Source: Candidatus Lustribacter sp. (lineage in GTDB: Bacteria; Vulcanimicrobiota; Vulcanimicrobiia; Vulcanimicrobiales; Vulcanimicrobiaceae). From it: DNA of 64,000 nt. Each line of letters begins with the position of its first letter. The first letter of the stretch is position 1. Below, one piece after another: positions 1-64,000 of the stretch. Made by a program: the position numbers and the translations under genes. The DNA lies in contig OZ255842.1 in the NCBI GenBank assembly GCA_965277805.1, positions 2,656,001 to 2,720,000 of the forward strand, given 5' to 3'. A model generated the notes under the pieces. It was not told the DNA's origin. It was given only the letters and a program-made list of their open reading frames with translations, and did no database searches.

Positions 1-294
<294 letters not shown>

Positions 295-377
295 TTACGG
301 TCTTCGATCCGATGACCCCGGCATCCGTTTCAGCCAAGGGGTGGGTTTGCGCGCTATCGCGGGCCAAATGGGCAACC

Positions 378-980
378 ATGGAGTTCGAAACCTACCTCGA
401 CGCGCTGGCATCGGCCGAACCCACGCCGGGGGGCGGCAGCGCTGCGACCTTGGTCGGAGCCCTGGCGGCCGCGTTGTGCGCGATGGTGGCCCGGATCTCG
501 CTGACCTCGGCGAAGCTCGCGCCGGTCCATGCGGAGGCCGCGGCGATCGTGGCGGAGGCCGACGATTTGCGTCGCCGGTTTGTCGAACTGCGCCCGATCG
601 ACGAAGCGGCCTTTCAAGCGGTCGTCGCTGCCCAAGCGATGCCGCGCGCGAACGATGCCGAAAAAGCCGTGCGCCGCAATGCGCTTCAGGCGGCGCTCGC
701 CGGGGCGGCCGAAGCGCCGCTCCACGCGGCGCAGTTGGCACGCGATGCGTTCGCGCTCACGGCGCGCACCGCGGAGCTCCACAACGCGAACTTGATGAGC
801 GACGTCGATTGCGCGATGCGCTTCGCGCGCGCCGCCTTCGACGCGAGCGCCGCCAACGTCGAAGTGAATCACCGCTACATCACGGACGAAGCGACGGTCG
901 CACAACAGCGCGAGCGTCTCGCGGCCCTCGCCCGTGCCGCGCGCGAATTTGAGTCGCGCGCCGCTGCGGCGATCGGTTAG
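378..980 (+). CDS. Formiminotetrahydrofolate cyclodeaminase / cyclohydrolase family protein
   Basis: LDALASAEPTPGGGSAA motif, D-x-x-AF, NLMSDV; start placed at MEFETY. Confidence 0.85.
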   Translation: MEFETYLDALASAEPTPGGGSAATLVGALAAALCAMVARISLTSAKLAPVHAEAAAIVAEADDLRRRFVELRPIDEAAFQAVVAAQAMPRANDAEKAVRRNALQAALAGAAEAPLHAAQLARDAFALTARTAELHNANLMSDVDCAMRFARAAFDASAANVEVNHRYITDEATVAQQRERLAALARAAREFESRAAAAIG

Positions 981-983
981 GGT

Positions 984-1223
984 CTACTCGACGGCAGCGG
1001 GGTCGTTGCTCGCGTCGGAGATCTCGGTGATCTGATCGCCGCCGTGCAACATTTCGACGACGGGCTCGCCGCCTTTTTTGATCGGGTCCGAGACGACGGC
1101 GTAGTGCACGTGTCCGTGACCTTCGTCGCCGTGTGAGTGCAACGTCCCCGCGAGAACGCGGCCGTCGGCAAGGATGAGGCGAATCGGTTTGCCGATGAAC
1201 GGCTTGATCTCAGCGTCGGTCAT
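984..1223 (-). CDS. Small hypothetical protein, Sm/LSM-like pattern with His-rich loop
   Basis: IGKPIRLILADGRVLAGTL resembles Sm1; HSHGDEGHGHVH; lies in an operon-like run. Confidence 0.6.
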   Translation of the reverse strand: MTDAEIKPFIGKPIRLILADGRVLAGTLHSHGDEGHGHVHYAVVSDPIKKGGEPVVEMLHGGDQITEISDASNDPAAVE

Positions 1224-1246
1224 GGATCTTCTCCTTATATAGGTGC

Positions 1247-2050
1247 TTATAAAACGAGATCGAGGAATGGCTTGATGTCGGCTTCATCGACGTCCATGCC
1301 GACCCCGCGCGTATTCCAGCGAATGTCGTGGAAGTCGGAACCGGCGGTCATCACCAGGCCGTTCTTCGCTGCCTTTTCCCGGAAGATCGCCGTCTGAGAC
1401 GCGTTGTGCGTCGGATAGAAGACTTCGAGCCCGTCCAGTCCGTAGGCGATCAGTTCGTCGATGATCTTCTCGTCCTTGAGGCGGCCGGGATGGGCGAGCA
1501 CCGGATGCCCGCCGCTCTGACGAATGATGTCGATCGCCTGTTCGGGGGTGATGTAGTTCGAGGGCATGTAGCCCGGCTTGCCCCGCACGAGCAGCTGGTC
1601 GAAACAGCTCTGGACGTCCTTCGCCAGGCCCTTCTCGATCAGCGCCTTGGCGACATGCGGCCGGCCGAGCGCATCGCCGCCGTCTGATTGAGCCTCGACC
1701 TCGGCACGCGTGAGCGGGTAGCCCGCCGCCGTAAGGTTCTCCGTAATGCGGTCGATGCGCGTGCGCCGGAACTCGCGGTTCTCCGAGATCACGTTTGCCA
1801 GCGGGGTGTCGTCGCCGAGCGGCAGGCCGTAGCCCAAGACGTGCACTTCGTTGTCGTTCCAGGTGGTGTTGATCTCGATCCCCGGCACGATCGTCGCGAA
1901 TTCGGCCACGAATTGACCGTATGCCCGCATCGTATCGTGGTCGGTGATCGAGAAAATACGCACGCTTTTGGCGCGCATCATCGCCACTAATTCTTCGGGC
2001 GCGAGCGCCCCGTCCGACTCGCGCGTGTGCGAGTGAAAGTCGACGATCAC
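1247..2050 (-). CDS. PHP-domain phosphoesterase (TrpH/YciV-like)
   Basis: DFHSHT..SDG, ITDHD, GIE, GRPH, LAHP and GSDFH motifs. Confidence 0.9.
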   Translation of the reverse strand: MIVDFHSHTRESDGALAPEELVAMMRAKSVRIFSITDHDTMRAYGQFVAEFATIVPGIEINTTWNDNEVHVLGYGLPLGDDTPLANVISENREFRRTRIDRITENLTAAGYPLTRAEVEAQSDGGDALGRPHVAKALIEKGLAKDVQSCFDQLLVRGKPGYMPSNYITPEQAIDIIRQSGGHPVLAHPGRLKDEKIIDELIAYGLDGLEVFYPTHNASQTAIFREKAAKNGLVMTAGSDFHDIRWNTRGVGMDVDEADIKPFLDLVL

Positions 2051-2832
2051 GCCAGGCCCCTCAGGTTGATGCGCTTGACGTCCAGTGCCCGCCCCGATGC
2101 GACCTCAACGGTTGCGAGCACGGCGCAAAACTGGCGCGGTCCGGTTTTCTGCACGCTGAACCGTTCGCCATACGCTTGCGTGAACCGTTGCAGCACGCCG
2201 GCCGTCTCCATTCCGATCACGCCGTCGGACGGGCCGGTCATGCCGACGTCGGTGATGTAGGCCGTACCGCCGGTGAGGATCTGCTCGTCGGCGGTCTGGA
2301 CGTGGGTGTGCGAACCGTAGACGAACGAGACTTGGCCATCGAGATAGCGGGCCATGGCCATCTTTTCCGACGTCGCCTCGGCGTGGACGTCGACGACGAT
2401 CACCGGCGTTTGATGGCGCAACATGTCGACCATCTCGCGCGCGACGCGGAACGGATCGTCGACCGTCGGCATGAAGACCCGGCCCATGACGTTGAGCACG
2501 CCGACGGTCACGCCGTCGACCTCGACGATGCCGCTGCCGCGGCCGGGCGAACCGGGCGGATAATTCGCCGGCCGGATGATGCGGTCGGTTTCGTCGAGCG
2601 CGCCGCGGAACTCACGCTTGTCCCAGATGTGGTTGCCGGACGTGATGAAGTCGACGCCGCTCGCGAACATTTCGTCGGCCGTCTGGCTCGTCAGGCCGAA
2701 GCCGCCGGCGGCGTTCTCGCCGTTGGCGATCACGACGTCGACGTGGTGCTGTTCGCGAACCAGCGGGAGATGTTTGGCGAGCGTCTCGCGACCGGGAGCG
2801 CCGACGACGTCGGCAATGGCGAGGATCGAGAT
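2047..2832 (-). CDS. ymdB: YmdB-family (TIGR00282) metallophosphoesterase; start codon non-canonical or uncertain
   Basis: ILAIADVVG, NGENAAGG, SGNHIWD, RPANYP, HAEATSEK, GSHTHVQTADE, TDVGMTG; the frame extends above the GTG at 2733 to an ATC at 2832. Confidence 0.9.
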   Translation of the reverse strand: MSILAIADVVGAPGRETLAKHLPLVREQHHVDVVIANGENAAGGFGLTSQTADEMFASGVDFITSGNHIWDKREFRGALDETDRIIRPANYPPGSPGRGSGIVEVDGVTVGVLNVMGRVFMPTVDDPFRVAREMVDMLRHQTPVIVVDVHAEATSEKMAMARYLDGQVSFVYGSHTHVQTADEQILTGGTAYITDVGMTGPSDGVIGMETAGVLQRFTQAYGERFSVQKTGPRQFCAVLATVEVASGRALDVKRINLRGLA

Positions 2833-2840
2833 ATTTTGCT

Positions 2841-3395
2841 TTAGGATCGCGCCCGTGCTTTCGTTCGCTTGGCGGGATGAACGAAGTACACGATCACCCG
2901 CTTTTCCTCACGGACGCCGACCAGGCGCTGCCGCTGGCTCGGATCGCGCAGCGCATCGAGCGCCAACTCGACCGACTCTTCGCTGGTTCCGGCTTCATCC
3001 TCGTCGGCTTCTTCGGCCTGCGGATTGGTCAGCAGCGCGTCGCCGAAGCGCGCGACGAACAGCGACGCCTGCAGCGCCAGCTCTTCGGGCGAGAACGTCG
3101 CAAGGTCGCGGGTCACGTGGATGAACGTGACCTTGACGTCCTGCTCGCAGGTCACCGCGAGCCGTTCGATCGGTTCGCCGCCGAGGGCGTGGAACGACCG
3201 CACGTGTTCGCCGACGAATTCTTCCAGCGCGCGCATCGCCGCCGCGTCGAGGCGCCGGCCGACCGCATAGGTGAGCGTCAGCGTCGCGTCCGCCGGGTTC
3301 GAGCGAATGCTGTGCAGCTCCGGGAAGCGCACCAACAGCGCGACAACACGGTTGACCGTGTCGGCGGACTCGAAGGCGTTGCGCGGGCGGTACAC
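2841..3395 (-). CDS. Hypothetical protein
   Basis: 184-aa ORF, purine-rich RBS, contiguous with ymdB. Confidence 0.7.
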   Translation of the reverse strand: MYRPRNAFESADTVNRVVALLVRFPELHSIRSNPADATLTLTYAVGRRLDAAAMRALEEFVGEHVRSFHALGGEPIERLAVTCEQDVKVTFIHVTRDLATFSPEELALQASLFVARFGDALLTNPQAEEADEDEAGTSEESVELALDALRDPSQRQRLVGVREEKRVIVYFVHPAKRTKARARS

Positions 3396-3542
3396 TGGTG
3401 CTCTCTCTCTGCTCCGGGGTGGGGGGCCACTATTCAGCCGGGGACTTCCCGGTCACCTCCGGCCCGGTAGCCTCCCCCCTCAATCACTCTTCGAGAGTCC
3501 CCCGCTAGGGAGAAATTTTCACCGTACGGTTGGTCGTTCTAC

Positions 3543-3929
3543 TCAACGGCTCGACCGCGAGCACGCCGCGCACGCCCCGAAAATCATCACGTCGTGGCCG
3601 GTCGCCGTGAACCCCGGGGGCAGCTCGCCGCGGATCTCGCTCGAGCAGCCGTCGAGTTCGTACACGCGCTTGCACTGCGTGCACTCGAAGTGGTGGTGAT
3701 GCGCTTTGCCGGCGCGTTCGTAGAGCGCCGTGCGTCCCGGAATGTCGACGGCGGTGAGCCAGCCTTCATCTAAGAGCGCGCGTATCGAGCGATACACGGT
3801 CGCCCGTCCGAGCGTCGGGAGCGACGCATGCGCGCCTGCCAGAATCTCGTCGGTGCTTAGCGGCCGGCCCGCGCGCTCGACGACGTCGCGGATCGTCCGG
3901 CGCTGCCGCGTGTTGCGCTCGATGCTCAT
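3543..3929 (-). CDS. Fur-family regulator, probably Zur
   Basis: TRQRRTI, ATVYR, HHHHFECTQC, C-terminal CAAC; last gene of the metal ABC cluster. Confidence 0.88.
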   Translation of the reverse strand: MSIERNTRQRRTIRDVVERAGRPLSTDEILAGAHASLPTLGRATVYRSIRALLDEGWLTAVDIPGRTALYERAGKAHHHHFECTQCKRVYELDGCSSEIRGELPPGFTATGHDVMIFGACAACSRSSR

Positions 3930-4768
3930 CGTACGGGCGAAACCGACGTCGAGCGACGGCGCCGGCGGCCGATCGCAAGTAAGACGAAGAACGCCGCCGT
4001 GGCGACCAGCACGATCGTCGCACCGCTGGCGGCGCCGGCATAGTATGAGATGTAGAGCCCGCCCACGCAGCTGCCGATCCCGATCGCGGTCGAGGTGAGC
4101 AGCATGGGAACAAAGCGCCGCGTCACTTGCGCCGCGGCGGCTGCCGGCGTCACCAGCAGCGCGGCCACGAGAATGATGCCGATCGACTCGAGCGAGATCA
4201 CGATCGTGAGCGCCAGCAGTACCAGCAACATGTTGTCGATGAACACGACCGGGAGGCCCGACGCGCGCGCGACCGTCGGGTCAAACGCGGTGAACAAGAG
4301 CGCGCGGTAGTTCCACGCAACGGCACCGGCGACGATCGCGGCGAGGCCCAAATCGATCCACAAATCGTCCGGACCGACCCCGAGGATGTTGCCGAAGAGG
4401 AAGTCCTGGAGGTCGACGGTCGAGGTGCGAACCTGGCTCATCAAAAACACGCCGAGGGCAAAAACTCCGGTAAATATGACCCCGATCGCCGTATCGAGCG
4501 AGACGCGGCCGCGCCGGTTGATGTAGCCGATGCCGAGCGCGGTCAGCACCGCGACGACCGCCGCACCGAGTTCGAAGTTCAGTCCGCGAATGTAGGCGAT
4601 GACGATGCCGGCAAACGAAGCGTGCGCGACGCCGTCGCCGATGAACGAGAGCTTGCGCAACACGACGTAGGTTCCGAGCGTCGAACACAGGCCGCCGACG
4701 ACCAGCGCCGTGACGAACGCGCGCTGCATGAAGTCGTAGTGGAAGGGTGCCGTGAGAGCGTCGATCAC
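3926..4768 (-). CDS. Zn/Mn ABC transporter permease (ZnuB-like)
   Basis: FMQRA, GDGVAHASFAG, FLFGNILG, FDP..AR.SG, GIILVAALLVTPAA. Confidence 0.92.
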   Translation of the reverse strand: MIDALTAPFHYDFMQRAFVTALVVGGLCSTLGTYVVLRKLSFIGDGVAHASFAGIVIAYIRGLNFELGAAVVAVLTALGIGYINRRGRVSLDTAIGVIFTGVFALGVFLMSQVRTSTVDLQDFLFGNILGVGPDDLWIDLGLAAIVAGAVAWNYRALLFTAFDPTVARASGLPVVFIDNMLLVLLALTIVISLESIGIILVAALLVTPAAAAAQVTRRFVPMLLTSTAIGIGSCVGGLYISYYAGAASGATIVLVATAAFFVLLAIGRRRRRSTSVSPVR

Positions 4769-5667
4769 TTGAGCGCCGTGACGATCGTGGTGGTGTCGGT
4801 CTCGAGCATCGAGATGTAGTCGCGCGTCTGGGGTGAGGTTCCGACCGAGTCGTCGTAGAGCATCGCGACGTGCGGAATGCCGGCGCTGCGCGCGACCGCG
4901 TTGACCAGCTTCACGTTGTACTCCGGCTCGGTGAAGATCGCGCGCACGTGCGCGGCGCGCGCGGCGTCGATCAGCTGCGCGAGATGACCGGCACTCGGTT
5001 CGCTGCCGGGAACTTCTTCGATCGCGCCGAGCGTGCGCAAGCCGAAGCGCTTGTTGTAGTACAGCCACGCGTTGTGGAACACGATCATGTTGCGGTTGGC
5101 CGGCGGAATCGTCGCGATCTGGGCGGCGATGCGCGCACTCAACGCGACCAGCTGTCCATCGAGCGCGGCCGCGTTCGCGCGGTAGGTTTGCGCGCCGCCC
5201 GGATCGGCCGCGATCATGCCGTCACGCATTTGCGCGACGTAGTGCCGCGCGTTTTGCGGATCGAGCCACAAATGCGGGTTCGCATCGACGATCTGCAAAC
5301 CGGCGCTGCAATCGACCAGCGGCGTTTTGGTGGCGCCCGAACGCAGCAGGGGCCTGAGCCAGGCCTCGAGGCCGGCGCCGTTTTCGAGGATCAGACCGGC
5401 ATCGTGCGCCCGCACGATGTCGGTTGGGCTCGGCTCGTAGGTCTCGGGCGAAGCCCCGACCGGCATCAGGGAGGTGACGACCGCCCGGCCATGCCCCACG
5501 ACCGAGGCCAGCGAGGCCAGCAACGTCGTCGTAGCCAGCACATCAAGATGCCCCACCGCCGCGGCCCCCGAATCCGCGGGCCCTGAAGCCGCGGAGCCGC
5601 CGCAGCCCGCGAGAGCGAGCGCGGCGGCCAGCAGAACCCCTCGCGTCAGGCCTGCCCAGGGCGCCAC
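4765..5667 (-). CDS. Zn/Mn ABC substrate-binding lipoprotein (ZnuA-like); start approximate
   Basis: Lipobox LAGC, ENGAGLE, NPHLWLDP, FHNAW.Y, EPS. Confidence 0.9.
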   Translation of the reverse strand: MAPWAGLTRGVLLAAALALAGCGGSAASGPADSGAAAVGHLDVLATTTLLASLASVVGHGRAVVTSLMPVGASPETYEPSPTDIVRAHDAGLILENGAGLEAWLRPLLRSGATKTPLVDCSAGLQIVDANPHLWLDPQNARHYVAQMRDGMIAADPGGAQTYRANAAALDGQLVALSARIAAQIATIPPANRNMIVFHNAWLYYNKRFGLRTLGAIEEVPGSEPSAGHLAQLIDAARAAHVRAIFTEPEYNVKLVNAVARSAGIPHVAMLYDDSVGTSPQTRDYISMLETDTTTIVTALK

Positions 5668-5691
5668 GTCATCCTGAGCTTGTCGAAGGAT
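5667..5691 (+). repeat. REP-like element, copy 2
   Basis: CGTCATCCTGAGCTTGTCGAAGGAT; explains the ILRQAQDD extension in the ORF track. Confidence 0.65.
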
Positions 5692-5709
5692 CGCCACCAA
5701 AGCCGCTTC

Positions 5710-5741
5710 GTTATTGCGACTGACTTCTCATTTTCAATAAC
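5710..5741. promoter_or_regulatory. Putative Fur/Zur-type operator
   Basis: AT-rich inverted repeat GTTATTG-N18-CAATAAC; minus strand TATTGAAAATGAGAAGTCAGTCGCAATA, just upstream of znuA-znuB-zur. Confidence 0.55.
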
Positions 5742-8035
5742 TACATGACCGCGGTTACCGTCAGGAGACCTTGAGCTCCGGCAGACCACTGGGTCGTGTT
5801 GAACCCGTTGTTGACCTTGATCACGTACTGATAGCCGCTCAGGTTGAGCACGCTCAGGGCGAATCCGAGGCGATGCGGCGTGGCCTTGCGGCCGATCGAT
5901 GCATCGAACGTCAGGTGCGGAAGCAACCGCCCGGTGCCGTTCTCGAACTCCACCGGATAGCCCGTCCCATAATCGGAGCCGATCGATGCGGTGTACTCGC
6001 CGTTGCGGCCAAAGCGCCACGCGTAGCCGTCCTTGATCGCGACGGCTTGATCGTGATCCTCGGGCTGCAGCGACGTATTGCTGATCGCGTCCGGTGGAAA
6101 CAGAAACGTTCCGCCCGAGATGCCGCCCGCCACCGACTGCGAGAACGTGCCTGAGAGGTACCAGTTCGCACGCGGTTGGCGGCCTTCGAGACGCAGTTCG
6201 AAGCCGTGCGCCAATCCGAGCGCGTTGTTGAATACCGCGAAGATCGGCGTCGGAAAGATCTGCGTCGTGTCGAGCACGTTCCACACGTTGCGCTGCCAGA
6301 CGTTGACGTAACCGTCGATCCCGTTGCCGAACGAGTGCGCGAGCCCGGCTTCGTAGTACGACTCGGTCTGCGGCTTGAGATCGTACACGGGCAACGCACC
6401 GGACGGCGATCCGCCGCCGGCGACGACGGCATCGCGCCGCGTGTCTTCGAGCGACGGTGCACCGTATAGCCGGCCGTAGTAGACGTGAAACGTCGTGTCC
6501 GGCGCTACGCGCAGGTTCGCGCCGATGCGCGGCTGCACTTGATTGCCCTGCACGAACCCGTTCGACTCATCATACCGTAGACCAACCTGTAGCGAGAAGG
6601 CTGCCGTCGGCGTCCATTTGTCTTGCACGTATGCGCTGTAGGCCGATCCGTGCTGCGCGGTATTATCGAAGAACGGCGGCGCACCGGCCGTGACAATCGT
6701 CTCGGCGCCGCTGAAGTTTTCGGCCGAACCTTCGAGGCCGGCTTTGAACGAATGGCTGCCGCTGTCGTGGCCGTAGACCGTGCGCAATCCGAACGATGTT
6801 GCGCGGCGATCGGAGTTCAGCCCGTCGAGCGAACACGGCGGCGCGGCGGGCGCGCAGTCGTCGTCGCTGTAATCGAGCGCCAGGATGTCGTTGGCCAGAT
6901 CGCCCGCGTACACGACGCGGCTCGAACGAAACCACGGGATGACTTGCGTGTACGCACCGCCGGGCGAGGTGTGGGTGTAGTTCGCGCTGCCGAAACTCGT
7001 GTACTCCAGCTGCACGTCGTCTTGTCCCGGGACGTTGACGATCGAATCGACCGGCGTGAGGGTGGGGTTGATCGGGATCTGATAGGTGTTGAACTGGTTG
7101 GAGTAGTTGAACGCGAGCGTGTCGTGCGGGCCCATGTTCGTGATCGTGCGCAAGAACACGTCCGAGAGGCTCGCGCCGTCGTGCACCTGCGCCTGCGTCG
7201 GCGCATCGAGTCCGCGATTGGTGCCTTGCGTGTTCGCATCGAAGAACACGTCGGTCGATCCGATGCGCGAAGCTTGCGAGAACGAGAACTGCGAGGTGCC
7301 GTACGTTCCGATCCCCGCCGAGAACGACGTCTGCGACCCGTTCGGGATGTCGATATCGCGCTTGGTCACGATGTTGATCACCGCGCCCGCGCGCTGGCCG
7401 CCGAACTCCGCCGGAAAGGCGCCGGTGAAGATCTCGAGCGAATCGATGTTGCGCGGATCGATCAGTTCCGAGAAGTTCGAACTTGTCGTGAGCGGCACCG
7501 GTGCGCCGTCGACTTCATAGCTGACGCCGTGAAAGCCGTGCGCCACCGGTTCGTCGTACGAGAACTCGACGATGCCGGGCACCGTTTCCACCAGCCGGTT
7601 GAGGCTTTGCGCCTGCGGCATCGCAGCGATGTCCGCGCTGGTAAACGTGGCCACCGACACCGGGTTACCGCCGGCACCGCGCGTCGTTGCGGCGGTGCGG
7701 CCGATCTCGGCCGGCGCGCCGATCGCGAGCGCAACGTCCGAGACTGAATCCGTCGATACGTCGACCTCGCTTTGAGCGGGCGGTTTTCCGGCGCTCTCCG
7801 CGCGCACGGTGTAGCGTCCAAAGGCGATTTGCCCGAATGTGAAGCGGCCTGCGGCGCCGGTGACGGTGGTCTCGGTCGTGCCTTCGCCGGCGATGGTCAC
7901 GCGAACGCCCGCTGCGGCCGCGCCGTCGATCGTCACGGTGCCGCGAACGGTACCGGTCACGGCGGCCAGCGCCGGCATTGCGAGCATAGGTAATACGAGC
8001 GCTGCGAGCAGCACTGCTATCTTGCGTCCGAACAT
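5741..8035 (-). CDS. TonB-dependent receptor with N-terminal carboxypeptidase-regulatory-like domain
   Basis: Signal peptide, GTVRGTV, plug motif IDSLEIFTGAFPAEFG..GAVINIVTK, GLRYD, QPRIG, NLS. Confidence 0.9.
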   Translation of the reverse strand: MFGRKIAVLLAALVLPMLAMPALAAVTGTVRGTVTIDGAAAAGVRVTIAGEGTTETTVTGAAGRFTFGQIAFGRYTVRAESAGKPPAQSEVDVSTDSVSDVALAIGAPAEIGRTAATTRGAGGNPVSVATFTSADIAAMPQAQSLNRLVETVPGIVEFSYDEPVAHGFHGVSYEVDGAPVPLTTSSNFSELIDPRNIDSLEIFTGAFPAEFGGQRAGAVINIVTKRDIDIPNGSQTSFSAGIGTYGTSQFSFSQASRIGSTDVFFDANTQGTNRGLDAPTQAQVHDGASLSDVFLRTITNMGPHDTLAFNYSNQFNTYQIPINPTLTPVDSIVNVPGQDDVQLEYTSFGSANYTHTSPGGAYTQVIPWFRSSRVVYAGDLANDILALDYSDDDCAPAAPPCSLDGLNSDRRATSFGLRTVYGHDSGSHSFKAGLEGSAENFSGAETIVTAGAPPFFDNTAQHGSAYSAYVQDKWTPTAAFSLQVGLRYDESNGFVQGNQVQPRIGANLRVAPDTTFHVYYGRLYGAPSLEDTRRDAVVAGGGSPSGALPVYDLKPQTESYYEAGLAHSFGNGIDGYVNVWQRNVWNVLDTTQIFPTPIFAVFNNALGLAHGFELRLEGRQPRANWYLSGTFSQSVAGGISGGTFLFPPDAISNTSLQPEDHDQAVAIKDGYAWRFGRNGEYTASIGSDYGTGYPVEFENGTGRLLPHLTFDASIGRKATPHRLGFALSVLNLSGYQYVIKVNNGFNTTQWSAGAQGLLTVTAVM

Positions 8036-8037
8036 CG

Positions 8038-8346
8038 TTAGCGACGGTGCTTCGGATCGGGGCGGATATCGGTTCCGGGCCAAGGCACGATCGACGTGTC
8101 GATCGTCGCGTAGATAACCTCGCCGACGTGCAGTTTGCGCAGGTCGGCGTGCCGCACGGGTTCCACTTCCATCGTCATGGCCATCGGCATCATCGGAAAC
8201 GGATCGTGGTGGATCATAAACGTGTCGCGTTTGGGATCGATCTTCACGATCGTCCCGTGAATGTGCGCGATCGTTTGCGGCGTCGTCGCCGCAATCGTCA
8301 ATGCCATACCGGCACCGGCGATCGCGTGGAAGAATTGCGTCGTCAT
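8038..8346 (-). CDS. CusF-like periplasmic copper-binding protein
   Basis: GTIVKID, IHHDPFPMMPMAMTMEV (CusF H...M-x-M), LHVGE; GGAG RBS. Confidence 0.8.
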   Translation of the reverse strand: MTTQFFHAIAGAGMALTIAATTPQTIAHIHGTIVKIDPKRDTFMIHHDPFPMMPMAMTMEVEPVRHADLRKLHVGEVIYATIDTSIVPWPGTDIRPDPKHRR

Positions 8347-8394
8347 GTGTTCTCCGTCAGTTGTGCAATGTACGCCCCGCAGTGGGGCGTTGGA

Positions 8395-9069
8395 TCAGCG
8401 CACGAACGACGGCGGCGCGCGCAGGCCACGCCCGGTCGCGAGGACCGGAATCGCGTAGCCGAAATCGACGCGAGGCGGGAGGCGCTGCACGTGCAACGGG
8501 CCGGCGTCGGCGGCGCGTGCAACAACGGCAACGAGGGCGACGATGATCCGGCGCCCGAGCGCAAGCGCGATGCGTCCGGCAGCGATGCCGAGTGCGGTCG
8601 CGGCGAGGGCGCAGAGGACGAGCAGCGCGACGAGCATCGCACAAACGGGTAAGGCAGGCGGAGTGGAGCGTTCGAGACCCAGCATCGCTACGACCGCAGT
8701 GGCGCCGCCGATCAAGAGCACGACGGCCGTGCGGGCCGGCGGCAGGTGTGCGAGTGCCCCGGCGATCGTTCGCCGCGTCACCGCGCGATGCGGATCGCGC
8801 CACAGCATCACGATCGCCGCCAGCGTCAGGAGCGCGCTCGCGATGATGAGCGCCAGCACGATCGGGCAGATCATCATCGCGGATGGCCCCGGCGAACTCA
8901 TGTCCATGCCCGCCATGCCCGGCATCATCGGCATCGCGCCCGGCGCCATCGGGAGCGCGATCTTATCGGTACAGGTGAGGCTCGTCTGGGCGGCCAGCAG
9001 CATGGCCAGCACGGCTGATGTCAGCAACGCGACCAGCGGGATGGCCGTCCGGGGACGAGTGAGGCTCAC
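8395..9069 (-). CDS. Met-rich membrane protein with C-terminal RAPP motif (candidate arrest-peptide leader)
   Basis: Several hydrophobic segments, C..MAPGAMPMMPGMAGMDMS..MMICP, ends GLRAPPSFVR*. Confidence 0.75.
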   Translation of the reverse strand: MSLTRPRTAIPLVALLTSAVLAMLLAAQTSLTCTDKIALPMAPGAMPMMPGMAGMDMSSPGPSAMMICPIVLALIIASALLTLAAIVMLWRDPHRAVTRRTIAGALAHLPPARTAVVLLIGGATAVVAMLGLERSTPPALPVCAMLVALLVLCALAATALGIAAGRIALALGRRIIVALVAVVARAADAGPLHVQRLPPRVDFGYAIPVLATGRGLRAPPSFVR

Positions 9070-9150
9070 CTAAATGGCATTCACGCACCGCGGTAACGAA
9101 ATCCCCCAGCCCAGGCTCGGGCCGTCGCTTCCACGAACGCGCTACGGCTG

Positions 9151-9723
9151 ATGGGGGTACCGCGGAAGCCGCCGGAACCGCCGTCGCAAGAGGCGACGGA
9201 GTTCCTAGAACGCGCGATGGAGCAGTACGGCAAGGCCACGTACAACTTCGCCTACCGCCTGACCGGGAACGAGGCCGATGCCCGCGACCTGACCCAGGAG
9301 GCGTTTATTCGCGTCTACCGTGCCTGGCGGTCGTTTGTGCCCGGCACGTCCTTCTTGTCCTGGATTTACCGGATCGTCACGAATTTGCACCGGGATGAAC
9401 TTCGGCGGCAAAAAGGACGTTTCCAGGAAGAGATACCGGAAGACAACGCGCCCCAAGAGTATGGCGGGTCCAAACCGCTCGCGGTGGACCCCGTCGAGGA
9501 TTACATGGCGGAGCAGTTGGGCGGGCCGCTGGCTAAAGCGCTCTCTCAGCTCTCCCCCGACCAGCGACAAGTCATCGTCCTCGCCGACATCGAGGAATAC
9601 AGCTATCAGGAGATTGCCGAAATCATGGGGTGCTCGATCGGAACGGTACGGTCTCGCCTGCATCGCGCTCGCGCGTTGCTCCGCCGCCTAGTCATTCGCG
9701 AACAGCAGCAAGCTCAACCATAA
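9151..9723 (+). CDS. ECF RNA polymerase sigma factor
   Basis: DARDLTQEAF, SWIYRIVTN, SYQEIAEIMGCSIGTVRSRLHRAR. Confidence 0.95.
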   Translation: MGVPRKPPEPPSQEATEFLERAMEQYGKATYNFAYRLTGNEADARDLTQEAFIRVYRAWRSFVPGTSFLSWIYRIVTNLHRDELRRQKGRFQEEIPEDNAPQEYGGSKPLAVDPVEDYMAEQLGGPLAKALSQLSPDQRQVIVLADIEEYSYQEIAEIMGCSIGTVRSRLHRARALLRRLVIREQQQAQP

Positions 9724-9728
9724 AAACT

Positions 9729-10241
9729 ATGCATTACAACGCCGAAACCCTTGACGATTACCTGCACGGCGCGCTCGGACCCGAACGCGACGCAACGATT
9801 CACGCTCATTTGGAAGGCTGCGCGACGTGTCGCGCGCTCTACGACGAAGGCGCCTCGGTGCGCGACTGGCTGCAGAACGCGGCCCGCGCGGAAGAGCGCG
9901 AGTTTCCTTCGATCATCAAAGCACGCGTGTGGGAACGCGTGCGCGCGATACCCGCACCGGTGTCGTTCGCCGATCGCTTGCGCGCCTTGTGGCGCCCGAT
10001 GATCGCGGTGCCGATTGCCGCCGTCCTCGCGGCCTTCGTGTACGTTGGGGTGCCCGGAATTCACGGCAGCGGTCAACCGGCCGGCGTTGCGGCGACGTAT
10101 CTGCTCGAAGAACACGCTGCTCTCGCCTCCGACAACCCGCTCGCCGATCGCGGCCTGATCGTACCCGCATCGATGGTCGACGATCGGCAAACCAGCGGCT
10201 TGATCGAAGCGACCGATACGGCGGCCGCATCCGACCGGTAG
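9729..10241 (+). CDS. Zinc-binding (zf-HC2) membrane anti-sigma factor
   Basis: HLEGCATC (HxxxCxxC), one TM helix, follows the sigma gene. Confidence 0.88.
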   Translation: MHYNAETLDDYLHGALGPERDATIHAHLEGCATCRALYDEGASVRDWLQNAARAEEREFPSIIKARVWERVRAIPAPVSFADRLRALWRPMIAVPIAAVLAAFVYVGVPGIHGSGQPAGVAATYLLEEHAALASDNPLADRGLIVPASMVDDRQTSGLIEATDTAAASDR

Positions 10242-10243
10242 CG

Positions 10244-11290
10244 ATGCTTCGGCTCGCAGCGGCGCTCGCGATCGGAGCGGCGTTCATGTTGCCTATGGCC
10301 GCGCTGGCGGCGAAAAAGCCGGCCACGCCGCCGGCGCCCGACGCGAACGCGCTCGTGCGCGAAGCGCTCGAAGCGCCGCGCCACGTTTCGTACGTCGGGC
10401 AAATGCAAACGATCCGCTGGGGCACGCGTGTGGCCAACGCGACGATCCAGCGCGTCGAGCACCTCGCTCCCTCGAGCACGCGCCGCACGTTCCTCGCGCC
10501 CGAAGCGCTCTACGGCGAGTACGACATCACGCTCGGCACGACCACGACGAAGATCGATCCCAAGCAGCGCCGCGCGATGGTCTCGGAAAACCCGTCGTCC
10601 GACAACGAAATCGCGATGAACAGCAACATCGCGCTGCTGGTCGCCAACTACCGCGCAGTCATAGGTCCGGTCGAGATCGTCGCGGCGCGTCCGGCGACAA
10701 CGATTTCGCTCGTGAACCGCTACACCGGCGAACGCATGATGCGCTTGTGGATCGACAACGCCACCAAAGTCGTGCTGGCGAAAGAAGCCTACCACCAAGA
10801 CGGATCGCTGGCATGGCGCTCGCGCTTCGATGATATCCGCTTCACCGGTGAAATCCCGAACGGCATCTTCTCAACCGCGATTCCGTCCGACTTCCAGCAA
10901 GTCGAAGGCCGGCGCTTCGCCGACATCAACGACGATCTGCAGCAGACGCTCGAAGATGCCGGCTTCAAGCCGGAAAATCCGAAGTATCTCCCCGATGGTT
11001 TCCACATCATCGGCGCGGAGAACTCGATCTTCCGCGGCCTGCACAACCTGCATCTGCTCTACAGCGACGGTATTCGCACGCTCTCGCTCTTCGAGAACAA
11101 CTCCGACTCCGAACCTGATTTCGGCGACGTGAAGCCGTCGATCACCCACTTCGAAGGCCACGACGCGCAGTACGTCAAGGACGGCCCCACCACGCTCCTC
11201 ACCTGGCGCGAACACGGCCTTGCCTTCGCCCTCATCGGCGACCTCGACCTAAAAAACCTAACCGAAATAGCGATAAGCGTCGTCCCCTAA
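10244..11290 (+). CDS. RseB/MucB-family periplasmic regulator
   Basis: Signal peptide, LWIDNAT, YLPDGF, YSDGIRTLSLFE. Confidence 0.82.
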   Translation: MLRLAAALAIGAAFMLPMAALAAKKPATPPAPDANALVREALEAPRHVSYVGQMQTIRWGTRVANATIQRVEHLAPSSTRRTFLAPEALYGEYDITLGTTTTKIDPKQRRAMVSENPSSDNEIAMNSNIALLVANYRAVIGPVEIVAARPATTISLVNRYTGERMMRLWIDNATKVVLAKEAYHQDGSLAWRSRFDDIRFTGEIPNGIFSTAIPSDFQQVEGRRFADINDDLQQTLEDAGFKPENPKYLPDGFHIIGAENSIFRGLHNLHLLYSDGIRTLSLFENNSDSEPDFGDVKPSITHFEGHDAQYVKDGPTTLLTWREHGLAFALIGDLDLKNLTEIAISVVP

Positions 11291-11295
11291 AATTC

Positions 11296-11341
11296 TGTCA
11301 TCCTGAACGCCGCGCCCTGCGGCGCTTCGCTCGGGATGACA
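11296..11341. repeat. REP-like hairpin, copy 3, between convergent genes
   Basis: TGTCATCCTGA...TCGGGATGACA inverted repeat. Confidence 0.65.
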
Positions 11342-11344
11342 ATT

Positions 11345-13084
11345 TTACGATGGGGCTAAGCCGATGGCGTAGCCGTTGCGGCCGCGGTGTTTTACTTCGT
11401 AGAGGGCGGCGTCGGCGGCTTTGAGCATGTCGACCGGGTTTTCGGCGTCGATTGGGAAGACGGCGCAGCCGACGCTGATCGTGACGCGAATGTCGTGCGC
11501 GCCGGCGTGCAGCGTTTGATCGCGGATCGCGCAGAGTTTGGCGGCGAGTTCTTCGGCCTGCTTTTGTGTGTCGATCTCCGGCTGCAGCACCACGAACTCA
11601 TCGCCGCCGATGCGGCCGATCGTATCGCTATCGCGCAGCACCGAGCGCAGCCAGGACGAGACCGCGATCAGCACGGCGTCGCCCACGTGATGGCCATAGG
11701 TGTCGTTGATCGTCTTGAAGTGATCGATGTCTACGTAGTGCGCCGCGAACGAACGCCGGTGACGGCGCGCCGAGAGCAGCGTCTGTTCGAGACGGTCTTG
11801 CAGCAGCGCGCGATTGGGCAGGCCGGTCAGCGCGTCGCCGAACGCCAGCGTATCGAGCCGCTTCGTGCGTTCGCCCTGCTGGATCGCCGAACCGATCAGC
11901 ACGCCCAGCGCGCGGATGTAGTCACGATCGATCGTCGAGATATTCATCGGCTCGCCGGTTTGCACGAACGCGACCGCGCCGTAATGGCGGCCCTCGACGG
12001 CGAGCGCAACGCCGGCCAGCGAGGGCGGGTATGCCGACGGGTCGGAAAACACGAACACGTCTTCGGTCTCGAGTTCGGCGCGAATGCGCCCGCGTTCCGC
12101 ATCGTGCGGGATCTTCTCCGGCCGCGTGCCGGCGCTGAACATGATGCTGAAGCTTTCGTCATCGAAACGCGCGACGTAGGCCCACTCCGCACCCAGCTCC
12201 GCCAGGCCCGCTTCGAGGGCCGTTTTCACGCGTTCGTCCTGCGCGACGCTGGCCGCGGCGGCGATGCGGTAGAGCTCGGCGATGCGCGTCGCTTGGCGGG
12301 CCGAATTGCGCGCCGCCCGCCGCCCCTCGGTGACGTCGCGGATCATGCTGCAGAAGCCGCGTACTTCGCCGTCGATGAGCAACGGCACGCGCCGGCCGCT
12401 GATGTCGCGGGCGCTGCCGTTTTTGGTGTGGATCGGGTGCTCGAACTCCGTCGTCTCGCCGCGCAGCATCGCATCGCGCACTGCCTCGACGTCGTAGCCG
12501 GTTTCCGGGCCGAACATTGCCGGCGTTTGCCCGATCATTTCGTCGACCGTGTAGCCGGTCAGGCGCTCGCACGCGCCGTTCACGCGCAGAAACCGGCTCT
12601 CCAGATCGTGCAGCGCAAGCGCGTCGGGGTGGCTTTCGAAGAGCGAACGGAACTGCTGTTCGGAGCGCATGAACTGCCCGAGCACATCTTGGCGTTTGCG
12701 CAGATCGCGGGCAAAGCCGACGACGCCGACGATCCGGTCGTCGAGGCGCGCCGGCACGAGCCGCGTGCTAACGGGAATCGGCTGGCCGTCGGCGCCGACG
12801 AACGTGCTGGTGCCTTCCACGCTCTGGCCGTGCGTCACGCAATGCGCGAACGCCCGCGCAGCTTTCGTGGCCGCCTCGAGCGTCATGTGCTCGGCGAAAT
12901 GGCGCCCGAGCATATCGGCAGCTCGCTCGGTCCCGAGCATGGCTTTTGCCACGGCGTTTCCGGCCATGACCCGGCCCTCGAGATCGTAAATCGCGATAGC
13001 ATCCGACGACCGCCGGAACGTCTCGGGGACTCGTTCGAGCAGCTTCAGATAATCGCGGATGTCCGCCGGAACGTTATCACTCAT
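11345..13084 (-). CDS. PAS-PAS-GAF diguanylate cyclase
   Basis: DALTGLPNR, DIDHFKTINDTYGH, RIGGDEF, two PAS domains. Confidence 0.93.
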   Translation of the reverse strand: MSDNVPADIRDYLKLLERVPETFRRSSDAIAIYDLEGRVMAGNAVAKAMLGTERAADMLGRHFAEHMTLEAATKAARAFAHCVTHGQSVEGTSTFVGADGQPIPVSTRLVPARLDDRIVGVVGFARDLRKRQDVLGQFMRSEQQFRSLFESHPDALALHDLESRFLRVNGACERLTGYTVDEMIGQTPAMFGPETGYDVEAVRDAMLRGETTEFEHPIHTKNGSARDISGRRVPLLIDGEVRGFCSMIRDVTEGRRAARNSARQATRIAELYRIAAAASVAQDERVKTALEAGLAELGAEWAYVARFDDESFSIMFSAGTRPEKIPHDAERGRIRAELETEDVFVFSDPSAYPPSLAGVALAVEGRHYGAVAFVQTGEPMNISTIDRDYIRALGVLIGSAIQQGERTKRLDTLAFGDALTGLPNRALLQDRLEQTLLSARRHRRSFAAHYVDIDHFKTINDTYGHHVGDAVLIAVSSWLRSVLRDSDTIGRIGGDEFVVLQPEIDTQKQAEELAAKLCAIRDQTLHAGAHDIRVTISVGCAVFPIDAENPVDMLKAADAALYEVKHRGRNGYAIGLAPS

Positions 13085-13147
13085 AGAAGAACGGCGGTGC
13101 CTTTCGACCCCGCCGTTCTAGATATTCGGTCAGCCCGAGAAAGAACC

Positions 13148-13519
13148 TTACTGCGCGGGTGCCTGCCGAGGACCGTTTGGTTTCATGTGACGCGCTTGCG
13201 CCAACTGCGCGTGGAAGCGGGTGCGCTGATCGGGCGTGAGCACGCCTTCGATCTGCCGGCGTTCGGTCTCACGCGAGTTCTTCATGATGCCCGCGATCTG
13301 CTGTTGCTGCGCGGGAGAGAGACCGAGCCCGCGCATCGCGCGCATGTACGGATTGCGAATGCGGTGGTGACGGCCGGGTTGCTGTTGCAGCTGTTGCTGC
13401 TGTTGGACCGCCGGTGCAGATCCGGGAGCACCGGGATTGGGGAACGTTTGCGCTGATGCTGCCAGCGGCATGGCGAAGGCTGCGAGTAACGCGAGCGCTC
13501 CTAGATGATGTCGAACCAC
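13148..13519 (-). CDS. Spy/CpxP-like (LTxxQ) periplasmic protein
   Basis: GAGGAG RBS and GTG start, signal peptide, LSPAQ and VLTPDQR motifs. Confidence 0.7.
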   Translation of the reverse strand: MVRHHLGALALLAAFAMPLAASAQTFPNPGAPGSAPAVQQQQQLQQQPGRHHRIRNPYMRAMRGLGLSPAQQQQIAGIMKNSRETERRQIEGVLTPDQRTRFHAQLAQARHMKPNGPRQAPAQ

Positions 13520-13578
13520 GGGATAACTCCTCGACGAAAGCGGTGTATACACCCTACGTCGGGGAGCCGCAAATCATC

Positions 13579-14187
13579 CTAAGAATGCGATGAGAGTATG
13601 CCGTTGAGCGCTGTTTGCAGCTCCGGCGGCGTGAGCTCGCCGCTGTTGACGTAACGGACAACCTTGTTGCTATCGATCATCACGATCGTCGGATAGCCGC
13701 CTTGCAGATACTCGTTGGCGATTTTCAGATCGGGATCGAACGCGATCGGATAGGTGACGTTGAGCTTCTGCACCCACTCGTTGATGTCGGCCTGATTTTC
13801 CGGCGAGCTGCCGTCGATACCGTACGGGCTGCCGGAAACGCCGATGAAGGCGACCTTGCCGGCATACTGTTTGGCGAGCGCATCGACGATCGGAACTTCG
13901 TGCTGACAGTGCGGGCACCACGACGCGAACACTTCGAGAAAGACCGGCGTGTTCACGGTCGCGAGATCGAACGGACCGGCGTTGCTCGTGATTTGGAACG
14001 TCGGCGCGGTCGAACCGACCTTGATCTTCGTCGCATCCGGGTTGACCGTCTGCGCGGCGTTCGAAATCGCACCGGTGTTGGCGAAGTGAATCGCCAGACC
14101 GGCAGCGATGACGACGATCGCGACCGTGATGTAAATCAAGGTCTTCCGGTTGAGCCAGCCGGACGGGGGTGCTGCTGCCTTACTCAT
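13579..14187 (-). CDS. TlpA/ResA-like membrane-anchored thioredoxin
   Basis: FASWCPHC, GYPT, N-terminal TM helix. Confidence 0.88.
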   Translation of the reverse strand: MSKAAAPPSGWLNRKTLIYITVAIVVIAAGLAIHFANTGAISNAAQTVNPDATKIKVGSTAPTFQITSNAGPFDLATVNTPVFLEVFASWCPHCQHEVPIVDALAKQYAGKVAFIGVSGSPYGIDGSSPENQADINEWVQKLNVTYPIAFDPDLKIANEYLQGGYPTIVMIDSNKVVRYVNSGELTPPELQTALNGILSSHS

Positions 14188-14623
14188 GACTCTCCATTCT
14201 CCGATCCAGGGCCAGCGCCCCGGGAGCTTTCCAGGCGATGATGACGCCCACCAGCGTCAAGCCGAGGTCGCGACCGACTTCGGGCCACGACGTCGTGGCT
14301 TTGTCGCTCGGGCCGAAGCAACCGCACGACGTGCTGATGCCGCGCATCACGGCCGATGCGATAGCGACCGAGAACAGCGCCATTTCGGCCGCGGCAAACC
14401 ACGCGGCAAAGCGCGTGAACAAACCGAGCACGAGATACGCGCCGATCATCAATTCGAGAAACGGCAACAGCAGCGCGAGCGGCGCGATCAGCGGATGCGG
14501 CAACAGTTGGAAGCCGGCGATCTCCGATGCGAATACGTCGGCATGGCCGACCTTGAGCGCGCCGGCCGCAAGAAACACCCCGCCGAGGGCGATGCGCAAG
14601 ACGAGTATCACGCGCGCGGTCAT
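14180..14623 (-). CDS. MauE/DoxX-family membrane protein
   Basis: LPFLELMIG, SCGCFG. Confidence 0.85.
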   Translation of the reverse strand: MTARVILVLRIALGGVFLAAGALKVGHADVFASEIAGFQLLPHPLIAPLALLLPFLELMIGAYLVLGLFTRFAAWFAAAEMALFSVAIASAVMRGISTSCGCFGPSDKATTSWPEVGRDLGLTLVGVIIAWKAPGALALDRRMESHE

Positions 14624-15624
14624 CGCGCGGCTGCTGCTTCCAGCACGGCGCGCTGTTCGGGCGGGATCGCCCCGGTTTGCGCCGGGTCGACCGGCAGCGC
14701 GTCGTCGTAACCGACGATCGTATCGGCGACGCACGCCGCCAACGCGCTCGGGTCGTAACCGCCCTCGAGCACGAACAGCGCGCGGCCGTTGCAGTAGTCA
14801 TCGGCGATTTCGCGGATCAAGCGGCCGATCTGACCGGCCGCGCTCGTCGACACGCCGAGATCGCCGACCGGATCGCCGGCCACGAAGTCGTAACCCGCGC
14901 TGACGATGATGATGCCCGGCTTCACGCGCTTGGCGAGCGTGCGTAACGCCGACGTCCAAATCGCAACGAACGCTTCGGTGGAAATGCCCGACGCCGCAAG
15001 CGGGACGTTGACGAGCTGCCCGTCGGAGGCAGCGCGATTGTCGCGCGCGGAACCGGTTCCCGGATACGCCGGCATCGCATGGGTGGAAAGATACGAGAGG
15101 CCGCGTCCGACGAGCGCCTGCGTGCCGTTGCCGTGATGGTAGTCGATGTCGGCGATAATCGCGGGCCGGCCGGTTTCGGCCGAGAACGCGCGCGCCGCGA
15201 TCGCCGCGTTGTTGAAAAGGCAAAAGCCCATGCCCCGCGCGGGTTCGGCGTGATGTCCGGGCGGGCGCACGAGCGCAAACGCCGCGCGCTTCGCTGCCGT
15301 AGCGTGAGCGAGCGCGGCTAACGCCCCGCCCGCCGCGTGCAGTGCGCCCTCGAACGACGTGGCGCCGATATCGGTATCGCCGGTCGTCAGCTCGTTGTAC
15401 TCGTTGATGTCGAGCCGCTGACATTCACGCTTCGCCAACTCGATATACGTTGTGTCGTGCGCGAGCGCGATCTCCGATTCCGTTGCGCGCCGCGTATCGA
15501 TCCGCTCGTCGAGCAATCCCCGGCGTTCCAGCTCGGCCGCCACCACGCGAACGCGGTCGGGCTGCTCGACATGGTGGACACCGGCGAGGTGACGGGTGAG
15601 CGACTCGTCATACGCGACGAGCAT
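14620..15624 (-). CDS. Histone deacetylase family protein
   Basis: RPPGHHAE, GFCLFNN, DYHHGNGTQ, SAGYD, LEGGY. Confidence 0.95.
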   Translation of the reverse strand: MLVAYDESLTRHLAGVHHVEQPDRVRVVAAELERRGLLDERIDTRRATESEIALAHDTTYIELAKRECQRLDINEYNELTTGDTDIGATSFEGALHAAGGALAALAHATAAKRAAFALVRPPGHHAEPARGMGFCLFNNAAIAARAFSAETGRPAIIADIDYHHGNGTQALVGRGLSYLSTHAMPAYPGTGSARDNRAASDGQLVNVPLAASGISTEAFVAIWTSALRTLAKRVKPGIIIVSAGYDFVAGDPVGDLGVSTSAAGQIGRLIREIADDYCNGRALFVLEGGYDPSALAACVADTIVGYDDALPVDPAQTGAIPPEQRAVLEAAAAR

Positions 15625-15629
15625 CGTCG

Positions 15630-17213
15630 TTAGTGCTTCGGAGCCGCGCTCGGACTCGGTTTCGGTTTCGGCTTGAGGGCCGTGGTTGAAACCGGTTTGG
15701 CCGCGGATTTATGATCGTAGCTCGCGATGATTTGCTGCACTTGCGTGTAGCCTTGCGTCCCGGGCTTGAGGAAGGTGAGGAAACGCACGTAGGTCGCCTT
15801 CGCCTTCTGCGGCTGGTTTGCGCCCTGATAGGCCGTGGCCATGCTGTAGAGGATGCCCGGATTCGCCTTGACCAGCGGCGCGGCGTTCTTGTCGAGCGTC
15901 TCGTAGATCTGGACCGCTTCGGGCCAATTCTTCGAGGCTTGATCGGCGGCGGCGAGCCCGACGAGCGCGTCCGGCGTCTTCGCCAAGTTGAACGATGCCT
16001 TGAAGGCATCGCGCGCGGCGTTCGGATTTTTCGCCGCGAGGTAGGCTTGACCGAGCAGCATGTACGCGCGCGGATCGTTGGCGTCGACTTCCGTCAGGCG
16101 CTTGTAGTTCGTGACGGCTTTGTTGAAGTCGTTGGACTCGGCGGCGGCCTGGCCCAAACGCGCGAGCGCTTCCGGGTTGTCGTTATTCGGACCGGCGGCC
16201 GTGGTCCACTCGCGCAGGGCACCGGTTTTGTCGTTCACCGCTTGGAGATAGTCGCCGTACGCGAGGTGCGACTGCGGCAAGTTGCCGTAGCTGTCGATCG
16301 CGCGGCGGAAGGCCGCGTCGGCGTCGGTGTTCTGTTTTTCGCGCGCGTAGACGAGGCCCATCTGATCGGTGATGCCGGCCTTCTGCGCCTGATCGGGAAG
16401 CAGACCCAGGAGGGTGTTGTACGTATCGATCGACGTTTTGACGTCGTGCTGCGCGGAGGCGAGCTCGGCCTTGCCGGCCAGCGCTTCCAAGTCTTTGGGA
16501 TCGAGCGCGAGCGCCTTGTCGAACAGCGGCATCGCGAGGGCGAGCGAGTTCTGGTCTTCGTAGGTGCGCGCTTCGAGGATGTACGGATGCGGGTCTTTGG
16601 GATTGGCCTTCGCGACCGATTCGAACTGCGCACGCGCTTCGTCGTACTTCTTCTCAACGGCAAGAACGAAGCCGAGATTTTCGGCCGCCTCGGTCGAGTT
16701 GGCGTTGAACGTCAGCGCACGGCGGGCGACGCGCTCGGCGTCGGCCGGACGGTTCGCCGTCATGTACATCTGCGTGAGCGCCTGCAACACTTGCATGTTG
16801 GTCGGCTCGAGGTTCGCCGCTTGCTCCATGCTCGCGATGCCCGCGTCGGCCTTACCCAACGCCGCCTGCGAGGCGCCGTCGACGAAGTAGACCTGCGCGT
16901 TCTTCGTTCCGCCGGCGAGCAGCTTCTGCGTCAACTGCACGGCAAGGTCGGGCCGGTTGGCCTGCAGATACATCAGCGACAACTGCATCATCGAGTCTTT
17001 GTCGTTGGGGTTCGCCTTCAGCGCGGCTTCGAGACGCGGGATCGCGTGATCCAGCGCTTCGGGGGTCGCGGTCGGGGAAGGCGCAGCCGATGGTGATGCG
17101 GACGGCGCTGCGGCGGGCTTGCCTGCGGCACCGGCGGGGTTCGAGATACCGACGGCGACCGCGGCGGCAATTGCGCCGGCGGCGAACAGGACGGAAGAAC
17201 GGAAACGGATCAC
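15630..17213 (-). CDS. Secreted tetratricopeptide-repeat protein
   Basis: Signal peptide, Ala/Pro linker, multiple TPR units; start placed at GTG 17213. Confidence 0.85.
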   Translation of the reverse strand: MIRFRSSVLFAAGAIAAAVAVGISNPAGAAGKPAAAPSASPSAAPSPTATPEALDHAIPRLEAALKANPNDKDSMMQLSLMYLQANRPDLAVQLTQKLLAGGTKNAQVYFVDGASQAALGKADAGIASMEQAANLEPTNMQVLQALTQMYMTANRPADAERVARRALTFNANSTEAAENLGFVLAVEKKYDEARAQFESVAKANPKDPHPYILEARTYEDQNSLALAMPLFDKALALDPKDLEALAGKAELASAQHDVKTSIDTYNTLLGLLPDQAQKAGITDQMGLVYAREKQNTDADAAFRRAIDSYGNLPQSHLAYGDYLQAVNDKTGALREWTTAAGPNNDNPEALARLGQAAAESNDFNKAVTNYKRLTEVDANDPRAYMLLGQAYLAAKNPNAARDAFKASFNLAKTPDALVGLAAADQASKNWPEAVQIYETLDKNAAPLVKANPGILYSMATAYQGANQPQKAKATYVRFLTFLKPGTQGYTQVQQIIASYDHKSAAKPVSTTALKPKPKPSPSAAPKH

Positions 17214-17232
17214 GAGCAGCTCTTTCGGGGTG

Positions 17233-18216
17233 TTACGCGTGGGCGGCTTTCGCCTCACGAACGAGTTTGGTGAGTTCGGGGACAATGGCGAAGGCGTCGC
17301 CCACAACGAGCAAGTCCGCGAAATCGGCAATCGGAACGCCGGCGTCTTTGTTGATCGCGACGATCGTCGCGGCGGTACGCATGCCCACCTTATGTTGGAT
17401 GGCACCGGAAATCCCGACCGCAACATAGAGTGACGGGCTGATGGTCTTTCCGGTTTGTCCGACTTGATGGCCGTGCGAGACCCAGCCCGCGTCGACGGCC
17501 GCGCGCGAAGCGCCGACCGCGCCCCCAAACGCTTCGGCGAGATCGTGCAGAATGCCCGTGAACGGCTCCGGACCGCCCATGCCGCGCCCCCCGGAAACAA
17601 CGACCGACGCTTCCTCGACGCCTAGCTCGGCAGCCGCTTCCTCGACGTCGTCCTCGACGGTAACTGCGTATGACTTACCGCTCGGGGCAAGCGCCACGAT
17701 CTCGCCGGATCCGGCTTTGGGAGTCACGGCGAACACGTTCGGCCGTATCGCGGCCACACCGTAATCACAGTTCTTGAACGCGCAACTGGTAATCGTTGTT
17801 CCGCCGAGCTTGGGCGAGGCGCACACGACCCGCGCTTCGCTGACCTCGATAGCGGTCACGTCGGCGTTGATCCCCGCATCGACGCGCCCGGCGAAGCGCG
17901 AGCCGACGTCGCGTCCGATCAAGGTGTTGGCCATGATCACGAATGCCGGACCGGCAGCCCGCGCCACGGCCTCGAGCGCATCGACCAGCGGGTCGACGCC
18001 GGCCCGGCCGAGCCCGGCATCGTCGAGGACGTGGATGCGGTCGACCGGATACGCCTTGAGCGACTCCGCGACCGCGGCAGCGCCGGCGCCCGCAACGACG
18101 GCATGAACGATTCCACCGAGCGCGTCGGCGGCCGGCCGCGCGGCGCAGACCGCCTCGATCGACGAGCGGCGCGCGCTGCCGTTCTTGTGCTCGATGAACG
18201 CGATGACGTCTTTCAC
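17233..18216 (-). CDS. etfA: Electron transfer flavoprotein alpha subunit
   Basis: SGGRG, GASRAAVDAGW, QVGQTGK, GISGAIQH. Confidence 0.95.
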   Translation of the reverse strand: MKDVIAFIEHKNGSARRSSIEAVCAARPAADALGGIVHAVVAGAGAAAVAESLKAYPVDRIHVLDDAGLGRAGVDPLVDALEAVARAAGPAFVIMANTLIGRDVGSRFAGRVDAGINADVTAIEVSEARVVCASPKLGGTTITSCAFKNCDYGVAAIRPNVFAVTPKAGSGEIVALAPSGKSYAVTVEDDVEEAAAELGVEEASVVVSGGRGMGGPEPFTGILHDLAEAFGGAVGASRAAVDAGWVSHGHQVGQTGKTISPSLYVAVGISGAIQHKVGMRTAATIVAINKDAGVPIADFADLLVVGDAFAIVPELTKLVREAKAAHA

Positions 18217-19001
18217 AGCAGTTGCCGGCTCTTGAGAAACTCGAGCACGATGCGCGCGCCGTCCGCGCCGTCGGCCGCCGTGGCGGTGCGACCCTTCTCG
18301 CGTCCGGGCGGCGTTGCGAGCGCCAGCACTTCGGTACGCGAGCCGTCGCTGCCGACCGCCTTCGTCAAGCCGAGATCCGCAAGCGCGAGCGTCTTGATGT
18401 CCTTTTTCTTCGCGCCCATGATGCCTTTGAGCGACGGATAGCGCGGCTCGTTCGCGCTTTTCGTCACGCTCGCCAGTGCAGGCAACGGCGCGCTTATCGT
18501 TTGGTAGCCGGTTTCCGTTTCACGCTTGACGCGCAGCCGGCCGCCGTCAATTTCGAGAGCGCGCGCGTACGTGAGCGCGGGCACGCCGAGATACTCCGCC
18601 AGCATGCCGGGCAAATCACCCGAAATCGCATCGGTCGATTGCGTACCGGTGAGCACGAGATCGAAGCCGCCGGCTTTGATGCCGTGCGCGATCGCATACG
18701 CAGTCGCCCACAGATCCGAACCGGCGAGAGCGGGATCGGAGAGAATCACCGCATCGTCGGCGCCCATCGCGAGCGCTTTGCGCACGATCTCACGGCCGCT
18801 CTCGGGCGTCATCGAGAAAATCGTAACGGTCGAACCGTCGGCGAGTTTGTCACGCAACTGCAGCGCCGCTTCGATCGCGTATTCATCGAACGGGTTGAGC
18901 ACGATATCGACACCCGTGCGAACGAGGCGCTTCGTCGCCGGATCGATGCGTTTTTCGGCAGTCGTGTCCGGGACGAGTTTTACGGTGACGACGATCTTCA
19001 A
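18213..19001 (-). CDS. etfB: Electron transfer flavoprotein beta subunit
   Basis: KIVVTVKLVPD, NPFDEYA, ALAMGAD, NEPRYPSLKGIM. Confidence 0.95.
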   Translation of the reverse strand: MKIVVTVKLVPDTTAEKRIDPATKRLVRTGVDIVLNPFDEYAIEAALQLRDKLADGSTVTIFSMTPESGREIVRKALAMGADDAVILSDPALAGSDLWATAYAIAHGIKAGGFDLVLTGTQSTDAISGDLPGMLAEYLGVPALTYARALEIDGGRLRVKRETETGYQTISAPLPALASVTKSANEPRYPSLKGIMGAKKKDIKTLALADLGLTKAVGSDGSRTEVLALATPPGREKGRTATAADGADGARIVLEFLKSRQLL

Positions 19002-19093
19002 GAAGCCCAACCCCCGACACGCGAAACCCGGCTCGTGTGCCGGGCTTCGGAACGACTCGGGGTTCCCGCCGGATGCAGCGGGCTCCTAGTAAT

Positions 19094-21019
19094 TTACGTT
19101 TTAAAGCGCTGGTAAAACTGGATTTGGGGACCGTGGAAAGCAGGCGAGAGTCCACCCGGTATCGTCGGCAATCCTGAGACAGAGTATAGACGCCACTGCA
19201 AGCCGTAACCGGTCGTGCCGTTGGGTCGCAACTCGAGGCCCGCAAACACGAGATCTTCGGCGAGCTGCGCGTTGTTCGGGCCCGAGGTATCGAACTGGCC
19301 GTTGAGGCCGAAGCGGCCGACGCCCGCGGCGCCGTACACCTTGGGGCCGAAGTTACGCGCGAAGGTCAGCACGCCGGCGGGATAGTTCACGTTGACGTTG
19401 TCTTGCGGCTGACCGGCGGGAGCTTGACGCCACGTGTTCACCTGACCGAGATCGAGCGTGATGTCGGCGAAGCTCGCGTGGTAGTTGAACCAGCCTTCCC
19501 AATGCTGTTCGTATCCGGTCGTGCCCGGATTGGTCGTCTGCACGAGGAAGTACGGCTCGATGAAACCGGGCTGAAATGCATTGCCCGGATTGAGCGCGCT
19601 GATTTGCGAATACTGCGCGAACGCTAAGCGCACTTCAACGCCGGCAACGATGAACGTCGTGTTGATCTTTCCGCCCTGACGGTTCGGTCCCACTTGCGAA
19701 TTATCGACGAGCTGATAGTCGCCGCGCAAGAACGTGCCGGGCCACGCGGCCGGATACGACCAGACGTTTTCGAGCGTGCCGTAATCGAGAACCGCCGGCG
19801 CGTAGGTGGGCTCGAAGCGCACGCCTTCGACTTGAACGTCGAAGTGCGTGAACCCGTGATGCACCTTCGCGTAGTAGTAGTTGCCGTTGGTGCAACCCGG
19901 CGTCGGATTGACGACGCCGACGGCGCTGTAGCACGAGTAGCCGTAACGCAGTTCGCCGTCGCTCGCGGCCGGCAGATTGAACGTCGCGCCGACGCCGGCG
20001 ACGAACATCTTCTGCCCGAGCACGGTCGATTGTCCGACGCCGTTCGTCACCGTCGGCAGGGTGCCGAAGAGAACGTTACCCGTGTCCGGACCGCTCGTAT
20101 TGAGGCCGGTGAGTTGCATGGAATAGCGCAGGCCGGCGCCGTGATCTTGAATCAGCGAAGCGCTGAGAATACGCGCCGGCGCGTTGTACGGCGCGGGCAG
20201 ATCGGCGCTCGTGACTTCGAGCGTGTTGATGTCGTCCTTCACCCAAAAGTCGGCGCCCGAAAGCGGAAGAATCGTCGGGCCTTCTTTGAGCACATCGTTC
20301 GTCGGCGGACCGTTGCCGATCGATTGCGGCAACTGCGGCGCGAGTTGGAACGGCGTGTTGGTCCACGGCGCCTGACTCAACGCCCACGGCACGCTCTGAT
20401 GCAAATTGAACCAGCCGACGGTGAGTGCTCCGCGGCCCGTGTGATCGGCAATCGAGCCCGAGAGAAAACCGAGCTTCGTCGCGCTGATCGGATCTTGTCC
20501 GTTGTGCGTCGGGAATGCGGGCTTGAGCGTGTACGCGCGGCTGCCGACGTTGGCGTTGATCGAGGGCATGATCGCATCGCCCCAATAGTTGACGACGTTG
20601 CCCGTGCCGGATGCCGAACCGTAGCCGATCGTCGTCGTGACGTCGACGCTCGGCGTAATCGCATAAACCGGCTTCAGCAAGAAGTCCTGACTGATGCCCT
20701 CGCCGGTAACCAGCGGACCGCCCGAAAACAAGTCGTAAGGCGTGCCCGGCGCGGGAACGCCGCCGGCGGTGAAGGCCGGGCCCTCGGCCGGGGTCGTTCC
20801 CGGGCCGGTGAGCTGCTGGTTGGTGCCGGACGTGTACGTCTCGATCTTCAAACTGAATCTCGAGGGGGGCTTCGCCGTCGGGGCGGGACTCGGTACGGAC
20901 TGCGCGACCACGGCGGGGTCCGCGGCGGGCGCATTTTGCGCCCCGGCGGGTCGCTCGAGGCCGGCAATCCCAACGAGAATGGAAGCCGCAACTACGAGCG
21001 GCAAGGCTTGCTGACGCAC
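19094..21019 (-). CDS. Secreted protein of unknown family, probable outer-membrane beta-barrel; start approximate
   Basis: Signal peptide, Gly/aromatic-rich alternating strands, C-terminus QIQFYQRFKT. Confidence 0.7.
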   Translation of the reverse strand: MRQQALPLVVAASILVGIAGLERPAGAQNAPAADPAVVAQSVPSPAPTAKPPSRFSLKIETYTSGTNQQLTGPGTTPAEGPAFTAGGVPAPGTPYDLFSGGPLVTGEGISQDFLLKPVYAITPSVDVTTTIGYGSASGTGNVVNYWGDAIMPSINANVGSRAYTLKPAFPTHNGQDPISATKLGFLSGSIADHTGRGALTVGWFNLHQSVPWALSQAPWTNTPFQLAPQLPQSIGNGPPTNDVLKEGPTILPLSGADFWVKDDINTLEVTSADLPAPYNAPARILSASLIQDHGAGLRYSMQLTGLNTSGPDTGNVLFGTLPTVTNGVGQSTVLGQKMFVAGVGATFNLPAASDGELRYGYSCYSAVGVVNPTPGCTNGNYYYAKVHHGFTHFDVQVEGVRFEPTYAPAVLDYGTLENVWSYPAAWPGTFLRGDYQLVDNSQVGPNRQGGKINTTFIVAGVEVRLAFAQYSQISALNPGNAFQPGFIEPYFLVQTTNPGTTGYEQHWEGWFNYHASFADITLDLGQVNTWRQAPAGQPQDNVNVNYPAGVLTFARNFGPKVYGAAGVGRFGLNGQFDTSGPNNAQLAEDLVFAGLELRPNGTTGYGLQWRLYSVSGLPTIPGGLSPAFHGPQIQFYQRFKT

Positions 21020-21080
21020 GCCTCCGACTTCTCTTGCGGTCGGCGTTCTCCCACCTCGAAGAGAGGAGGGGGCGGACAGC

Positions 21081-21408
21081 TGGGATGACCGAGGCTCGAA
21101 CTCGGATGCCCTCGCGGGCGGCAGATTTTCGTACCACTTCGGCTTCCGCCGCCCGGCCTTCACGATGGAGTGCCGGTTCGTGGTCTGGACTGTGCCTTGA
21201 CCGTGGGGGTCCGCCTGAGTGGACTCCGATAGGCCGCGCCCGTCCAGTCTCTACACCTTCCGCCGGCAGGTAACCGGCGGCTTGGCTCGGCGTTGTCAGG
21301 GCACTGTGTGCCTCAGAGTTCACCGAATTTGAGCGCATCCCGGCCGGCGTTTCCGTTCGGCCGGCTCACGTGTAAGTCTGCTGTGTCTGCCTATTCCACC
21401 ATCATCCC
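21081..21408 (-). tRNA. trnL-UAA: tRNA-Leu(UAA) in two exons (21408-21374 and 21129-21081); CCA not encoded
   Basis: Joined exons give acceptor stem GGGATGA/TCATCCC+A, anticodon stem GCAGA/TCTGC with loop CTTAAAA, a long variable arm and T-arm CCGAG-TTCGAGC-CTCGG. Confidence 0.93.
21130..21373 (-). ncRNA. Group I self-splicing intron (IC3-like), 244 nt, no ORF
   Basis: P1 with IGS GAG, GGATGCGCTCAAATTCGGTGAA, AACGCCGAGCCAAGCC, GGAAGGTGTAGAGACTGGACGG, AAGGCACAGTCCA, terminal omega-G. Confidence 0.93.
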
Positions 21409-21503
21409 GGATGCCGTTACGGGGCCTCTTCGACGGTCGCAACGAGGGCCTCCCCCGGCGAAAGCTTGTTTGGCATCATCGCATGCACGATAATGAAAAG
21501 TGA

Positions 21504-24053
21504 ATGTCCCTCCCCCGTGAACGCCTGACGGCGCTGCTCGCGGATTCGGCGCTGACCAGCGTCGAGCTCGTGATCGCGCCGCCCGGGTACGGCAAAACGA
21601 CGATTCTGCGCGACTACGCCGGAGACGATTCCGGCGCGGTCTTCGTGGCGCTCCCGGAAGCCGCGGATCTCGAAGCCTTCGTGCGTTCCGTGATCGCGGC
21701 TGCAGTGCCGGAGGCTCTGCATTCCGTGGGCGCGGTCTTTGATGGATCGAGCGACGAGAATCTCGATGCGCGGGCCGGCGACTGGCTCGTCTCTCGCCTG
21801 CGAGCGTTTGACGGAACGCTGATTATCGACGATTTCCATCGAACCGCGAGCGACGTTCGCGTAGCACAGGTTCTCGTGAACGCAATCGCCGCAACGCACG
21901 GTCGTATGCGCTGGGTCGTTGCATCGCGCGAGGCACCACGCTTCCCAATGGGGTCGTGGATCGCTCGCGGCTGGATGGGCTTGCCTCTTACCAGCGACGA
22001 TCTCCGGTTCACTCTCGATGAAGCACGAGAGTTGGCCGACATCCTCAACATCGCGATTTCGGAGCACGACCTCGAGGCGATCGTCGAAGACACGCTTGGG
22101 TGGCCGATCGGTGTCCGGCTCGCGCTGAGCCTGGTTGCGCGCAAACGCGCTCTCGGCCAGACGCGCGTGCAAACGCGCGAAGCGCTCTTCGCCCTGCTTG
22201 GTGACGAAGTCTGGGAACCACTCGAACCCGAACTGCGCGAGATCATCTCGTCGGCGGCACTGATGGCCGCGCCGACCATTACAACCCTCACGGCCGCTGG
22301 TTTCTCAGACGCGCGCAACGCCATCCCGCGAATCTTTTCGCGCGTGCCGTTTATCCAACCCATCGACGACGACTCTTTTGCAATACACGATCTCTTCCGC
22401 GAGTTCGTGACGGCCCAGACTCCTCGTCCCGCCGCTGAACGAACGGCCGTCGTGACGCGTATGGGTACAGCCCTTGTGTCCGGCGGAAATCCGGCCGATG
22501 GATTACGGCTGCTCATAGCCGCCGCCGATGTCGCCGGCGTGCGCGACGCACTTGCCGATCACGCCTTCAACCTGGTGGAAACCGGGCAGCGCACGATCGT
22601 GCAAACCGCGATCACGTTTCTCGGCGAGAATGAACTCGACGACGATGGCGTCGTGCTGGCGATTCGAGCGGCATTTGCCAACTCGGACGGGAGCGGAGTC
22701 AACGCGGCGAACCTTTACGTGCGCGCGTTGGCGCACAATCTTCCGTCAGAAATGCGATGCGAAGTAACGCATCGTCTCGCGATGAGCTATCTGTCGCGCA
22801 GTGATGTTCAGGCAGCCCTGAAGCTGCTTTTACCGGCCGCCGAAGACCCGACGTTTTCCGCCGACGAACATCTCGTCATGCGAGCCCTCTGCACGCTCGT
22901 TCGGGCGATGAACGGCGAAACCGCGACCATCCGCGAGTCGATCGATCACGTCGACCAAGCATTGACGTCGGTTGCCGCGGTAACGCAAGCACGGATCCTG
23001 CAACGGCTCGCAGTCGCAGCGTTCTATATCGGCGACTTCGAGGTCTCCGAACGCCTCGCGCATCGCGGCGCACTGCTCGCCGTCGACCTCTCGATGGACA
23101 CGCTCGCGGCGCTCTGCTACGGCACCCTCTACAGCATTGCTTCCAGCATCGACGGCAATACGCGGCGTGCGCGCGAATTCTTACGCGACCAGGCTGCCGC
23201 CGCCGAGCGCGCGGCTAATACCGCGCTGCGGGTGTTTGCGTTGCGCGCCGAGTTTGTGCTCGCCGCAGTGAATGCCGAAACGGAGCGGGCGCGCTCCCTC
23301 GATGCGACCCTCTCCAAACTCGTCGACGCTCGCACGTATCGGGATTCGTTTGCAATGCGAACGAGCCGCGCCCTACTTTACGTCGCAAGCGGTGACCTTA
23401 AAAAGGCGGAAGCGCCCCTGACGGCGCCGGCCTCCGACCTCTCCCCCGCCGAAGCGGCTTTCCGGGACGCCCTGCTCATTCTGCTGATGCTTGCCCGCGG
23501 CGAGCGTGCGGGCGCGGCGCTGGGGCTCGAACGCGCGCTGCTCATGGAAGCGTCGCTCGACAACTACAGCCGCACGCGGATCAGCTGCGCCTATGCCTTT
23601 CGCGCGGTCGCCTTTTGGATGCTCGACCGGCCCGTTCAAGCACGTCGCTCGTTCGGTTTCGACGCCACCGAGCTTCCGCAACACTATCGCATCCTCGTCG
23701 AAGCGCTGCGTACCCTGACCGAGTTCCGCCATCCGCTGCCCGACCGGAGCGCGGCCGCCGCTCTTTGCAACGATCTTGAAGAGGCGGACTTCGGCGCCTA
23801 TGCTGCCCTCGTGCGCCGCCTCGTCGAGCGCGATGCCAACGAAGTGGCACTGAGCTCAACGGAAATCGAGACACTTCGCGTCTTCGACCGGTACGGTGGG
23901 CGCGCGGTCGACGTCGCAAAGGCCTTGGGCAAGTCCCGTTATACGGTCCAGAACCAGATCCAGAGCGCAATCAAGAAGATCGGCTGCTCCGGCCGCGCCG
24001 AGGCGCTGGCGTATGCCCGGCAGCGCGGGTGGCTCGACCCGACCAATAGCTAA
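21504..24053 (+). CDS. MalT/LAL-like STAND ATPase regulator with helical repeats and C-terminal LuxR-type HTH
   Basis: APPGYGKTT, LIIDDFH, DLRFT..EA, TLGWP, HDLFRE, C-terminal TVQNQIQSAIKKIG. Confidence 0.88.
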   Translation: MSLPRERLTALLADSALTSVELVIAPPGYGKTTILRDYAGDDSGAVFVALPEAADLEAFVRSVIAAAVPEALHSVGAVFDGSSDENLDARAGDWLVSRLRAFDGTLIIDDFHRTASDVRVAQVLVNAIAATHGRMRWVVASREAPRFPMGSWIARGWMGLPLTSDDLRFTLDEARELADILNIAISEHDLEAIVEDTLGWPIGVRLALSLVARKRALGQTRVQTREALFALLGDEVWEPLEPELREIISSAALMAAPTITTLTAAGFSDARNAIPRIFSRVPFIQPIDDDSFAIHDLFREFVTAQTPRPAAERTAVVTRMGTALVSGGNPADGLRLLIAAADVAGVRDALADHAFNLVETGQRTIVQTAITFLGENELDDDGVVLAIRAAFANSDGSGVNAANLYVRALAHNLPSEMRCEVTHRLAMSYLSRSDVQAALKLLLPAAEDPTFSADEHLVMRALCTLVRAMNGETATIRESIDHVDQALTSVAAVTQARILQRLAVAAFYIGDFEVSERLAHRGALLAVDLSMDTLAALCYGTLYSIASSIDGNTRRAREFLRDQAAAAERAANTALRVFALRAEFVLAAVNAETERARSLDATLSKLVDARTYRDSFAMRTSRALLYVASGDLKKAEAPLTAPASDLSPAEAAFRDALLILLMLARGERAGAALGLERALLMEASLDNYSRTRISCAYAFRAVAFWMLDRPVQARRSFGFDATELPQHYRILVEALRTLTEFRHPLPDRSAAAALCNDLEEADFGAYAALVRRLVERDANEVALSSTEIETLRVFDRYGGRAVDVAKALGKSRYTVQNQIQSAIKKIGCSGRAEALAYARQRGWLDPTNS

Positions 24054-24129
24054 ATCTAATCATTCCGGATAGCTGACCGCCACGGTACGATCCTTTCAAG
24101 CTTCACTCGAATCTTGGAAGGTTTGTAAA

Positions 24130-24228
24130 ATGCACGAGATCGCCACCGTCATTGCTGCCGCTGCGGCGCACGTTGCTCAACTCCTAGCCTTCATCAGCCC
24201 CACCGACATCATCCCGCCGCCGTTGTAA
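24130..24228 (+). CDS. 32-aa small peptide MHEIATVIAAAAAHVAQLLAFISPTDIIPPPL
   Basis: GGAAGG RBS, ATG, TAA; fills the gap between the regulator and the HD-GYP gene; below the ORF-track cutoff. Confidence 0.6.
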   Translation: MHEIATVIAAAAAHVAQLLAFISPTDIIPPPL

Positions 24229-24256
24229 ATCCGGAACCGAAACGACGTATACGCCG

Positions 24257-25210
24257 ATGATAGCACTGTCTGATCACCGGCACGATGCGCGACGTAGCCT
24301 GGCCGAAAAGGTCATCGCCCGACTTCCTGAATCCGTTTTCGGAAACACGGAATGGGTGACGATGACTGCGCGTACGGGTGCAGAGCATCTCCGTGCCGCC
24401 ATCGCATCCAATCGACCTCATCGCATCGCCAACGCCGTCCGGTCCATGGCGCACGCGCCGAGCCTTGACGCCGTTCAGACTCTCGCGGATACCATTTGCG
24501 ATACCGTCGCATCCGACGGCTACTCAGCCCGCAGCGCGGAAACGGTCGCCCAGGTGACCGACGCACGAGCGGTCATAGCCTCGGTGATGGTTGAATTGCG
24601 CGACAGCGCGCCGCAGACGTCACCCGACGCCGTGCTGCTGCGCCAGTGCGTGAATGGCTACGTCCAACTAGCGGCCATGAACGACCCAGCTCTGGCCCAG
24701 CGTCTCGAGGCCGTGGGAACCTTTTCCGAGCGCCTCGCGCGATCGATGAAAGTCCCAGCGGCAACGGTGTTCGACGCCTACGTCGCCGGCAGTCTTCACG
24801 ATATCGGCATGCTGGAAATTCCGCTCGCCGTCCGTCACAAGGCCGTCGGTCTCACAAAACGGGACGAAGAACGCTTCAAGCGCCACGCGCAGGCCGGCGA
24901 ATCGTTCCTGCTCGGAATCCCATCGTTGGCTCGTTTGGCCCCGCTCGTCCGCGCTCATCACGAACGCTACGACGGACTCGGATACCCCGACGGCTTGCGC
25001 GGCGACGAGATTCCACTTGCTTCACGGATTATCGCCGTCGCGGCGGCATTCGTCGACCTGGTGACATCAACGACGCGGTTCGAGGCATTGCTCCCACACG
25101 ACGCATGTCGCGAATTAATCGGGGCGGCCGGGGCCCAATTCGATCCGGATGTCGTCTACGCAACCCTCCAATTACTTCACTATCGACGCCGGACAAACCG
25201 ATCGGCCTAA
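24257..25210 (+). CDS. HD-GYP domain protein
   Basis: LHDIG, HHERYDGLGYPDGL, IPLASRII, QFDP. Confidence 0.88.
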   Translation: MIALSDHRHDARRSLAEKVIARLPESVFGNTEWVTMTARTGAEHLRAAIASNRPHRIANAVRSMAHAPSLDAVQTLADTICDTVASDGYSARSAETVAQVTDARAVIASVMVELRDSAPQTSPDAVLLRQCVNGYVQLAAMNDPALAQRLEAVGTFSERLARSMKVPAATVFDAYVAGSLHDIGMLEIPLAVRHKAVGLTKRDEERFKRHAQAGESFLLGIPSLARLAPLVRAHHERYDGLGYPDGLRGDEIPLASRIIAVAAAFVDLVTSTTRFEALLPHDACRELIGAAGAQFDPDVVYATLQLLHYRRRTNRSA

Positions 25211-25218
25211 CATCTCGT

Positions 25219-25899
25219 ATGCCACTTAACGAAACCCTGCGGATCCGCGAAGCCGGCATGCGTGCCGGCTCTGCGGTCATTCGTCAGGCACCCCAAATCC
25301 TCGCACAAGTCCAAGAATGGATCCCGAGCGAAGAACGCGAGCAAGTCGACGTCTTGATTCGCGTCATGGCCGGTTTCGATCGGGATACTGCCGAGCATCT
25401 CGAAGCAGTCGGGACGATGTCGATGCTGCTCGCACATCGTGTGGGGATGGAGCCTGAAACGATCGGGGCGTGCCTCTTAGGCGGACGCGTTCACGATATC
25501 GGGAAGTTGGCAATCTCCCGCAGTACCTTGCTCAAACCGGGCCGGCCGTCAGAAGCGGAATGGCTCGAGCTGAAGATGCATCCGACCTATGGCGGAAGCA
25601 CGCTGACCGGATTACCGCGTCTCAAGCATCTCGCGCCCATTGTGATCGCGCATCACGAACGCGTTGACGGCCAGGGCTACCCGTACGGCCTCACGCAGCC
25701 TGAAATCCCGATCGAGAGCCAGGTTATTGCGATCGCGGATGCGTTCTGCGCGATGACCGTCCCACGTCCGTACTGCTCGACGCGGCTGCCGAAAGAGGCG
25801 CTGCAAGAACTCGAGCGTTGCGCGGGCACGCAGTTCAACGCCGATTTGGTTATTGTTTTTGCCGACATGTTCCGCGATAACGGCCTTGTAGCCGTCTAG
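25219..25899 (+). CDS. HD-GYP domain phosphodiesterase
   Basis: TAEH, VHDIGK, HHERVDGQGYP, IADAF. Confidence 0.88.
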   Translation: MPLNETLRIREAGMRAGSAVIRQAPQILAQVQEWIPSEEREQVDVLIRVMAGFDRDTAEHLEAVGTMSMLLAHRVGMEPETIGACLLGGRVHDIGKLAISRSTLLKPGRPSEAEWLELKMHPTYGGSTLTGLPRLKHLAPIVIAHHERVDGQGYPYGLTQPEIPIESQVIAIADAFCAMTVPRPYCSTRLPKEALQELERCAGTQFNADLVIVFADMFRDNGLVAV

Positions 25900-25916
25900 C
25901 GAAACGTTAGGGCATT

Positions 25917-25991
25917 AACGTCCGGTCGGGTGTGGGTCCGATCGCGCCGGACGTTCCAGGAGAACCCCGAGTGTTCATCACCCGGGGTTCT
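25917..25991. terminator. Two hairpins between convergent genes
   Basis: AACGTCCGG/CCGGACGTT and AGAACCCCG/CGGGGTTCT. Confidence 0.5.
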
Positions 25992-25996
25992 TCATG

Positions 25997-26932
25997 TCAT
26001 GCGCTCGTTGCGCGCACGCCGTATGCCTCCGACGCGAGGTAGCCGGCGAGTAGGTCGTCGACGCTGACGAGGACGTCCGGGACGGTGAGGATACGGCAAG
26101 CTTCATCGATGATCGCGATGCCGGCGGGTAAAATGTCGGCGCGTTGCGGGCGGATGAACGGGAGCGCCTTACGTTCGTCGAGATCGCGCGCGAGGAGTTC
26201 GTCAAGCAGATCGGCACGTTGCGCGGGGTTCATCGTGACGCCGTCGCGCAGCGGCGCCTTCGCGACCATCGCGGCGGCGGTGAAAGCCGAACCGCCGACG
26301 ACGATCAGTCGCGTCGGGCGCGGCGCCGACGCGAACGGCTCGAGGATCGCCGCTGCATCGGCGCGCGATGCGGCGAGTACCTCCGCGCGTTCTTCCGGTG
26401 AGAGCGCTCGCGAGCCGAGCAACAGCGGATGCCGTTCCGCCAATCGCACTGCGCCGACCTCGACCGAGCATGTATACGCGACGGATCCGCGCACTTGCGC
26501 CGTCGCCGGCACATCGATCGCGAGTTCGGTGCTGCCGCCGCCGACATCCAAAACCGCAACGGCTTCATCGCCGCCCCCCGCTTGCGTTGCGCCGAGAAAC
26601 GAATACGTTGCTTCTTCATCACCCGAAAGAATGTGCGGCTCGACGCCGGTCAGCGCCTTGACCGCTGCGGTGAAGTCGGCGCCGTCGGCGGCGCGGCGCA
26701 TCGCGCTAGTGGCGATGCACGCGATCGCTGCTTCGTGCTCGCGCACGCCGTTCATATAATCGGCTATTGCCGCGAGCGTTCGTTCGCGCGCGTCGGGATC
26801 GAGCCGCCCGGTATGCTGCAGTCCCGTTCCAAGTCGCGTTCCGCGCGACTCCACCGCCAGCGTCTCTGCCTCGTTGAGTACGAGCAGCCGGGTGGAGTTG
26901 GTGCCGATCGAAATCAGCGCTTTCGGACGAAT
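25997..26932 (-). CDS. ppx: Ppx/GppA-family exopolyphosphatase; start uncertain
   Basis: IGTNSTRLL, ATSAMRRA, LSGDEEA, DVGGGSTE, RADILPAG. Confidence 0.88.
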   Translation of the reverse strand: MRPKALISIGTNSTRLLVLNEAETLAVESRGTRLGTGLQHTGRLDPDARERTLAAIADYMNGVREHEAAIACIATSAMRRAADGADFTAAVKALTGVEPHILSGDEEATYSFLGATQAGGGDEAVAVLDVGGGSTELAIDVPATAQVRGSVAYTCSVEVGAVRLAERHPLLLGSRALSPEERAEVLAASRADAAAILEPFASAPRPTRLIVVGGSAFTAAAMVAKAPLRDGVTMNPAQRADLLDELLARDLDERKALPFIRPQRADILPAGIAIIDEACRILTVPDVLVSVDDLLAGYLASEAYGVRATSA

Positions 26933-26933
26933 C

Positions 26934-27806
26934 CTAGTAGCGCTTTGCTTCGGTCGCCTCGCGGGTCTTGCCGATCGTTTCGAGCGAACGGTCGTGAGCG
27001 CGGAGTGCGATCCCAACATACAGAGTATCGATGATGGTCAACTGCGCGATGCGGCTCGAGCTCGCGCTGCTGCGAAACGCGGTCTGCTTGGCGGCCGTGT
27101 ACAGGCGGATATCCGAGACCTTGGTGATCGGCGAGGTCGAGCGGTGCGTGATGCAGATCGTCGTCGCGCCGTTCCCCTTCGCGCGTTCGAGCGCGTCGGT
27201 GACGTCGCGGCTCGCACCGGTGTGCGAGATGCCGAGCGCAACGTCGCCTTTGCCGAGCAGCGCTGATGACATCGCCATCATGTCGCCGTCGGAGAGTGCG
27301 ACCGCCACCATGCCGAGTTTGAGGAACTTGTGATACGCATCGATCGCGAGCGGGTCGCTGCCGCCGACGCCGTAGATGTCGACGCGACGCGCCGTCGCCA
27401 ACGCGGCGACCGCGCGTTCGAGATCGGAATCGTCGAGCACCTCGATCGTGTCGCGCAACGCTTGCGCGTTTGCTTGAAACACTTTGTTCTTGATCGTGGT
27501 CAGATCGTCGCCCGATTCGACTTCCGCATAGATGTCCGACGTCGGCTCGACCAAATCACGGGCGAGCACGATCTTAAATTCTTGATAACCTTTGTACCCG
27601 ATCTTCTGGCACAGCCGCACAACGGTCGATTCGCTCGTGTTGGTACGCTCCGCCAGCTCGGTTACCGTGAGGTAAATCAATTCGTCAGGGTGCTTTAGGA
27701 TGAAATCGGCTACCCTCTGCTCTGCGGCACGAAGGGTTGCGTAGGCACCTTCGATTCTAACAAAGCACCCGGGGACTTTAACGGCGTCAACGCGCGAGGT
27801 AGTCAT
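26934..27806 (-). CDS. MurR/RpiR-family regulator (HTH + SIS)
   Basis: SESTVVRLCQKIGYKGYQEFK, YGVGGS, ISHTG, SSRIAQL. Confidence 0.93.
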   Translation of the reverse strand: MTTSRVDAVKVPGCFVRIEGAYATLRAAEQRVADFILKHPDELIYLTVTELAERTNTSESTVVRLCQKIGYKGYQEFKIVLARDLVEPTSDIYAEVESGDDLTTIKNKVFQANAQALRDTIEVLDDSDLERAVAALATARRVDIYGVGGSDPLAIDAYHKFLKLGMVAVALSDGDMMAMSSALLGKGDVALGISHTGASRDVTDALERAKGNGATTICITHRSTSPITKVSDIRLYTAAKQTAFRSSASSSRIAQLTIIDTLYVGIALRAHDRSLETIGKTREATEAKRY

Positions 27807-27823
27807 CCCGCCTCACGTTCGCT

Positions 27824-28210
27824 CTATGGCGCCGAGTCGCCTCGAAATTGCTTTGCCCGCGTGCGTTTCCGGAACAAATGGCGCTCGGCGGGGGGCGGCG
27901 CGTCGGCCGGCGCCCACGATTCCGTCTGCTTCAAATATGCCGCGATTTGAGCCTCAAAAGTCGGGTCCTCGACAACAGTCGTAGTCGATGTCGGGACAAT
28001 TGGCTCATCAACCCGCGTCGTCGCTAGCCGAACGGAGCGACCATCGAGGTCGAACGGCAACGTTGTCTTTGTACCGAGTGCGCGCGTGTAGCTTGCGCGA
28101 TTTTTGTTCACGTCCACGAGTGGTACGGAGACGAGCCGCCCGTCTTCCAGCCGCACCGCTGCGCCGAGGGCGTGGACGTTAATCACACTTCCGCGGACGC
28201 GCTCGCTCAC
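27824..28210 (-). CDS. Hypothetical protein with S1/OB-like N-terminus
   Basis: VRGSVINVHALGAAVRLEDG; follows the divIC-like gene; FEAQIAAYLKQTE helix. Confidence 0.6.
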   Translation of the reverse strand: MSERVRGSVINVHALGAAVRLEDGRLVSVPLVDVNKNRASYTRALGTKTTLPFDLDGRSVRLATTRVDEPIVPTSTTTVVEDPTFEAQIAAYLKQTESWAPADAPPPAERHLFRKRTRAKQFRGDSAP

Positions 28211-28518
28211 GGCCCGCTGGTCCCCGCGTCGTGGCGCTTGAGGTAGATGATCTCTTCTTTTGGACCGACCATGTGCAGGCGGTCATGAATCTCCGGGATC
28301 GCACCGCGCGGATCGCTCAAGCGTTGGATTTGCCGCAGCTGCTGGTCGCGCTTTTGTTCGAGTGCCGTGACGTCGGCATTGACGCCGTGAATCTGCTGAA
28401 TGTAGGCGACATTGCGTTCGACGATCCGCACGTATTGCACGGCGATGAGCACCGCGAACGTTCCGCCGATAGCGGTGACGCCCAAACGGGCAAGCCACGC
28501 CAGCAGCGGGGACTTCAT
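28207..28518 (-). CDS. Septum formation initiator (DivIC/FtsB family)
   Basis: TM helix, coiled coil, LSDP...RLHMVGPKE. Confidence 0.78.
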   Translation of the reverse strand: MKSPLLAWLARLGVTAIGGTFAVLIAVQYVRIVERNVAYIQQIHGVNADVTALEQKRDQQLRQIQRLSDPRGAIPEIHDRLHMVGPKEEIIYLKRHDAGTSGP

Positions 28519-29462
28519 GCCGGGGAACCGATCCGTCGAAACTTATCATACCGGCGCGCACGCAGCTCGCCGGTGGGGACGGTAACCAGACGCGTCAGCG
28601 CGCCTTCGACAGAAGACAAGACATTGCTAATCGTACCATGCGGGTCCCGGTGCGCACCACCCAGGGGTTCCGGCACGATTTCATCGACGATCCCGAAGCC
28701 CAGCAGATCGTCGCTGGTGAGTCGCAGACGCGCCGCGGCTTCTTCCGCCTTGCTCGCATCGCCCCACAGAATTGCGGCACATCCCTCGGGCGAGGCCACC
28801 GAGTACACGGAGTGCTCGAGCATGATGACGTGATCGGCCAATGCCAGGGCCAACGCGCCGCCGCTGCCGCCCTCGCCGATCACCGTGGCCACGATCGGGA
28901 TCCGGACTTCGGCCAATGCCGCGATCGACTGCGCGATCGCTTCGGACTGCGCGCGCTCTTCCGAGGCAATGCCGGGATCGGCGCCCGATGTATCGACGAA
29001 CGTCACGACCGGGATGCCCAGGTGACCCGCGAGGCGCACCAGGCGCTGCACCTTGCGATAGCCTTCGGGGCGCGGCATGCCGAAATTCCGGTGGACCTTC
29101 TCCTTCGTGTCGACGCCCTTGTCTTGAGCGATCGCGATGATCCGCCGGCCGCGCAGCTTGGCGAAGCCCCCGACGATGGCCGGATCGTCGCCGAAGTGGC
29201 GGTCGCCGTGGAGTTCGTCGAATTGGTCGAGCCCCGCCAAGTACGCCGAGCCCAGCGGCCGTTTGGGATGGCGCGCCATGTTGACGCGCTGCCACGGCGT
29301 GAGGTGCCCGAAGATCTCGCGCTGGATTTGCGCGTACTTGTCTTCGAGTATTTTGATCTCGGCGCTGAGATCGACCGGTTGATCGGCGGCGTGCGCTTTG
29401 AGATCGGCGATGCGGCCCTCGAGCTCGAGCAGGCCGCGTTCGCGCTCGACGATCGCGTTCAC
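28515..29462 (-). CDS. accA: Acetyl-CoA carboxylase carboxyltransferase alpha
   Basis: ARHPKRP, ELHGDR, NFGMPRPEGYRK, GEGGSGGALA. Confidence 0.97.
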   Translation of the reverse strand: MNAIVERERGLLELEGRIADLKAHAADQPVDLSAEIKILEDKYAQIQREIFGHLTPWQRVNMARHPKRPLGSAYLAGLDQFDELHGDRHFGDDPAIVGGFAKLRGRRIIAIAQDKGVDTKEKVHRNFGMPRPEGYRKVQRLVRLAGHLGIPVVTFVDTSGADPGIASEERAQSEAIAQSIAALAEVRIPIVATVIGEGGSGGALALALADHVIMLEHSVYSVASPEGCAAILWGDASKAEEAAARLRLTSDDLLGFGIVDEIVPEPLGGAHRDPHGTISNVLSSVEGALTRLVTVPTGELRARRYDKFRRIGSPA

Positions 29463-30349
29463 GAGTTCGCTCCCGCGGTCGGGCGGCCGTTGGTCGCCGG
29501 CGGCGCGACGGCGGGTTTCGCGCCGACGCCGTAATCGAGCAAGCGCGTCAGGAGCGCTTTAAGTTGGCCGCGCTCGCTAACCATATCGATCGCGCCGTGT
29601 TCGAGCAGAAACTCCGCCGTCTGAAAATTCTCGGGCAGCTTTTGACGAATCGTTTGCTCGATCACGCGGCGGCCCGCGAAACCGATCGCTGCGCGCGCTT
29701 CGGCGACGATAACGTCGGCCTGAAATGCAAACGACGCCGATACGCCGCCCGTCGTCGGATCCGTGAGCACGGTGATCGCATAGCCGCCCTCATCACGCAG
29801 GCGTTGCAGCGCGACGGTCGTCTTCGCCATCTGCATAAGCGCCAGCATGCCTTCTTCCATACGCGCACCGCCGGACGCCGTGCAGACGACGACCGGCAGC
29901 TTACGCTCGCGCGCCCCTTCGAACAAGCGCACGAGGCGCTCGCCGACGACCGTGCCCATCGTGCCGCCGCGGAAGTTGAAATCCATCACGCCCAGCGCAA
30001 CCGGAATCTCGCCGATCGAGCCGAAGCCGCACACGACGCCTTCGGAGAGTTTCGATTTTTCGCGATCGCGTTCGAGCTTCTGCGGATATGACGTTTTGTC
30101 GGTCCACTGCAGCGGATCTCCGGGCATGACGTCGCTGCCGATCTCAACAAAATCCGCATCGACGAGCATCGCGATGCGATCGAACGCGTGCATCCGGAAG
30201 TGATATTTGCACGTCGTACAAACGAAAAGATTCGCCGCCAAATCGGGGCGATAGAGCATCGTCGAGCATTTCGGACACTTCGTCCATTGCGCCGCATCTT
30301 CGAGCGCGTGTTGCGGTCCGCGCCGAATGCGCAACCATTCCGGGATCAA
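29459..30349 (-). CDS. accD: Acetyl-CoA carboxylase carboxyltransferase beta
   Basis: WTKCPKC..C..C zinc finger, SGGARMEEG, PTTGGVSAS, GFAGRRVIEQT. Confidence 0.97.
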   Translation of the reverse strand: MIPEWLRIRRGPQHALEDAAQWTKCPKCSTMLYRPDLAANLFVCTTCKYHFRMHAFDRIAMLVDADFVEIGSDVMPGDPLQWTDKTSYPQKLERDREKSKLSEGVVCGFGSIGEIPVALGVMDFNFRGGTMGTVVGERLVRLFEGARERKLPVVVCTASGGARMEEGMLALMQMAKTTVALQRLRDEGGYAITVLTDPTTGGVSASFAFQADVIVAEARAAIGFAGRRVIEQTIRQKLPENFQTAEFLLEHGAIDMVSERGQLKALLTRLLDYGVGAKPAVAPPATNGRPTAGANS

Positions 30350-31092
30350 GGGCGACCAAAGAGCCGGCCGCGATAGATGCGGACGAGCTGACGCAAATAG
30401 TTTAGGATCTCGCTTTGATTGAGCTTCGACGTTCCGGCGATGCGATCGGTGAACACGTAAGGAACTTCGAGCGCGCGCCCGTAGTGCGCTTTGGCGATCA
30501 CTTCGAGTCCGATCTTGAAACCGATCGGATCGAGTTCGACGTTTTCGAGCGCGCGCCGGCTAACGAGAAAAAAGCCCGACGTGATGTCGCGCACCGGCGT
30601 CAACGGTTTCGCGAGCGCGATCGCAACGAGCGAGGTGACCTTGCGGTGCATCGGCCAGTTTTCGATCCCACCGCCGGGAACGTAACGCGAGCCGATCGCG
30701 AGACCGTACTCGCCGCCGGCCAACGCCGCGACCATCGCCGGAATGACGTTGACGTCGTGCGAGAAGTCGGCATCCATCGCGCCGACGGCGTCGGACTCGG
30801 GACGCGCGAACTTCCAACCGTCGATCACGCCCGACGATAAACCCATCTTGCCGGGCCGATGCAAACAGCGCACCGGATACGTCGCCGCCAAGCGGTCGAC
30901 GATGGCGCCGGTGCCGTCGGGCGAGTTGTCGTCGACCACGATGATCTCGCCGTCGAGATGATGCGCGGCGAACACCTCGTTCAGCGAGACGATCAGCCGT
31001 TCGATGCCGCCGGCTTCGTTGTACGTCGGGATGACAATCGAAAACTTGAGCGCGTTCGCGGTAGGAGTCGACGTCGAAGTCACGGTCGTCAT
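30346..31092 (-). CDS. Polyprenol-monophosphomannose synthase-like GT2
   Basis: IPTYNE, VDDNSPDGT, MDADFSH, GSRY. Confidence 0.9.
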   Translation of the reverse strand: MTTVTSTSTPTANALKFSIVIPTYNEAGGIERLIVSLNEVFAAHHLDGEIIVVDDNSPDGTGAIVDRLAATYPVRCLHRPGKMGLSSGVIDGWKFARPESDAVGAMDADFSHDVNVIPAMVAALAGGEYGLAIGSRYVPGGGIENWPMHRKVTSLVAIALAKPLTPVRDITSGFFLVSRRALENVELDPIGFKIGLEVIAKAHYGRALEVPYVFTDRIAGTSKLNQSEILNYLRQLVRIYRGRLFGRP

Positions 31093-31367
31093 GCCAGCTT
31101 GCGAACCGTCGGAAAGCGCTCTTCGCTGAAAGCCGGCAGCCCCTCGTAGTCGCGCGGGTTCTCTTGAATCAACGTCACCCCGCGCTCGTCGACGCTGCCG
31201 ATATCGATCGCCGGCACCGCAACGTTGCCGCGACCAACCCAATCGACGACCACCCACTCGACCGCGCGCGAATTGCCCTCGGCATATAAACCGCGCACCT
31301 CACCGACGCGAATTTCGCCGCAAAATACCGGGGTTCCAAGATCGAGCGTCTCCAGGGTACGTGCCAT
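31089..31367 (-). CDS. Small PRC-barrel-like protein
   Basis: GTPVFCGEIRVGEVRGL...VAVP pattern; ATGA overlap with the GT2 gene. Confidence 0.6.
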   Translation of the reverse strand: MARTLETLDLGTPVFCGEIRVGEVRGLYAEGNSRAVEWVVVDWVGRGNVAVPAIDIGSVDERGVTLIQENPRDYEGLPAFSEERFPTVRKLA

Positions 31368-31423
31368 CAGCACGCGTCCTTCGACAAACATCGTATCGCA
31401 ACCCCCGCGGCAAGCAACCGCGG

Positions 31424-32254
31424 TCAGCGAATGCGGCGGTAGAAATCCAGGGTCTGCGGCACGGCGTCGTACGCCTTTTGGTGCGGGGTGAAGCGCAGCG
31501 ATTCTTTCGCACCCAGCGCGAGAAATCCGAGCCGGACCAGGCTCTCATAGACCACCTGATGCGCGTGATACACGAGCACCCGGTTGAACTTCGCAAGCAC
31601 GTGGCGCACGACGACCAAGTGAAACTCGTTGAACGATCCATCGGTGGCCAGGTTGTGCTGCGCGAACACGATGTGCGAGCGCAGGCTCTCGGCGTAGCGC
31701 AGCTGCTGGCCGTCGGGCTCGAGGAAGTTCTCGATGCGGCTCTTGCCGCCCGAGCGCGCGTACCGCAGCTGAATCTCTTCGAGGTCGGCCCGGGGGAGGA
31801 TCCCGGCGCGCGCGCGATCGATGGCCAATTCGGATGCATCGGTCGCGTAGATGCGGATGCGGTCGAGAAAGCCGGCTTCACCGCAGAGCGCGGCGAGCGC
31901 ATAGGCATCATCGCCGGCACCGCAGCCGGCAACCCACACGCGCACGTGAGGAAACGTCCGCAGCCGCGGAAGTACCTGGCTGAGGAACTCGTTGAAGAAC
32001 GCGGGATCGGCAAACGGTGCGCTCGGGTTGAAGGTGAGGGCATCGACGAAACGGTCCATCGAACCGGGCTCGTGCAGCACGCGCTCTTGCAAGCCGGAGA
32101 TCGTCGTCGCCCCCTCGGAGCGAACGCGTTCGAGCACGCGCCGGCGCAGCATTGCCGGCGCATACTCGCGGAAGTCATGACCCGACACCCGCTGCACGGC
32201 TTCGAGCAGCAACTGGAGTTCCAGGTCGGTGACCGCCGGCGACGTTACGCCCAT
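31424..32254 (-). CDS. cheR: CheR-type methyltransferase
   Basis: GHDFREY, VWVAGC, IYATD, FAQHNL, GFLALGAKES. Confidence 0.88.
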   Translation of the reverse strand: MGVTSPAVTDLELQLLLEAVQRVSGHDFREYAPAMLRRRVLERVRSEGATTISGLQERVLHEPGSMDRFVDALTFNPSAPFADPAFFNEFLSQVLPRLRTFPHVRVWVAGCGAGDDAYALAALCGEAGFLDRIRIYATDASELAIDRARAGILPRADLEEIQLRYARSGGKSRIENFLEPDGQQLRYAESLRSHIVFAQHNLATDGSFNEFHLVVVRHVLAKFNRVLVYHAHQVVYESLVRLGFLALGAKESLRFTPHQKAYDAVPQTLDFYRRIR

Positions 32255-32277
32255 CGCGCGCGGCCGATCCTCAGCGA

Positions 32278-35200
32278 TCAAGCGGAGACATTCAACCAGA
32301 CCCGGACGAGCGCGATCAACTGATCGATATCGACCGGTTTGCTGATGTACTCCGAGGCGCCGGCAGCAAGACAGCTCTCGCGGTCGCCCTTCATCGCTTT
32401 TGCCGTAAGCGCGATGATCGGCAGCGAGCGCCACTGGCTCTTGGCCCGGATGCGCCGGATCGTTTCGTAACCGTCCATCTCCGGCATCATGATGTCCATC
32501 AAGACGACGTCGATGTCATCGTGTTCGCCGAGCACGTCGATCGCCTCGGCGCCGCTTTCCGCGGTGAACACGTCCATGTGGTACTCTTCGAGTGCCGTAC
32601 GCAGCGCGAAGATGTTGCGCGTGTCGTCGTCGGTGATCAGGATCTTGCGGCCGACGAGCGATGCCGAACCGTTGCTGCCGTTCGCCGGACGTTTGGTTTC
32701 CGGCAAACGCGCTTCGACTTGATTGAGGAAGTAGTTGGTTTCGTCGATCAGGCGTTCGGGTGACATCACGTCCTTGATGATCACGCTCTCGCTCAACCGG
32801 CGCAACGCCGCTTCTTCTTCCGCCACCAGTTCGCGGCCGGTATAGACGATGACCGGAACGCGTTCATGACGCGGCATCTGCTTGATGGCTTCGATCAGCG
32901 AGACGCCGTCGTAGTCCGGCAAGCCGAGGTCGACGATCACACAATCGAACGTGCCGAGCTCGAGGGCACGCAGCGCTTCGGCGCCGGTGCACACCGCCGT
33001 GACCGTTACCTCGCCGCTCTCGATCAAGTTGGCCATCGCCGAGAGCTGCGTAACGTCGTCTTCGATCACGAGCACGTTGCGCGCGCTCGAATCGGCGAAG
33101 CCGAGCAGGTTGTCGAAGGCCGACGTGAGCGCTTCTTCGGTCGCGGGTTTTTGCAAGTGCGCGAAGGCACCGGAGTCGAGCGCGCGCTGCCACTGTTCCT
33201 CGCCGGAGATGACGTGGACGGGGATCGCTTTCGTCGCCGGATCGCGCTTGAGCTGGTCGAGCAGCTCCCAGCCGTCGACGTCGGGCAACCCGATGTCCAG
33301 CGTGATCGCGTCCGGAACGTACTGACGGGCTAGCGCGAGCCCTTCCGTCCCCGAGCGGGCGAAGAGGCCTTTGAAGCCGCGGTCGCGCGCGAGTCCGAGC
33401 AGGATGCGGCCGAACGTCGCTTCATCCTCGATGATGAGAATGACGCGGTCGTGCGGTCTGATCACGTTGCGATCGTCGTCGCTGCCGATCCCTTCGATCG
33501 CTTCCGGCATCACCGGCGAGAGATCGCTGCGTGACGACATGCGCTGCGTCGTGCGCTCGGGCGGACGCACCGCCGAGAGTTCTTCCGTCGGACGCGTGAC
33601 GCGGTTGAGCGGATGGTAGAACGTGAACGTGCTGCCGGCGCCCGGTTCCGACTCGAGCGTCATCTCGCCGCCGAGCAGGCCCGCGATTTCACGGCTGATC
33701 GCGAGACCGAGGCCCGTGCCGCCGTATTTGCGCGCCGTGCTCATGTCGGCTTGCTGGAAGGCTTCGAAGATCACGTTGTGTTTGTCGGGCTGGATACCGA
33801 TGCCGGTATCGACCACCGAGAACGCGACGTACGGCGCCACAACGCCGTCGTAGCCCGGACGATCGACGCGCGAGAGTTCCAACTGCACGCTCCCGTGCGC
33901 CGTGAACTTGAACGCGTTGGAGAGCAGGTTCTTGAGAATCTGCATGAGGCGCGTGTTGTCGGTCTCGAGCACGCTCGGCACGTCGTCGGCTACCGAGACG
34001 CGGAATGCGAGCCCGCGTTCTTGCGCGACGCCGCGGAACGTCCGCTCGACGTCTTCGCAGAGATCGGTGATCCGCTGTTCGGCGATATCGACCGACGTCG
34101 TGCCGGACTCGATCTTCGAGAGGTCGAGGATGTCGTTGATCAGCGTGAGCAGGTCGGTACCGGCGCGCCGGATGGTCGACGCCATTTCGACTTGCTTGCC
34201 GGTGAGGTTCTGCTCGCGGTTGTCGCCGAGCTGTTTCGAGAGGATCAACAGCGAGTTGAGCGGCGTGCGCAACTCGTGCGACATGTTGGCGAGGAACTGC
34301 GATTTGTATTTCGAGGTGAGCGCCAGCTGCTCGGCTTTTTGTTCGAGGGCGCGGCGCGCTTCTTCGATCTCACGCGTGCGCTTCTCGACTTCTTCGTTCT
34401 GCTCGGCCAGCAGGCGGGCTTTTTCTTCGAGCTCTTCGTTCGTGCTGCGCAGCTCTTCTTGTTGCGACTGCAGTTCGGTCGTCAGCGATTGCGACTGTTT
34501 GAGGAGTTCCTCGGTGCGCATGTTCGCAGCGATGGTGTTGAGCACGATACCGATCGACTCGGTGAGCTGATCGAGGAAGAGCAAGTGGTTGTCGCTGAAC
34601 GTATCGAACGATGCCAGCTCGATGACGGCCTTGATGTCGCCTTCGAAGAGCACCGGCAGCACGATGATGTTCAGCGGCCGCGCGGAGCCGGTTCCCGAGG
34701 TAACCTCGAGGTAATCCGGCGGGACGTTCTTGACCAGGATGCTCTTGCGTTCGTACACGCACTGTCCGACCAGACCTTCGCCCGAACGGAACTGCTGGAA
34801 GTTGTGCCGCTTCGGCGGTGCGAAGCCGGCCATATACTTGAGCAACGGCTGATCGTCGACCGGCTCGTTCAGATAGAACACGGCAGTTTGCGAGTTGACC
34901 AGCGGCGCGAGTTCCGACATGATCAGCTTCGCAACGGTCTTGATGTCTTTCTGACCCTGCAACATACCGGTGAAGCGCGCGAGGTTGGTCTTCAGCCAGT
35001 CTTGCTCCGCGTTGACGCGCGTCGTGTCACGCAGGTTGCGGATCATTTCGTTGACGTTTTCCGTCAACTGACCGACTTCGCCGCGGGCATCGACCTCGAC
35101 CGTTCGTGAGAGGTCGCCCTTGGTAACGGCCGTTGCGACGCCGCCGATCGCCCGAATTTGCGAGGTCAGCTGCGCGGCGAGCTGGTTGACGTTGTCGGTG

Positions 35201-38200
35201 AGATCTTTCCACAGACCCGCCGCACCCGGCACGACCGCTTGTCCGCCGAGTTTTCCTTCGAAGCCGACTTCACGGGCAACGGTCGTAACCTGATCCGCGA
35301 AGCGGCCCAGCGTGACGATCATGCCGTTGATCGTATCGGCAAGTTCGGCGATTTCGCCCTTCGCTTCGAGCGTCAGCTGACGGCGCAAGTCGCCGTTGGC
35401 CACGCCGGTGACGACGCGCGCGATACCGCGCACTTGTTCGGTGAGGTTCCCGGCCATCAGGTTGACGGAGTCGGTAAGGTCCTTCCACGTGCCGGCAACA
35501 CCCGGCACCGCGGCTTGACCTCCGAGTTTTCCTTCGGAGCCGACTTCGCGCGCGACGCGCGTGACTTCACCGGCGAAGGAGTTCAGCTGGTCGACCATCG
35601 TGTTGATGGTATCTTTGAGCTCGAGAATCTCGCCGCGCACGTCGACGGTGATCTTCTTCGAAAGGTCGCCGTTCGCGACGGCGGTCGTCACCTTCGCGAT
35701 ATTTCGAACCTGAGCGGTGAGGTTCGATGCCATCGAGTTAACCGAGTCGGTAAGGTCTTTCCACGTACCGGCGACGCCCGGCACGACGGCTTGACCTCCG
35801 AGCTGGCCTTGCGTACCGACCTCGCGCGCGACGCGCGTGACTTCGAACGCGAACCCGTTGAGCTGGTCGACCATCGTGTTGACGGTGTTCTTCAACTCCA
35901 AGATCTCGCCGCGCACGTCGACGATGATCTTCTTCGAAAGGTCGCCGTTGGCGACGGCCGTCGTGACCTCGGCGATGTTTCGCACCTGGTTCGTGAGGTT
36001 CGCGGCCATCGAGTTGACCGAGTCGGTAAGGTCCTTCCACGTACCGGCGACGCCGGGCACGAGCGCCTGGCCGCCGAGTTTTCCTTCGTTACCGACGTCA
36101 CGCGCGACGCGCGTGACTTCCGATGCGAACCCGTTGAGCTGGTCGACCATCGTGTTGACGGTGTTTTTCAGCTCGAGGATTTCGCCGCGCACGTCGACGG
36201 TGATCTTCTTCGAAAGATCGCCTTTGGCGACGGCCGTCGTCACTTCGGCGATGTTACGCACTTGAGAGGTCAGGTTACCGGCCATGAAGTTGACGGAGTC
36301 GGTGAGATCCTTCCACGTACCGGCCACGCCGCGGACCTCAGCTTGTCCGCCGAGTTTTCCTTCGGAACCGACCTCGCGCGCGACGCGCGTCACCTCGCCG
36401 GCGAAGGCGTTCAGCTGGTCGACCATCGTGTTGATCGTCGACTTCAGCTCGAGAATTTCACCGCGCGCGTCGACCGTGATCTTGCGCGAGAGGTCGCCGT
36501 TCGCGACGGCTGTCGTGACTTCGGCGATGTTACGCACTTGGTTCGTCAGGTTACCGGCCATCGAGTTGACCGAGTCGGTCAAATCTTTCCAGGTACCGCC
36601 GACGCCTTCGACCTGCGCTTGACCACCGAGCTTGCCTTCGGAGCCGACCTCGCGCGCAACGCGCGTGACCTCGAACGCGAAACCGTTGAGCTGGTCGACC
36701 ATCGTGTTGATCGTGTCTTTGAGCTCGAGGATCTCGCCGCGAACGGTAACCGTGATCTTACGCGAGAGGTCGCCGTTCGCAACGGCCGTCGTCACGTCGG
36801 CAATGTTACGCACTTGAGACGTCAGGTTACCGGCCATGAAGTTCACGGAGTCCGTAAGGTCTTTCCACGTACCGGCGACGCCCGGAACCTCGGCTTGACC
36901 GCCGAGTTTACCTTCGGTACCGACCTCGCGCGCGACGCGCGTGACTTCCGATGCGAAGCCATTGAGCTGGTCGACCATCGTGTTGATCGTGTTTTTCAGC
37001 TCGAGAATTTCGCCGCGTACGTCGACGATGATCTTCTTGGAAAGGTCGCCCTTCGCGACGGCGGTCGTGACTTCGGCGATGTTACGCACTTGCGAGGTGA
37101 GGTTACCGGCCATGCCGTTGACCGACTCGGTCAAGTCGCGCCACGTGCCGGCGACGCCTTCGACGCGGGCCTGGCCGCCGAGCTTTCCTTCGGAACCGAC
37201 CTCGCGCGCAACGCGCGTCACTTCGCCGGCGAAGGCGTTCAGCTGGTCGACCATCGTGTTAACGGTGCCCTTGAGTTCGAGAATTTCGCCGCGCGCATCG
37301 ACCGTGATCTTGCGCGAGAGGTCGCCGTTGGCGACGGCCGTCGTCACGTCGGCGATGTTGCGGACCTGCGCCGTGAGGTTACCGGCCATGCCGTTCACGG
37401 AGTCGGTCAAGTCTTTCCAGGTACCGGCCACGCCGCGGACCTCGGCTTGTCCGCCGAGTTTGCCTTCGGTACCGACCTCGCGCGCGACGCGCGTCACCTC
37501 GCCGGCGAAAGCGTTGAGCTGGTCGACCATCGTGTTGACGGTGTTCTTCACGGCCAGGATCTCGCCGCGCACGTCGACGGTGATCTTCTTTGAAAGGTCG
37601 CCGTTCGCGACAGCCGTCGTGACTTCGGCGATGTTACGAACCTGAGACGTCAGGTTACCGGCCATGAAGTTGACGGAGTCGGTGAGATCTTTCCACGTAC
37701 CGGCGACGCCCGGAACCTCGGCCTGTCCGCCGAGCTTGCCTTCAGAACCGACTTCGCGCGCAACGCGCGTGACTTCCGATGCGAAGCCGTTGAGCTGGTC
37801 GACCATCGTGTTGATGGTGTCTTTCAGCTCGAGAATTTCGCCGCGTGCATCGACGGTGATCTTCTTCGAAAGGTCGCCGTTCGCAACGGCGGTGGTGACT
37901 TCGGCGATGTTGCGGACTTGGTTCGTCAGGTTACCGGCCATCGAGTTGACCGAGTCCGTCAAGTCTTTCCACGTGCCCGCGACGCCTTGTACCTGCGCCT
38001 GACCGCCGAGTTTCCCTTCGGAGCCGACCTCGCGAGCGACGCGCGTGACTTCGAACGCGAACGCGTTGAGCTGGTCGACCATCGTGTTGATCGTCTTGCT
38101 GGACCGGAGGAACTCGCCTTTGAGCGGCCGGCCGTCGACTTCGAGCACCATCTGCTGCGAAAGGTCGCCGCGCGCGACCGAGCCGAGCACGCGACTCGTC

Positions 38201-38571
38201 TCCGCGATGGGATGCGTCAGATCGTCGATCAGCTCGTTAACGGAGGTCACGTAGTTCGACCACGCGCCTTGCCCCGATACGAGCGACGCGCGCTGCGCGA
38301 TGCGACCTTCGCGGCCGACGACTTCGGAGATGCGCTGGAACTCGCCGAGCAATCGGGCGTTCAGCGTCACGAGGTCGTTGAACGCCTCCGCGACCTCGCC
38401 GTCGAGGCCGGGCTTAGCCGTCGACAGACGGATGGTGAAGTCGCCCTTGGCGACCCCGCGCAACGCGGAAAGCAGCTCCCGTTGAGCTGCCTCCCCGGTG
38501 GCACCGTTCTTTCCGTTATGACCGGCCTTGCCGTTCGATCGCGTTTTTGTGGCGGCTACCGTGGCACTCAT
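32278..38571 (-). CDS. Hybrid histidine kinase: about 12 poly-HAMP units, GAF, HisKA, HATPase, 3 receiver domains
   Basis: 92-aa WKDLTD..NTMVDQL repeats, [30 protein letters not shown], three REC domains. Confidence 0.95.
35030..38480 (-). repeat. Intragenic tandem repeats of about 276 nt encoding HAMP units (approximate bounds)
   Basis: 11 W(K/R)DLT(D/E) units plus one divergent unit counted in the translation. Confidence 0.9.
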
Positions 38572-38760
38572 TCGCAACTCCCCGGAAAATAAACGCCAAA
38601 TCGCTTGCTAGGCATCCGTGACTAGCGAGCGTCAGGCGGTTTCTTGCATCCGAAGTTCCCCACGCCAGGGGTGCGTTAAACCTCCGGTTTTGGGCACGGT
38701 ACCACGGGAAATGTTTACTGCTTCGCAAGCAAGGGTAAGCCTGACCCGACCGTGAGGGCT

Positions 38761-40260
38761 ATGTCCCATCAACCCGTTATGACTGTTTCCGAATCGGAGC
38801 GTTTGGCCTTGGGCCTGCGCTTCTTGTCCACGGCCAGCAAGGTGCTCGCCTCGACGTTCGACTACGCGCTTACGCTTAAGCGCGTAGCGGAGCTTACCGT
38901 GCCCGCGTTCGCCGGGGGCTTTGCGGTCGAGCTGGATGAGTTCGGGACGCACGCGGTCGTCTTCACCACCGGTCCGATCGGCCCGGAGGAAGAAGTCTTT
39001 ACCTTTCCGCTCGTGGCGCGCGAGCGCACGCTGGGCGCGCTCTGCATCGCGGGCCACCACGGCGTGACGCAGCTCGACGACTTCCATAATGAGCTCTTCG
39101 CCGAGCTCGCGGTTCGGATCGCCGTGGCCATCGACAGCGCGCAGATCTACGCGCGCGAACACCACGTCGCCGACACGCTGCAGCGCGCGCTTTTGCCGGA
39201 AGACCTGCCCGAGCACGAGATGGTGCACTTCGATGCGGCCTACATTCCGGCCACCGAAGAAGCAATCGTGGGCGGCGACTGGTACGACGCGTTCACGCTG
39301 CCCGACGGCCGCATCGCGCTCTCGATCGGCGACGTCGCCGGCCACGGACTGCGCGCCGCGATCGTGATGGGCGAAGTGCGCCAAGCCTTCCGCGCCGCCG
39401 CCCTCAACCCCACCTCACCGTCGGTGGTGCTCGAACGCGCCAACACGATCGTGAACATGCGCCAGAACCCGATCATGGTGACGGCGATTTTCGGCATCAT
39501 CGATCCGTCGACGGCCACGATCACCTATGCCGCCGCCGGCCATCCCTCGCCGATCCTCGCGCTGCCGTGCTCGTTGGTCGAACGGCTGCCGACGGGCGGC
39601 ATTCCGCTGGGCATCGCCGATACGATCGACGCCACCGACTGGTCGTTCACGATTCCGCCCGGCGCCTATCTCGCGTTCTATACCGACGGGCTGATCGAAC
39701 ATTCCAAAGACGTCGTCGCGGGCGAAGAGCAGCTGGTGGAAGCGATGCGGGCCGAGATCGGCGATCGCAGCACGGCGCCCGCGCTCTCGCTCATGCGCCG
39801 CGTCTTCGGCCACAGCAAGAACAGCGACGATGCAGCCGCGCTGTTCGTCGCGACGAGCGATGCGCCGCGCCACAACTTCGCCTTCGACTTCTCCGCGATT
39901 CCGCTAGCCGTGCCGATCGTGCGCCGGACGCTCAACCGCTATGCCACGCGTCTCGGCCTCGACGACGATCGCACCTACGCGCTGATCACGGCCGTCGGCG
40001 AAGCAATGGCCAACGCCGTCGAGCACGCCTATCCCGACCGGCCGGGCATCGTGCGCCTGCGCATTGCGAACGGCGACGGCGCGCTGCACGTGACGGTCGA
40101 AGATGACGGCCGCTGGAAGCAGGCGCAGAAACGCGAGGAACGCGGCCGCGGCCTGCCGTTGATGCGCGCGCTGATGGACGGCGTGGAAATTCGCACCAAC
40201 CAGTCACACACCACGATCTTCCTAACCATGGCCTTGGACGGCAAGGCGCTGAGCGCCTAA
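38761..40260 (+). CDS. GAF + SpoIIE/PP2C phosphatase + RsbW-like HATPase fusion
   Basis: LQRALLP, VGGDWYD, GDVAGHG, YTDGLIE, EAMANAVEHAY, GRGL. Confidence 0.92.
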   Translation: MSHQPVMTVSESERLALGLRFLSTASKVLASTFDYALTLKRVAELTVPAFAGGFAVELDEFGTHAVVFTTGPIGPEEEVFTFPLVARERTLGALCIAGHHGVTQLDDFHNELFAELAVRIAVAIDSAQIYAREHHVADTLQRALLPEDLPEHEMVHFDAAYIPATEEAIVGGDWYDAFTLPDGRIALSIGDVAGHGLRAAIVMGEVRQAFRAAALNPTSPSVVLERANTIVNMRQNPIMVTAIFGIIDPSTATITYAAAGHPSPILALPCSLVERLPTGGIPLGIADTIDATDWSFTIPPGAYLAFYTDGLIEHSKDVVAGEEQLVEAMRAEIGDRSTAPALSLMRRVFGHSKNSDDAAALFVATSDAPRHNFAFDFSAIPLAVPIVRRTLNRYATRLGLDDDRTYALITAVGEAMANAVEHAYPDRPGIVRLRIANGDGALHVTVEDDGRWKQAQKREERGRGLPLMRALMDGVEIRTNQSHTTIFLTMALDGKALSA

Positions 40261-40270
40261 AAATTTTTTG

Positions 40271-40290
40271 GTCATTCTGTTCGGAATGAC
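40271..40290. repeat. Short GTCA-tagged hairpin between convergent genes (reduced REP copy or terminator)
   Basis: GTCATTCTG-TT-CGGAATGAC. Confidence 0.5.
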
Positions 40291-40304
40291 AGGAAAACTT
40301 CTCT

Positions 40305-41048
40305 CTAAAGTTCTCCGCGTGCGTACGCGAATGCCGCGAGCACTGCTAGCGCGACGGTTTCGGTGCGCAAGATGCGCGTGCCGAGCGACACCACCACCGC
40401 GCCGGCCGCCGCCGCGCGCTCGACCTCGTGCGCGGAGAAGCCGCCCTCCGGCCCCACGACGAACAGCGCCGATGTAATCGCCGGCGCATCGACGTCGAAC
40501 GTGTCGCGCAACGGCTGCACATCGGCCAGTTCCCACGGCAAATAGACGCGGTCGTACGTGCCGAACGTCGAGATCAGTTCATCCCACGCGGCGATCGGCG
40601 CCACCGCCGGGATGACGTTACGCCCGCACTGCTGCGCTGCGGTCTTCGCGATGCGTTGCCAGCGTTCGACCTTGTGATCGCCGGTGCGTTCGCCGACCAC
40701 ACGCTCGGAGCGCAGCGGAACGATCGCCGCAACGCCGAGCTCGGTCGCCTTCTCGACGATCACGTCCATCTTCTGGCCCTTGGGGATCGCTTGCGCGAGC
40801 GTGAGCCGCACGGCCGTTTCGCGCGTGCCGCGTTCGATCGGCGCATCGAGCGTGGCCGTGACCGCACCTTCCGCGACCGCGAGCGACGCCGCGAAGGCGC
40901 TGCCGGACGAATCGATGACGTGCACGCGATCGCCGGTGCGCCCGCGCAGCACGGTCGCGATCTTGCGCGCATCGTCGGGCGCGAACGTGACGCTCGCGCC
41001 GATCGCGTGCACGCCTTCGACGAAGAAGCGATCGCGCAGCGAGGCCAT
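40305..41048 (-). CDS. rsmE: 16S rRNA m3U1498 methyltransferase
   Basis: EKATELGV, AAQQCGR, VGPEGGF, LGTRILRTETV. Confidence 0.95.
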   Translation of the reverse strand: MASLRDRFFVEGVHAIGASVTFAPDDARKIATVLRGRTGDRVHVIDSSGSAFAASLAVAEGAVTATLDAPIERGTRETAVRLTLAQAIPKGQKMDVIVEKATELGVAAIVPLRSERVVGERTGDHKVERWQRIAKTAAQQCGRNVIPAVAPIAAWDELISTFGTYDRVYLPWELADVQPLRDTFDVDAPAITSALFVVGPEGGFSAHEVERAAAAGAVVVSLGTRILRTETVALAVLAAFAYARGEL

Positions 41049-41051
41049 CGC

Positions 41052-42167
41052 CTATTCGGCTTTAAACGCTTCTTTGACGCGATCGAAGAACGAGCGGTCG
41101 CCGTCTTCGTCGGCGTTGGCGCGCTGGTACTCTTCGAGCAGCTCGCGCTCGCGTTTGCCGAGCTTCGTCGGCACCGCGATGCGAACCGTGACCAGATGAT
41201 CGCCGCGCACGCCGCCGCGTACGGCCGGCATGCCGTGACCGCGCAGCCGGAACTGCGAACCGGTCTGCGTGCCCGCCGGAATGTTCAGCGTGTGTTCGCC
41301 GTCGAGCGCGGTGACGCGAATGTCGCCGCCGAGGGCCGCCGTGGGAAACGAGATCGGCGCTTCGGCATAGATGTTCAGCGCGTCGCGCTTGTAGAGGTCG
41401 TGTTTGCGCACGGAAAGGTAGACGTACAGATCGCCGTCGGGACCATTGCGCAGGCCCGCCTCGCCGCTGCCGCTCAGGCGAATGCGGCTGCCGTCGTCGA
41501 CACCGGCCGGAATCTTCACCGTCAGCGTCTTGTCCGTTTCGACGCGCCCGCGTCCGCGGCACACGTGACATGGCTGCTGCACCACTTGCCCGTCGCCGTT
41601 GCACTTGCCGCACGTGGTCTGCGTGACGAACTGGCCGAGCGGCGTTTGGCGCACTTGGCGCGCGATGCCGGTAGCACCGCAGCGATCGCACGGCACGACG
41701 AGGGTGCCTGGTTCGGCGCCGCTGCCCTTACACGTGACGCACGCCGCGAGATGACGGAATGAGATCTCGCGCTGCGTTCCGGCGAACGCCTCTTCGAGCG
41801 TGATCTCGATGTCGTAGCGCAGATCGCTGCCGCGCTGCGGACCGTTGGCGCGCCCGGGCGCACCGCCGCCGGCGCGCTGCTGGCCGAAGAACATGTCGAA
41901 GATGTCGCCGAAGCCTTCGGCCGCAAAACCGCCGAAGCCGCCGCTCTGATCGCCGGCATGACCGAAGCGATCGTAGTTCGCGCGCTTCTGCGGATCGGAG
42001 AGCACTTCGTAGGCTTCGTTGATTTCCTTGAAGTGGTTCTCCGCGCCGGCCTTATCCGTCGCTACGTCGGGATGGTACTTGCGCGCGAGTTGGCGGTACG
42101 CTTTCTTGATGTCACCTTCGGGCGCCGTCCGCGGTACGCCGAGGACTTCATAATAATCAGCCGGCAC
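41052..42167 (-). CDS. dnaJ: Chaperone DnaJ
   Basis: [13 protein letters not shown] region, four CxxCxGxG-type repeats. Confidence 0.97.
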
Positions 42168-42170
42168 GCG

Positions 42171-43220
42171 CTATCGAATCTCGACGTTATCGAGATACGC
42201 CCCGAGCGATTGCGCCGTACCGCTGGCAAGCGCCATCAAGCGGCCGTACGGCATGCGTCGCGGTCCGAGAATAGCCAGCAAGCCGACGCCGCGGTCGCCG
42301 AAGCGGTAGGGAACGGTCACCACGCTGCACTCGGCCATCTCGTCGGCGCCGAGTTCGGCACCGATGTGCACGTGCGGGGTCTCCGAGGGATGCGCGAGGT
42401 CGTCGGCAATGAGATCGTAGAGCACCTTTTGTTCTTCGACCATTCGGAGGATCGAACGTAGCTTGCGCAAGTCGTGAAACTCGGGCTGGTCGAGCAAGTT
42501 CTGCGCGCCGGCCGCGGTGATTTGGGGATCGCTGCGGCGCGCGTTGCGAAACGCGGTCTGGAGGGCGCGCCGGATCTCCGGCGATACGGCGATGCTCTCG
42601 CTCACACGATCGATCGCCGCCGGCGAAATGTCTTCCATCACCTTGCCGCCGAGCACGGCGTTGAGCGCGTTCGAGAGCCGCGTCAGCTGATCGGCCTCGA
42701 CGTCGACTTTCCACTCGACCATCTCTTGCGCTGCGACGCCCATCGACGTGACGATCACGATCAGACTCGTGCGCGCCGAGAGCCACAGCAGCTGCACGTG
42801 CTTGAACGCGTGCGTGTCGCGCGAGGGCGCGATGGCGAGCGCAACGTTGTGCGAGAGGCCGGAGAGCAAGCGCGTGGCCTGATCGATCACTTCGTCGAGC
42901 TCCCGGCTGGCCTCGCGGAACTGGTCGCGGATCTGGCGGGCATCGGTTTCGGCCAGCGGCTCGGGCTTCATCAGCCGGTCGACGAACGTCCGGTAGCCTG
43001 AGTCGGAGGGGATACGACCGGCCGAGGTGTGGGGCTGCACGAGGTAGCCGCCGGCCTCGAGTTCGGCCATTTCGTTGCGAATGGTCGCCGAGCTCACGCC
43101 GAGGTTGTATTTCTGCGTAAGCGTCACCGAGCCGACCGGCTCCGCCGTGTTGATGTACTCGTACACCACGGTGGCCAGAATGAATGCTTTTCGTTTATCG
43201 AGTTCGGGTCTGTCGTTCAT
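42171..43220 (-). CDS. hrcA: Heat-inducible transcription repressor HrcA
   Basis: EPVGS, SSATIRNEMAELE, QPHTSAGRIPS, GPRRMPY. Confidence 0.96.
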   Translation of the reverse strand: MNDRPELDKRKAFILATVVYEYINTAEPVGSVTLTQKYNLGVSSATIRNEMAELEAGGYLVQPHTSAGRIPSDSGYRTFVDRLMKPEPLAETDARQIRDQFREASRELDEVIDQATRLLSGLSHNVALAIAPSRDTHAFKHVQLLWLSARTSLIVIVTSMGVAAQEMVEWKVDVEADQLTRLSNALNAVLGGKVMEDISPAAIDRVSESIAVSPEIRRALQTAFRNARRSDPQITAAGAQNLLDQPEFHDLRKLRSILRMVEEQKVLYDLIADDLAHPSETPHVHIGAELGADEMAECSVVTVPYRFGDRGVGLLAILGPRRMPYGRLMALASGTAQSLGAYLDNVEIR

Positions 43221-43224
43221 CGCT

Positions 43225-43251
43225 TTAGCAGCCTGCACCGGAGAGTGCTAG
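43225..43251. promoter_or_regulatory. CIRCE element
   Basis: TTAGCAGCC-N9-GAGTGCTAG versus consensus TTAGCACTC-N9-GAGTGCTAA; 4 nt from the hrcA start codon. Confidence 0.9.
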
Positions 43252-43261
43252 GCTATCGCTC

Positions 43262-43290
43262 AAGGTACCACGTCGCCCCGGAGGGGTCAA
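43262..43290 (-). promoter_or_regulatory. Sigma70-type promoter of hrcA
   Basis: TTGACC-N17-TACCTT with TG extension, directly upstream of CIRCE. Confidence 0.65.
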
Positions 43291-43292
43291 GG

Positions 43293-43760
43293 TCAAGCCA
43301 GGCCGGCGAGGTGTCGCCGGTGGGCGATTGTGATGTATTCCGAGATCACGACCCCATGGAAAAAGACGTTGCCGACGAGCGCTTCCCAGAGCGGGGTGGT
43401 GCTCACCACCCGCATGATCGGCACCGCCACGTCTTCCGTAATGAAGAACATGAAGAAGCCGTAGGCGATGCCGCACAGGACCGAGGTCGGCGCCGTCCAG
43501 CTGGGCTTGAAGCGCGCGGCCATGCTGGCGTAAAAAATGCCGAAAATCGCCGCCGAAAAAAAGTGCAGAAAGAGCCCGAAGAGCAGGCCGACCAGCGGCA
43601 CCGCCTCGATCCGCGGCCCGAACACGCCGACGGCGAATTGCACGAAGTAGTCGCCGAGCACGGGCTCGTGGACGATGGCGACCCCGACGAAGAGGAAGAA
43701 CAACGCCGAAACCAAGCCGGCAATAATGCCGCCGTAGAGCCCGTCCGACCAGCGTACCAT
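43293..43760 (-). CDS. Hypothetical 4-TM membrane protein
   Basis: GGIIAGL, LHFF..IFG..Y, FFHG hydrophobic pattern. Confidence 0.7.
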   Translation of the reverse strand: MVRWSDGLYGGIIAGLVSALFFLFVGVAIVHEPVLGDYFVQFAVGVFGPRIEAVPLVGLLFGLFLHFFSAAIFGIFYASMAARFKPSWTAPTSVLCGIAYGFFMFFITEDVAVPIMRVVSTTPLWEALVGNVFFHGVVISEYITIAHRRHLAGLA

Positions 43761-43817
43761 GGCCTACAGACTTCGCGACCGAAAGGGCATCGCCTCGGCG
43801 GAACAAAGCCCTACGCC

Positions 43818-45785
43818 ATGACGACGCCCGCGCAACCCGAAGCCATCGAGGCCCTCCTCAAGGAAGCACGCCGTTCTCCGCCGCCGCCGGCCTTCGCCGC
43901 CCAGGCAAACGCCAAGCCCGGCGTTTATGAGGAAGCCGCCGACTCCGAGGCTTGGTGGACTAGCTGGGCGCGCAAGCTCGAATGGATGAAGCCGTTCACC
44001 AAAGGGCTCGTGTGGAACGAGCCGTTCGCGACCTGGTTCGCCGACGGCGAACTCAACGCGTCGGTCAACGCGCTCGACCGCCACGTGCGCAACGGCCTCG
44101 CCTCGTGCGTCGCCTACTACTTCGAGGGCGAACCGGGCGATCGCTGGAGCGTGACCTACGGCGAGCTTCTCGATCAGGTGTGCCGGTTCGCCAACGGCCT
44201 GCGCAAGCTCGGCGTGAAGAAGGGCGATCGCGTCGCGATCTACATGCCGATGATCGTCGAGCTGCCCGTCGCGATGCTCGCCTGCGCGCGCATCGGCGCG
44301 ACGCATTCGGTGATCTTCGGCGGCTTCGCGCCCGATGCGATCGTCGATCGCGTCAACGACTCGCAGTGCGTGGCGCTGATCACGGCCGACGCCGGCTGGC
44401 GCCGCGGCAAAGTCGTGCCGCTCAAGGCCAACTGCGATGAGGCGATCGCGAAGGGCATGCCCTCGCTCAAGCACGTGATCGTTGCCAAGCGCGTCGGCGA
44501 AAAAGTCGATATGGTGGCCGGCCGCGATCATTGGTGGGACGACGTCGTGAAGGATCAGCCGTCGACGTGTGAGCCCGAGCGCATGAACGCGGAAGACTTG
44601 CTCTTTCTGCTCTACACGTCGGGCACGACGGCGAAGCCGAAGGGCATCAAGCACAGCACCGGCGGTTACCTCACGCAAGTGACCGCGACGCACAATCTCG
44701 TGTTCGACATCAAACCCGAAACCGACGTGTACTGGTGCGCGGCGGACATCGGCTGGGTGACGGGCCACTCGTACATCGTGTACGGACCGCTCTGCAACGG
44801 CGTGACCAGCGTGCTGTACGAAGGCACGCCCGATTTCCCCGACAAGGACCGGCTCTGGGCAATCATCGAGCGCTATAAGGTGACGATTCTCTACACCGCG
44901 CCGACCGCGATCCGCACGTTCATGAAGTGGGGTACGGAGTACGTCGAAAAGCACAACCTGAGCTCGCTGCGGCTGTTGGGTTCCGTCGGCGAACCGATCA
45001 ATCCGGAAGCGTGGATCTGGTACCACACCTACATCGGGGGCGGACGCTGCCCGGTCGTGGATACCTGGTGGCAAACGGAAACCGGCGGCATCATGATCAC
45101 GCCGCTGCCCGGCGTTACGACGCTCAAGCCCGGCTCCGCAACGAAACCGTTCCCCGGCATCGGCGTCGACATTCTCGATGAGGCCGGCAACAGCGTGCCT
45201 CTCGGCGGCGGCGGTTACATCGTGCTCACGAAACCGTGGCCCTCGATGATGCGCGGCATCTACGGCGATGACAAGCGATACGCCGAGACGTACTGGTCGC
45301 GCTTCCCGCACAAGTATCTCGCCGGCGACGGCTGCAATCGCGACACCGACGGCGACTACTGGTTCATGGGCCGCATCGACGATGTGATGAACATCAGCGG
45401 CCACCGCATCTCGACGACCGAAGTGGAGTCGGCGCTGGTCGACTACCCTGACGTTGCGGAAGCCGCGGTGACGGGCAAGAACGACGACGTGACCGGCCAA
45501 GCGATTGCGGCGTTCGTCACGCTGAAGTCGCACGCCATCGGTTCGCCCGAACTCGCCGACAAGCTGCGCAAACACGTCTCCGAGAAACTCGGCAAGTTCG
45601 TGTATCCGAAGTACGTGACGTTCACGCAAGAACTTCCGAAGACGCGCAGCGGCAAAATCATGCGCCGGCTGCTACGCGACATCGCCGAAGGCCGCATGCT
45701 CGGTGACACCACGACCCTCGCCGACTCGAGCGTCGTCGCCGAACTCCAAGAACGCGCCGCCGCCGAAGCGCACAAGGAAGAGTGA
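43818..45785 (+). CDS. acs: Acetyl-CoA synthetase
   Basis: YTSGTTAKPKG, ADIGWVTGHSY, DTWWQTETGG, PKTRSGKIMRR; start placed at MTTPAQ. Confidence 0.97.
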   Translation: MTTPAQPEAIEALLKEARRSPPPPAFAAQANAKPGVYEEAADSEAWWTSWARKLEWMKPFTKGLVWNEPFATWFADGELNASVNALDRHVRNGLASCVAYYFEGEPGDRWSVTYGELLDQVCRFANGLRKLGVKKGDRVAIYMPMIVELPVAMLACARIGATHSVIFGGFAPDAIVDRVNDSQCVALITADAGWRRGKVVPLKANCDEAIAKGMPSLKHVIVAKRVGEKVDMVAGRDHWWDDVVKDQPSTCEPERMNAEDLLFLLYTSGTTAKPKGIKHSTGGYLTQVTATHNLVFDIKPETDVYWCAADIGWVTGHSYIVYGPLCNGVTSVLYEGTPDFPDKDRLWAIIERYKVTILYTAPTAIRTFMKWGTEYVEKHNLSSLRLLGSVGEPINPEAWIWYHTYIGGGRCPVVDTWWQTETGGIMITPLPGVTTLKPGSATKPFPGIGVDILDEAGNSVPLGGGGYIVLTKPWPSMMRGIYGDDKRYAETYWSRFPHKYLAGDGCNRDTDGDYWFMGRIDDVMNISGHRISTTEVESALVDYPDVAEAAVTGKNDDVTGQAIAAFVTLKSHAIGSPELADKLRKHVSEKLGKFVYPKYVTFTQELPKTRSGKIMRRLLRDIAEGRMLGDTTTLADSSVVAELQERAAAEAHKEE

Positions 45786-45789
45786 CCCA

Positions 45790-46809
45790 CTAGCCCCCGT
45801 CGGCGAGGCCGTGCGTGATCTGAACTTTTCCGTTGAGGATGTCTTGGACGGGAACTTGCGGGTAGCCGACTTTTAACGCCGTTGATTCGGCGTACGCGTC
45901 GGCGATGAGATCGCGCAACATCTTGGCGCCGGCAGCGAGCCGGTCGAGCGTAAAATTCACAGCGTCGGGGGTGACCGCGTCGAACGCACCGGCGCCTTCG
46001 AGTTGATACACCTGCGGCACGAACGAGTTCGTCTGCGCTAGGTAGGCCTCGACGCGCGGCAACACCGGTCCGGGCGCGGGTACGTACGGGGCGATGTGCG
46101 AGAGCACGGCGTCGGCGGTCGTGTGCGCGTTCACGAAGTCGCTCTCAAACTTCGCGTGAATCTTCTTCGACTGCGTGTAATTGTTCGGATTCGGGTAGCT
46201 GCCCCAGCCGTTGAAGTGCGCGCTGACGTGCAGCGGCTGCGAGCCGTCGGCAACGAAGTGGCCCCAGTAGCCGATGTCGCGCAGGATGAGCGTTTCACGC
46301 AGCTGGCGATCGTTGCCGTAGAACGTCTTGTCTGCCGGGTTCGTGGCGTTCGCTTCAGCAAACGAGTCGACGCGCCAGATGCCGAAATCTTTCACGAGCA
46401 ATGCGTAGCCGTCGGCGATTTCGTAGGGTAAGAAGCCGCGGTTGTACTCGTCGGTCGGTTTGGCGCCCTTACGCAGCGCGGTGTCATACGCTTCGCGCGT
46501 GATCGGAAGTGCCGAAAGCTTGAGCGTGCCGCCGATCGTGCCGTCATCTTCGAGATCGAGGAAATGCGCCGGATCCTCATCGCCGTCGCGCGTCTTGCCG
46601 GAGCCGCGGTCGCGGTCGGCCTCCGGTCCGAGCGCCGTAATCTCGGCGATTGCGTCAGGCGTGCGAATGAACGGAGGAACGCTGTCGGGCAGCGTCTGAA
46701 CGGCATCGCCGTTGATGAAGCGGTGGCCGACCGCACCCCAGGCAAACGCCGGGGCGGGCGCTACGAGGACGAGGCCGAGCAGCACCGCAAAAAGTGATGA
46801 TACGCGCAT
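45790..46809 (-). CDS. Secreted S1/P1 nuclease / Zn-phospholipase C family protein
   Basis: AFA-WG..GH, GHFVADGSQPLH, IHAKFE. Confidence 0.85.
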   Translation of the reverse strand: MRVSSLFAVLLGLVLVAPAPAFAWGAVGHRFINGDAVQTLPDSVPPFIRTPDAIAEITALGPEADRDRGSGKTRDGDEDPAHFLDLEDDGTIGGTLKLSALPITREAYDTALRKGAKPTDEYNRGFLPYEIADGYALLVKDFGIWRVDSFAEANATNPADKTFYGNDRQLRETLILRDIGYWGHFVADGSQPLHVSAHFNGWGSYPNPNNYTQSKKIHAKFESDFVNAHTTADAVLSHIAPYVPAPGPVLPRVEAYLAQTNSFVPQVYQLEGAGAFDAVTPDAVNFTLDRLAAGAKMLRDLIADAYAESTALKVGYPQVPVQDILNGKVQITHGLADGG

Positions 46810-46832
46810 GAACGAAGCCCTTCGCTAAGTCC

Positions 46833-47045
46833 CTAGGTGTTCCCGAGGGTATCGACGCTGATCTCGTTCAGTCGCCGGACGTTCTGATATGCGCCGCACG
46901 CGCAATGCATCCAGTCCTCGATCACGACGGTAAACGGTTGATCGCCACGGTAAAGGTAGCGCGCCGTCTGTTCGCCCGATTCGAAGTCGATCGGTTGACC
47001 GCAATGCCAACAAACCACGGGTGCCACCGTGCCGATGGGACGCAT
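46833..47045 (-). CDS. Small zinc-ribbon protein
   Basis: CWHCG...HCACG; starts 2 nt after the helicase stop. Confidence 0.65.
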   Translation of the reverse strand: MRPIGTVAPVVCWHCGQPIDFESGEQTARYLYRGDQPFTVVIEDWMHCACGAYQNVRRLNEISVDTLGNT

Positions 47046-47047
47046 GA

Positions 47048-48991
47048 CTATACGTTGGATGGCACGTCATCCCACAGCGCGCCGAGGCTATCCAGCTCGG
47101 CAATTCGCGTTGCCGGCGGCAACGCATCGACGATCGTCGCCCCGTAACGCATACTCAAGGCACGCCCATCCAATAATGCAATGAGACCTCGATCACTTTT
47201 TGAGCGGATGAGCCGCCCGAATCCTTGTTTCAAACGGACGATTGCACTCGGGATCATGTACGCCTCGAAACCCGAACGGCCTCGTGCCTCGAGCGCGGCA
47301 ATGCGCGCGGCAACCAGCGGATCAGCCGGCGAGGGGAACGGCAGCCGGTCGATGATCACGCACGAGAGCTGATCGCCGACGACGTCGATGCCTTCCCAGA
47401 ACGTACCCGTGCCGAACAGCACTGCGTTTTTGGTGGAGCGGAACCAATCGAGCAGCGCGGTGCGCGGCAAATCGCCTTGCAGTTTGGTGGGAAACGTCAG
47501 CCGTTCGGCCAGGATCGCGTGCACTTCGCGCAAGCGCGCATACGACGTGAACAGCACGAACGCGCGCCCCGAGGTGCGGTCGAGACATTCTTCGATGATC
47601 GGCGCGGCTTTTTTGGCGAAATCCTTGTCCTTCGGGTTGAGATTTCCCGGTGCAATGTAGAGCCGCGCTTGCGATGCGTAGTCGAACGGCGAGGGCGCGA
47701 TCAATTCTTGCGCGGCCTCGATACCGAGCATCTCGCGCAGGAACGCGAACGATCGTCCTTCGGCCAGCGTTGCACTGGTCAGCACGACGCTCGGCGTACG
47801 CGCGAACAGATGCACGCGCAAAAACTCGGCGACTTCGAACGGCGCGGCGTTGAGTTCGTAGCGCGCATCGCGATCGCCACGTTCGACCCACGCGATCGTG
47901 TCGCGTTCGTCGGCCGGCACTTCGCCGCTCGTCGCTTGTTTGGCCGCAGATTCGATGCGGTCGACCGTCGCAATGTGCGCGGTCACGGCACGCAGTGCGA
48001 GATCGCGCCTGCGTTCGCTCTCGGCTTCGTTGTCGCTCGGACGCCGTAACGCCGTCATCCAATTGCCGTGGACCCAATTTTCGAGCCGGTAGAACGATTC
48101 GCGAATCGACGGCAGCAGGTCGAGGATCTCGTCGTTGGCAGCGACCGGATAGCGTTCGCCCGGCACGCGCGCCAGCACCATCTGCAAACGTCGCATCGCT
48201 TCGTCGATTTCGGCATCGTGAGAGGCCGGCACCGTGTAGGTGCGATGCAGCTTGCGCATCATGCGTCCTACGCCGCCGGCCGAGAGCGACGCCGTCAGGG
48301 CAGCGGTCGCGTACTTCTCGCACTGATGCGCTTCATCGAGAATTGCGACGTCATACGACGGCAAGAGCGTACCGCCGGCCACGAGATCGAGAAAGAACAG
48401 CGCGTGGTTGACGACGACGATATCGGCGAAGCGCGCCGCGTCGCGGCGTTTGAAGAAATGACAGTCGGCAAACCGCGAGCAGAACTCGCCCACGCAATCG
48501 TCGGCATCGGCGTCGAGGGCTTCCCAGTCGTCGCTGCGCGGGGTGAACGTGAGCTCGGCGCGATCGCCCGTTTCCGTGCGATCCGCCCAGAGCCAGAGCT
48601 TCTCCATCGCCGCGCTCGGCGCCACGAGCCGCTCCGCGCTCATCTTCTCGTACTTCTGCCGGCACAAGTAGTGATTGCGGCCCTTGAGCAGTTCGACGCG
48701 TGCCGTGATGCCGAGCGCGTTGACGACGAGCGGAATGTCCTTGCGCACGAGTTGCTCTTGCAGCGCGATCGTGCCGGTCGAGATCACGACCTTCTTCCCC
48801 GAACGCAATGCGGGCACGAGGTACGCGAGCGACTTGCCGACACCGGTACCGGCTTCTACCAACGTGTGGGCGTTCTCGAGAATGCCGCGCTCGATTAGTT
48901 GCGCCATTTGCACTTGACCCGGGCGTGCTTCAAAACCCGCCAGGGTTTTTGCGATGGGGCCCTGAGGACCGAACGTTTCGTCGATCTGCAT
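47048..48991 (-). CDS. DinG/YoaA-family ATP-dependent helicase
   Basis: EAGTGVGKS, KGRNHYLC, DEAH, SATL, FWEGID, QGFGRLIR. Confidence 0.95.
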   Translation of the reverse strand: MQIDETFGPQGPIAKTLAGFEARPGQVQMAQLIERGILENAHTLVEAGTGVGKSLAYLVPALRSGKKVVISTGTIALQEQLVRKDIPLVVNALGITARVELLKGRNHYLCRQKYEKMSAERLVAPSAAMEKLWLWADRTETGDRAELTFTPRSDDWEALDADADDCVGEFCSRFADCHFFKRRDAARFADIVVVNHALFFLDLVAGGTLLPSYDVAILDEAHQCEKYATAALTASLSAGGVGRMMRKLHRTYTVPASHDAEIDEAMRRLQMVLARVPGERYPVAANDEILDLLPSIRESFYRLENWVHGNWMTALRRPSDNEAESERRRDLALRAVTAHIATVDRIESAAKQATSGEVPADERDTIAWVERGDRDARYELNAAPFEVAEFLRVHLFARTPSVVLTSATLAEGRSFAFLREMLGIEAAQELIAPSPFDYASQARLYIAPGNLNPKDKDFAKKAAPIIEECLDRTSGRAFVLFTSYARLREVHAILAERLTFPTKLQGDLPRTALLDWFRSTKNAVLFGTGTFWEGIDVVGDQLSCVIIDRLPFPSPADPLVAARIAALEARGRSGFEAYMIPSAIVRLKQGFGRLIRSKSDRGLIALLDGRALSMRYGATIVDALPPATRIAELDSLGALWDDVPSNV

Positions 48992-49656
48992 CAGGCCCGC
49001 GGCGTATGTTCGGACGCTGGATCTTCCGGTGAATGTTCGATCGTGACGACGCCCGGATCCGGTCCGATGCGTTGCGCGTACTGCGGCCCGTCTGCTTCAA
49101 CCGCCACGCGCTGGCGCGGAATGCGAAAGAGCACGAGGCCGCACAGCGTGCCGGCGATCAAGCCGCCGACGTGATCGGCGATCGAGATGTTCGAGCCGGG
49201 CCACAGGCTGATCGCGAGGTTGATCACGATGATGCCAGTCGTTTGCTGCATGATGCTGCGGCCGCGCTCGCCTAAACGGAACCCGGCGATGGCGAGCGCG
49301 CCGAAGAGTCCGAAGATCGCACCGCTGGCGCCGATCGTGACGACGTCGGGCGTGAATTCGGTGACGGCCACCCCGCCGGCGAGCCCCGCCACCGCGTAGA
49401 TGATCGCCATGCGCGGCGTGCCGTAGATCAGCTCGACGAACGTGCCGACTTGGTAGAGCGCGATCATGTTGAAGAGCAAATGCATGTCGCTGCCGTGCAG
49501 AAACGCGGACGTGACGATGCGCCACCATTGCCCGTTTTGCAGCACCGGCCCGTAGAGGCCGCCGTGCGCGTAGAGCTGGGCCGGTTCCAAACCCCAAACG
49601 AGACGCTCGCACAGGTACACGATCACGTTGATCGCGACGAGCAGTTTCGTCAGCAC
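48991..49656 (-). CDS. Rhomboid intramembrane protease
   Basis: WWR..TSAFLH, HLLFNM, GASG, HVGG. Confidence 0.93.
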   Translation of the reverse strand: MLTKLLVAINVIVYLCERLVWGLEPAQLYAHGGLYGPVLQNGQWWRIVTSAFLHGSDMHLLFNMIALYQVGTFVELIYGTPRMAIIYAVAGLAGGVAVTEFTPDVVTIGASGAIFGLFGALAIAGFRLGERGRSIMQQTTGIIVINLAISLWPGSNISIADHVGGLIAGTLCGLVLFRIPRQRVAVEADGPQYAQRIGPDPGVVTIEHSPEDPASEHTPRA

Positions 49657-49659
49657 GCG

Positions 49660-50349
49660 TTACGCGCTGCGGAGCGACGTTTCGCTAAGTTCGACCGAGA
49701 TGAGGCGGGCGAGTTCGAGCGAGATGGCGTGGCGGCCGCTCGGCCCGGTAAGGGTGACCGGACCGCCGAGCGGGGCGCGCGAAACGACATCGACGGCCGC
49801 CCCTGGGCGGATGCCGATCTCGTCGAGGAAGCGGAGCATCTCCGGCACGTCCTCGGCCACATCGACGATGCGCACTTTGGAGCCGGCATCAACGTCCGCC
49901 AGCTTGCGGTCCATCCGGTTGGGCTCGCTCAGGTCGGCGGCCGGGATCGGGAGGCCGTGAGGGCAGAATTTCGGGTCGCCGAGGACCGCCACGAGGCGTT
50001 CCTCGACCCGGGCGCTGATCGCGTGTTCGAGCCGGCACGCTTCTTCATTCACTTCGTCCCACGGCATTCCCAAGATGGTCGTGAGAAAGCACTCCGCCAG
50101 ACGATGGCGGCGCATGACCCGGACCGCGACGCTTAGACCGCGCTCGGTGAGCTTGGCCTCACCGCGAGCAACGTAAGCGAGATACCCCTCGGAGGCGAGC
50201 TTCTTGAGCATCCCCGATACGGAGGCCGGAGCAACCCCGAGGTCGGCTGCGAGGCCGGACGTGGTGACACCCGGCCCCTCGCGATCTAGGCGGTAGATGG
50301 CCTCCAAATACTCTTCCGTGGACTCATCGAAGTGGGTGTGACCGGCCAT
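49660..50349 (-). CDS. DtxR/MntR-family metal regulator with FeoA domain
   Basis: EEYLEAIY, RRHRLAE, EACRLEH, CPHG.PIP. Confidence 0.93.
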   Translation of the reverse strand: MAGHTHFDESTEEYLEAIYRLDREGPGVTTSGLAADLGVAPASVSGMLKKLASEGYLAYVARGEAKLTERGLSVAVRVMRRHRLAECFLTTILGMPWDEVNEEACRLEHAISARVEERLVAVLGDPKFCPHGLPIPAADLSEPNRMDRKLADVDAGSKVRIVDVAEDVPEMLRFLDEIGIRPGAAVDVVSRAPLGGPVTLTGPSGRHAISLELARLISVELSETSLRSA

Positions 50350-50374
50350 TTTCGACTACTTCGACCATTGGTGT

Positions 50375-50404
50375 TTGACAACCTGATACCCGAACCGGTA
50401 GACT
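50375..50404 (+). promoter_or_regulatory. Sigma70-type promoter of tRNA-fMet
   Basis: TTGACA-N18-TAGACT. Confidence 0.6.
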
Positions 50405-50417
50405 GAGGCTCGCCCAT

Positions 50418-50494
<77 letters not shown>

Positions 50495-50496
50495 TT

Positions 50497-50522
50497 AAAA
50501 GCCCGGTAACACGGGCTTTTTT
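50497..50522 (+). terminator. Intrinsic terminator after the tRNA
   Basis: AAAAGCCCG-GTAACA-CGGGCTTTTTT. Confidence 0.8.
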
Positions 50523-50579
50523 CTTTGCATTTTGGATGCTGGTTGTAGTTTGGTTGCAGTCGGTCGTAACAAGCGACTC

Positions 50580-51270
50580 GATATGCGCTCCGAGCCGATC
50601 CAGCGCACCGTGCTGCGCGCCCGGAACGAGAAATTTGCAGCGACGGTTGGACCACTGTGGACGAGGATCGCTGCAGCATCGTTGGATCGACCCCGCTCGA
50701 GAGCATCGTAGTCGCCGCCGTATTCCGCGCGTCGTGCAGTCGCGTTGTCGATAGCCCGGCCTTGAGAGCTAGGCGAGCGAACCCGTTGTTTCGCCGCCTT
50801 GGGCGTGAGGCGCTCTCCCAGCTCATCGGTGAAAGCTGCCCCTCGTCCCGGTAGAGGCCCCGTCCACATTGCTGGTCGGCCTCTTGCACCGCCTCTGTGT
50901 CTTAACCGGCATTGACGTTACGAAGTGCGGCTCTCTCGTGGGGAATACGTGTGCAGCTCGTCGCACGTAAGGTTTGCACGTTGGTCTCGGGTGTCCGTCC
51001 GTCAAAGGCGAGGGCATTCACATCTGACGAGATCACGTCTCTTCTCTTTGTTTCCCGCGGCTCGCGCTGGAAAGCGTTCGTCGTCCATGCGCTAACGATC
51101 GGTGCACGCCGCGGCGAGCCCTGTGGCAGAACTGGGAACATGTTGATCTCAATGAGGGCCGGGTGACCATCCGTCAGTCGGTTTCGCAGATCAACTCCGT
51201 CGCGATCAAAGGGACGAGATCCGGCCGCGCCCGCGGGTTGCCGCTCTCAACGAGAGCGATCGAGGATTCG
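50580..51270. pseudogene. Tyrosine integrase remnant, frameshifted and split over both strands
   Basis: Plus strand: ALTIGARRGE and KGTRSGRARGLPL; minus strand: FTDELG, AGLSTTRLHDARNTAATTML, AAILVHS. Confidence 0.85.
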
Positions 51271-51422
51271 AAAAGTAAACTAGAACGCATAGTCGATAAG
51301 CTTCTAATTTCGCCCATGTGAACAAATCTCGGGATCTGTGAGTACGAGACACGAAAAGAGTGCGCTCGCTCGCTTGTGCGGGGTGCGCGTCCCGACAACG
51401 CGAATTGTAGGATGCTGACGAC

Positions 51423-53906
51423 ATGCCAAGCGAAATGCCGGTGGAACGGCCCGCGTTCGGCGCGCTATTGCGCCGCCTACGCATCGAGGCGGACCTTTCT
51501 CAGGAGTTGCTGGCTGAGCGAGCGCACATCAGTCGCGCCGCGGTTAGCTCTCTGGAACGCGGGGCCAGGCACGCGCCGCAACGGCAAACGCTAACACTGT
51601 TAGCCCAGGCGCTTCGGCTGGACGCGAATCAACTCGCTCTTCTCGAAGATGCGGCCCGCCAATCGACGACCCGGCACCCCCGGCGAAACGATAGCGTCGA
51701 TGCGAATAACCAAGAGGTCGGACCGGCTGCGAACGTTCCCGCTACGCCGACGTCATTCGTCGGCCGAACTGTCGAGAGCGAAGCTCTATTAGGATTACTG
51801 CGCGCTGGATCGTGCGTCACGGTGTGGGGAAGCGGCGGTATCGGCAAGACTCGCCTCGTCATGGAGACTCTTTCGCTCGCCGCTACGCGCTTTAAGGGCG
51901 GCATCTTTTTCATATCATTGGCGGAGCTGACCAACCCGGCGGACATCCTGCGAACAATCGCGGCTTCAATCGACGTTCGCGAAGAAACGGAACGGCCGCT
52001 ACTCGAGACGATCGTAGATGTACTGCGCAACCTCCAGGCGCTACTTATCTTCGATAACGCCGAACATCTCGTCGCGGAATGCGCCCTCGTTGTCGCGCGT
52101 CTATTGAGCGACGCGCCGGGGCTCACAATCGTATGTACCAGTCGCGAACCACTGCGAATCGGGGGTGAGAGGGTGTTCGCGTTGGAACCGTTACCGGTGC
52201 CCGACCCAGATGATCCCGTCTTAGCAAATGCGCCGGCGGTTCGGTTGTTTCTCGATCGGGCTGAGAGTGCGGGCGTACGCTTCAACTACGCGGCCGAGCT
52301 GCGCACAATCGCCGCCATTTGTGTGCGTTTAGATGCGATCCCCCTAGCAATTGAGCTTGCAGCTGCTCGTACGCCCTTAATGAGCGCACGACAAATCGAG
52401 CGCCTGCTGGACGATCGCTTCCAGCTGCTGAACCGTGGCGATCGGAGCGCCGCAGCTCGGCATCAAACCCTTATCGGTGTGCTCGATTGGAGCAACGCCC
52501 TCTTGAGCGAAGCCGAGCGCATTGTGCTTCGGCGCGTTGCCGTCTGGCCTGGCAATTGGACGCTTGACGACGCCGTCTCGGTTGTAGGCGACGATCTTCT
52601 CGATCGCTGGGCGACGATAACGGCCCTCGGAGACCTCGTGAACCGCTCGTTGATCGTCGCGTTCGAAGCGCCCGAAGAGCGTCACTACAGGCTCCTACAA
52701 ACGACGCAGGCGTATGCGCTCGAACAAGCCCGCGCAGCTGGCGAGTCCGCGTTAATTGAACGGCGCCAGGCCGAGCGTCTTCGCAATGTTGTTTTGGAGG
52801 CGTCCGAGGCGTGGCGAAGTGGTGACGACCTCCCGTTCCGGCGAATCGAGACGGCATCTCTGCGTGCAGCTCTGCGCTGGGCAATTACGTTACGCGGCGA
52901 TGTGTCGCTCGGCGCTGTTATAGCAGGCGATGCGGCAATGGCCTGGGATTTTCGCGGCGCGCATCAAGAAGGCTTGAACTGGATCGAGGAGGCACTCGCT
53001 GCTCTGGAGCCAAGCGACGTTGCGCCGCGCGTTCGTGCTTTAATCGGGTCAGCGCGACTTGCCCGCCGTCTACACGAGTATGTCCGCGCCTTCGACATCG
53101 GGCATCGTGCCGCTGAGCTTGCCGCATCGGTAGACGATCGCAGGCACCGGGCCATCGCACTCTTACTCACTGGACATCCCGCGATGACAATCGGAGAGTC
53201 GGAGTTGGGGCGCGCAGCGCTGCGAGAGGCGGCTGAAATTTTTGAAGAACTTGGCGACGACCGGGGATTGACCGGCGCCTTCTACGAGCTGGCGGCGGTT
53301 GCATTTCTTGCCGGCGACTTCGAGGAAGCTCGTAGCCGCCTTGCCGAACTCGCAACGCGCTTTCGCAACGCTGGAAATGCTCGGCCAGCAACCGAAGCGA
53401 CAATCGATCTTGCTGAGGCAGAATTTCACCTCGGCAACACCCACGAGGCCATTGCGCGTGCGAGCGATGCACTTGCGAGCGCGCGAAGGCTCGGTTCAAC
53501 GCTGCTTGTCGTAACGGCGACCCAGAATATCGCTGGATACTTGATTCAAGCTGGTGACCTCGCACAGGCTCTGTCTTATGCGCGTTCATCGCTTGACCTT
53601 GCACTCGCGCACGCCTATCGAGTACATGCCGGTTATTCGGTCCTCCACATCGCGGCAATTTTAGCGTTGTGCGACGACGCCTATGACGCAGCGCTTTTAT
53701 GCGGCTACGCGAAGGCACGATTACATCAACGTAACGATCGTCATCAATCGACCGAACTCCAAGAGTATGTTTCGCTGCAGAGACGCCTCAATCAGGCCTT
53801 TACTGCCGAGGTCTGTCGCGCGCTCATTGCTGAGGGCGCCGAACTCGACGACGACGAAGCCATGGCGCTCATATCGGACATCACGCCATCTATCGCGGCT
53901 GGGTAG
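51423..53906 (+). CDS. XRE-HTH + STAND (NB-ARC-like) ATPase + TPR regulator
   Basis: LSQELLAERA..SSLERG, TSFVGR, GSGGIGKTRL, FDNAEH, TSREPL, LDAIPLAIELAAAR. Confidence 0.9.
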   Translation: MPSEMPVERPAFGALLRRLRIEADLSQELLAERAHISRAAVSSLERGARHAPQRQTLTLLAQALRLDANQLALLEDAARQSTTRHPRRNDSVDANNQEVGPAANVPATPTSFVGRTVESEALLGLLRAGSCVTVWGSGGIGKTRLVMETLSLAATRFKGGIFFISLAELTNPADILRTIAASIDVREETERPLLETIVDVLRNLQALLIFDNAEHLVAECALVVARLLSDAPGLTIVCTSREPLRIGGERVFALEPLPVPDPDDPVLANAPAVRLFLDRAESAGVRFNYAAELRTIAAICVRLDAIPLAIELAAARTPLMSARQIERLLDDRFQLLNRGDRSAAARHQTLIGVLDWSNALLSEAERIVLRRVAVWPGNWTLDDAVSVVGDDLLDRWATITALGDLVNRSLIVAFEAPEERHYRLLQTTQAYALEQARAAGESALIERRQAERLRNVVLEASEAWRSGDDLPFRRIETASLRAALRWAITLRGDVSLGAVIAGDAAMAWDFRGAHQEGLNWIEEALAALEPSDVAPRVRALIGSARLARRLHEYVRAFDIGHRAAELAASVDDRRHRAIALLLTGHPAMTIGESELGRAALREAAEIFEELGDDRGLTGAFYELAAVAFLAGDFEEARSRLAELATRFRNAGNARPATEATIDLAEAEFHLGNTHEAIARASDALASARRLGSTLLVVTATQNIAGYLIQAGDLAQALSYARSSLDLALAHAYRVHAGYSVLHIAAILALCDDAYDAALLCGYAKARLHQRNDRHQSTELQEYVSLQRRLNQAFTAEVCRALIAEGAELDDDEAMALISDITPSIAAG

Positions 53907-54090
53907 CTTCCGCTCCTGGAAGTGCAAGCGGCCGGTGGTTAATGATCTCGCGGCGTGCAAGGCTCCCGCTCGTGTAGTAGATGTCCGCGTAAACTGTATG
54001 CATGTGCCTTTTGCCATCGCGCGCCTCCCCTTACGATCGCAAAAGCTGCGGCGACATCGCAGCGCTTCATGATTGAAAGGGTGCTCTTCA

Positions 54091-55467
54091 ATGGCTAACG
54101 TGTGTCTGTTGCAACAGAGTCAGGCCAATGGAAACTGGAGTAGTCCGGTCGAGCTTGGCGGCGAAGCAAAGCTTGTTGCAGGATATCAGAACAGTGACGG
54201 TCGGCTGGAAGTCTTTTGGACTGACCAGAACGATAACATCTTCCATAATTGGCAGATTTCGGCAAACTCGGGGGCAACTTTTGGTCCCTGGAAAGGCGCA
54301 AATGCATTCGGCGGTGCCGCAAAGCAACTCGCACTTACGCGCGACAGCCTAAATCAATTGACGCTCGTGTATATCGGCCTAGACGACCAGCTCTACACGA
54401 CGCACAACGTCGCAGGTAATTGGTCGCCCCTCACATCCTTTGGCGCGCAAGCGGTGAAACAGTTCACTATTGCTATGAATTTGGATGGCCGGTTGGAAAT
54501 TTTATTTATCGGCCTCGCCGACAACTTCATCTACGATACGTGGCAGTCACCACCGAACCTCGACTGGAAGATTCCGGTCAAAACGCCATGGGCGGCAAAA
54601 CAAATCGCGCTCGCTCGCAACGCCGACGGTCGCCTCGAATTTTTCTACGTCGGCTTGAACGGTCAGATCTACCACGCGTGGCAACAGAAGGCAGCTGCAG
54701 GCCCATGGTTGGAGGCGCAGCTCAGCGGCGGTGCTCAGACGATCGTAACCGGTAACAACAGCGACGGTCGCATCAGCATTTTCTACATTGGTCTCGATGG
54801 CTACATCTACCACAATTCCCAAGTCGCGCCGAATTCCGGTACATGGGGTGGAGATATCCGGGCCTATCAAAATCCGGACCCCGACTTTCCCATCTACGAC
54901 GGTGGGGGCATTACATTGGCGCTCGGGCGCAATGCCGACGGCCGGCTACAACTCTTCTACGAGGGAATCGACGGGTACGCGTACAGCACGTGGGAAGCCA
55001 CGCAGAACGGAATGTTTACCGGCGGCAACCGGGTTACTCCGGCTACGGCGTTCTCGCCAATGACCGCAATGGACGGACGCATTTCGTTGTTCTACGTGGG
55101 CCAAACGTATTCGCCGACGGCTAATGCCTATATTGAACAAGGTGGATTTCAGGCGTACGTGCAGTGCACGAACTTAATGCCTGGTAGTGAGATCTACGTT
55201 GGCTGGAGCTCCCACGACGGAAACGGTCTGACGACCGGCGGCTCTTCGGTCTTTTCCGCCAATGTGGACAATGGGGTCGACCAGCCTATTCCCGACGCCT
55301 TCCTTCCAAACACCGTCGGCGCGACGATCGACATCGGCATTATGGAGAATATTGACATCCAACCGAACGGAAAGGGCTGGCATCTATGTCCGCCGCAAAC
55401 GCTCCCGCCGGGAACCGTTCAGCGCGCTATTCCACAAAGGTTGAGCGGTAGCGGCCAGCCCGTGTAG
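54091..55467 (+). CDS. Seven-bladed PLL-like lectin beta-propeller plus C-terminal domain; no signal peptide
   Basis: Seven repeats of N(A/S)DGRL-x-x-F-x-x-G-x-D/N-x-x-IYH-x-WQ type. Confidence 0.8.
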   Translation: MANVCLLQQSQANGNWSSPVELGGEAKLVAGYQNSDGRLEVFWTDQNDNIFHNWQISANSGATFGPWKGANAFGGAAKQLALTRDSLNQLTLVYIGLDDQLYTTHNVAGNWSPLTSFGAQAVKQFTIAMNLDGRLEILFIGLADNFIYDTWQSPPNLDWKIPVKTPWAAKQIALARNADGRLEFFYVGLNGQIYHAWQQKAAAGPWLEAQLSGGAQTIVTGNNSDGRISIFYIGLDGYIYHNSQVAPNSGTWGGDIRAYQNPDPDFPIYDGGGITLALGRNADGRLQLFYEGIDGYAYSTWEATQNGMFTGGNRVTPATAFSPMTAMDGRISLFYVGQTYSPTANAYIEQGGFQAYVQCTNLMPGSEIYVGWSSHDGNGLTTGGSSVFSANVDNGVDQPIPDAFLPNTVGATIDIGIMENIDIQPNGKGWHLCPPQTLPPGTVQRAIPQRLSGSGQPV

Positions 55468-55801
55468 CGTTAGAGGAAGGCGTGAAGCCAATTGAACACG
55501 GTCGCCCCGACCGATGTCACGGCCAGATGGCCCTGCCCGTAGTGGAACCCAGCGGGGTGCGATGGATCGCTTCCTCCGGCGAGGTTCGCTGGGTCGCGGC
55601 AACAGGCGCGGAGATCCCTACATTGGACGATGCGTACCGACGGGCCGATTACTGCCGAGCCCGGCATTCATGGTGATTTAGCTGCCGTGCCAGCGCGGGA
55701 CGGACCACTCTACGTAATTCATGTTCCGCGCCCTTGGCGGGTATAGCAGTCGGCCGCGATTACGCCTGAATTGGCGACATGAGGCTCCGCCGCCATCCGT
55801 G

Positions 55802-56488
55802 TTACCAGCGGCCAGCGGCAATGACGAGTGGTAATCCGATCGTGCACATCGCTAGCGCCATTAAGCACATTGCGAGAGACGATGCGGCAGCCGCAGTCTC
55901 ACTTTCCGTTGCTGCCTGTGCTGTACCAATGCCGTGAGAGATTGCGCCAAGCGCGAGTCCGCGACTGCGTTGATCTCGCACGCCGATGACATTTAATGAA
56001 GCCGGACCGATGCTGGCACCAATGACACCGACCGCGATGACGGAAATCGCCAACACCGCCGACGGTGCGTGCGCTAACGGGGCTAGCTGAGACGAGATTG
56101 CAAGTGTCACGGATTTTAAGACGAGCACACCGGACAAGCTCGCCGGCAAACCGAGTACATGCGCGAGTAGAAGTGCACACGCTACCGATGCTACGAAGCC
56201 GCAGCCGAGCGCTAAGAATATCGCACGCACATTTAAGACAAGCATATCTCGGTGTTTGACTATGAGTACCGCGAGCGCAGCGGTGGAAGGCCCAAGCCAG
56301 CCGGAAAGTATCGCACCGCCGGGTTCATAGGCCGCGTATGGAATGCGCGCGAGCAGGAGCACCGAAATGACAAGGACCACGGTGCTGAACACCGGCGTAG
56401 TTGCTGGATTCTGCCATCGCCGGCGCAAACTTAGGCTCACGGTATAGGCGCCGATCGTGAGAACGACCCCGAAGACGACCCCTGCCAT
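55802..56488 (-). CDS. lrgB: LrgB/CidB family membrane protein
   Basis: LGPSTAALAV, KSVT, GLALGAISHGIGTA. Confidence 0.88.
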   Translation of the reverse strand: MAGVVFGVVLTIGAYTVSLSLRRRWQNPATTPVFSTVVLVISVLLLARIPYAAYEPGGAILSGWLGPSTAALAVLIVKHRDMLVLNVRAIFLALGCGFVASVACALLLAHVLGLPASLSGVLVLKSVTLAISSQLAPLAHAPSAVLAISVIAVGVIGASIGPASLNVIGVRDQRSRGLALGAISHGIGTAQAATESETAAAASSLAMCLMALAMCTIGLPLVIAAGRW

Positions 56489-56994
56489 CACATGCAATTC
56501 CTATAAAGACAAAGATGTTGCGCCACTAAGCCTGTTATTGCGATGCCGACAGTAACGCTGACGCTGAGGGTCACTGCAAGCGGGAGCACGATCGGAACGA
56601 GCATACTCCAAGAGCCGAGGATCGCGATTGCGAGCGGCACGAAGAATAGAGAGAGGTGGCGCGTGAGTAGTAACGCGGTCGGTTCGAAGAAACACCGCGC
56701 CGATCGAACCATCGCCAGCAACGCAAACATCACGATAACTGCAAGCGCGTTCCCAGATAGGGGCGCATGGAGCCGTTGAACGAGACCGTTCGCAGCGGCG
56801 CTTACAAGCCACAATACGAGAAGCGGCGATACCCGGCGTGCGATGTGGCCGCCGATCGCAGCGATGGAGGACACCGTTAGCCGCAGCCGAGTCGACGACG
56901 CTTGTATGCTCGCCTTAGACGGAAGGCCACCCGGTGTTTGTTTCGCGCGTGGTGCCGCGCCACGAATGTACCAGAATCTGAGCAAAATATGCAC
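56488..56994 (-). CDS. lrgA: CidA/LrgA family membrane protein; start uncertain
   Basis: PLSGNAL, LTRHLSLFFVP; TGATG overlap with lrgB. Confidence 0.8.
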   Translation of the reverse strand: MHILLRFWYIRGAAPRAKQTPGGLPSKASIQASSTRLRLTVSSIAAIGGHIARRVSPLLVLWLVSAAANGLVQRLHAPLSGNALAVIVMFALLAMVRSARCFFEPTALLLTRHLSLFFVPLAIAILGSWSMLVPIVLPLAVTLSVSVTVGIAITGLVAQHLCLYRNCM

Positions 56995-57253
56995 AGGCGC
57001 AGTATCGCTCGCCGAAGGGTGCTTCGCGAGTGACAGTAGGACAAATTACGCGTACAACTCGGCGAGCCTGGCGTCGACCTGGGTGCGCGGCAGCCCGTCG
57101 TGGTCGCAAGACAATGGGGCGCTCAATGCTTAGGCGCCTGCAGCTTTCGATCCCACCGGCAATCAATTGGGTCGCAGCCGTATGCCGAGTACCTCGATGA
57201 ACGGACGCGTAATCGAGAAAGGCTATTGAAGGGCTAGCGCCATTCAGCGGGAT

Positions 57254-57883
57254 CTACGCCAAGCCCACCCGCATGGCGTGAACCGCTGCTTGCGTGCGCG
57301 CCGTGCAATTGAATTTCGTGAAGATGCGGCTCACGTGATTTTTTATCGTCTTTTCCGACAGATGGAGATTTCCGCCGATTTCTTTGTTCGACATGCCCTC
57401 GACAATCAACCGGATGACATCTACTTCGCGAGTTGAAAGATCGAGCAAATCCGCGGGTTGCCGGTTCGAGCCGCGATGAATCAAACGTCCTGCGAGACGG
57501 GAGTCGACGTACGTTTCGCCCAACGCGACCGACTTGACGGCGCGAAGAAACTCGCTGGGTGTGACATCCTTCACGATATAGCCGTCAACGCCGGCCCTCA
57601 GGCAGCGCTGCATGACTTCGGGCTGCAAATGCATTGACAGCGCGCAGATACGAACGTCTGGTGAGGCGCTGCGGCTGATTTGGACGACTTCCACGAGATC
57701 CATGCTGCTGTCGATATCGATGATGATGACGTGCGGACGCAGCGAACGCAGAACTTCTTCCGTGAGCGCGTCAACGTCACCAATAACTTCAAATGCTGAA
57801 TCCTGTGCGAGCATGTGGCCAAGCGCTTTTGAAAAAAGAACCTGGTTTCCGACGATGAGAGTCCGGCTAGAAACGGCGAGCAC
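57254..57883 (-). CDS. NarL/LuxR-family response regulator
   Basis: REC domain (IIDID, YIVKD) plus LSTREVDVI..SNKEIG..SEKTIKNHVS. Confidence 0.92.
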   Translation of the reverse strand: MLAVSSRTLIVGNQVLFSKALGHMLAQDSAFEVIGDVDALTEEVLRSLRPHVIIIDIDSSMDLVEVVQISRSASPDVRICALSMHLQPEVMQRCLRAGVDGYIVKDVTPSEFLRAVKSVALGETYVDSRLAGRLIHRGSNRQPADLLDLSTREVDVIRLIVEGMSNKEIGGNLHLSEKTIKNHVSRIFTKFNCTARTQAAVHAMRVGLA

Positions 57884-58279
57884 TTCAAAAATCCTTACTT
57901 ATTGCAATGCTAGATTGCATTGCGGTGGTATGTGTGCCCAATATACCCGGTGCATTTAGCGTTCTATATCCCGTGAATAGGGGAGTCTCTTCGAGACTTA
58001 GCCGGACTTAAGCGTGAAAGTGTCCGATCTGTGCATTTTTGTCACGAACTTTTAACGAAACGTCTCGATGTTTTCGATCAGTCTAAAACGCAAGCGGAAT
58101 CTTTTTGTAAAGGTATTGTAGAGATTACAAGCGAGAGCGCGCAATTTCTGATTCGTGCCAGATTGTGTAATGATAGCTTAACGATATGCCGCTTTGCTCG
58201 TGCGGACGTCGGCAATTTGCTCGCGTAAAAAGCCGAGCTCGTAATAGTGACCGCGAAGCCGCGATTTGTTCGAATTGTC

Positions 58280-58555
58280 TCAGGATCTACCGGTCCTTGC
58301 CGGACGTTCGGGTGGTGGACCCTTGGCGGCCGCGGCGCTGCATATCTCGCATAGCTCGATTATCCGCGGTTCGAGGTCCGGGCGGCGCCGGCGCCACACG
58401 GTGACCGGGGTGCCAGGTAGGCGCGATATGAACCCGCACGCCCGGCAGCGCATAGCCTCGTCCTCATCTAGCTCGCCCTGACCATCGAGCAGGTAATCGG
58501 CGGCGATCGCCGCGCAAGCTGCGGCGTCAAAGCCCCCCGCAAAAGAATCATTCAC
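58280..58555 (-). CDS. Hypothetical Cys-pair protein (phage-like)
   Basis: CRACG...LCEIC; overlaps the upstream ORF. Confidence 0.4.
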   Translation of the reverse strand: MNDSFAGGFDAAACAAIAADYLLDGQGELDEDEAMRCRACGFISRLPGTPVTVWRRRRPDLEPRIIELCEICSAAAAKGPPPERPARTGRS

Positions 58556-58865
58556 ACACGGATACCGCCGGCAGGTAGCGGCGCTTAGGTGAAGTCCGCA
58601 ACGGCGTTCTGCGGCGTGACGCTGGCGCTATGGGCGTTGTGCCGCTCGTCGTTACCAGGGCGCGGTCGAACCGAGCCCACCAGGTCTTGCTGTCGGAGGC
58701 GTCGACCCTCAGCGTCTGCCTGCCGTGCGACAACGTAACCGTCGTGCCGGTGCGGACGTCAGGCAAGCGCTCGCGCACCTCGCGGGTGACGAGTTCAGGC
58801 CTGGGCTGTAGAAACATCGGCATCCGGCGGCCTTCGCCGAAGTCACCTTTTCGTCCGCCGTTCAC
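58548..58865 (-). CDS. Hypothetical protein
   Basis: ORF only. Confidence 0.3.
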   Translation of the reverse strand: MNGGRKGDFGEGRRMPMFLQPRPELVTREVRERLPDVRTGTTVTLSHGRQTLRVDASDSKTWWARFDRALVTTSGTTPIAPASRRRTPLRTSPKRRYLPAVSVCE

Positions 58866-58985
58866 CGAGCCGCTTGTGGGAAACGTACCAGACTATTGCC
58901 CCGGTGCTGGATGTTCATGGGCGGCCGTCGCACCCCCGAAGCGATCAAGCTAGCGTAAGTTTCGTATGGAATTGGATCGGCGCGT

Positions 58986-59017
58986 TTAAAAGCCCGTAAC
59001 ACGGGCTTTTGTCTTTG
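58986..59017 (+). repeat. Second copy of the tRNA-fMet 3' flank / terminator
   Basis: TTAAAAGCCCG-TAACACGGGCTTTTGTCTTTG versus 50495-50527; one indel and one mismatch. Confidence 0.85.
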
Positions 59018-59032
59018 TCAATCGGCTGCGCA

Positions 59033-59317
59033 TTAGCCGATTGGGGATCTTCGATCGGAGCCGCGCTTTCGAAACATCGTTGCGGGCGTATCGCACCTGG
59101 GACAGAGTGCGGCCCGCTCAACTCGCATCACGTGTACGCCGCACATTACCGTTCCGCAGGCGCCGCAGCGCCAGGCCGGGATTGCACGACAGGGCAAGCC
59201 GTTGGTCTTGATGTGGGCGCATTTCGCCCCAATCGAACGGCGTTCGCGCGCTCTTCGCTGTTGAGACATCGGTCGAAGGATACCAAGTGATCGGTAACAT
59301 GCGGGTAAACGGTTCAA
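59033..59317 (-). CDS. Small Cys/His-rich zinc-finger-like protein (alternative start 59269)
   Basis: C-x9-C..CGACG..MCGVH..CPRC. Confidence 0.55.
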   Translation of the reverse strand: MNRLPACYRSLGILRPMSQQRRARERRSIGAKCAHIKTNGLPCRAIPAWRCGACGTVMCGVHVMRVERAALCPRCDTPATMFRKRGSDRRSPIG

Positions 59318-60177
59318 AGTACGAGAGCGAGGATCTCTCGATCCGACATGCAGGCGGCGTGCAACCGCGCCAAGGCGTCATCCGAGCGCTCTTTCGTGCC
59401 GGACCGCACGATCGCAATCAGGGCCTTCTTCTGTTTGGCATCGAGCGGCTGACACAACGCCGTAACCGCGTGCGTTGCAGCTGCAACGAGCGGCGGATTA
59501 GAAGCCGGAGCGCTAACCATCGAAACAACGGGCGCCGGCACCGGAGCCGCTACGACGCCCACAGTGTGCGAACTTGATACGGGCGGTAGTGCCGCTCCAC
59601 TATTCGCGTTCGGCGACGCGGGAACCGTGATCACCGTCGGCGGAGACGGCGGCGAAATCGGGTTTGCGCTCGGGTTTGTTGAACCAGTGAATTTAATGCC
59701 CGCGCAGCGCTTTGCGAGGCTCGCATATTGCCCGTTCGGATCGAAAGCAAATCCTTGCTTCATCATGGATAAACACGTGTCGATCTGACGCTGGAACAGC
59801 ACTTCGTTCACGAATTCCTGACACTTCTTATTGGTGCCGTTGAGGGGGATGACCAAACCGATCGTGCCGCCGGTATCCGAGTAACCCGAGCCGCCGATGC
59901 CGGCTAACGCTGACGAAGTGTCGTCCCGATAGATGCTCGAAGCAACATATGGTCCACTGCAGCTAATACCCGGGCCGAACGAGTTGGCCGAGGGATCAAA
60001 AAAGTTGTTTTGCTGACTGATATTTTGTCCGGTGGGATTTGAAACAGCGGTCGCCTGCGTGGTTTGTTGATTCGGGGTTATGTTTACGGTTTGGCCGGGT
60101 GCCGACTGCGCGTATGCCGGTGCAATGGTCATCAGCGTGATCGCAATCGCGCCGCAAAACGTTATGAGAGTTCGCAT
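59314..60177 (-). CDS. Secreted hypothetical protein with Cys residues and Pro-rich linker
   Basis: GAGG RBS, signal peptide ending AYA-Q, SFGPGISCSGP, GTIGLVIPL. Confidence 0.75.
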   Translation of the reverse strand: MRTLITFCGAIAITLMTIAPAYAQSAPGQTVNITPNQQTTQATAVSNPTGQNISQQNNFFDPSANSFGPGISCSGPYVASSIYRDDTSSALAGIGGSGYSDTGGTIGLVIPLNGTNKKCQEFVNEVLFQRQIDTCLSMMKQGFAFDPNGQYASLAKRCAGIKFTGSTNPSANPISPPSPPTVITVPASPNANSGAALPPVSSSHTVGVVAAPVPAPVVSMVSAPASNPPLVAAATHAVTALCQPLDAKQKKALIAIVRSGTKERSDDALARLHAACMSDREILALVL

Positions 60178-60251
60178 GTGATAATACCTCAAGGCGTGGA
60201 TGGACGTGACTGCGCCGGAGCCGAGACACCGGCGCAATCTGTCGAGCGTCT

Positions 60252-60671
60252 TTAGTTGCCGAACGACGTCTGCACGCCGGTCGAGAAAGACGTCTGGGTC
60301 TGGTTTATCGTGCCGTGGATGGTCTGCGTCGACTTATCGCCACCTTGGAAGAACGTGACGTTGGCCTGGGCCGCCCAGTCTTGGGAGTTCTGACCGTACA
60401 GATTCAGGTTGCCGCCGAGCGCGCTGTTGGAGCCCAGACCGGTTAGATTTGCGCCAAGGGAGCCGTTCTGGCTGCTGGTCTCCGAAACGGTAACTTGGGC
60501 ACCGGCATACTGGTCCCACGAGCTCGACGTGCTGTTGATGCTACCGCTGACCTGGGTCGAGCTGGAAGAGATTACGTTTGACAGACCGGCGGCGCTTGCC
60601 GGAAGCGCAAGCGCGCTGATTGCCGCCGACGTCGCGAAAGCACAAAGTGCCTTCTTCACATTAATATTCAT
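60252..60671 (-). CDS. Secreted Ser/Thr/Gln/Asn/Gly-rich small protein
   Basis: AAGGA RBS, signal peptide ending ASA-A, almost uncharged mature chain. Confidence 0.8.
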   Translation of the reverse strand: MNINVKKALCAFATSAAISALALPASAAGLSNVISSSSTQVSGSINSTSSSWDQYAGAQVTVSETSSQNGSLGANLTGLGSNSALGGNLNLYGQNSQDWAAQANVTFFQGGDKSTQTIHGTINQTQTSFSTGVQTSFGN

Positions 60672-61121
60672 GGTCGTTCCTTCATTTTTTGCAGTGCGAA
60701 GCCAGGCGGTGACTCATGCGTCGCCGACTTCGTGGATGCCGTACGCTGCATTCCTATCTGCAGCGTGCGTGCTGATAAACGATAGCCATGCAAAGTTTTA
60801 TTGCGTAGGGTTCTAAGGGACGTGCCGTACGGCCGGAAGTCCTAACGCTGCGATTTCTCAATGCGGTGTACGATAATTTACCGCGTACCTAGTACAAGAC
60901 GAACGAACGCGGTCACGTGCCAGGTCCGAAGCAAATGCCGGGAACGACGAGTCAATTATTTGCACGTGTGTGCACCGCAGCACACTGCGGCTGGACAAAA
61001 TCCTTACACGGCTTTTACGCGTACCACGGCCTGCGCCAGATTTCCAGGGTATGATAGGGCCCATACCGTCATGTCGTCGGTATCGATGACGTATGGTGGG
61101 ATTCATCAAGGAAGGACATGA

Positions 61122-61697
61122 GTGAAGCAAGGTCTGCAGGCCGCGATGTTTAGGAATGGCGAGACCGATCCATCTGCCATGCGTCGCCGGGCCATCGGGA
61201 TCTCGAAGCGGCGCGAGTCGCCACGCTTTATCATTTGCGATGCGTCGATGGCGGTGTTGTACGCTACTCCCGGCCTGGAATCCATAATTTCAGTTGAAGG
61301 CGGACTTGAGCCGCTCAAACCCCAGTGCCGTCAAAGCCTCGCCTCTAACGAGACAGTATTCCATCCATATGACGATGAGACGGTACTACGGATCGTCCCG
61401 CTTTCTAGTGGTTTGTTTGGCTGTGTTGCCATTTTCGTTGATACGTACAGCCATCGTGGCTCGGTCTTCGAGGCCGCCAAGCGATTCGGTTTAACGAAGC
61501 GCGAAGTTGAAGTGTTACAACTGATAATGCACTGCAAATCAAATTCCGAGATCGCTGACGTGTTGAGTATTGCTGAGACTACCGCCGCAGATCATGTTAA
61601 GAGCTTGATGCGTAAGTTTGGGGCCTCGAAGCGGATAGAATTAGTCGGAAGAGTTTGCAACTTAGAGCCGGTAGACGAGAAGGACAGTCATGGATAA
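61122..61697 (+). CDS. LuxR-family HTH regulator with PAS-like N-terminus
   Basis: FGLTKREVEVLQ..SNSEIA..HVKSLMRK. Confidence 0.85.
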   Translation: MKQGLQAAMFRNGETDPSAMRRRAIGISKRRESPRFIICDASMAVLYATPGLESIISVEGGLEPLKPQCRQSLASNETVFHPYDDETVLRIVPLSSGLFGCVAIFVDTYSHRGSVFEAAKRFGLTKREVEVLQLIMHCKSNSEIADVLSIAETTAADHVKSLMRKFGASKRIELVGRVCNLEPVDEKDSHG

Positions 61698-62277
61698 TGA
61701 GCTGATCCCGGAAGCGATCGGCTTAATCGGCGCGATGAACGTGTTTGACCCGGACATGAGCCAACATCTTATAGCGACCGCGGCATTTGCCGAGCGCGTC
61801 GCCCGAACGATGGGTCTCGATGAGGAGACAGTGACGAATTGCCACCTTGGTGGGTTGCTGCATGACGTTGGCTGGCTCGGTGTCGACAAGTCGGTCTTGA
61901 CCTATCCTGGAATGCTTGTGGAAGCGGAGTGGGAAATCGTGACGGGTCACTCAGTCCATGGGTATCGGCTGCTGAGCGGTATTCCGTCTCTCGCTCATAT
62001 TGCCCCAATCGTGCGCGCGCATCACGAGCGCATGGACGGGTCGGGCTATCCCGATGCACTCATCGGCAGCGAAATTCCGCTGGAGGCACGGATTATTGCA
62101 GTCGTCGATGCGTTCCACACAATGACGGTGCCGCATGTGTACCGGCGTGCATCCGCAACTACCACCGCCATGGCAGAACTGATGGGCAATAGTGGTTCGC
62201 AGTTTGACCTAACCGTGGTTGAAGCATTCGGAGCGGTTATTGGCGTCGGCCAGCGCGCACGCGCCCGACACGCTTAA
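61690..62277 (+). CDS. HD-GYP domain phosphodiesterase
   Basis: LHDVG, HHERMDGSGYPD, IPLEARII, QFD. Confidence 0.88.
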   Translation: MDNELIPEAIGLIGAMNVFDPDMSQHLIATAAFAERVARTMGLDEETVTNCHLGGLLHDVGWLGVDKSVLTYPGMLVEAEWEIVTGHSVHGYRLLSGIPSLAHIAPIVRAHHERMDGSGYPDALIGSEIPLEARIIAVVDAFHTMTVPHVYRRASATTTAMAELMGNSGSQFDLTVVEAFGAVIGVGQRARARHA

Positions 62278-62425
62278 CGTTGTCCGAGCGCGAACGCCTC
62301 CGGCGCGAAAAGCTCCTCGAGACCGGCGCGCCGCTTCGTGAACCCGTCAGCGACGAACGCGCCCGTGATCATTTCGAGGACTTCCGGTTGGTCTCCAGTG
62401 CAGTGATTCCTCAAGAACGGCGCCC

Positions 62426-62833
62426 ATGAAAAAGCTGTCAACGTGCGGCGAAACGTTGCGAATTCAGGACGACGACGCCGCACGCGCCAATTCGGTGCGA
62501 TCGACGGTTGTCGCATTTCTATCATCACATGCCAGTGACGCTTCCGACCTCATGGGCGCGGAACTTATCTTCGGCGAACTCCTCGGTAACGTCGTCGCGC
62601 ACGCACCTGGACCGGTCGAAATCAGCATCACATGGCTCGATGGGCAAGCGCTTCTTGCTGTCTGGGACGCCGGACCAGCTTACGCATTCGACGCCTCGCT
62701 TCCGAAAGACGTGCTCGACGAGCATCACCGCGGACTCTACATCATCAACCACTTTGGCGAGGACCTACGAGTCCTGCGACAGGGCGAGCGCAATCTGACA
62801 TCCGTGAAGCTTCCGGTGAAACGCAAGAGTTGA
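62426..62833 (+). CDS. RsbW-like anti-sigma factor / Ser kinase
   Basis: ELLGNVVAHA, VWDAG, HRGLYII. Confidence 0.8.
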   Translation: MKKLSTCGETLRIQDDDAARANSVRSTVVAFLSSHASDASDLMGAELIFGELLGNVVAHAPGPVEISITWLDGQALLAVWDAGPAYAFDASLPKDVLDEHHRGLYIINHFGEDLRVLRQGERNLTSVKLPVKRKS

Positions 62834-62859
62834 GCCGCGAGATACGCCGGCTGCATAGG

Positions 62860-63816
62860 TTACGGCGACGCGATTAGTTCGGAGGCCGGGAATGACTTCG
62901 TGAGCGTGCCGTATTTTGCAGCGGCGTCGATGACCGGCTGCATGTAGGCGGGGTTGAGCGTGCCCGACGTATCATACGTGGCGCGCGTCATGGTTTTCGC
63001 GACGTCCGGGTCAAGCTTCAAGTATTTCAGCAAGATAACGCCCGACTCGGTGTGATGCGCGTTCGCCCACACCGCAGTATGCTGCATTGCGACGCGGAAA
63101 CGGCGAATCGCCTCCGCGTTCTTCGCGATCCAGGAGTCATTGGCGAACCAGCCCATGATCAGGAATTTCGGCGCGATGGCGCTCTGGGCGTTACCGAGCT
63201 GGCGCACGACGTCCTTCGCGGCGCTGAGAAACGGCTCGTTCATGAGCGCCGCAGAAACCCGATGCGCCTGCACAGCCGCAGCCATCTCCGAGAACGGGAT
63301 CTCGATATACTTGATCGTTTTAAGGTCGGCGCCGCTTTTGTCGAGCCACGCTTCCGTCGTGAACTGCGTGAGGTCTTTGAGTCCGTTGACGGCGATCGTC
63401 GTGTTGTTCAAATCGCTTGCGACCTTGACGGGCGAGTCTTTGGCCACAACGAGCGTCGTCGTCGGCGGCGGTCCGCCATACATCGCGCCGGGTGCAATGT
63501 AGCGCATCGTCAGGCCGTGTTCGTGCGCGGTTGCGACAACGCCGACGCTCGCCACCGCGACGTCGATCGCGCCTGATGCCATGGCTGAGGTCAGCGCCGG
63601 GCCGTTGAGCAGCAGGGTAAGTTTGACATCGAGGCCGGCGTCTTTAAAGAACCCCATGTCTTGCGCGTAAAAGCCCTCGCCAGTGGCGTCGCCCGGCTGC
63701 ACGCCGAGATTGATGGTGATCGGATCGGTCGCGGCGCGCAGCGGCGTCGCGGCTCCGGCTGCAAGGGTGGCGCACGCCACAACGGCGAGGAGCAGGCGTC
63801 GGAACTTAGCCGCCAT
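62860..63816 (-). CDS. NitT/TauT (SsuA/THI5-like) ABC substrate-binding protein
   Basis: Signal peptide, GFFKDAGLDV, SGAIDVA, EPF; GGAGG RBS. Confidence 0.88.
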   Translation of the reverse strand: MAAKFRRLLLAVVACATLAAGAATPLRAATDPITINLGVQPGDATGEGFYAQDMGFFKDAGLDVKLTLLLNGPALTSAMASGAIDVAVASVGVVATAHEHGLTMRYIAPGAMYGGPPPTTTLVVAKDSPVKVASDLNNTTIAVNGLKDLTQFTTEAWLDKSGADLKTIKYIEIPFSEMAAAVQAHRVSAALMNEPFLSAAKDVVRQLGNAQSAIAPKFLIMGWFANDSWIAKNAEAIRRFRVAMQHTAVWANAHHTESGVILLKYLKLDPDVAKTMTRATYDTSGTLNPAYMQPVIDAAAKYGTLTKSFPASELIASP

Positions 63817-63922
63817 TGAAATTCCCTCCAGGATGGAGCGAGGAGAATGAAATCCCCGCACCGTTCCTTGAGAGGATGGGCCACTACTGCCACTCAGGCC
63901 CGTTCGCTATCGAGGTTCGACC

Positions 63923-64000
63923 GTGACCGAATTTTTGACGACCACCGAGATTGTGCGCGCCGCGCAGGCTGCGCTCGAGCCGTCGGCCTGGGATTACATC
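63923..64000 (+). CDS. FMN-dependent alpha-hydroxy-acid oxidase, N-terminus (runs off window)
   Basis: MTEFLTTTEIVRAAQAALEPSAWDYI matches the A...L....WDY start of this family. Confidence 0.6.
   Translation, partial: MTEFLTTTEIVRAAQAALEPSAWDYI

Follow-up and report, generated by a model that had tools for sequence, protein, structure and literature searches.

The tRNA-Leu(UAA) gene of a bacterium that most likely belongs to the Eremiobacterota (WPS-2) is, with high probability, a single-copy gene that carries, at the U34/A35 boundary, a 244-nt group I intron of subgroup IC3 and class Leu.3Ug. Because the genome holds no second tRNA-Leu(UAA) gene, reading of the UUA codon would depend on splicing. 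The split gene occupies positions 21081-21408 on the minus strand of the window, by which we mean the whole 64-kb stretch of DNA that was analysed. An earlier note on this DNA had proposed an IC3-type group I intron at the classical U34/A35 site, and the proposal is supported by a covarying fold, by homology to Rfam-validated introns and by the status of the gene as the only one of its kind in the genome. The biological addition is modest, namely a class-wide, ORF-less and GC-rich lineage of apparent IC3 introns from an uncultured soil phylum, and it concerns a genome's only UUA decoder, which standard annotation overlooks.

Anatomy of the split gene

The coordinates and anatomy given in the earlier note, a tRNA-Leu(UAA) gene with a 244-nt insert between U34 and A35, proved exact: a 35-nt 5' exon ending in U34 is followed by the insert and a 49-nt 3' exon (Table 1). 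Joined in silico, the exons make the 84-nt tRNA that splicing had been expected to restore, which ARAGORN calls as tRNA-Leu(taa). This product agrees at 71-79 of 84 positions with seven tRNA-Leu(UAA) genes that naturally lack an intron in relatives, and all eight sequences have the anticodon loop CTTAAAA in common; the 5' exon matches the 5' halves of the relatives' intron-less genes with 89-100% identity. The insertion point lies between anticodon-loop positions 3 and 4 (CUU/..g/AAAA), which places the intron in class Leu.3Ug, defined as U(-1)/omega-G introns past anticodon-loop position 3 of tRNA-Leu (Williams 2020). GC content is 66.4% in the intron and 63.0% in the 64-kb window.

Table 1. 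Positions in the window of the split tRNA-Leu(UAA) gene, the predicted elements of its intron and the downstream gene
Feature	Position	Strand	Description
5' exon, tRNA-Leu(UAA)	21374..21408	-	35 nt, ends ..GACTT; acceptor 5' strand, D arm, anticodon-stem 5' strand, C32 U33 U34; from ARAGORN on spliced and unspliced sequence
Group I intron	21130..21373	-	244 nt, ACACGTGAG...GGTACG; IC3-type by homology, without ORF
3' exon, tRNA-Leu(UAA)	21081..21129	-	49 nt, starts AAAATCTGC...; A35 A36, anticodon-stem 3' strand, long variable arm, T arm, acceptor 3' strand, discriminator A; CCA not encoded
P1	21365..21376	-	Formed by exon CUU and the first base of the intron with intron UGAG
P2 hairpin	21340..21364	-	Invariant GAAA loop 21350-21353; 9 pairs, 6 compensatory, 97.3% of cells paired
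P3 5' strand GCGCTC, then J3/4 AAA	21331..21336	-	Partner 21236-21241; invariant within clade
P4 enclosing P5	21286..21327	-	P4 21321-21327 / 21286-21292; P5 hairpin 21296-21317
P6 hairpin	21260..21280	-	Compensatory changes in 5/5 pairs; 100% paired
R element	21236..21249	-	P7 5' strand GACTG 21245-21249; P3 3' strand GGGCGC 21236-21241
P8 hairpin	21199..21235	-	Outer helix 99%, inner helix 95.9% paired; inner pairs 4/4 compensatory
P7 3' strand CAGTC (S element)	21188..21192	-	Presumed guanosine-binding helix
P9 ACCAC/GTGGT enclosing P9a and P9b	21133..21184	-	
Omega-G, last intron nucleotide	21130	-	G in 25/25 aligned homologues (G279 of first sequence)
Downstream gene	19094..21019	-	641-aa protein, signal-peptide-like N-terminus, without Pfam match; outside intron

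ARAGORN in default mode (window and locus) and the Rfam tRNA model (window) called nothing at 21081-21408. Both fail because the intron interrupts the gene, and Rfam Intron_gpI misses the intron for want of seeds representative of bacterial tRNA introns; since annotation misses the split gene, genome reports for the phylum would wrongly give tRNA-Leu(UAA) as missing. With introns enabled, a check that had been proposed together with the gene, ARAGORN returned tRNA-Leu (taa) i(36,244) at exactly the expected ends and with exact exon/intron borders. This mode is weak evidence alone, because it adds 37 calls genome-wide (84 with introns enabled against 47 without, 37 of the 84 being intron-bearing). 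The call at 21081-21408 is nonetheless no chance match, given the likeness of the spliced product to natural intron-less genes and the gap in the Leu anticodon set that it fills.

Group I identity and fold of the intron

Searches with the Rfam model RF00028 at E <= 10 gave nothing at the locus in the window, in a 901-nt excerpt, in a 256-nt excerpt or in the whole genome, and the gathering cut-off of 50 bits was not reached by the window intron. In positive controls the same model found six of six cyanobacterial tRNA-Leu introns at 65-91 bits, in contrast to the unmatched, GC-rich (66%) window intron, and introns of other phyla at 33-56 bits; among the Eremiobacterota homologues one (L090) scored 32.1 bits (E = 7.3e-5) and three other near homologues were unmatched. 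We judge the RF00028 miss to be a false negative of a model with limited sensitivity, because the control scores are graded and the Rfam seeds of RF00028 include no bacterial intron (Williams 2020).

The cores of seven introns above Rfam's 50-bit cut-off (five cyanobacterial tRNA-Leu, one Polynucleobacter tRNA-Met and one Acidobacteriaceae tRNA-Leu, none from Eremiobacterota) were used to build covariance model R1, which gave a single match in the 64-kb window, at 21186-21339(-), covering the full model with 89 bits and an E-value of about 2e-26, which is rough because calibration was shortened. The earlier note had named Infernal searches with group I models as a check and the lack of any hit as telling against its reading. 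Formally RF00028 returned just that lack, which is read here as a failure of sensitivity, and R1, derived from Rfam-passing bacterial introns, returned the hit. An nhmmer profile of nine Rfam-passing introns likewise had one match in the whole genome of 5.53 Mb, at positions 21178-21340 of the window with E = 1.4e-15, and a profile of six cyanobacterial introns alone found the same locus as its sole genome match (E = 2.9e-5). The R1 and nhmmer matches consist of catalytic-core sequence (R, S, J3/4, J6/7 and J8/7) shared with validated members. Homology to introns that are all marked IC3 in Williams 2020 suggests that the window intron also belongs to this subgroup.

The P1-P9 model was evaluated on 25 homologues, 206-277 nt in intron length. 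Its 62 pairs in 12 helices are formed in 97.2% of cells, as against 31-40% for slid partners; 29 pairs have changed on both sides, giving 234 compensatory cells, and the covariation score of 0.407 (0.05-0.08 for slid partners) was reached by none of 500 shuffles. RNAalifold, unaided, finds P1, P2, P4, P5, P6, P8 and P9 in the same homologues. A fold of the single sequence is less distinctive, with z = -1.91 and 8 of 200 shuffles equally stable. The features named in the earlier note, namely the P1 guide, the P7 strands (..GACTG.. / ..CAGTC..) and the terminal G, were all found. At the 5' splice site U(-1) at 21374 forms the wobble with G at 21367, and the C-G, U-A and U.G pairs of P1 are the same in all 25 homologues, the fourth pair showing four pair types. 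P4 is paired in 95.4% and P5 in 91.8% of cells, with compensatory changes in six of seven P5 pairs. P5 is a simple hairpin without a P5abc-type extension, which fits a compact IC3 core; P5(a-d) is described as missing from IC3 introns (PMC11835236). P8 is a candidate receptor for the GAAA loop of L2.

Support for P3 and P7 comes from more distant homologues because both helices are invariant inside the clade. Across 120 wider-family loci, searched with purpose-written regular expressions, both helices covary. The P7 strands were located in 111 loci and not in the other 9; the fifth P7 pair is Watson-Crick in all 111 (A-U 71, G-C 17, U-A 13, C-G 10), and P3, where located, pairs along its whole length in 98 of 111 loci, 94.1% of its cells being paired as compared with 29-47% when the register is slid. 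The order P3-[P4-P5-P6]-P7-P3'-P8-P7'-P9, including the P3/P7 pseudoknot, is thus present and supported by covariation.

UUA decoding, splicing and the resident locus

Among the 47 intron-free tRNAs that ARAGORN finds genome-wide, the leucine anticodons CAA, CAG, GAG and UAG are present and UAA is missing. The split gene, whose full sequence occurs once in the genome, fills this sole gap, in agreement with the earlier proposal that TTA decoding depends on splicing. TTA has a frequency of 1.57 per 1000 codons, and 1474 of 3132 crude long ORFs (47%) contain it; since the split gene is the only tRNA-Leu(UAA), we infer that splicing must work in vivo. A regulatory role like that of bldA was considered for this rare-codon tRNA and is unlikely, because TTA in 47% of long ORFs does not make a small regulon.

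By analogy with known group I introns, the split gene would be transcribed into a precursor whose intron would adopt the P1-P9 fold with its P3/P7 pseudoknot, and the 5' splice site would be set by the anticodon stem of the exon and the U.G pair of P1. An exogenous guanosine bound in P7 would attack this site; the terminal G (21130) would then occupy the guanosine's place, and the freed 3'-OH of U34 would attack the 3' splice site to release the 84-nt tRNA. The same analogy suggests that the chemistry is self-splicing and independent of proteins. It is improbable, by comparison, that a true group I intron is present which cannot splice alone and needs a host protein such as a chaperone, a maturase-like factor or an aminoacyl-tRNA synthetase. 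The P9b loop (L9b) is GGAA in the window intron versus GAAA in 22 of 25 homologues, a change that could weaken one tertiary contact. However, the core elements and peripheral hairpins are all conserved with compensatory changes, neither an intron ORF nor an adjacent maturase-like gene was found, and the classical IC3 tRNA introns, those of Anabaena tRNA-Leu, Azoarcus tRNA-Ile and Agrobacterium tRNA-Arg, self-splice in vitro.

RNA data touch on a second alternative, in which the locus is a decaying pseudogene, its intron being inactive or its tRNA dead, and another means of reading UUA exists. Sixteen RNA runs contain a small share of the words of the locus, and four metatranscriptomes were compared at 85% likeness; a splice joint was looked for in the contigs of these four and none was found, both splice sites being bridged unspliced. 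The contigs span only 21081-21445, ending at the gene edges, and, as Logan contigs that come from relatives, with a likeness of mostly 85-95%, they cannot show transcription or splicing. This lack of spliced RNA and the RF00028 miss would both fit a pseudogene, but the reading is very improbable: the gene is the only tRNA-Leu(UAA) of a genome that nonetheless uses TTA in nearly half of its long ORFs, the exons closely match intact intron-less genes (71-79 of 84 positions), and across the 25 homologues 97.2% of structural cells are paired, 234 are compensatory and the splice-site nucleotides are invariant. A functional split gene is the preferred reading. As a separate observation, in one contig (X3 record 9) the 5' exon runs into loose letters resembling a relative's 3' exon; this contig may derive from a relative's intron-less gene because it carries flanks.

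The split tRNA-Leu(UAA) is a resident chromosomal gene, since no integrase lies within about 10 kb, the tRNA 3' end is not repeated in the window, and synteny with same-genus genomes holds on both flanks. The 22 ORFs scanned at 9.8-32.2 kb of the window (about 10 kb on each side) included no integrase or phage families; matches were to ETF alpha/beta, AccA/AccD-like, Ppx/GppA, RpiR, HD, TPR and GGDEF proteins, and 8 of the 22 were unmatched. It is scarcely credible that the gene is a replacement tRNA-Leu copy delivered by an integrase-bearing genomic island, given those 22 ORFs, the single occurrence in the 64-kb window of the 23-nt tRNA 3' end, even when up to 3 mismatches are allowed, the single full gene in the genome and the conserved flanks. 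Scans of 20900-21620 for sigma-70 promoters and intrinsic terminators returned 0 and 0.

The ORF track had been said to miscall the region as protein-coding, which comes down to mechanical extension of ORFs. The 689-aa ORF at 19094-21163(-) overruns the 3' exon, but it has the look of a genuine gene, with GTG 21019 as its probable start; the resulting 641-aa gene is conserved beside the tRNA within the genus. The 420-aa ORF at 20076-21338(-) has a non-coding composition.

Distribution, phylogeny and known relatives

Of 41 relatives 31 give a match, which covers the full length in 22. In a sample of 401 genomes of the phylum 272 match, with 253 of 296 in family f1, 17 of 30 in family f3 and 1 of 74 in other families. 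The introns of the clade cover two families of one class at 67-98% identity and are interspersed with intron-less alleles, and at least one visible scar marks an intron loss. The intron would have passed down within a single class of the phylum, being precisely lost or replaced on repeated occasions, and it is not a homing element now because it has no ORF. Natural intron-plus and intron-minus alleles together with the loss scar make the lineage useful for work on the persistence and loss of non-mobile group I introns, and introns of 206-277 nt may also be a source of compact, stable ribozymes.

Phylogenetic analysis places all 26 introns of the Eremiobacterota clade on one branch and the nine cyanobacterial introns on a separate one (support 100/100 for each), with stem lengths of 0.64 and 0.66, respectively, in a quick tree. 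The host genome is non-cyanobacterial, as previously supposed. In the quick IQ-TREE search a constrained tree was 21.6 log-likelihood units higher, and a careful search was used instead. In the careful tree the 26 Eremiobacterota rows join nine alphaproteobacterial rows of tRNA-Arg(CCU) type (support 98/92). This sister relation is insecure because a tree constrained to unite Eremiobacterota and Cyanobacteria lies 3.9 log-likelihood units above the free careful tree (p-AU 0.548). A single clade of all tRNA-Leu(UAA) introns is rejected (p-AU 0.0004).

It is doubtful, on these trees, that the Eremiobacterota clade is the sister of the cyanobacterial/plastid trnL intron, with an intron at U34/A35 in the common ancestor of these terrabacterial phyla and vertical inheritance with losses since then. 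Long-branch attraction is an equally good reading because each clade has a long stem and the cyanobacterial rows deviate in composition. If such an ancestry were true, the 'oldest known intron' would predate the Cyanobacteria themselves. A recent horizontal transfer from a cyanobacterium or plastid is extremely unlikely. The insertion site and subgroup are identical and the grouping with Cyanobacteria survives the AU test, but the window intron is not nested inside Cyanobacteria because the two clades branch separately, each on a long stem. Moreover, no cyanobacterial intron is found among the best 60 BLAST matches listed, and the intron occurs in two families of a class at the identities given above, with a GC content like that of the host.

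Where the earlier note implied that such an intron is rare outside Cyanobacteria, a motif scan says otherwise: 39 of the 50 intron-split tRNA-Leu(UAA) genes found are in named non-cyanobacterial phyla. The window intron is therefore genuine but ordinary, such introns being already catalogued in many bacterial phyla. The survey of Williams 2020, based on genomes as of January 2017, describes 5292 split tRNA genes that are spread over phyla, with 'metagenomic assemblies from unnamed phyla' among the sources; its first phase used RF00028 at >= 18 bits and its second a new model. The window intron fits the Leu.3Ug definition of that survey, yet it would fail the first-phase threshold. Literature searches for a group I intron and tRNA in Eremiobacterota, or for a group I intron in WPS-2, found none, and a search for a group I intron and tRNA in Melainabacteria gave nothing relevant, judged by title and abstract. 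A tRNA-Leu(UAA) intron from a gamma-proteobacterium is said to have been described in a 2002 J. Bacteriol. paper, and the cyanobacterial tRNA-Leu(UAA) intron was reportedly studied by Kuhsel et al. 1990 and Zaug et al. 1993.

The introns of Agrobacterium tRNA-Arg and Azoarcus tRNA-Ile are IC3 introns. The alphaproteobacterial tRNA-Arg(CCU)-type introns (loci L047, L052, L067, L094 and L141, and loci that ARAGORN calls 'His(atg)') are the nearest neighbours of the window intron in the careful tree and are among its best non-clade BLAST matches. Like the window intron they are compact and have GAAA-capped P2 and P9, but they reside in another host tRNA and at another anticodon-loop position. The cyanobacterial tRNA-Leu introns (loci L040, L062, L070, L092, L115 and L138) share with the window intron the gene, the site (CUU/intron/AAAA), the helix order, the R and S elements, the P1 U.G pair and omega-G, and likewise have neither a P5abc-type extension nor an ORF. 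The two differ by compensatory changes in the central helices: P3 is GCGCTC/GGGCGC in the window intron and GCTCTC/GGGAGC in the cyanobacterial loci, and P7 is GACTG/CAGTC and GACTC/GAGTC, respectively.

Anatomy of the split gene and the genome's reliance on it

The earlier note had described a tRNA-Leu(UAA) gene interrupted by a 244-nt insert, and its coordinates and description proved exact when the exons were cut by script at its junctions and the product was given to ARAGORN. Joined in silico, the exons form an 84-nt tRNA-Leu(taa) whose acceptor stem has 7 bp, whose variable arm is long and whose anticodon loop reads CUUAAAA. With introns enabled, ARAGORN called tRNA-Leu (taa) i(36,244) with ends identical to that cut; in default mode it made no call at the split gene, and neither did the Rfam tRNA model. 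Because the intron mode is permissive (84 calls in the 5.53-Mb genome, 37 with an intron, vs 47 without it, that is, 37 more), independent support was sought. Uninterrupted tRNA-Leu(UAA) genes in relatives include seven that share 71-79 of the 84 positions with the in-silico product and have the same anticodon loop in sequence and place. Sister genomes hold the "spliced" sequence as DNA, and the exon junction sits at the proposed site.

Features of the split gene and its surroundings (window coordinates)
Feature	Position	Strand	Remarks
5' exon of tRNA-Leu(UAA)	21374-21408	minus	35 nt, ends ..CAGACTT; cut at the junctions of the earlier note
Intron	21130-21373	minus	244 nt; same cut
3' exon of tRNA-Leu(UAA)	21081-21129	minus	49 nt, starts AAAATCTGC; same cut
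641-aa protein	19094-21019	minus	directly downstream of the tRNA; signal-peptide-like N-terminus, no Pfam match
ETF beta, then alpha			beyond the 641-aa protein gene, downstream side
AAA_22/TPR protein			upstream of the tRNA, divergent
Farther neighbours			HD-domain proteins, Ppx/GppA, RpiR, AccA/AccD-like subunits
Farther neighbours			glycosyltransferase, histone-deacetylase-family protein, redoxin, GGDEF protein

The 47 intron-free tRNAs called in the genome include Leu CAA, CAG, GAG and UAG, with UAA absent, and the split gene, of which no second full copy was found in the genome, supplies exactly this missing species. TTA is a rare codon (1.57 per 1000 codons and 1.7% of Leu in crude long ORFs), present in 1474 of 3132 long ORFs of a crude set made without gene prediction. 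Decoding of TTA therefore does rely on splicing, as had been proposed, and loss of splicing would be severely harmful, which argues for efficient splicing. A narrow bldA-like regulatory role was also considered, and the same ORF count argues against it. One of the 47 intron-free tRNAs called by ARAGORN is a tRNA-SeC(tca), so the organism probably uses selenocysteine.

The split gene is a resident chromosomal gene. No integrase was found among the scanned neighbouring ORFs, and no repeat of the tRNA 3' end within the 64-kb window. Same-genus genomes keep both flanking proteins beside the gene (downstream at 4 loci, upstream at 4 loci), and outside the genus one weak flanking-protein match is left. 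In same-genus genomes the 641-aa protein lies beside the tRNA at 66-97% identity; at a further locus, L022, a 31%-identical relative of it adjoins the tRNA. The protein-coding miscall that the earlier note saw in the ORF track is a matter of mechanical ORF extension. ORF 19094-21163(-) has coding composition (GC3 0.78) and likely starts at GTG 21019, and what overlaps the 3' exon, together with 34 nt of intron sequence, is just its stop-free 5' extension. ORF 20076-21338(-) has a shadow-frame composition (GC3 0.565, below GC1 at 0.77).

Group I identity, fold and proposed splicing

The 244-nt insert is a group I intron, as first read from the sequence; models built from Rfam-passing introns, a covarying canonical fold and invariant splice-site nucleotides all say so. 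The earlier note had made this identity depend on a group I model hit, and RF00028 (Rfam Intron_gpI, cut-off 50 bits) gave this intron no match at E <= 10, whether run on the window, on excerpts of 901 nt and 256 nt, or on the whole genome. The check itself was therefore tried on control introns. RF00028 found cyanobacterial tRNA-Leu introns in 6/6 cases at 65-91 bits, and then introns of Caldilineaceae (56 bits), Polynucleobacter (tRNA-Met, 54.5), Acidobacteriaceae (51), Bacteroidetes (50), Binatia (47), Phenylobacterium (45) and Burkholderia (33). L090, an Eremiobacterota homologue 72% identical to the studied intron, scored 32 bits (E = 7.3e-5), and the near relatives L033, L100 and L136 had no match, as the studied intron had none. 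The scores decay smoothly along one homologous series, with no boundary between kinds. None of the 12 Rfam group I seeds is bacterial, and seeding a model with bacterial tRNA introns gave a yield 20% higher (Williams 2020).

Our own models used only introns above the Rfam curated cut-off, none of them from the host's phylum. An nhmmer profile of nine such introns has a single match in the whole genome, at 21178-21340 (E = 1.4e-15), and a profile of six cyanobacterial introns alone finds the same single place (E = 2.9e-5). R1, a covariance model of the core from P3 to P7 (seven introns, 28 base pairs set by hand, each row checked), has one full-model match on the 64-kb window, 21186-21339(-), with 89 bits and an E of about 2e-26, approximate because of rough calibration.

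Matches to the gene were found in 31 of 41 genomes of relatives, 22 of them full-length at 69-98% identity. The 25 rows of alignment A1 are the window gene, 20 relatives' genes and four named loci of Eremiobacterota (WPS-2), excluding L011 from the unpublished genome G015 and L008, which ends at a contig edge. RNAalifold, which is unable to draw the P3/P7 pseudoknot, returned unprompted the tRNA stems and P1, P2, P4, P5, P6, P8 and P9, with compensatory changes at 38 of 89 pairs; the exon anticodon stem covaries too (first pair G-C in 16 rows, A-U in 9). The canonical structure, written explicitly as 62 pairs in 12 helices, is paired in 97.2% of 1532 cells vs 31-40% with partners slid 1-3 columns. 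Two-sided changes occur at 29 pairs (234 cells), and the covariation score of 0.407 (0.05-0.08 when slid) was reached by 0 of 500 shuffles. Compensatory changes abound in P2, P5, P6, inner P8, P9a and P9b. In P1 the C-G, U-A and U.G pairs are invariant and the fourth pair takes four types; omega-G is invariant as well. The single-sequence fold is unremarkable (-105.6 kcal/mol, z = -1.91).

P3 (6 bp) and P7 (5 bp) show no variation inside the clade, the Eremiobacterota branch of the intron tree, and are uninformative there either way, so loci of the wider family were examined. GTDB species genomes scanned for the R-element motif gave at least 120 loci. Among the 120 matches listed, both strands, placed by our own regular expressions, were located in 111 (9 not located), and the fifth P7 pair is Watson-Crick in all 111 (A-U 71, G-C 17, U-A 13, C-G 10), in loci chosen by an exact motif match covering four of the five P7 5' bases. 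The P3 strands, placed in the same way, were also located in 111 of the 120 (9 not located), and 98 of those have P3 fully paired; among the matches listed, 94.1% of its cells are paired vs 29-47% in shifted registers, with at least 12 helix variants.

By analogy with the intron family, the precursor would fold with the exon anticodon stem intact, guanosine bound in P7 would attack after U34, and omega-G (21130) would then take its place for the exon ligation that yields the tRNA. As in other compact IC3 introns, P8 and P5 probably receive P2's invariant GAAA loop and P9b's GNRA-type loop. An ORF would not fit in the intron, which is therefore not a homing element now.

Distribution and descent within the phylum

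The closest named sequences among the matches listed are from 'Candidatus Elarobacter' (79%) and 'Vulcanimicrobiota bacterium' (78%), followed by a second Elarobacter and 'Candidatus Eremiobacteraeota' (both 72%). Judged by these neighbours, the host most likely belongs to Eremiobacterota (WPS-2). In a phylum sample of 401 genomes, whose tallies take in eight unpublished ones (G015, G366, G245, G288, G251, G194, G260, G247) on which no conclusion depends, the 328-nt query matches 272: 253 of 296 in family f1, 17 of 30 in f3 and 1 of 74 (E = 9.7e-4) in 19 other families, where absence is weak since a BLAST-type query is blind to very divergent introns. A hand count gives about 160 genomes whose matches are full-length and of intron scale (E < 1e-18) and about 110 in which only the exons match; the latter are intron-less genes or fragments, and one genus often contains both kinds. 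Locus L025 (G014:C69, 1501-1827, minus) has an intron-less tRNA-Leu(UAA) and, ~80 nt downstream, the intron's 3' half (J6/7 to omega-G) with a second 3' exon; this remnant is an intron-loss scar, in which the 5' part of an intron-bearing gene was replaced. Partial matches of this type (query 149-328) are also seen in G381 and G238.

Five genomes of f2 (genus g19), a sister family in the same order, are 82-98% complete and show no match even to the exons, while f3, of another order, carries the intron; in these f2 genomes the tRNA-Leu(UAA) gene may have diverged or be missing from the assemblies. The tRNA-Leu gene and intron of L102 (DATHMY010000077.1, a MAG titled Candidatus Acidoferrum sp.) nest inside the clade, with 70% identity to the studied gene over positions 1-313; mis-binning of the contig, an oddity of naming or a transfer could each explain this.

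A careful IQ-TREE tree of 118 introns and 228 columns gives the 26 Eremiobacterota-clade rows and the nine cyanobacterial rows a branch each, both at 100/100. The next larger set with support joins the 26 rows to nine alphaproteobacterial tRNA-Arg(CCU)-type rows (98/92), but a tree that forces Eremiobacterota and Cyanobacteria together scores 3.9 log-likelihood units higher than the one from the free search (p-AU 0.548). Both clades have long stems and the cyanobacterial rows are deviant in composition, so either deep placement is tentative. Forcing all 72 tRNA-Leu(UAA) introns, a group chosen after the tree was seen, into one clade is 137.6 units worse and rejected (p-AU 0.0004); introns at the U34/A35 site are therefore not a single lineage apart from those of other tRNAs. 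Within the class there is one intron clade that tracks genera, with no ORF, patchy absence and one loss scar, a pattern that fits vertical descent with repeated loss.

Relatives beyond the phylum and a candidate intron in 23S rRNA

ARAGORN called intron-split tRNAs at 92 of the 120 motif loci listed and made no such call at the other 28. Among the matches listed, 50 of the 92 are tRNA-Leu(taa): Pseudomonadota 24, Cyanobacteriota 7, Acidobacteriota 6, Vulcanimicrobiota 3, Bacteroidota 3, Chloroflexota 2, Binatota 1 and unlabelled 4. Given this spread, tRNA-Leu(UAA) introns outside Cyanobacteria are common in the genome data now available. A survey counted 5292 split tRNA genes, divided among 21 classes; Leu.3Ug is a classical class, and the 72 Leu.3Cg cases all come from Proteobacteria (Williams 2020). 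No paper was found that names Eremiobacterota or WPS-2 together with group I introns; the intron is an Eremiobacterota lineage of a well-known kind, and the general phenomenon is already in print. Of greatest use is the finding that this lineage's sole UUA decoder escapes both Rfam and default tRNA finders.

The IC3 core motif also lies in split genes labelled by ARAGORN as Met(cat), Arg(cct), Phe(gaa), Thr, Ser, His(atg), Asn and others (L033-L152), in many phyla, Saccharimonadota, Nitrospirota and Actinomycetota among them. Where the label is odd, as with Ser(aga), His(atg) and Phe(aaa), ARAGORN probably set the splice sites one or two bases off.

Compared with E. coli 23S, the genome's only 23S rRNA gene contains a ~301-nt insert without a long ORF (G000:C1:1303438-1303738; L032 1512-1812), about 1.35 Mb before the window. 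It lies near E. coli position 2500, in a numbering anchored on a sarcin-ricin-loop motif. With RF00028 the insert reaches 37.1 bits (E = 1.5e-7), short of the cut-off; it may be the genome's second group I intron, one located in rRNA.
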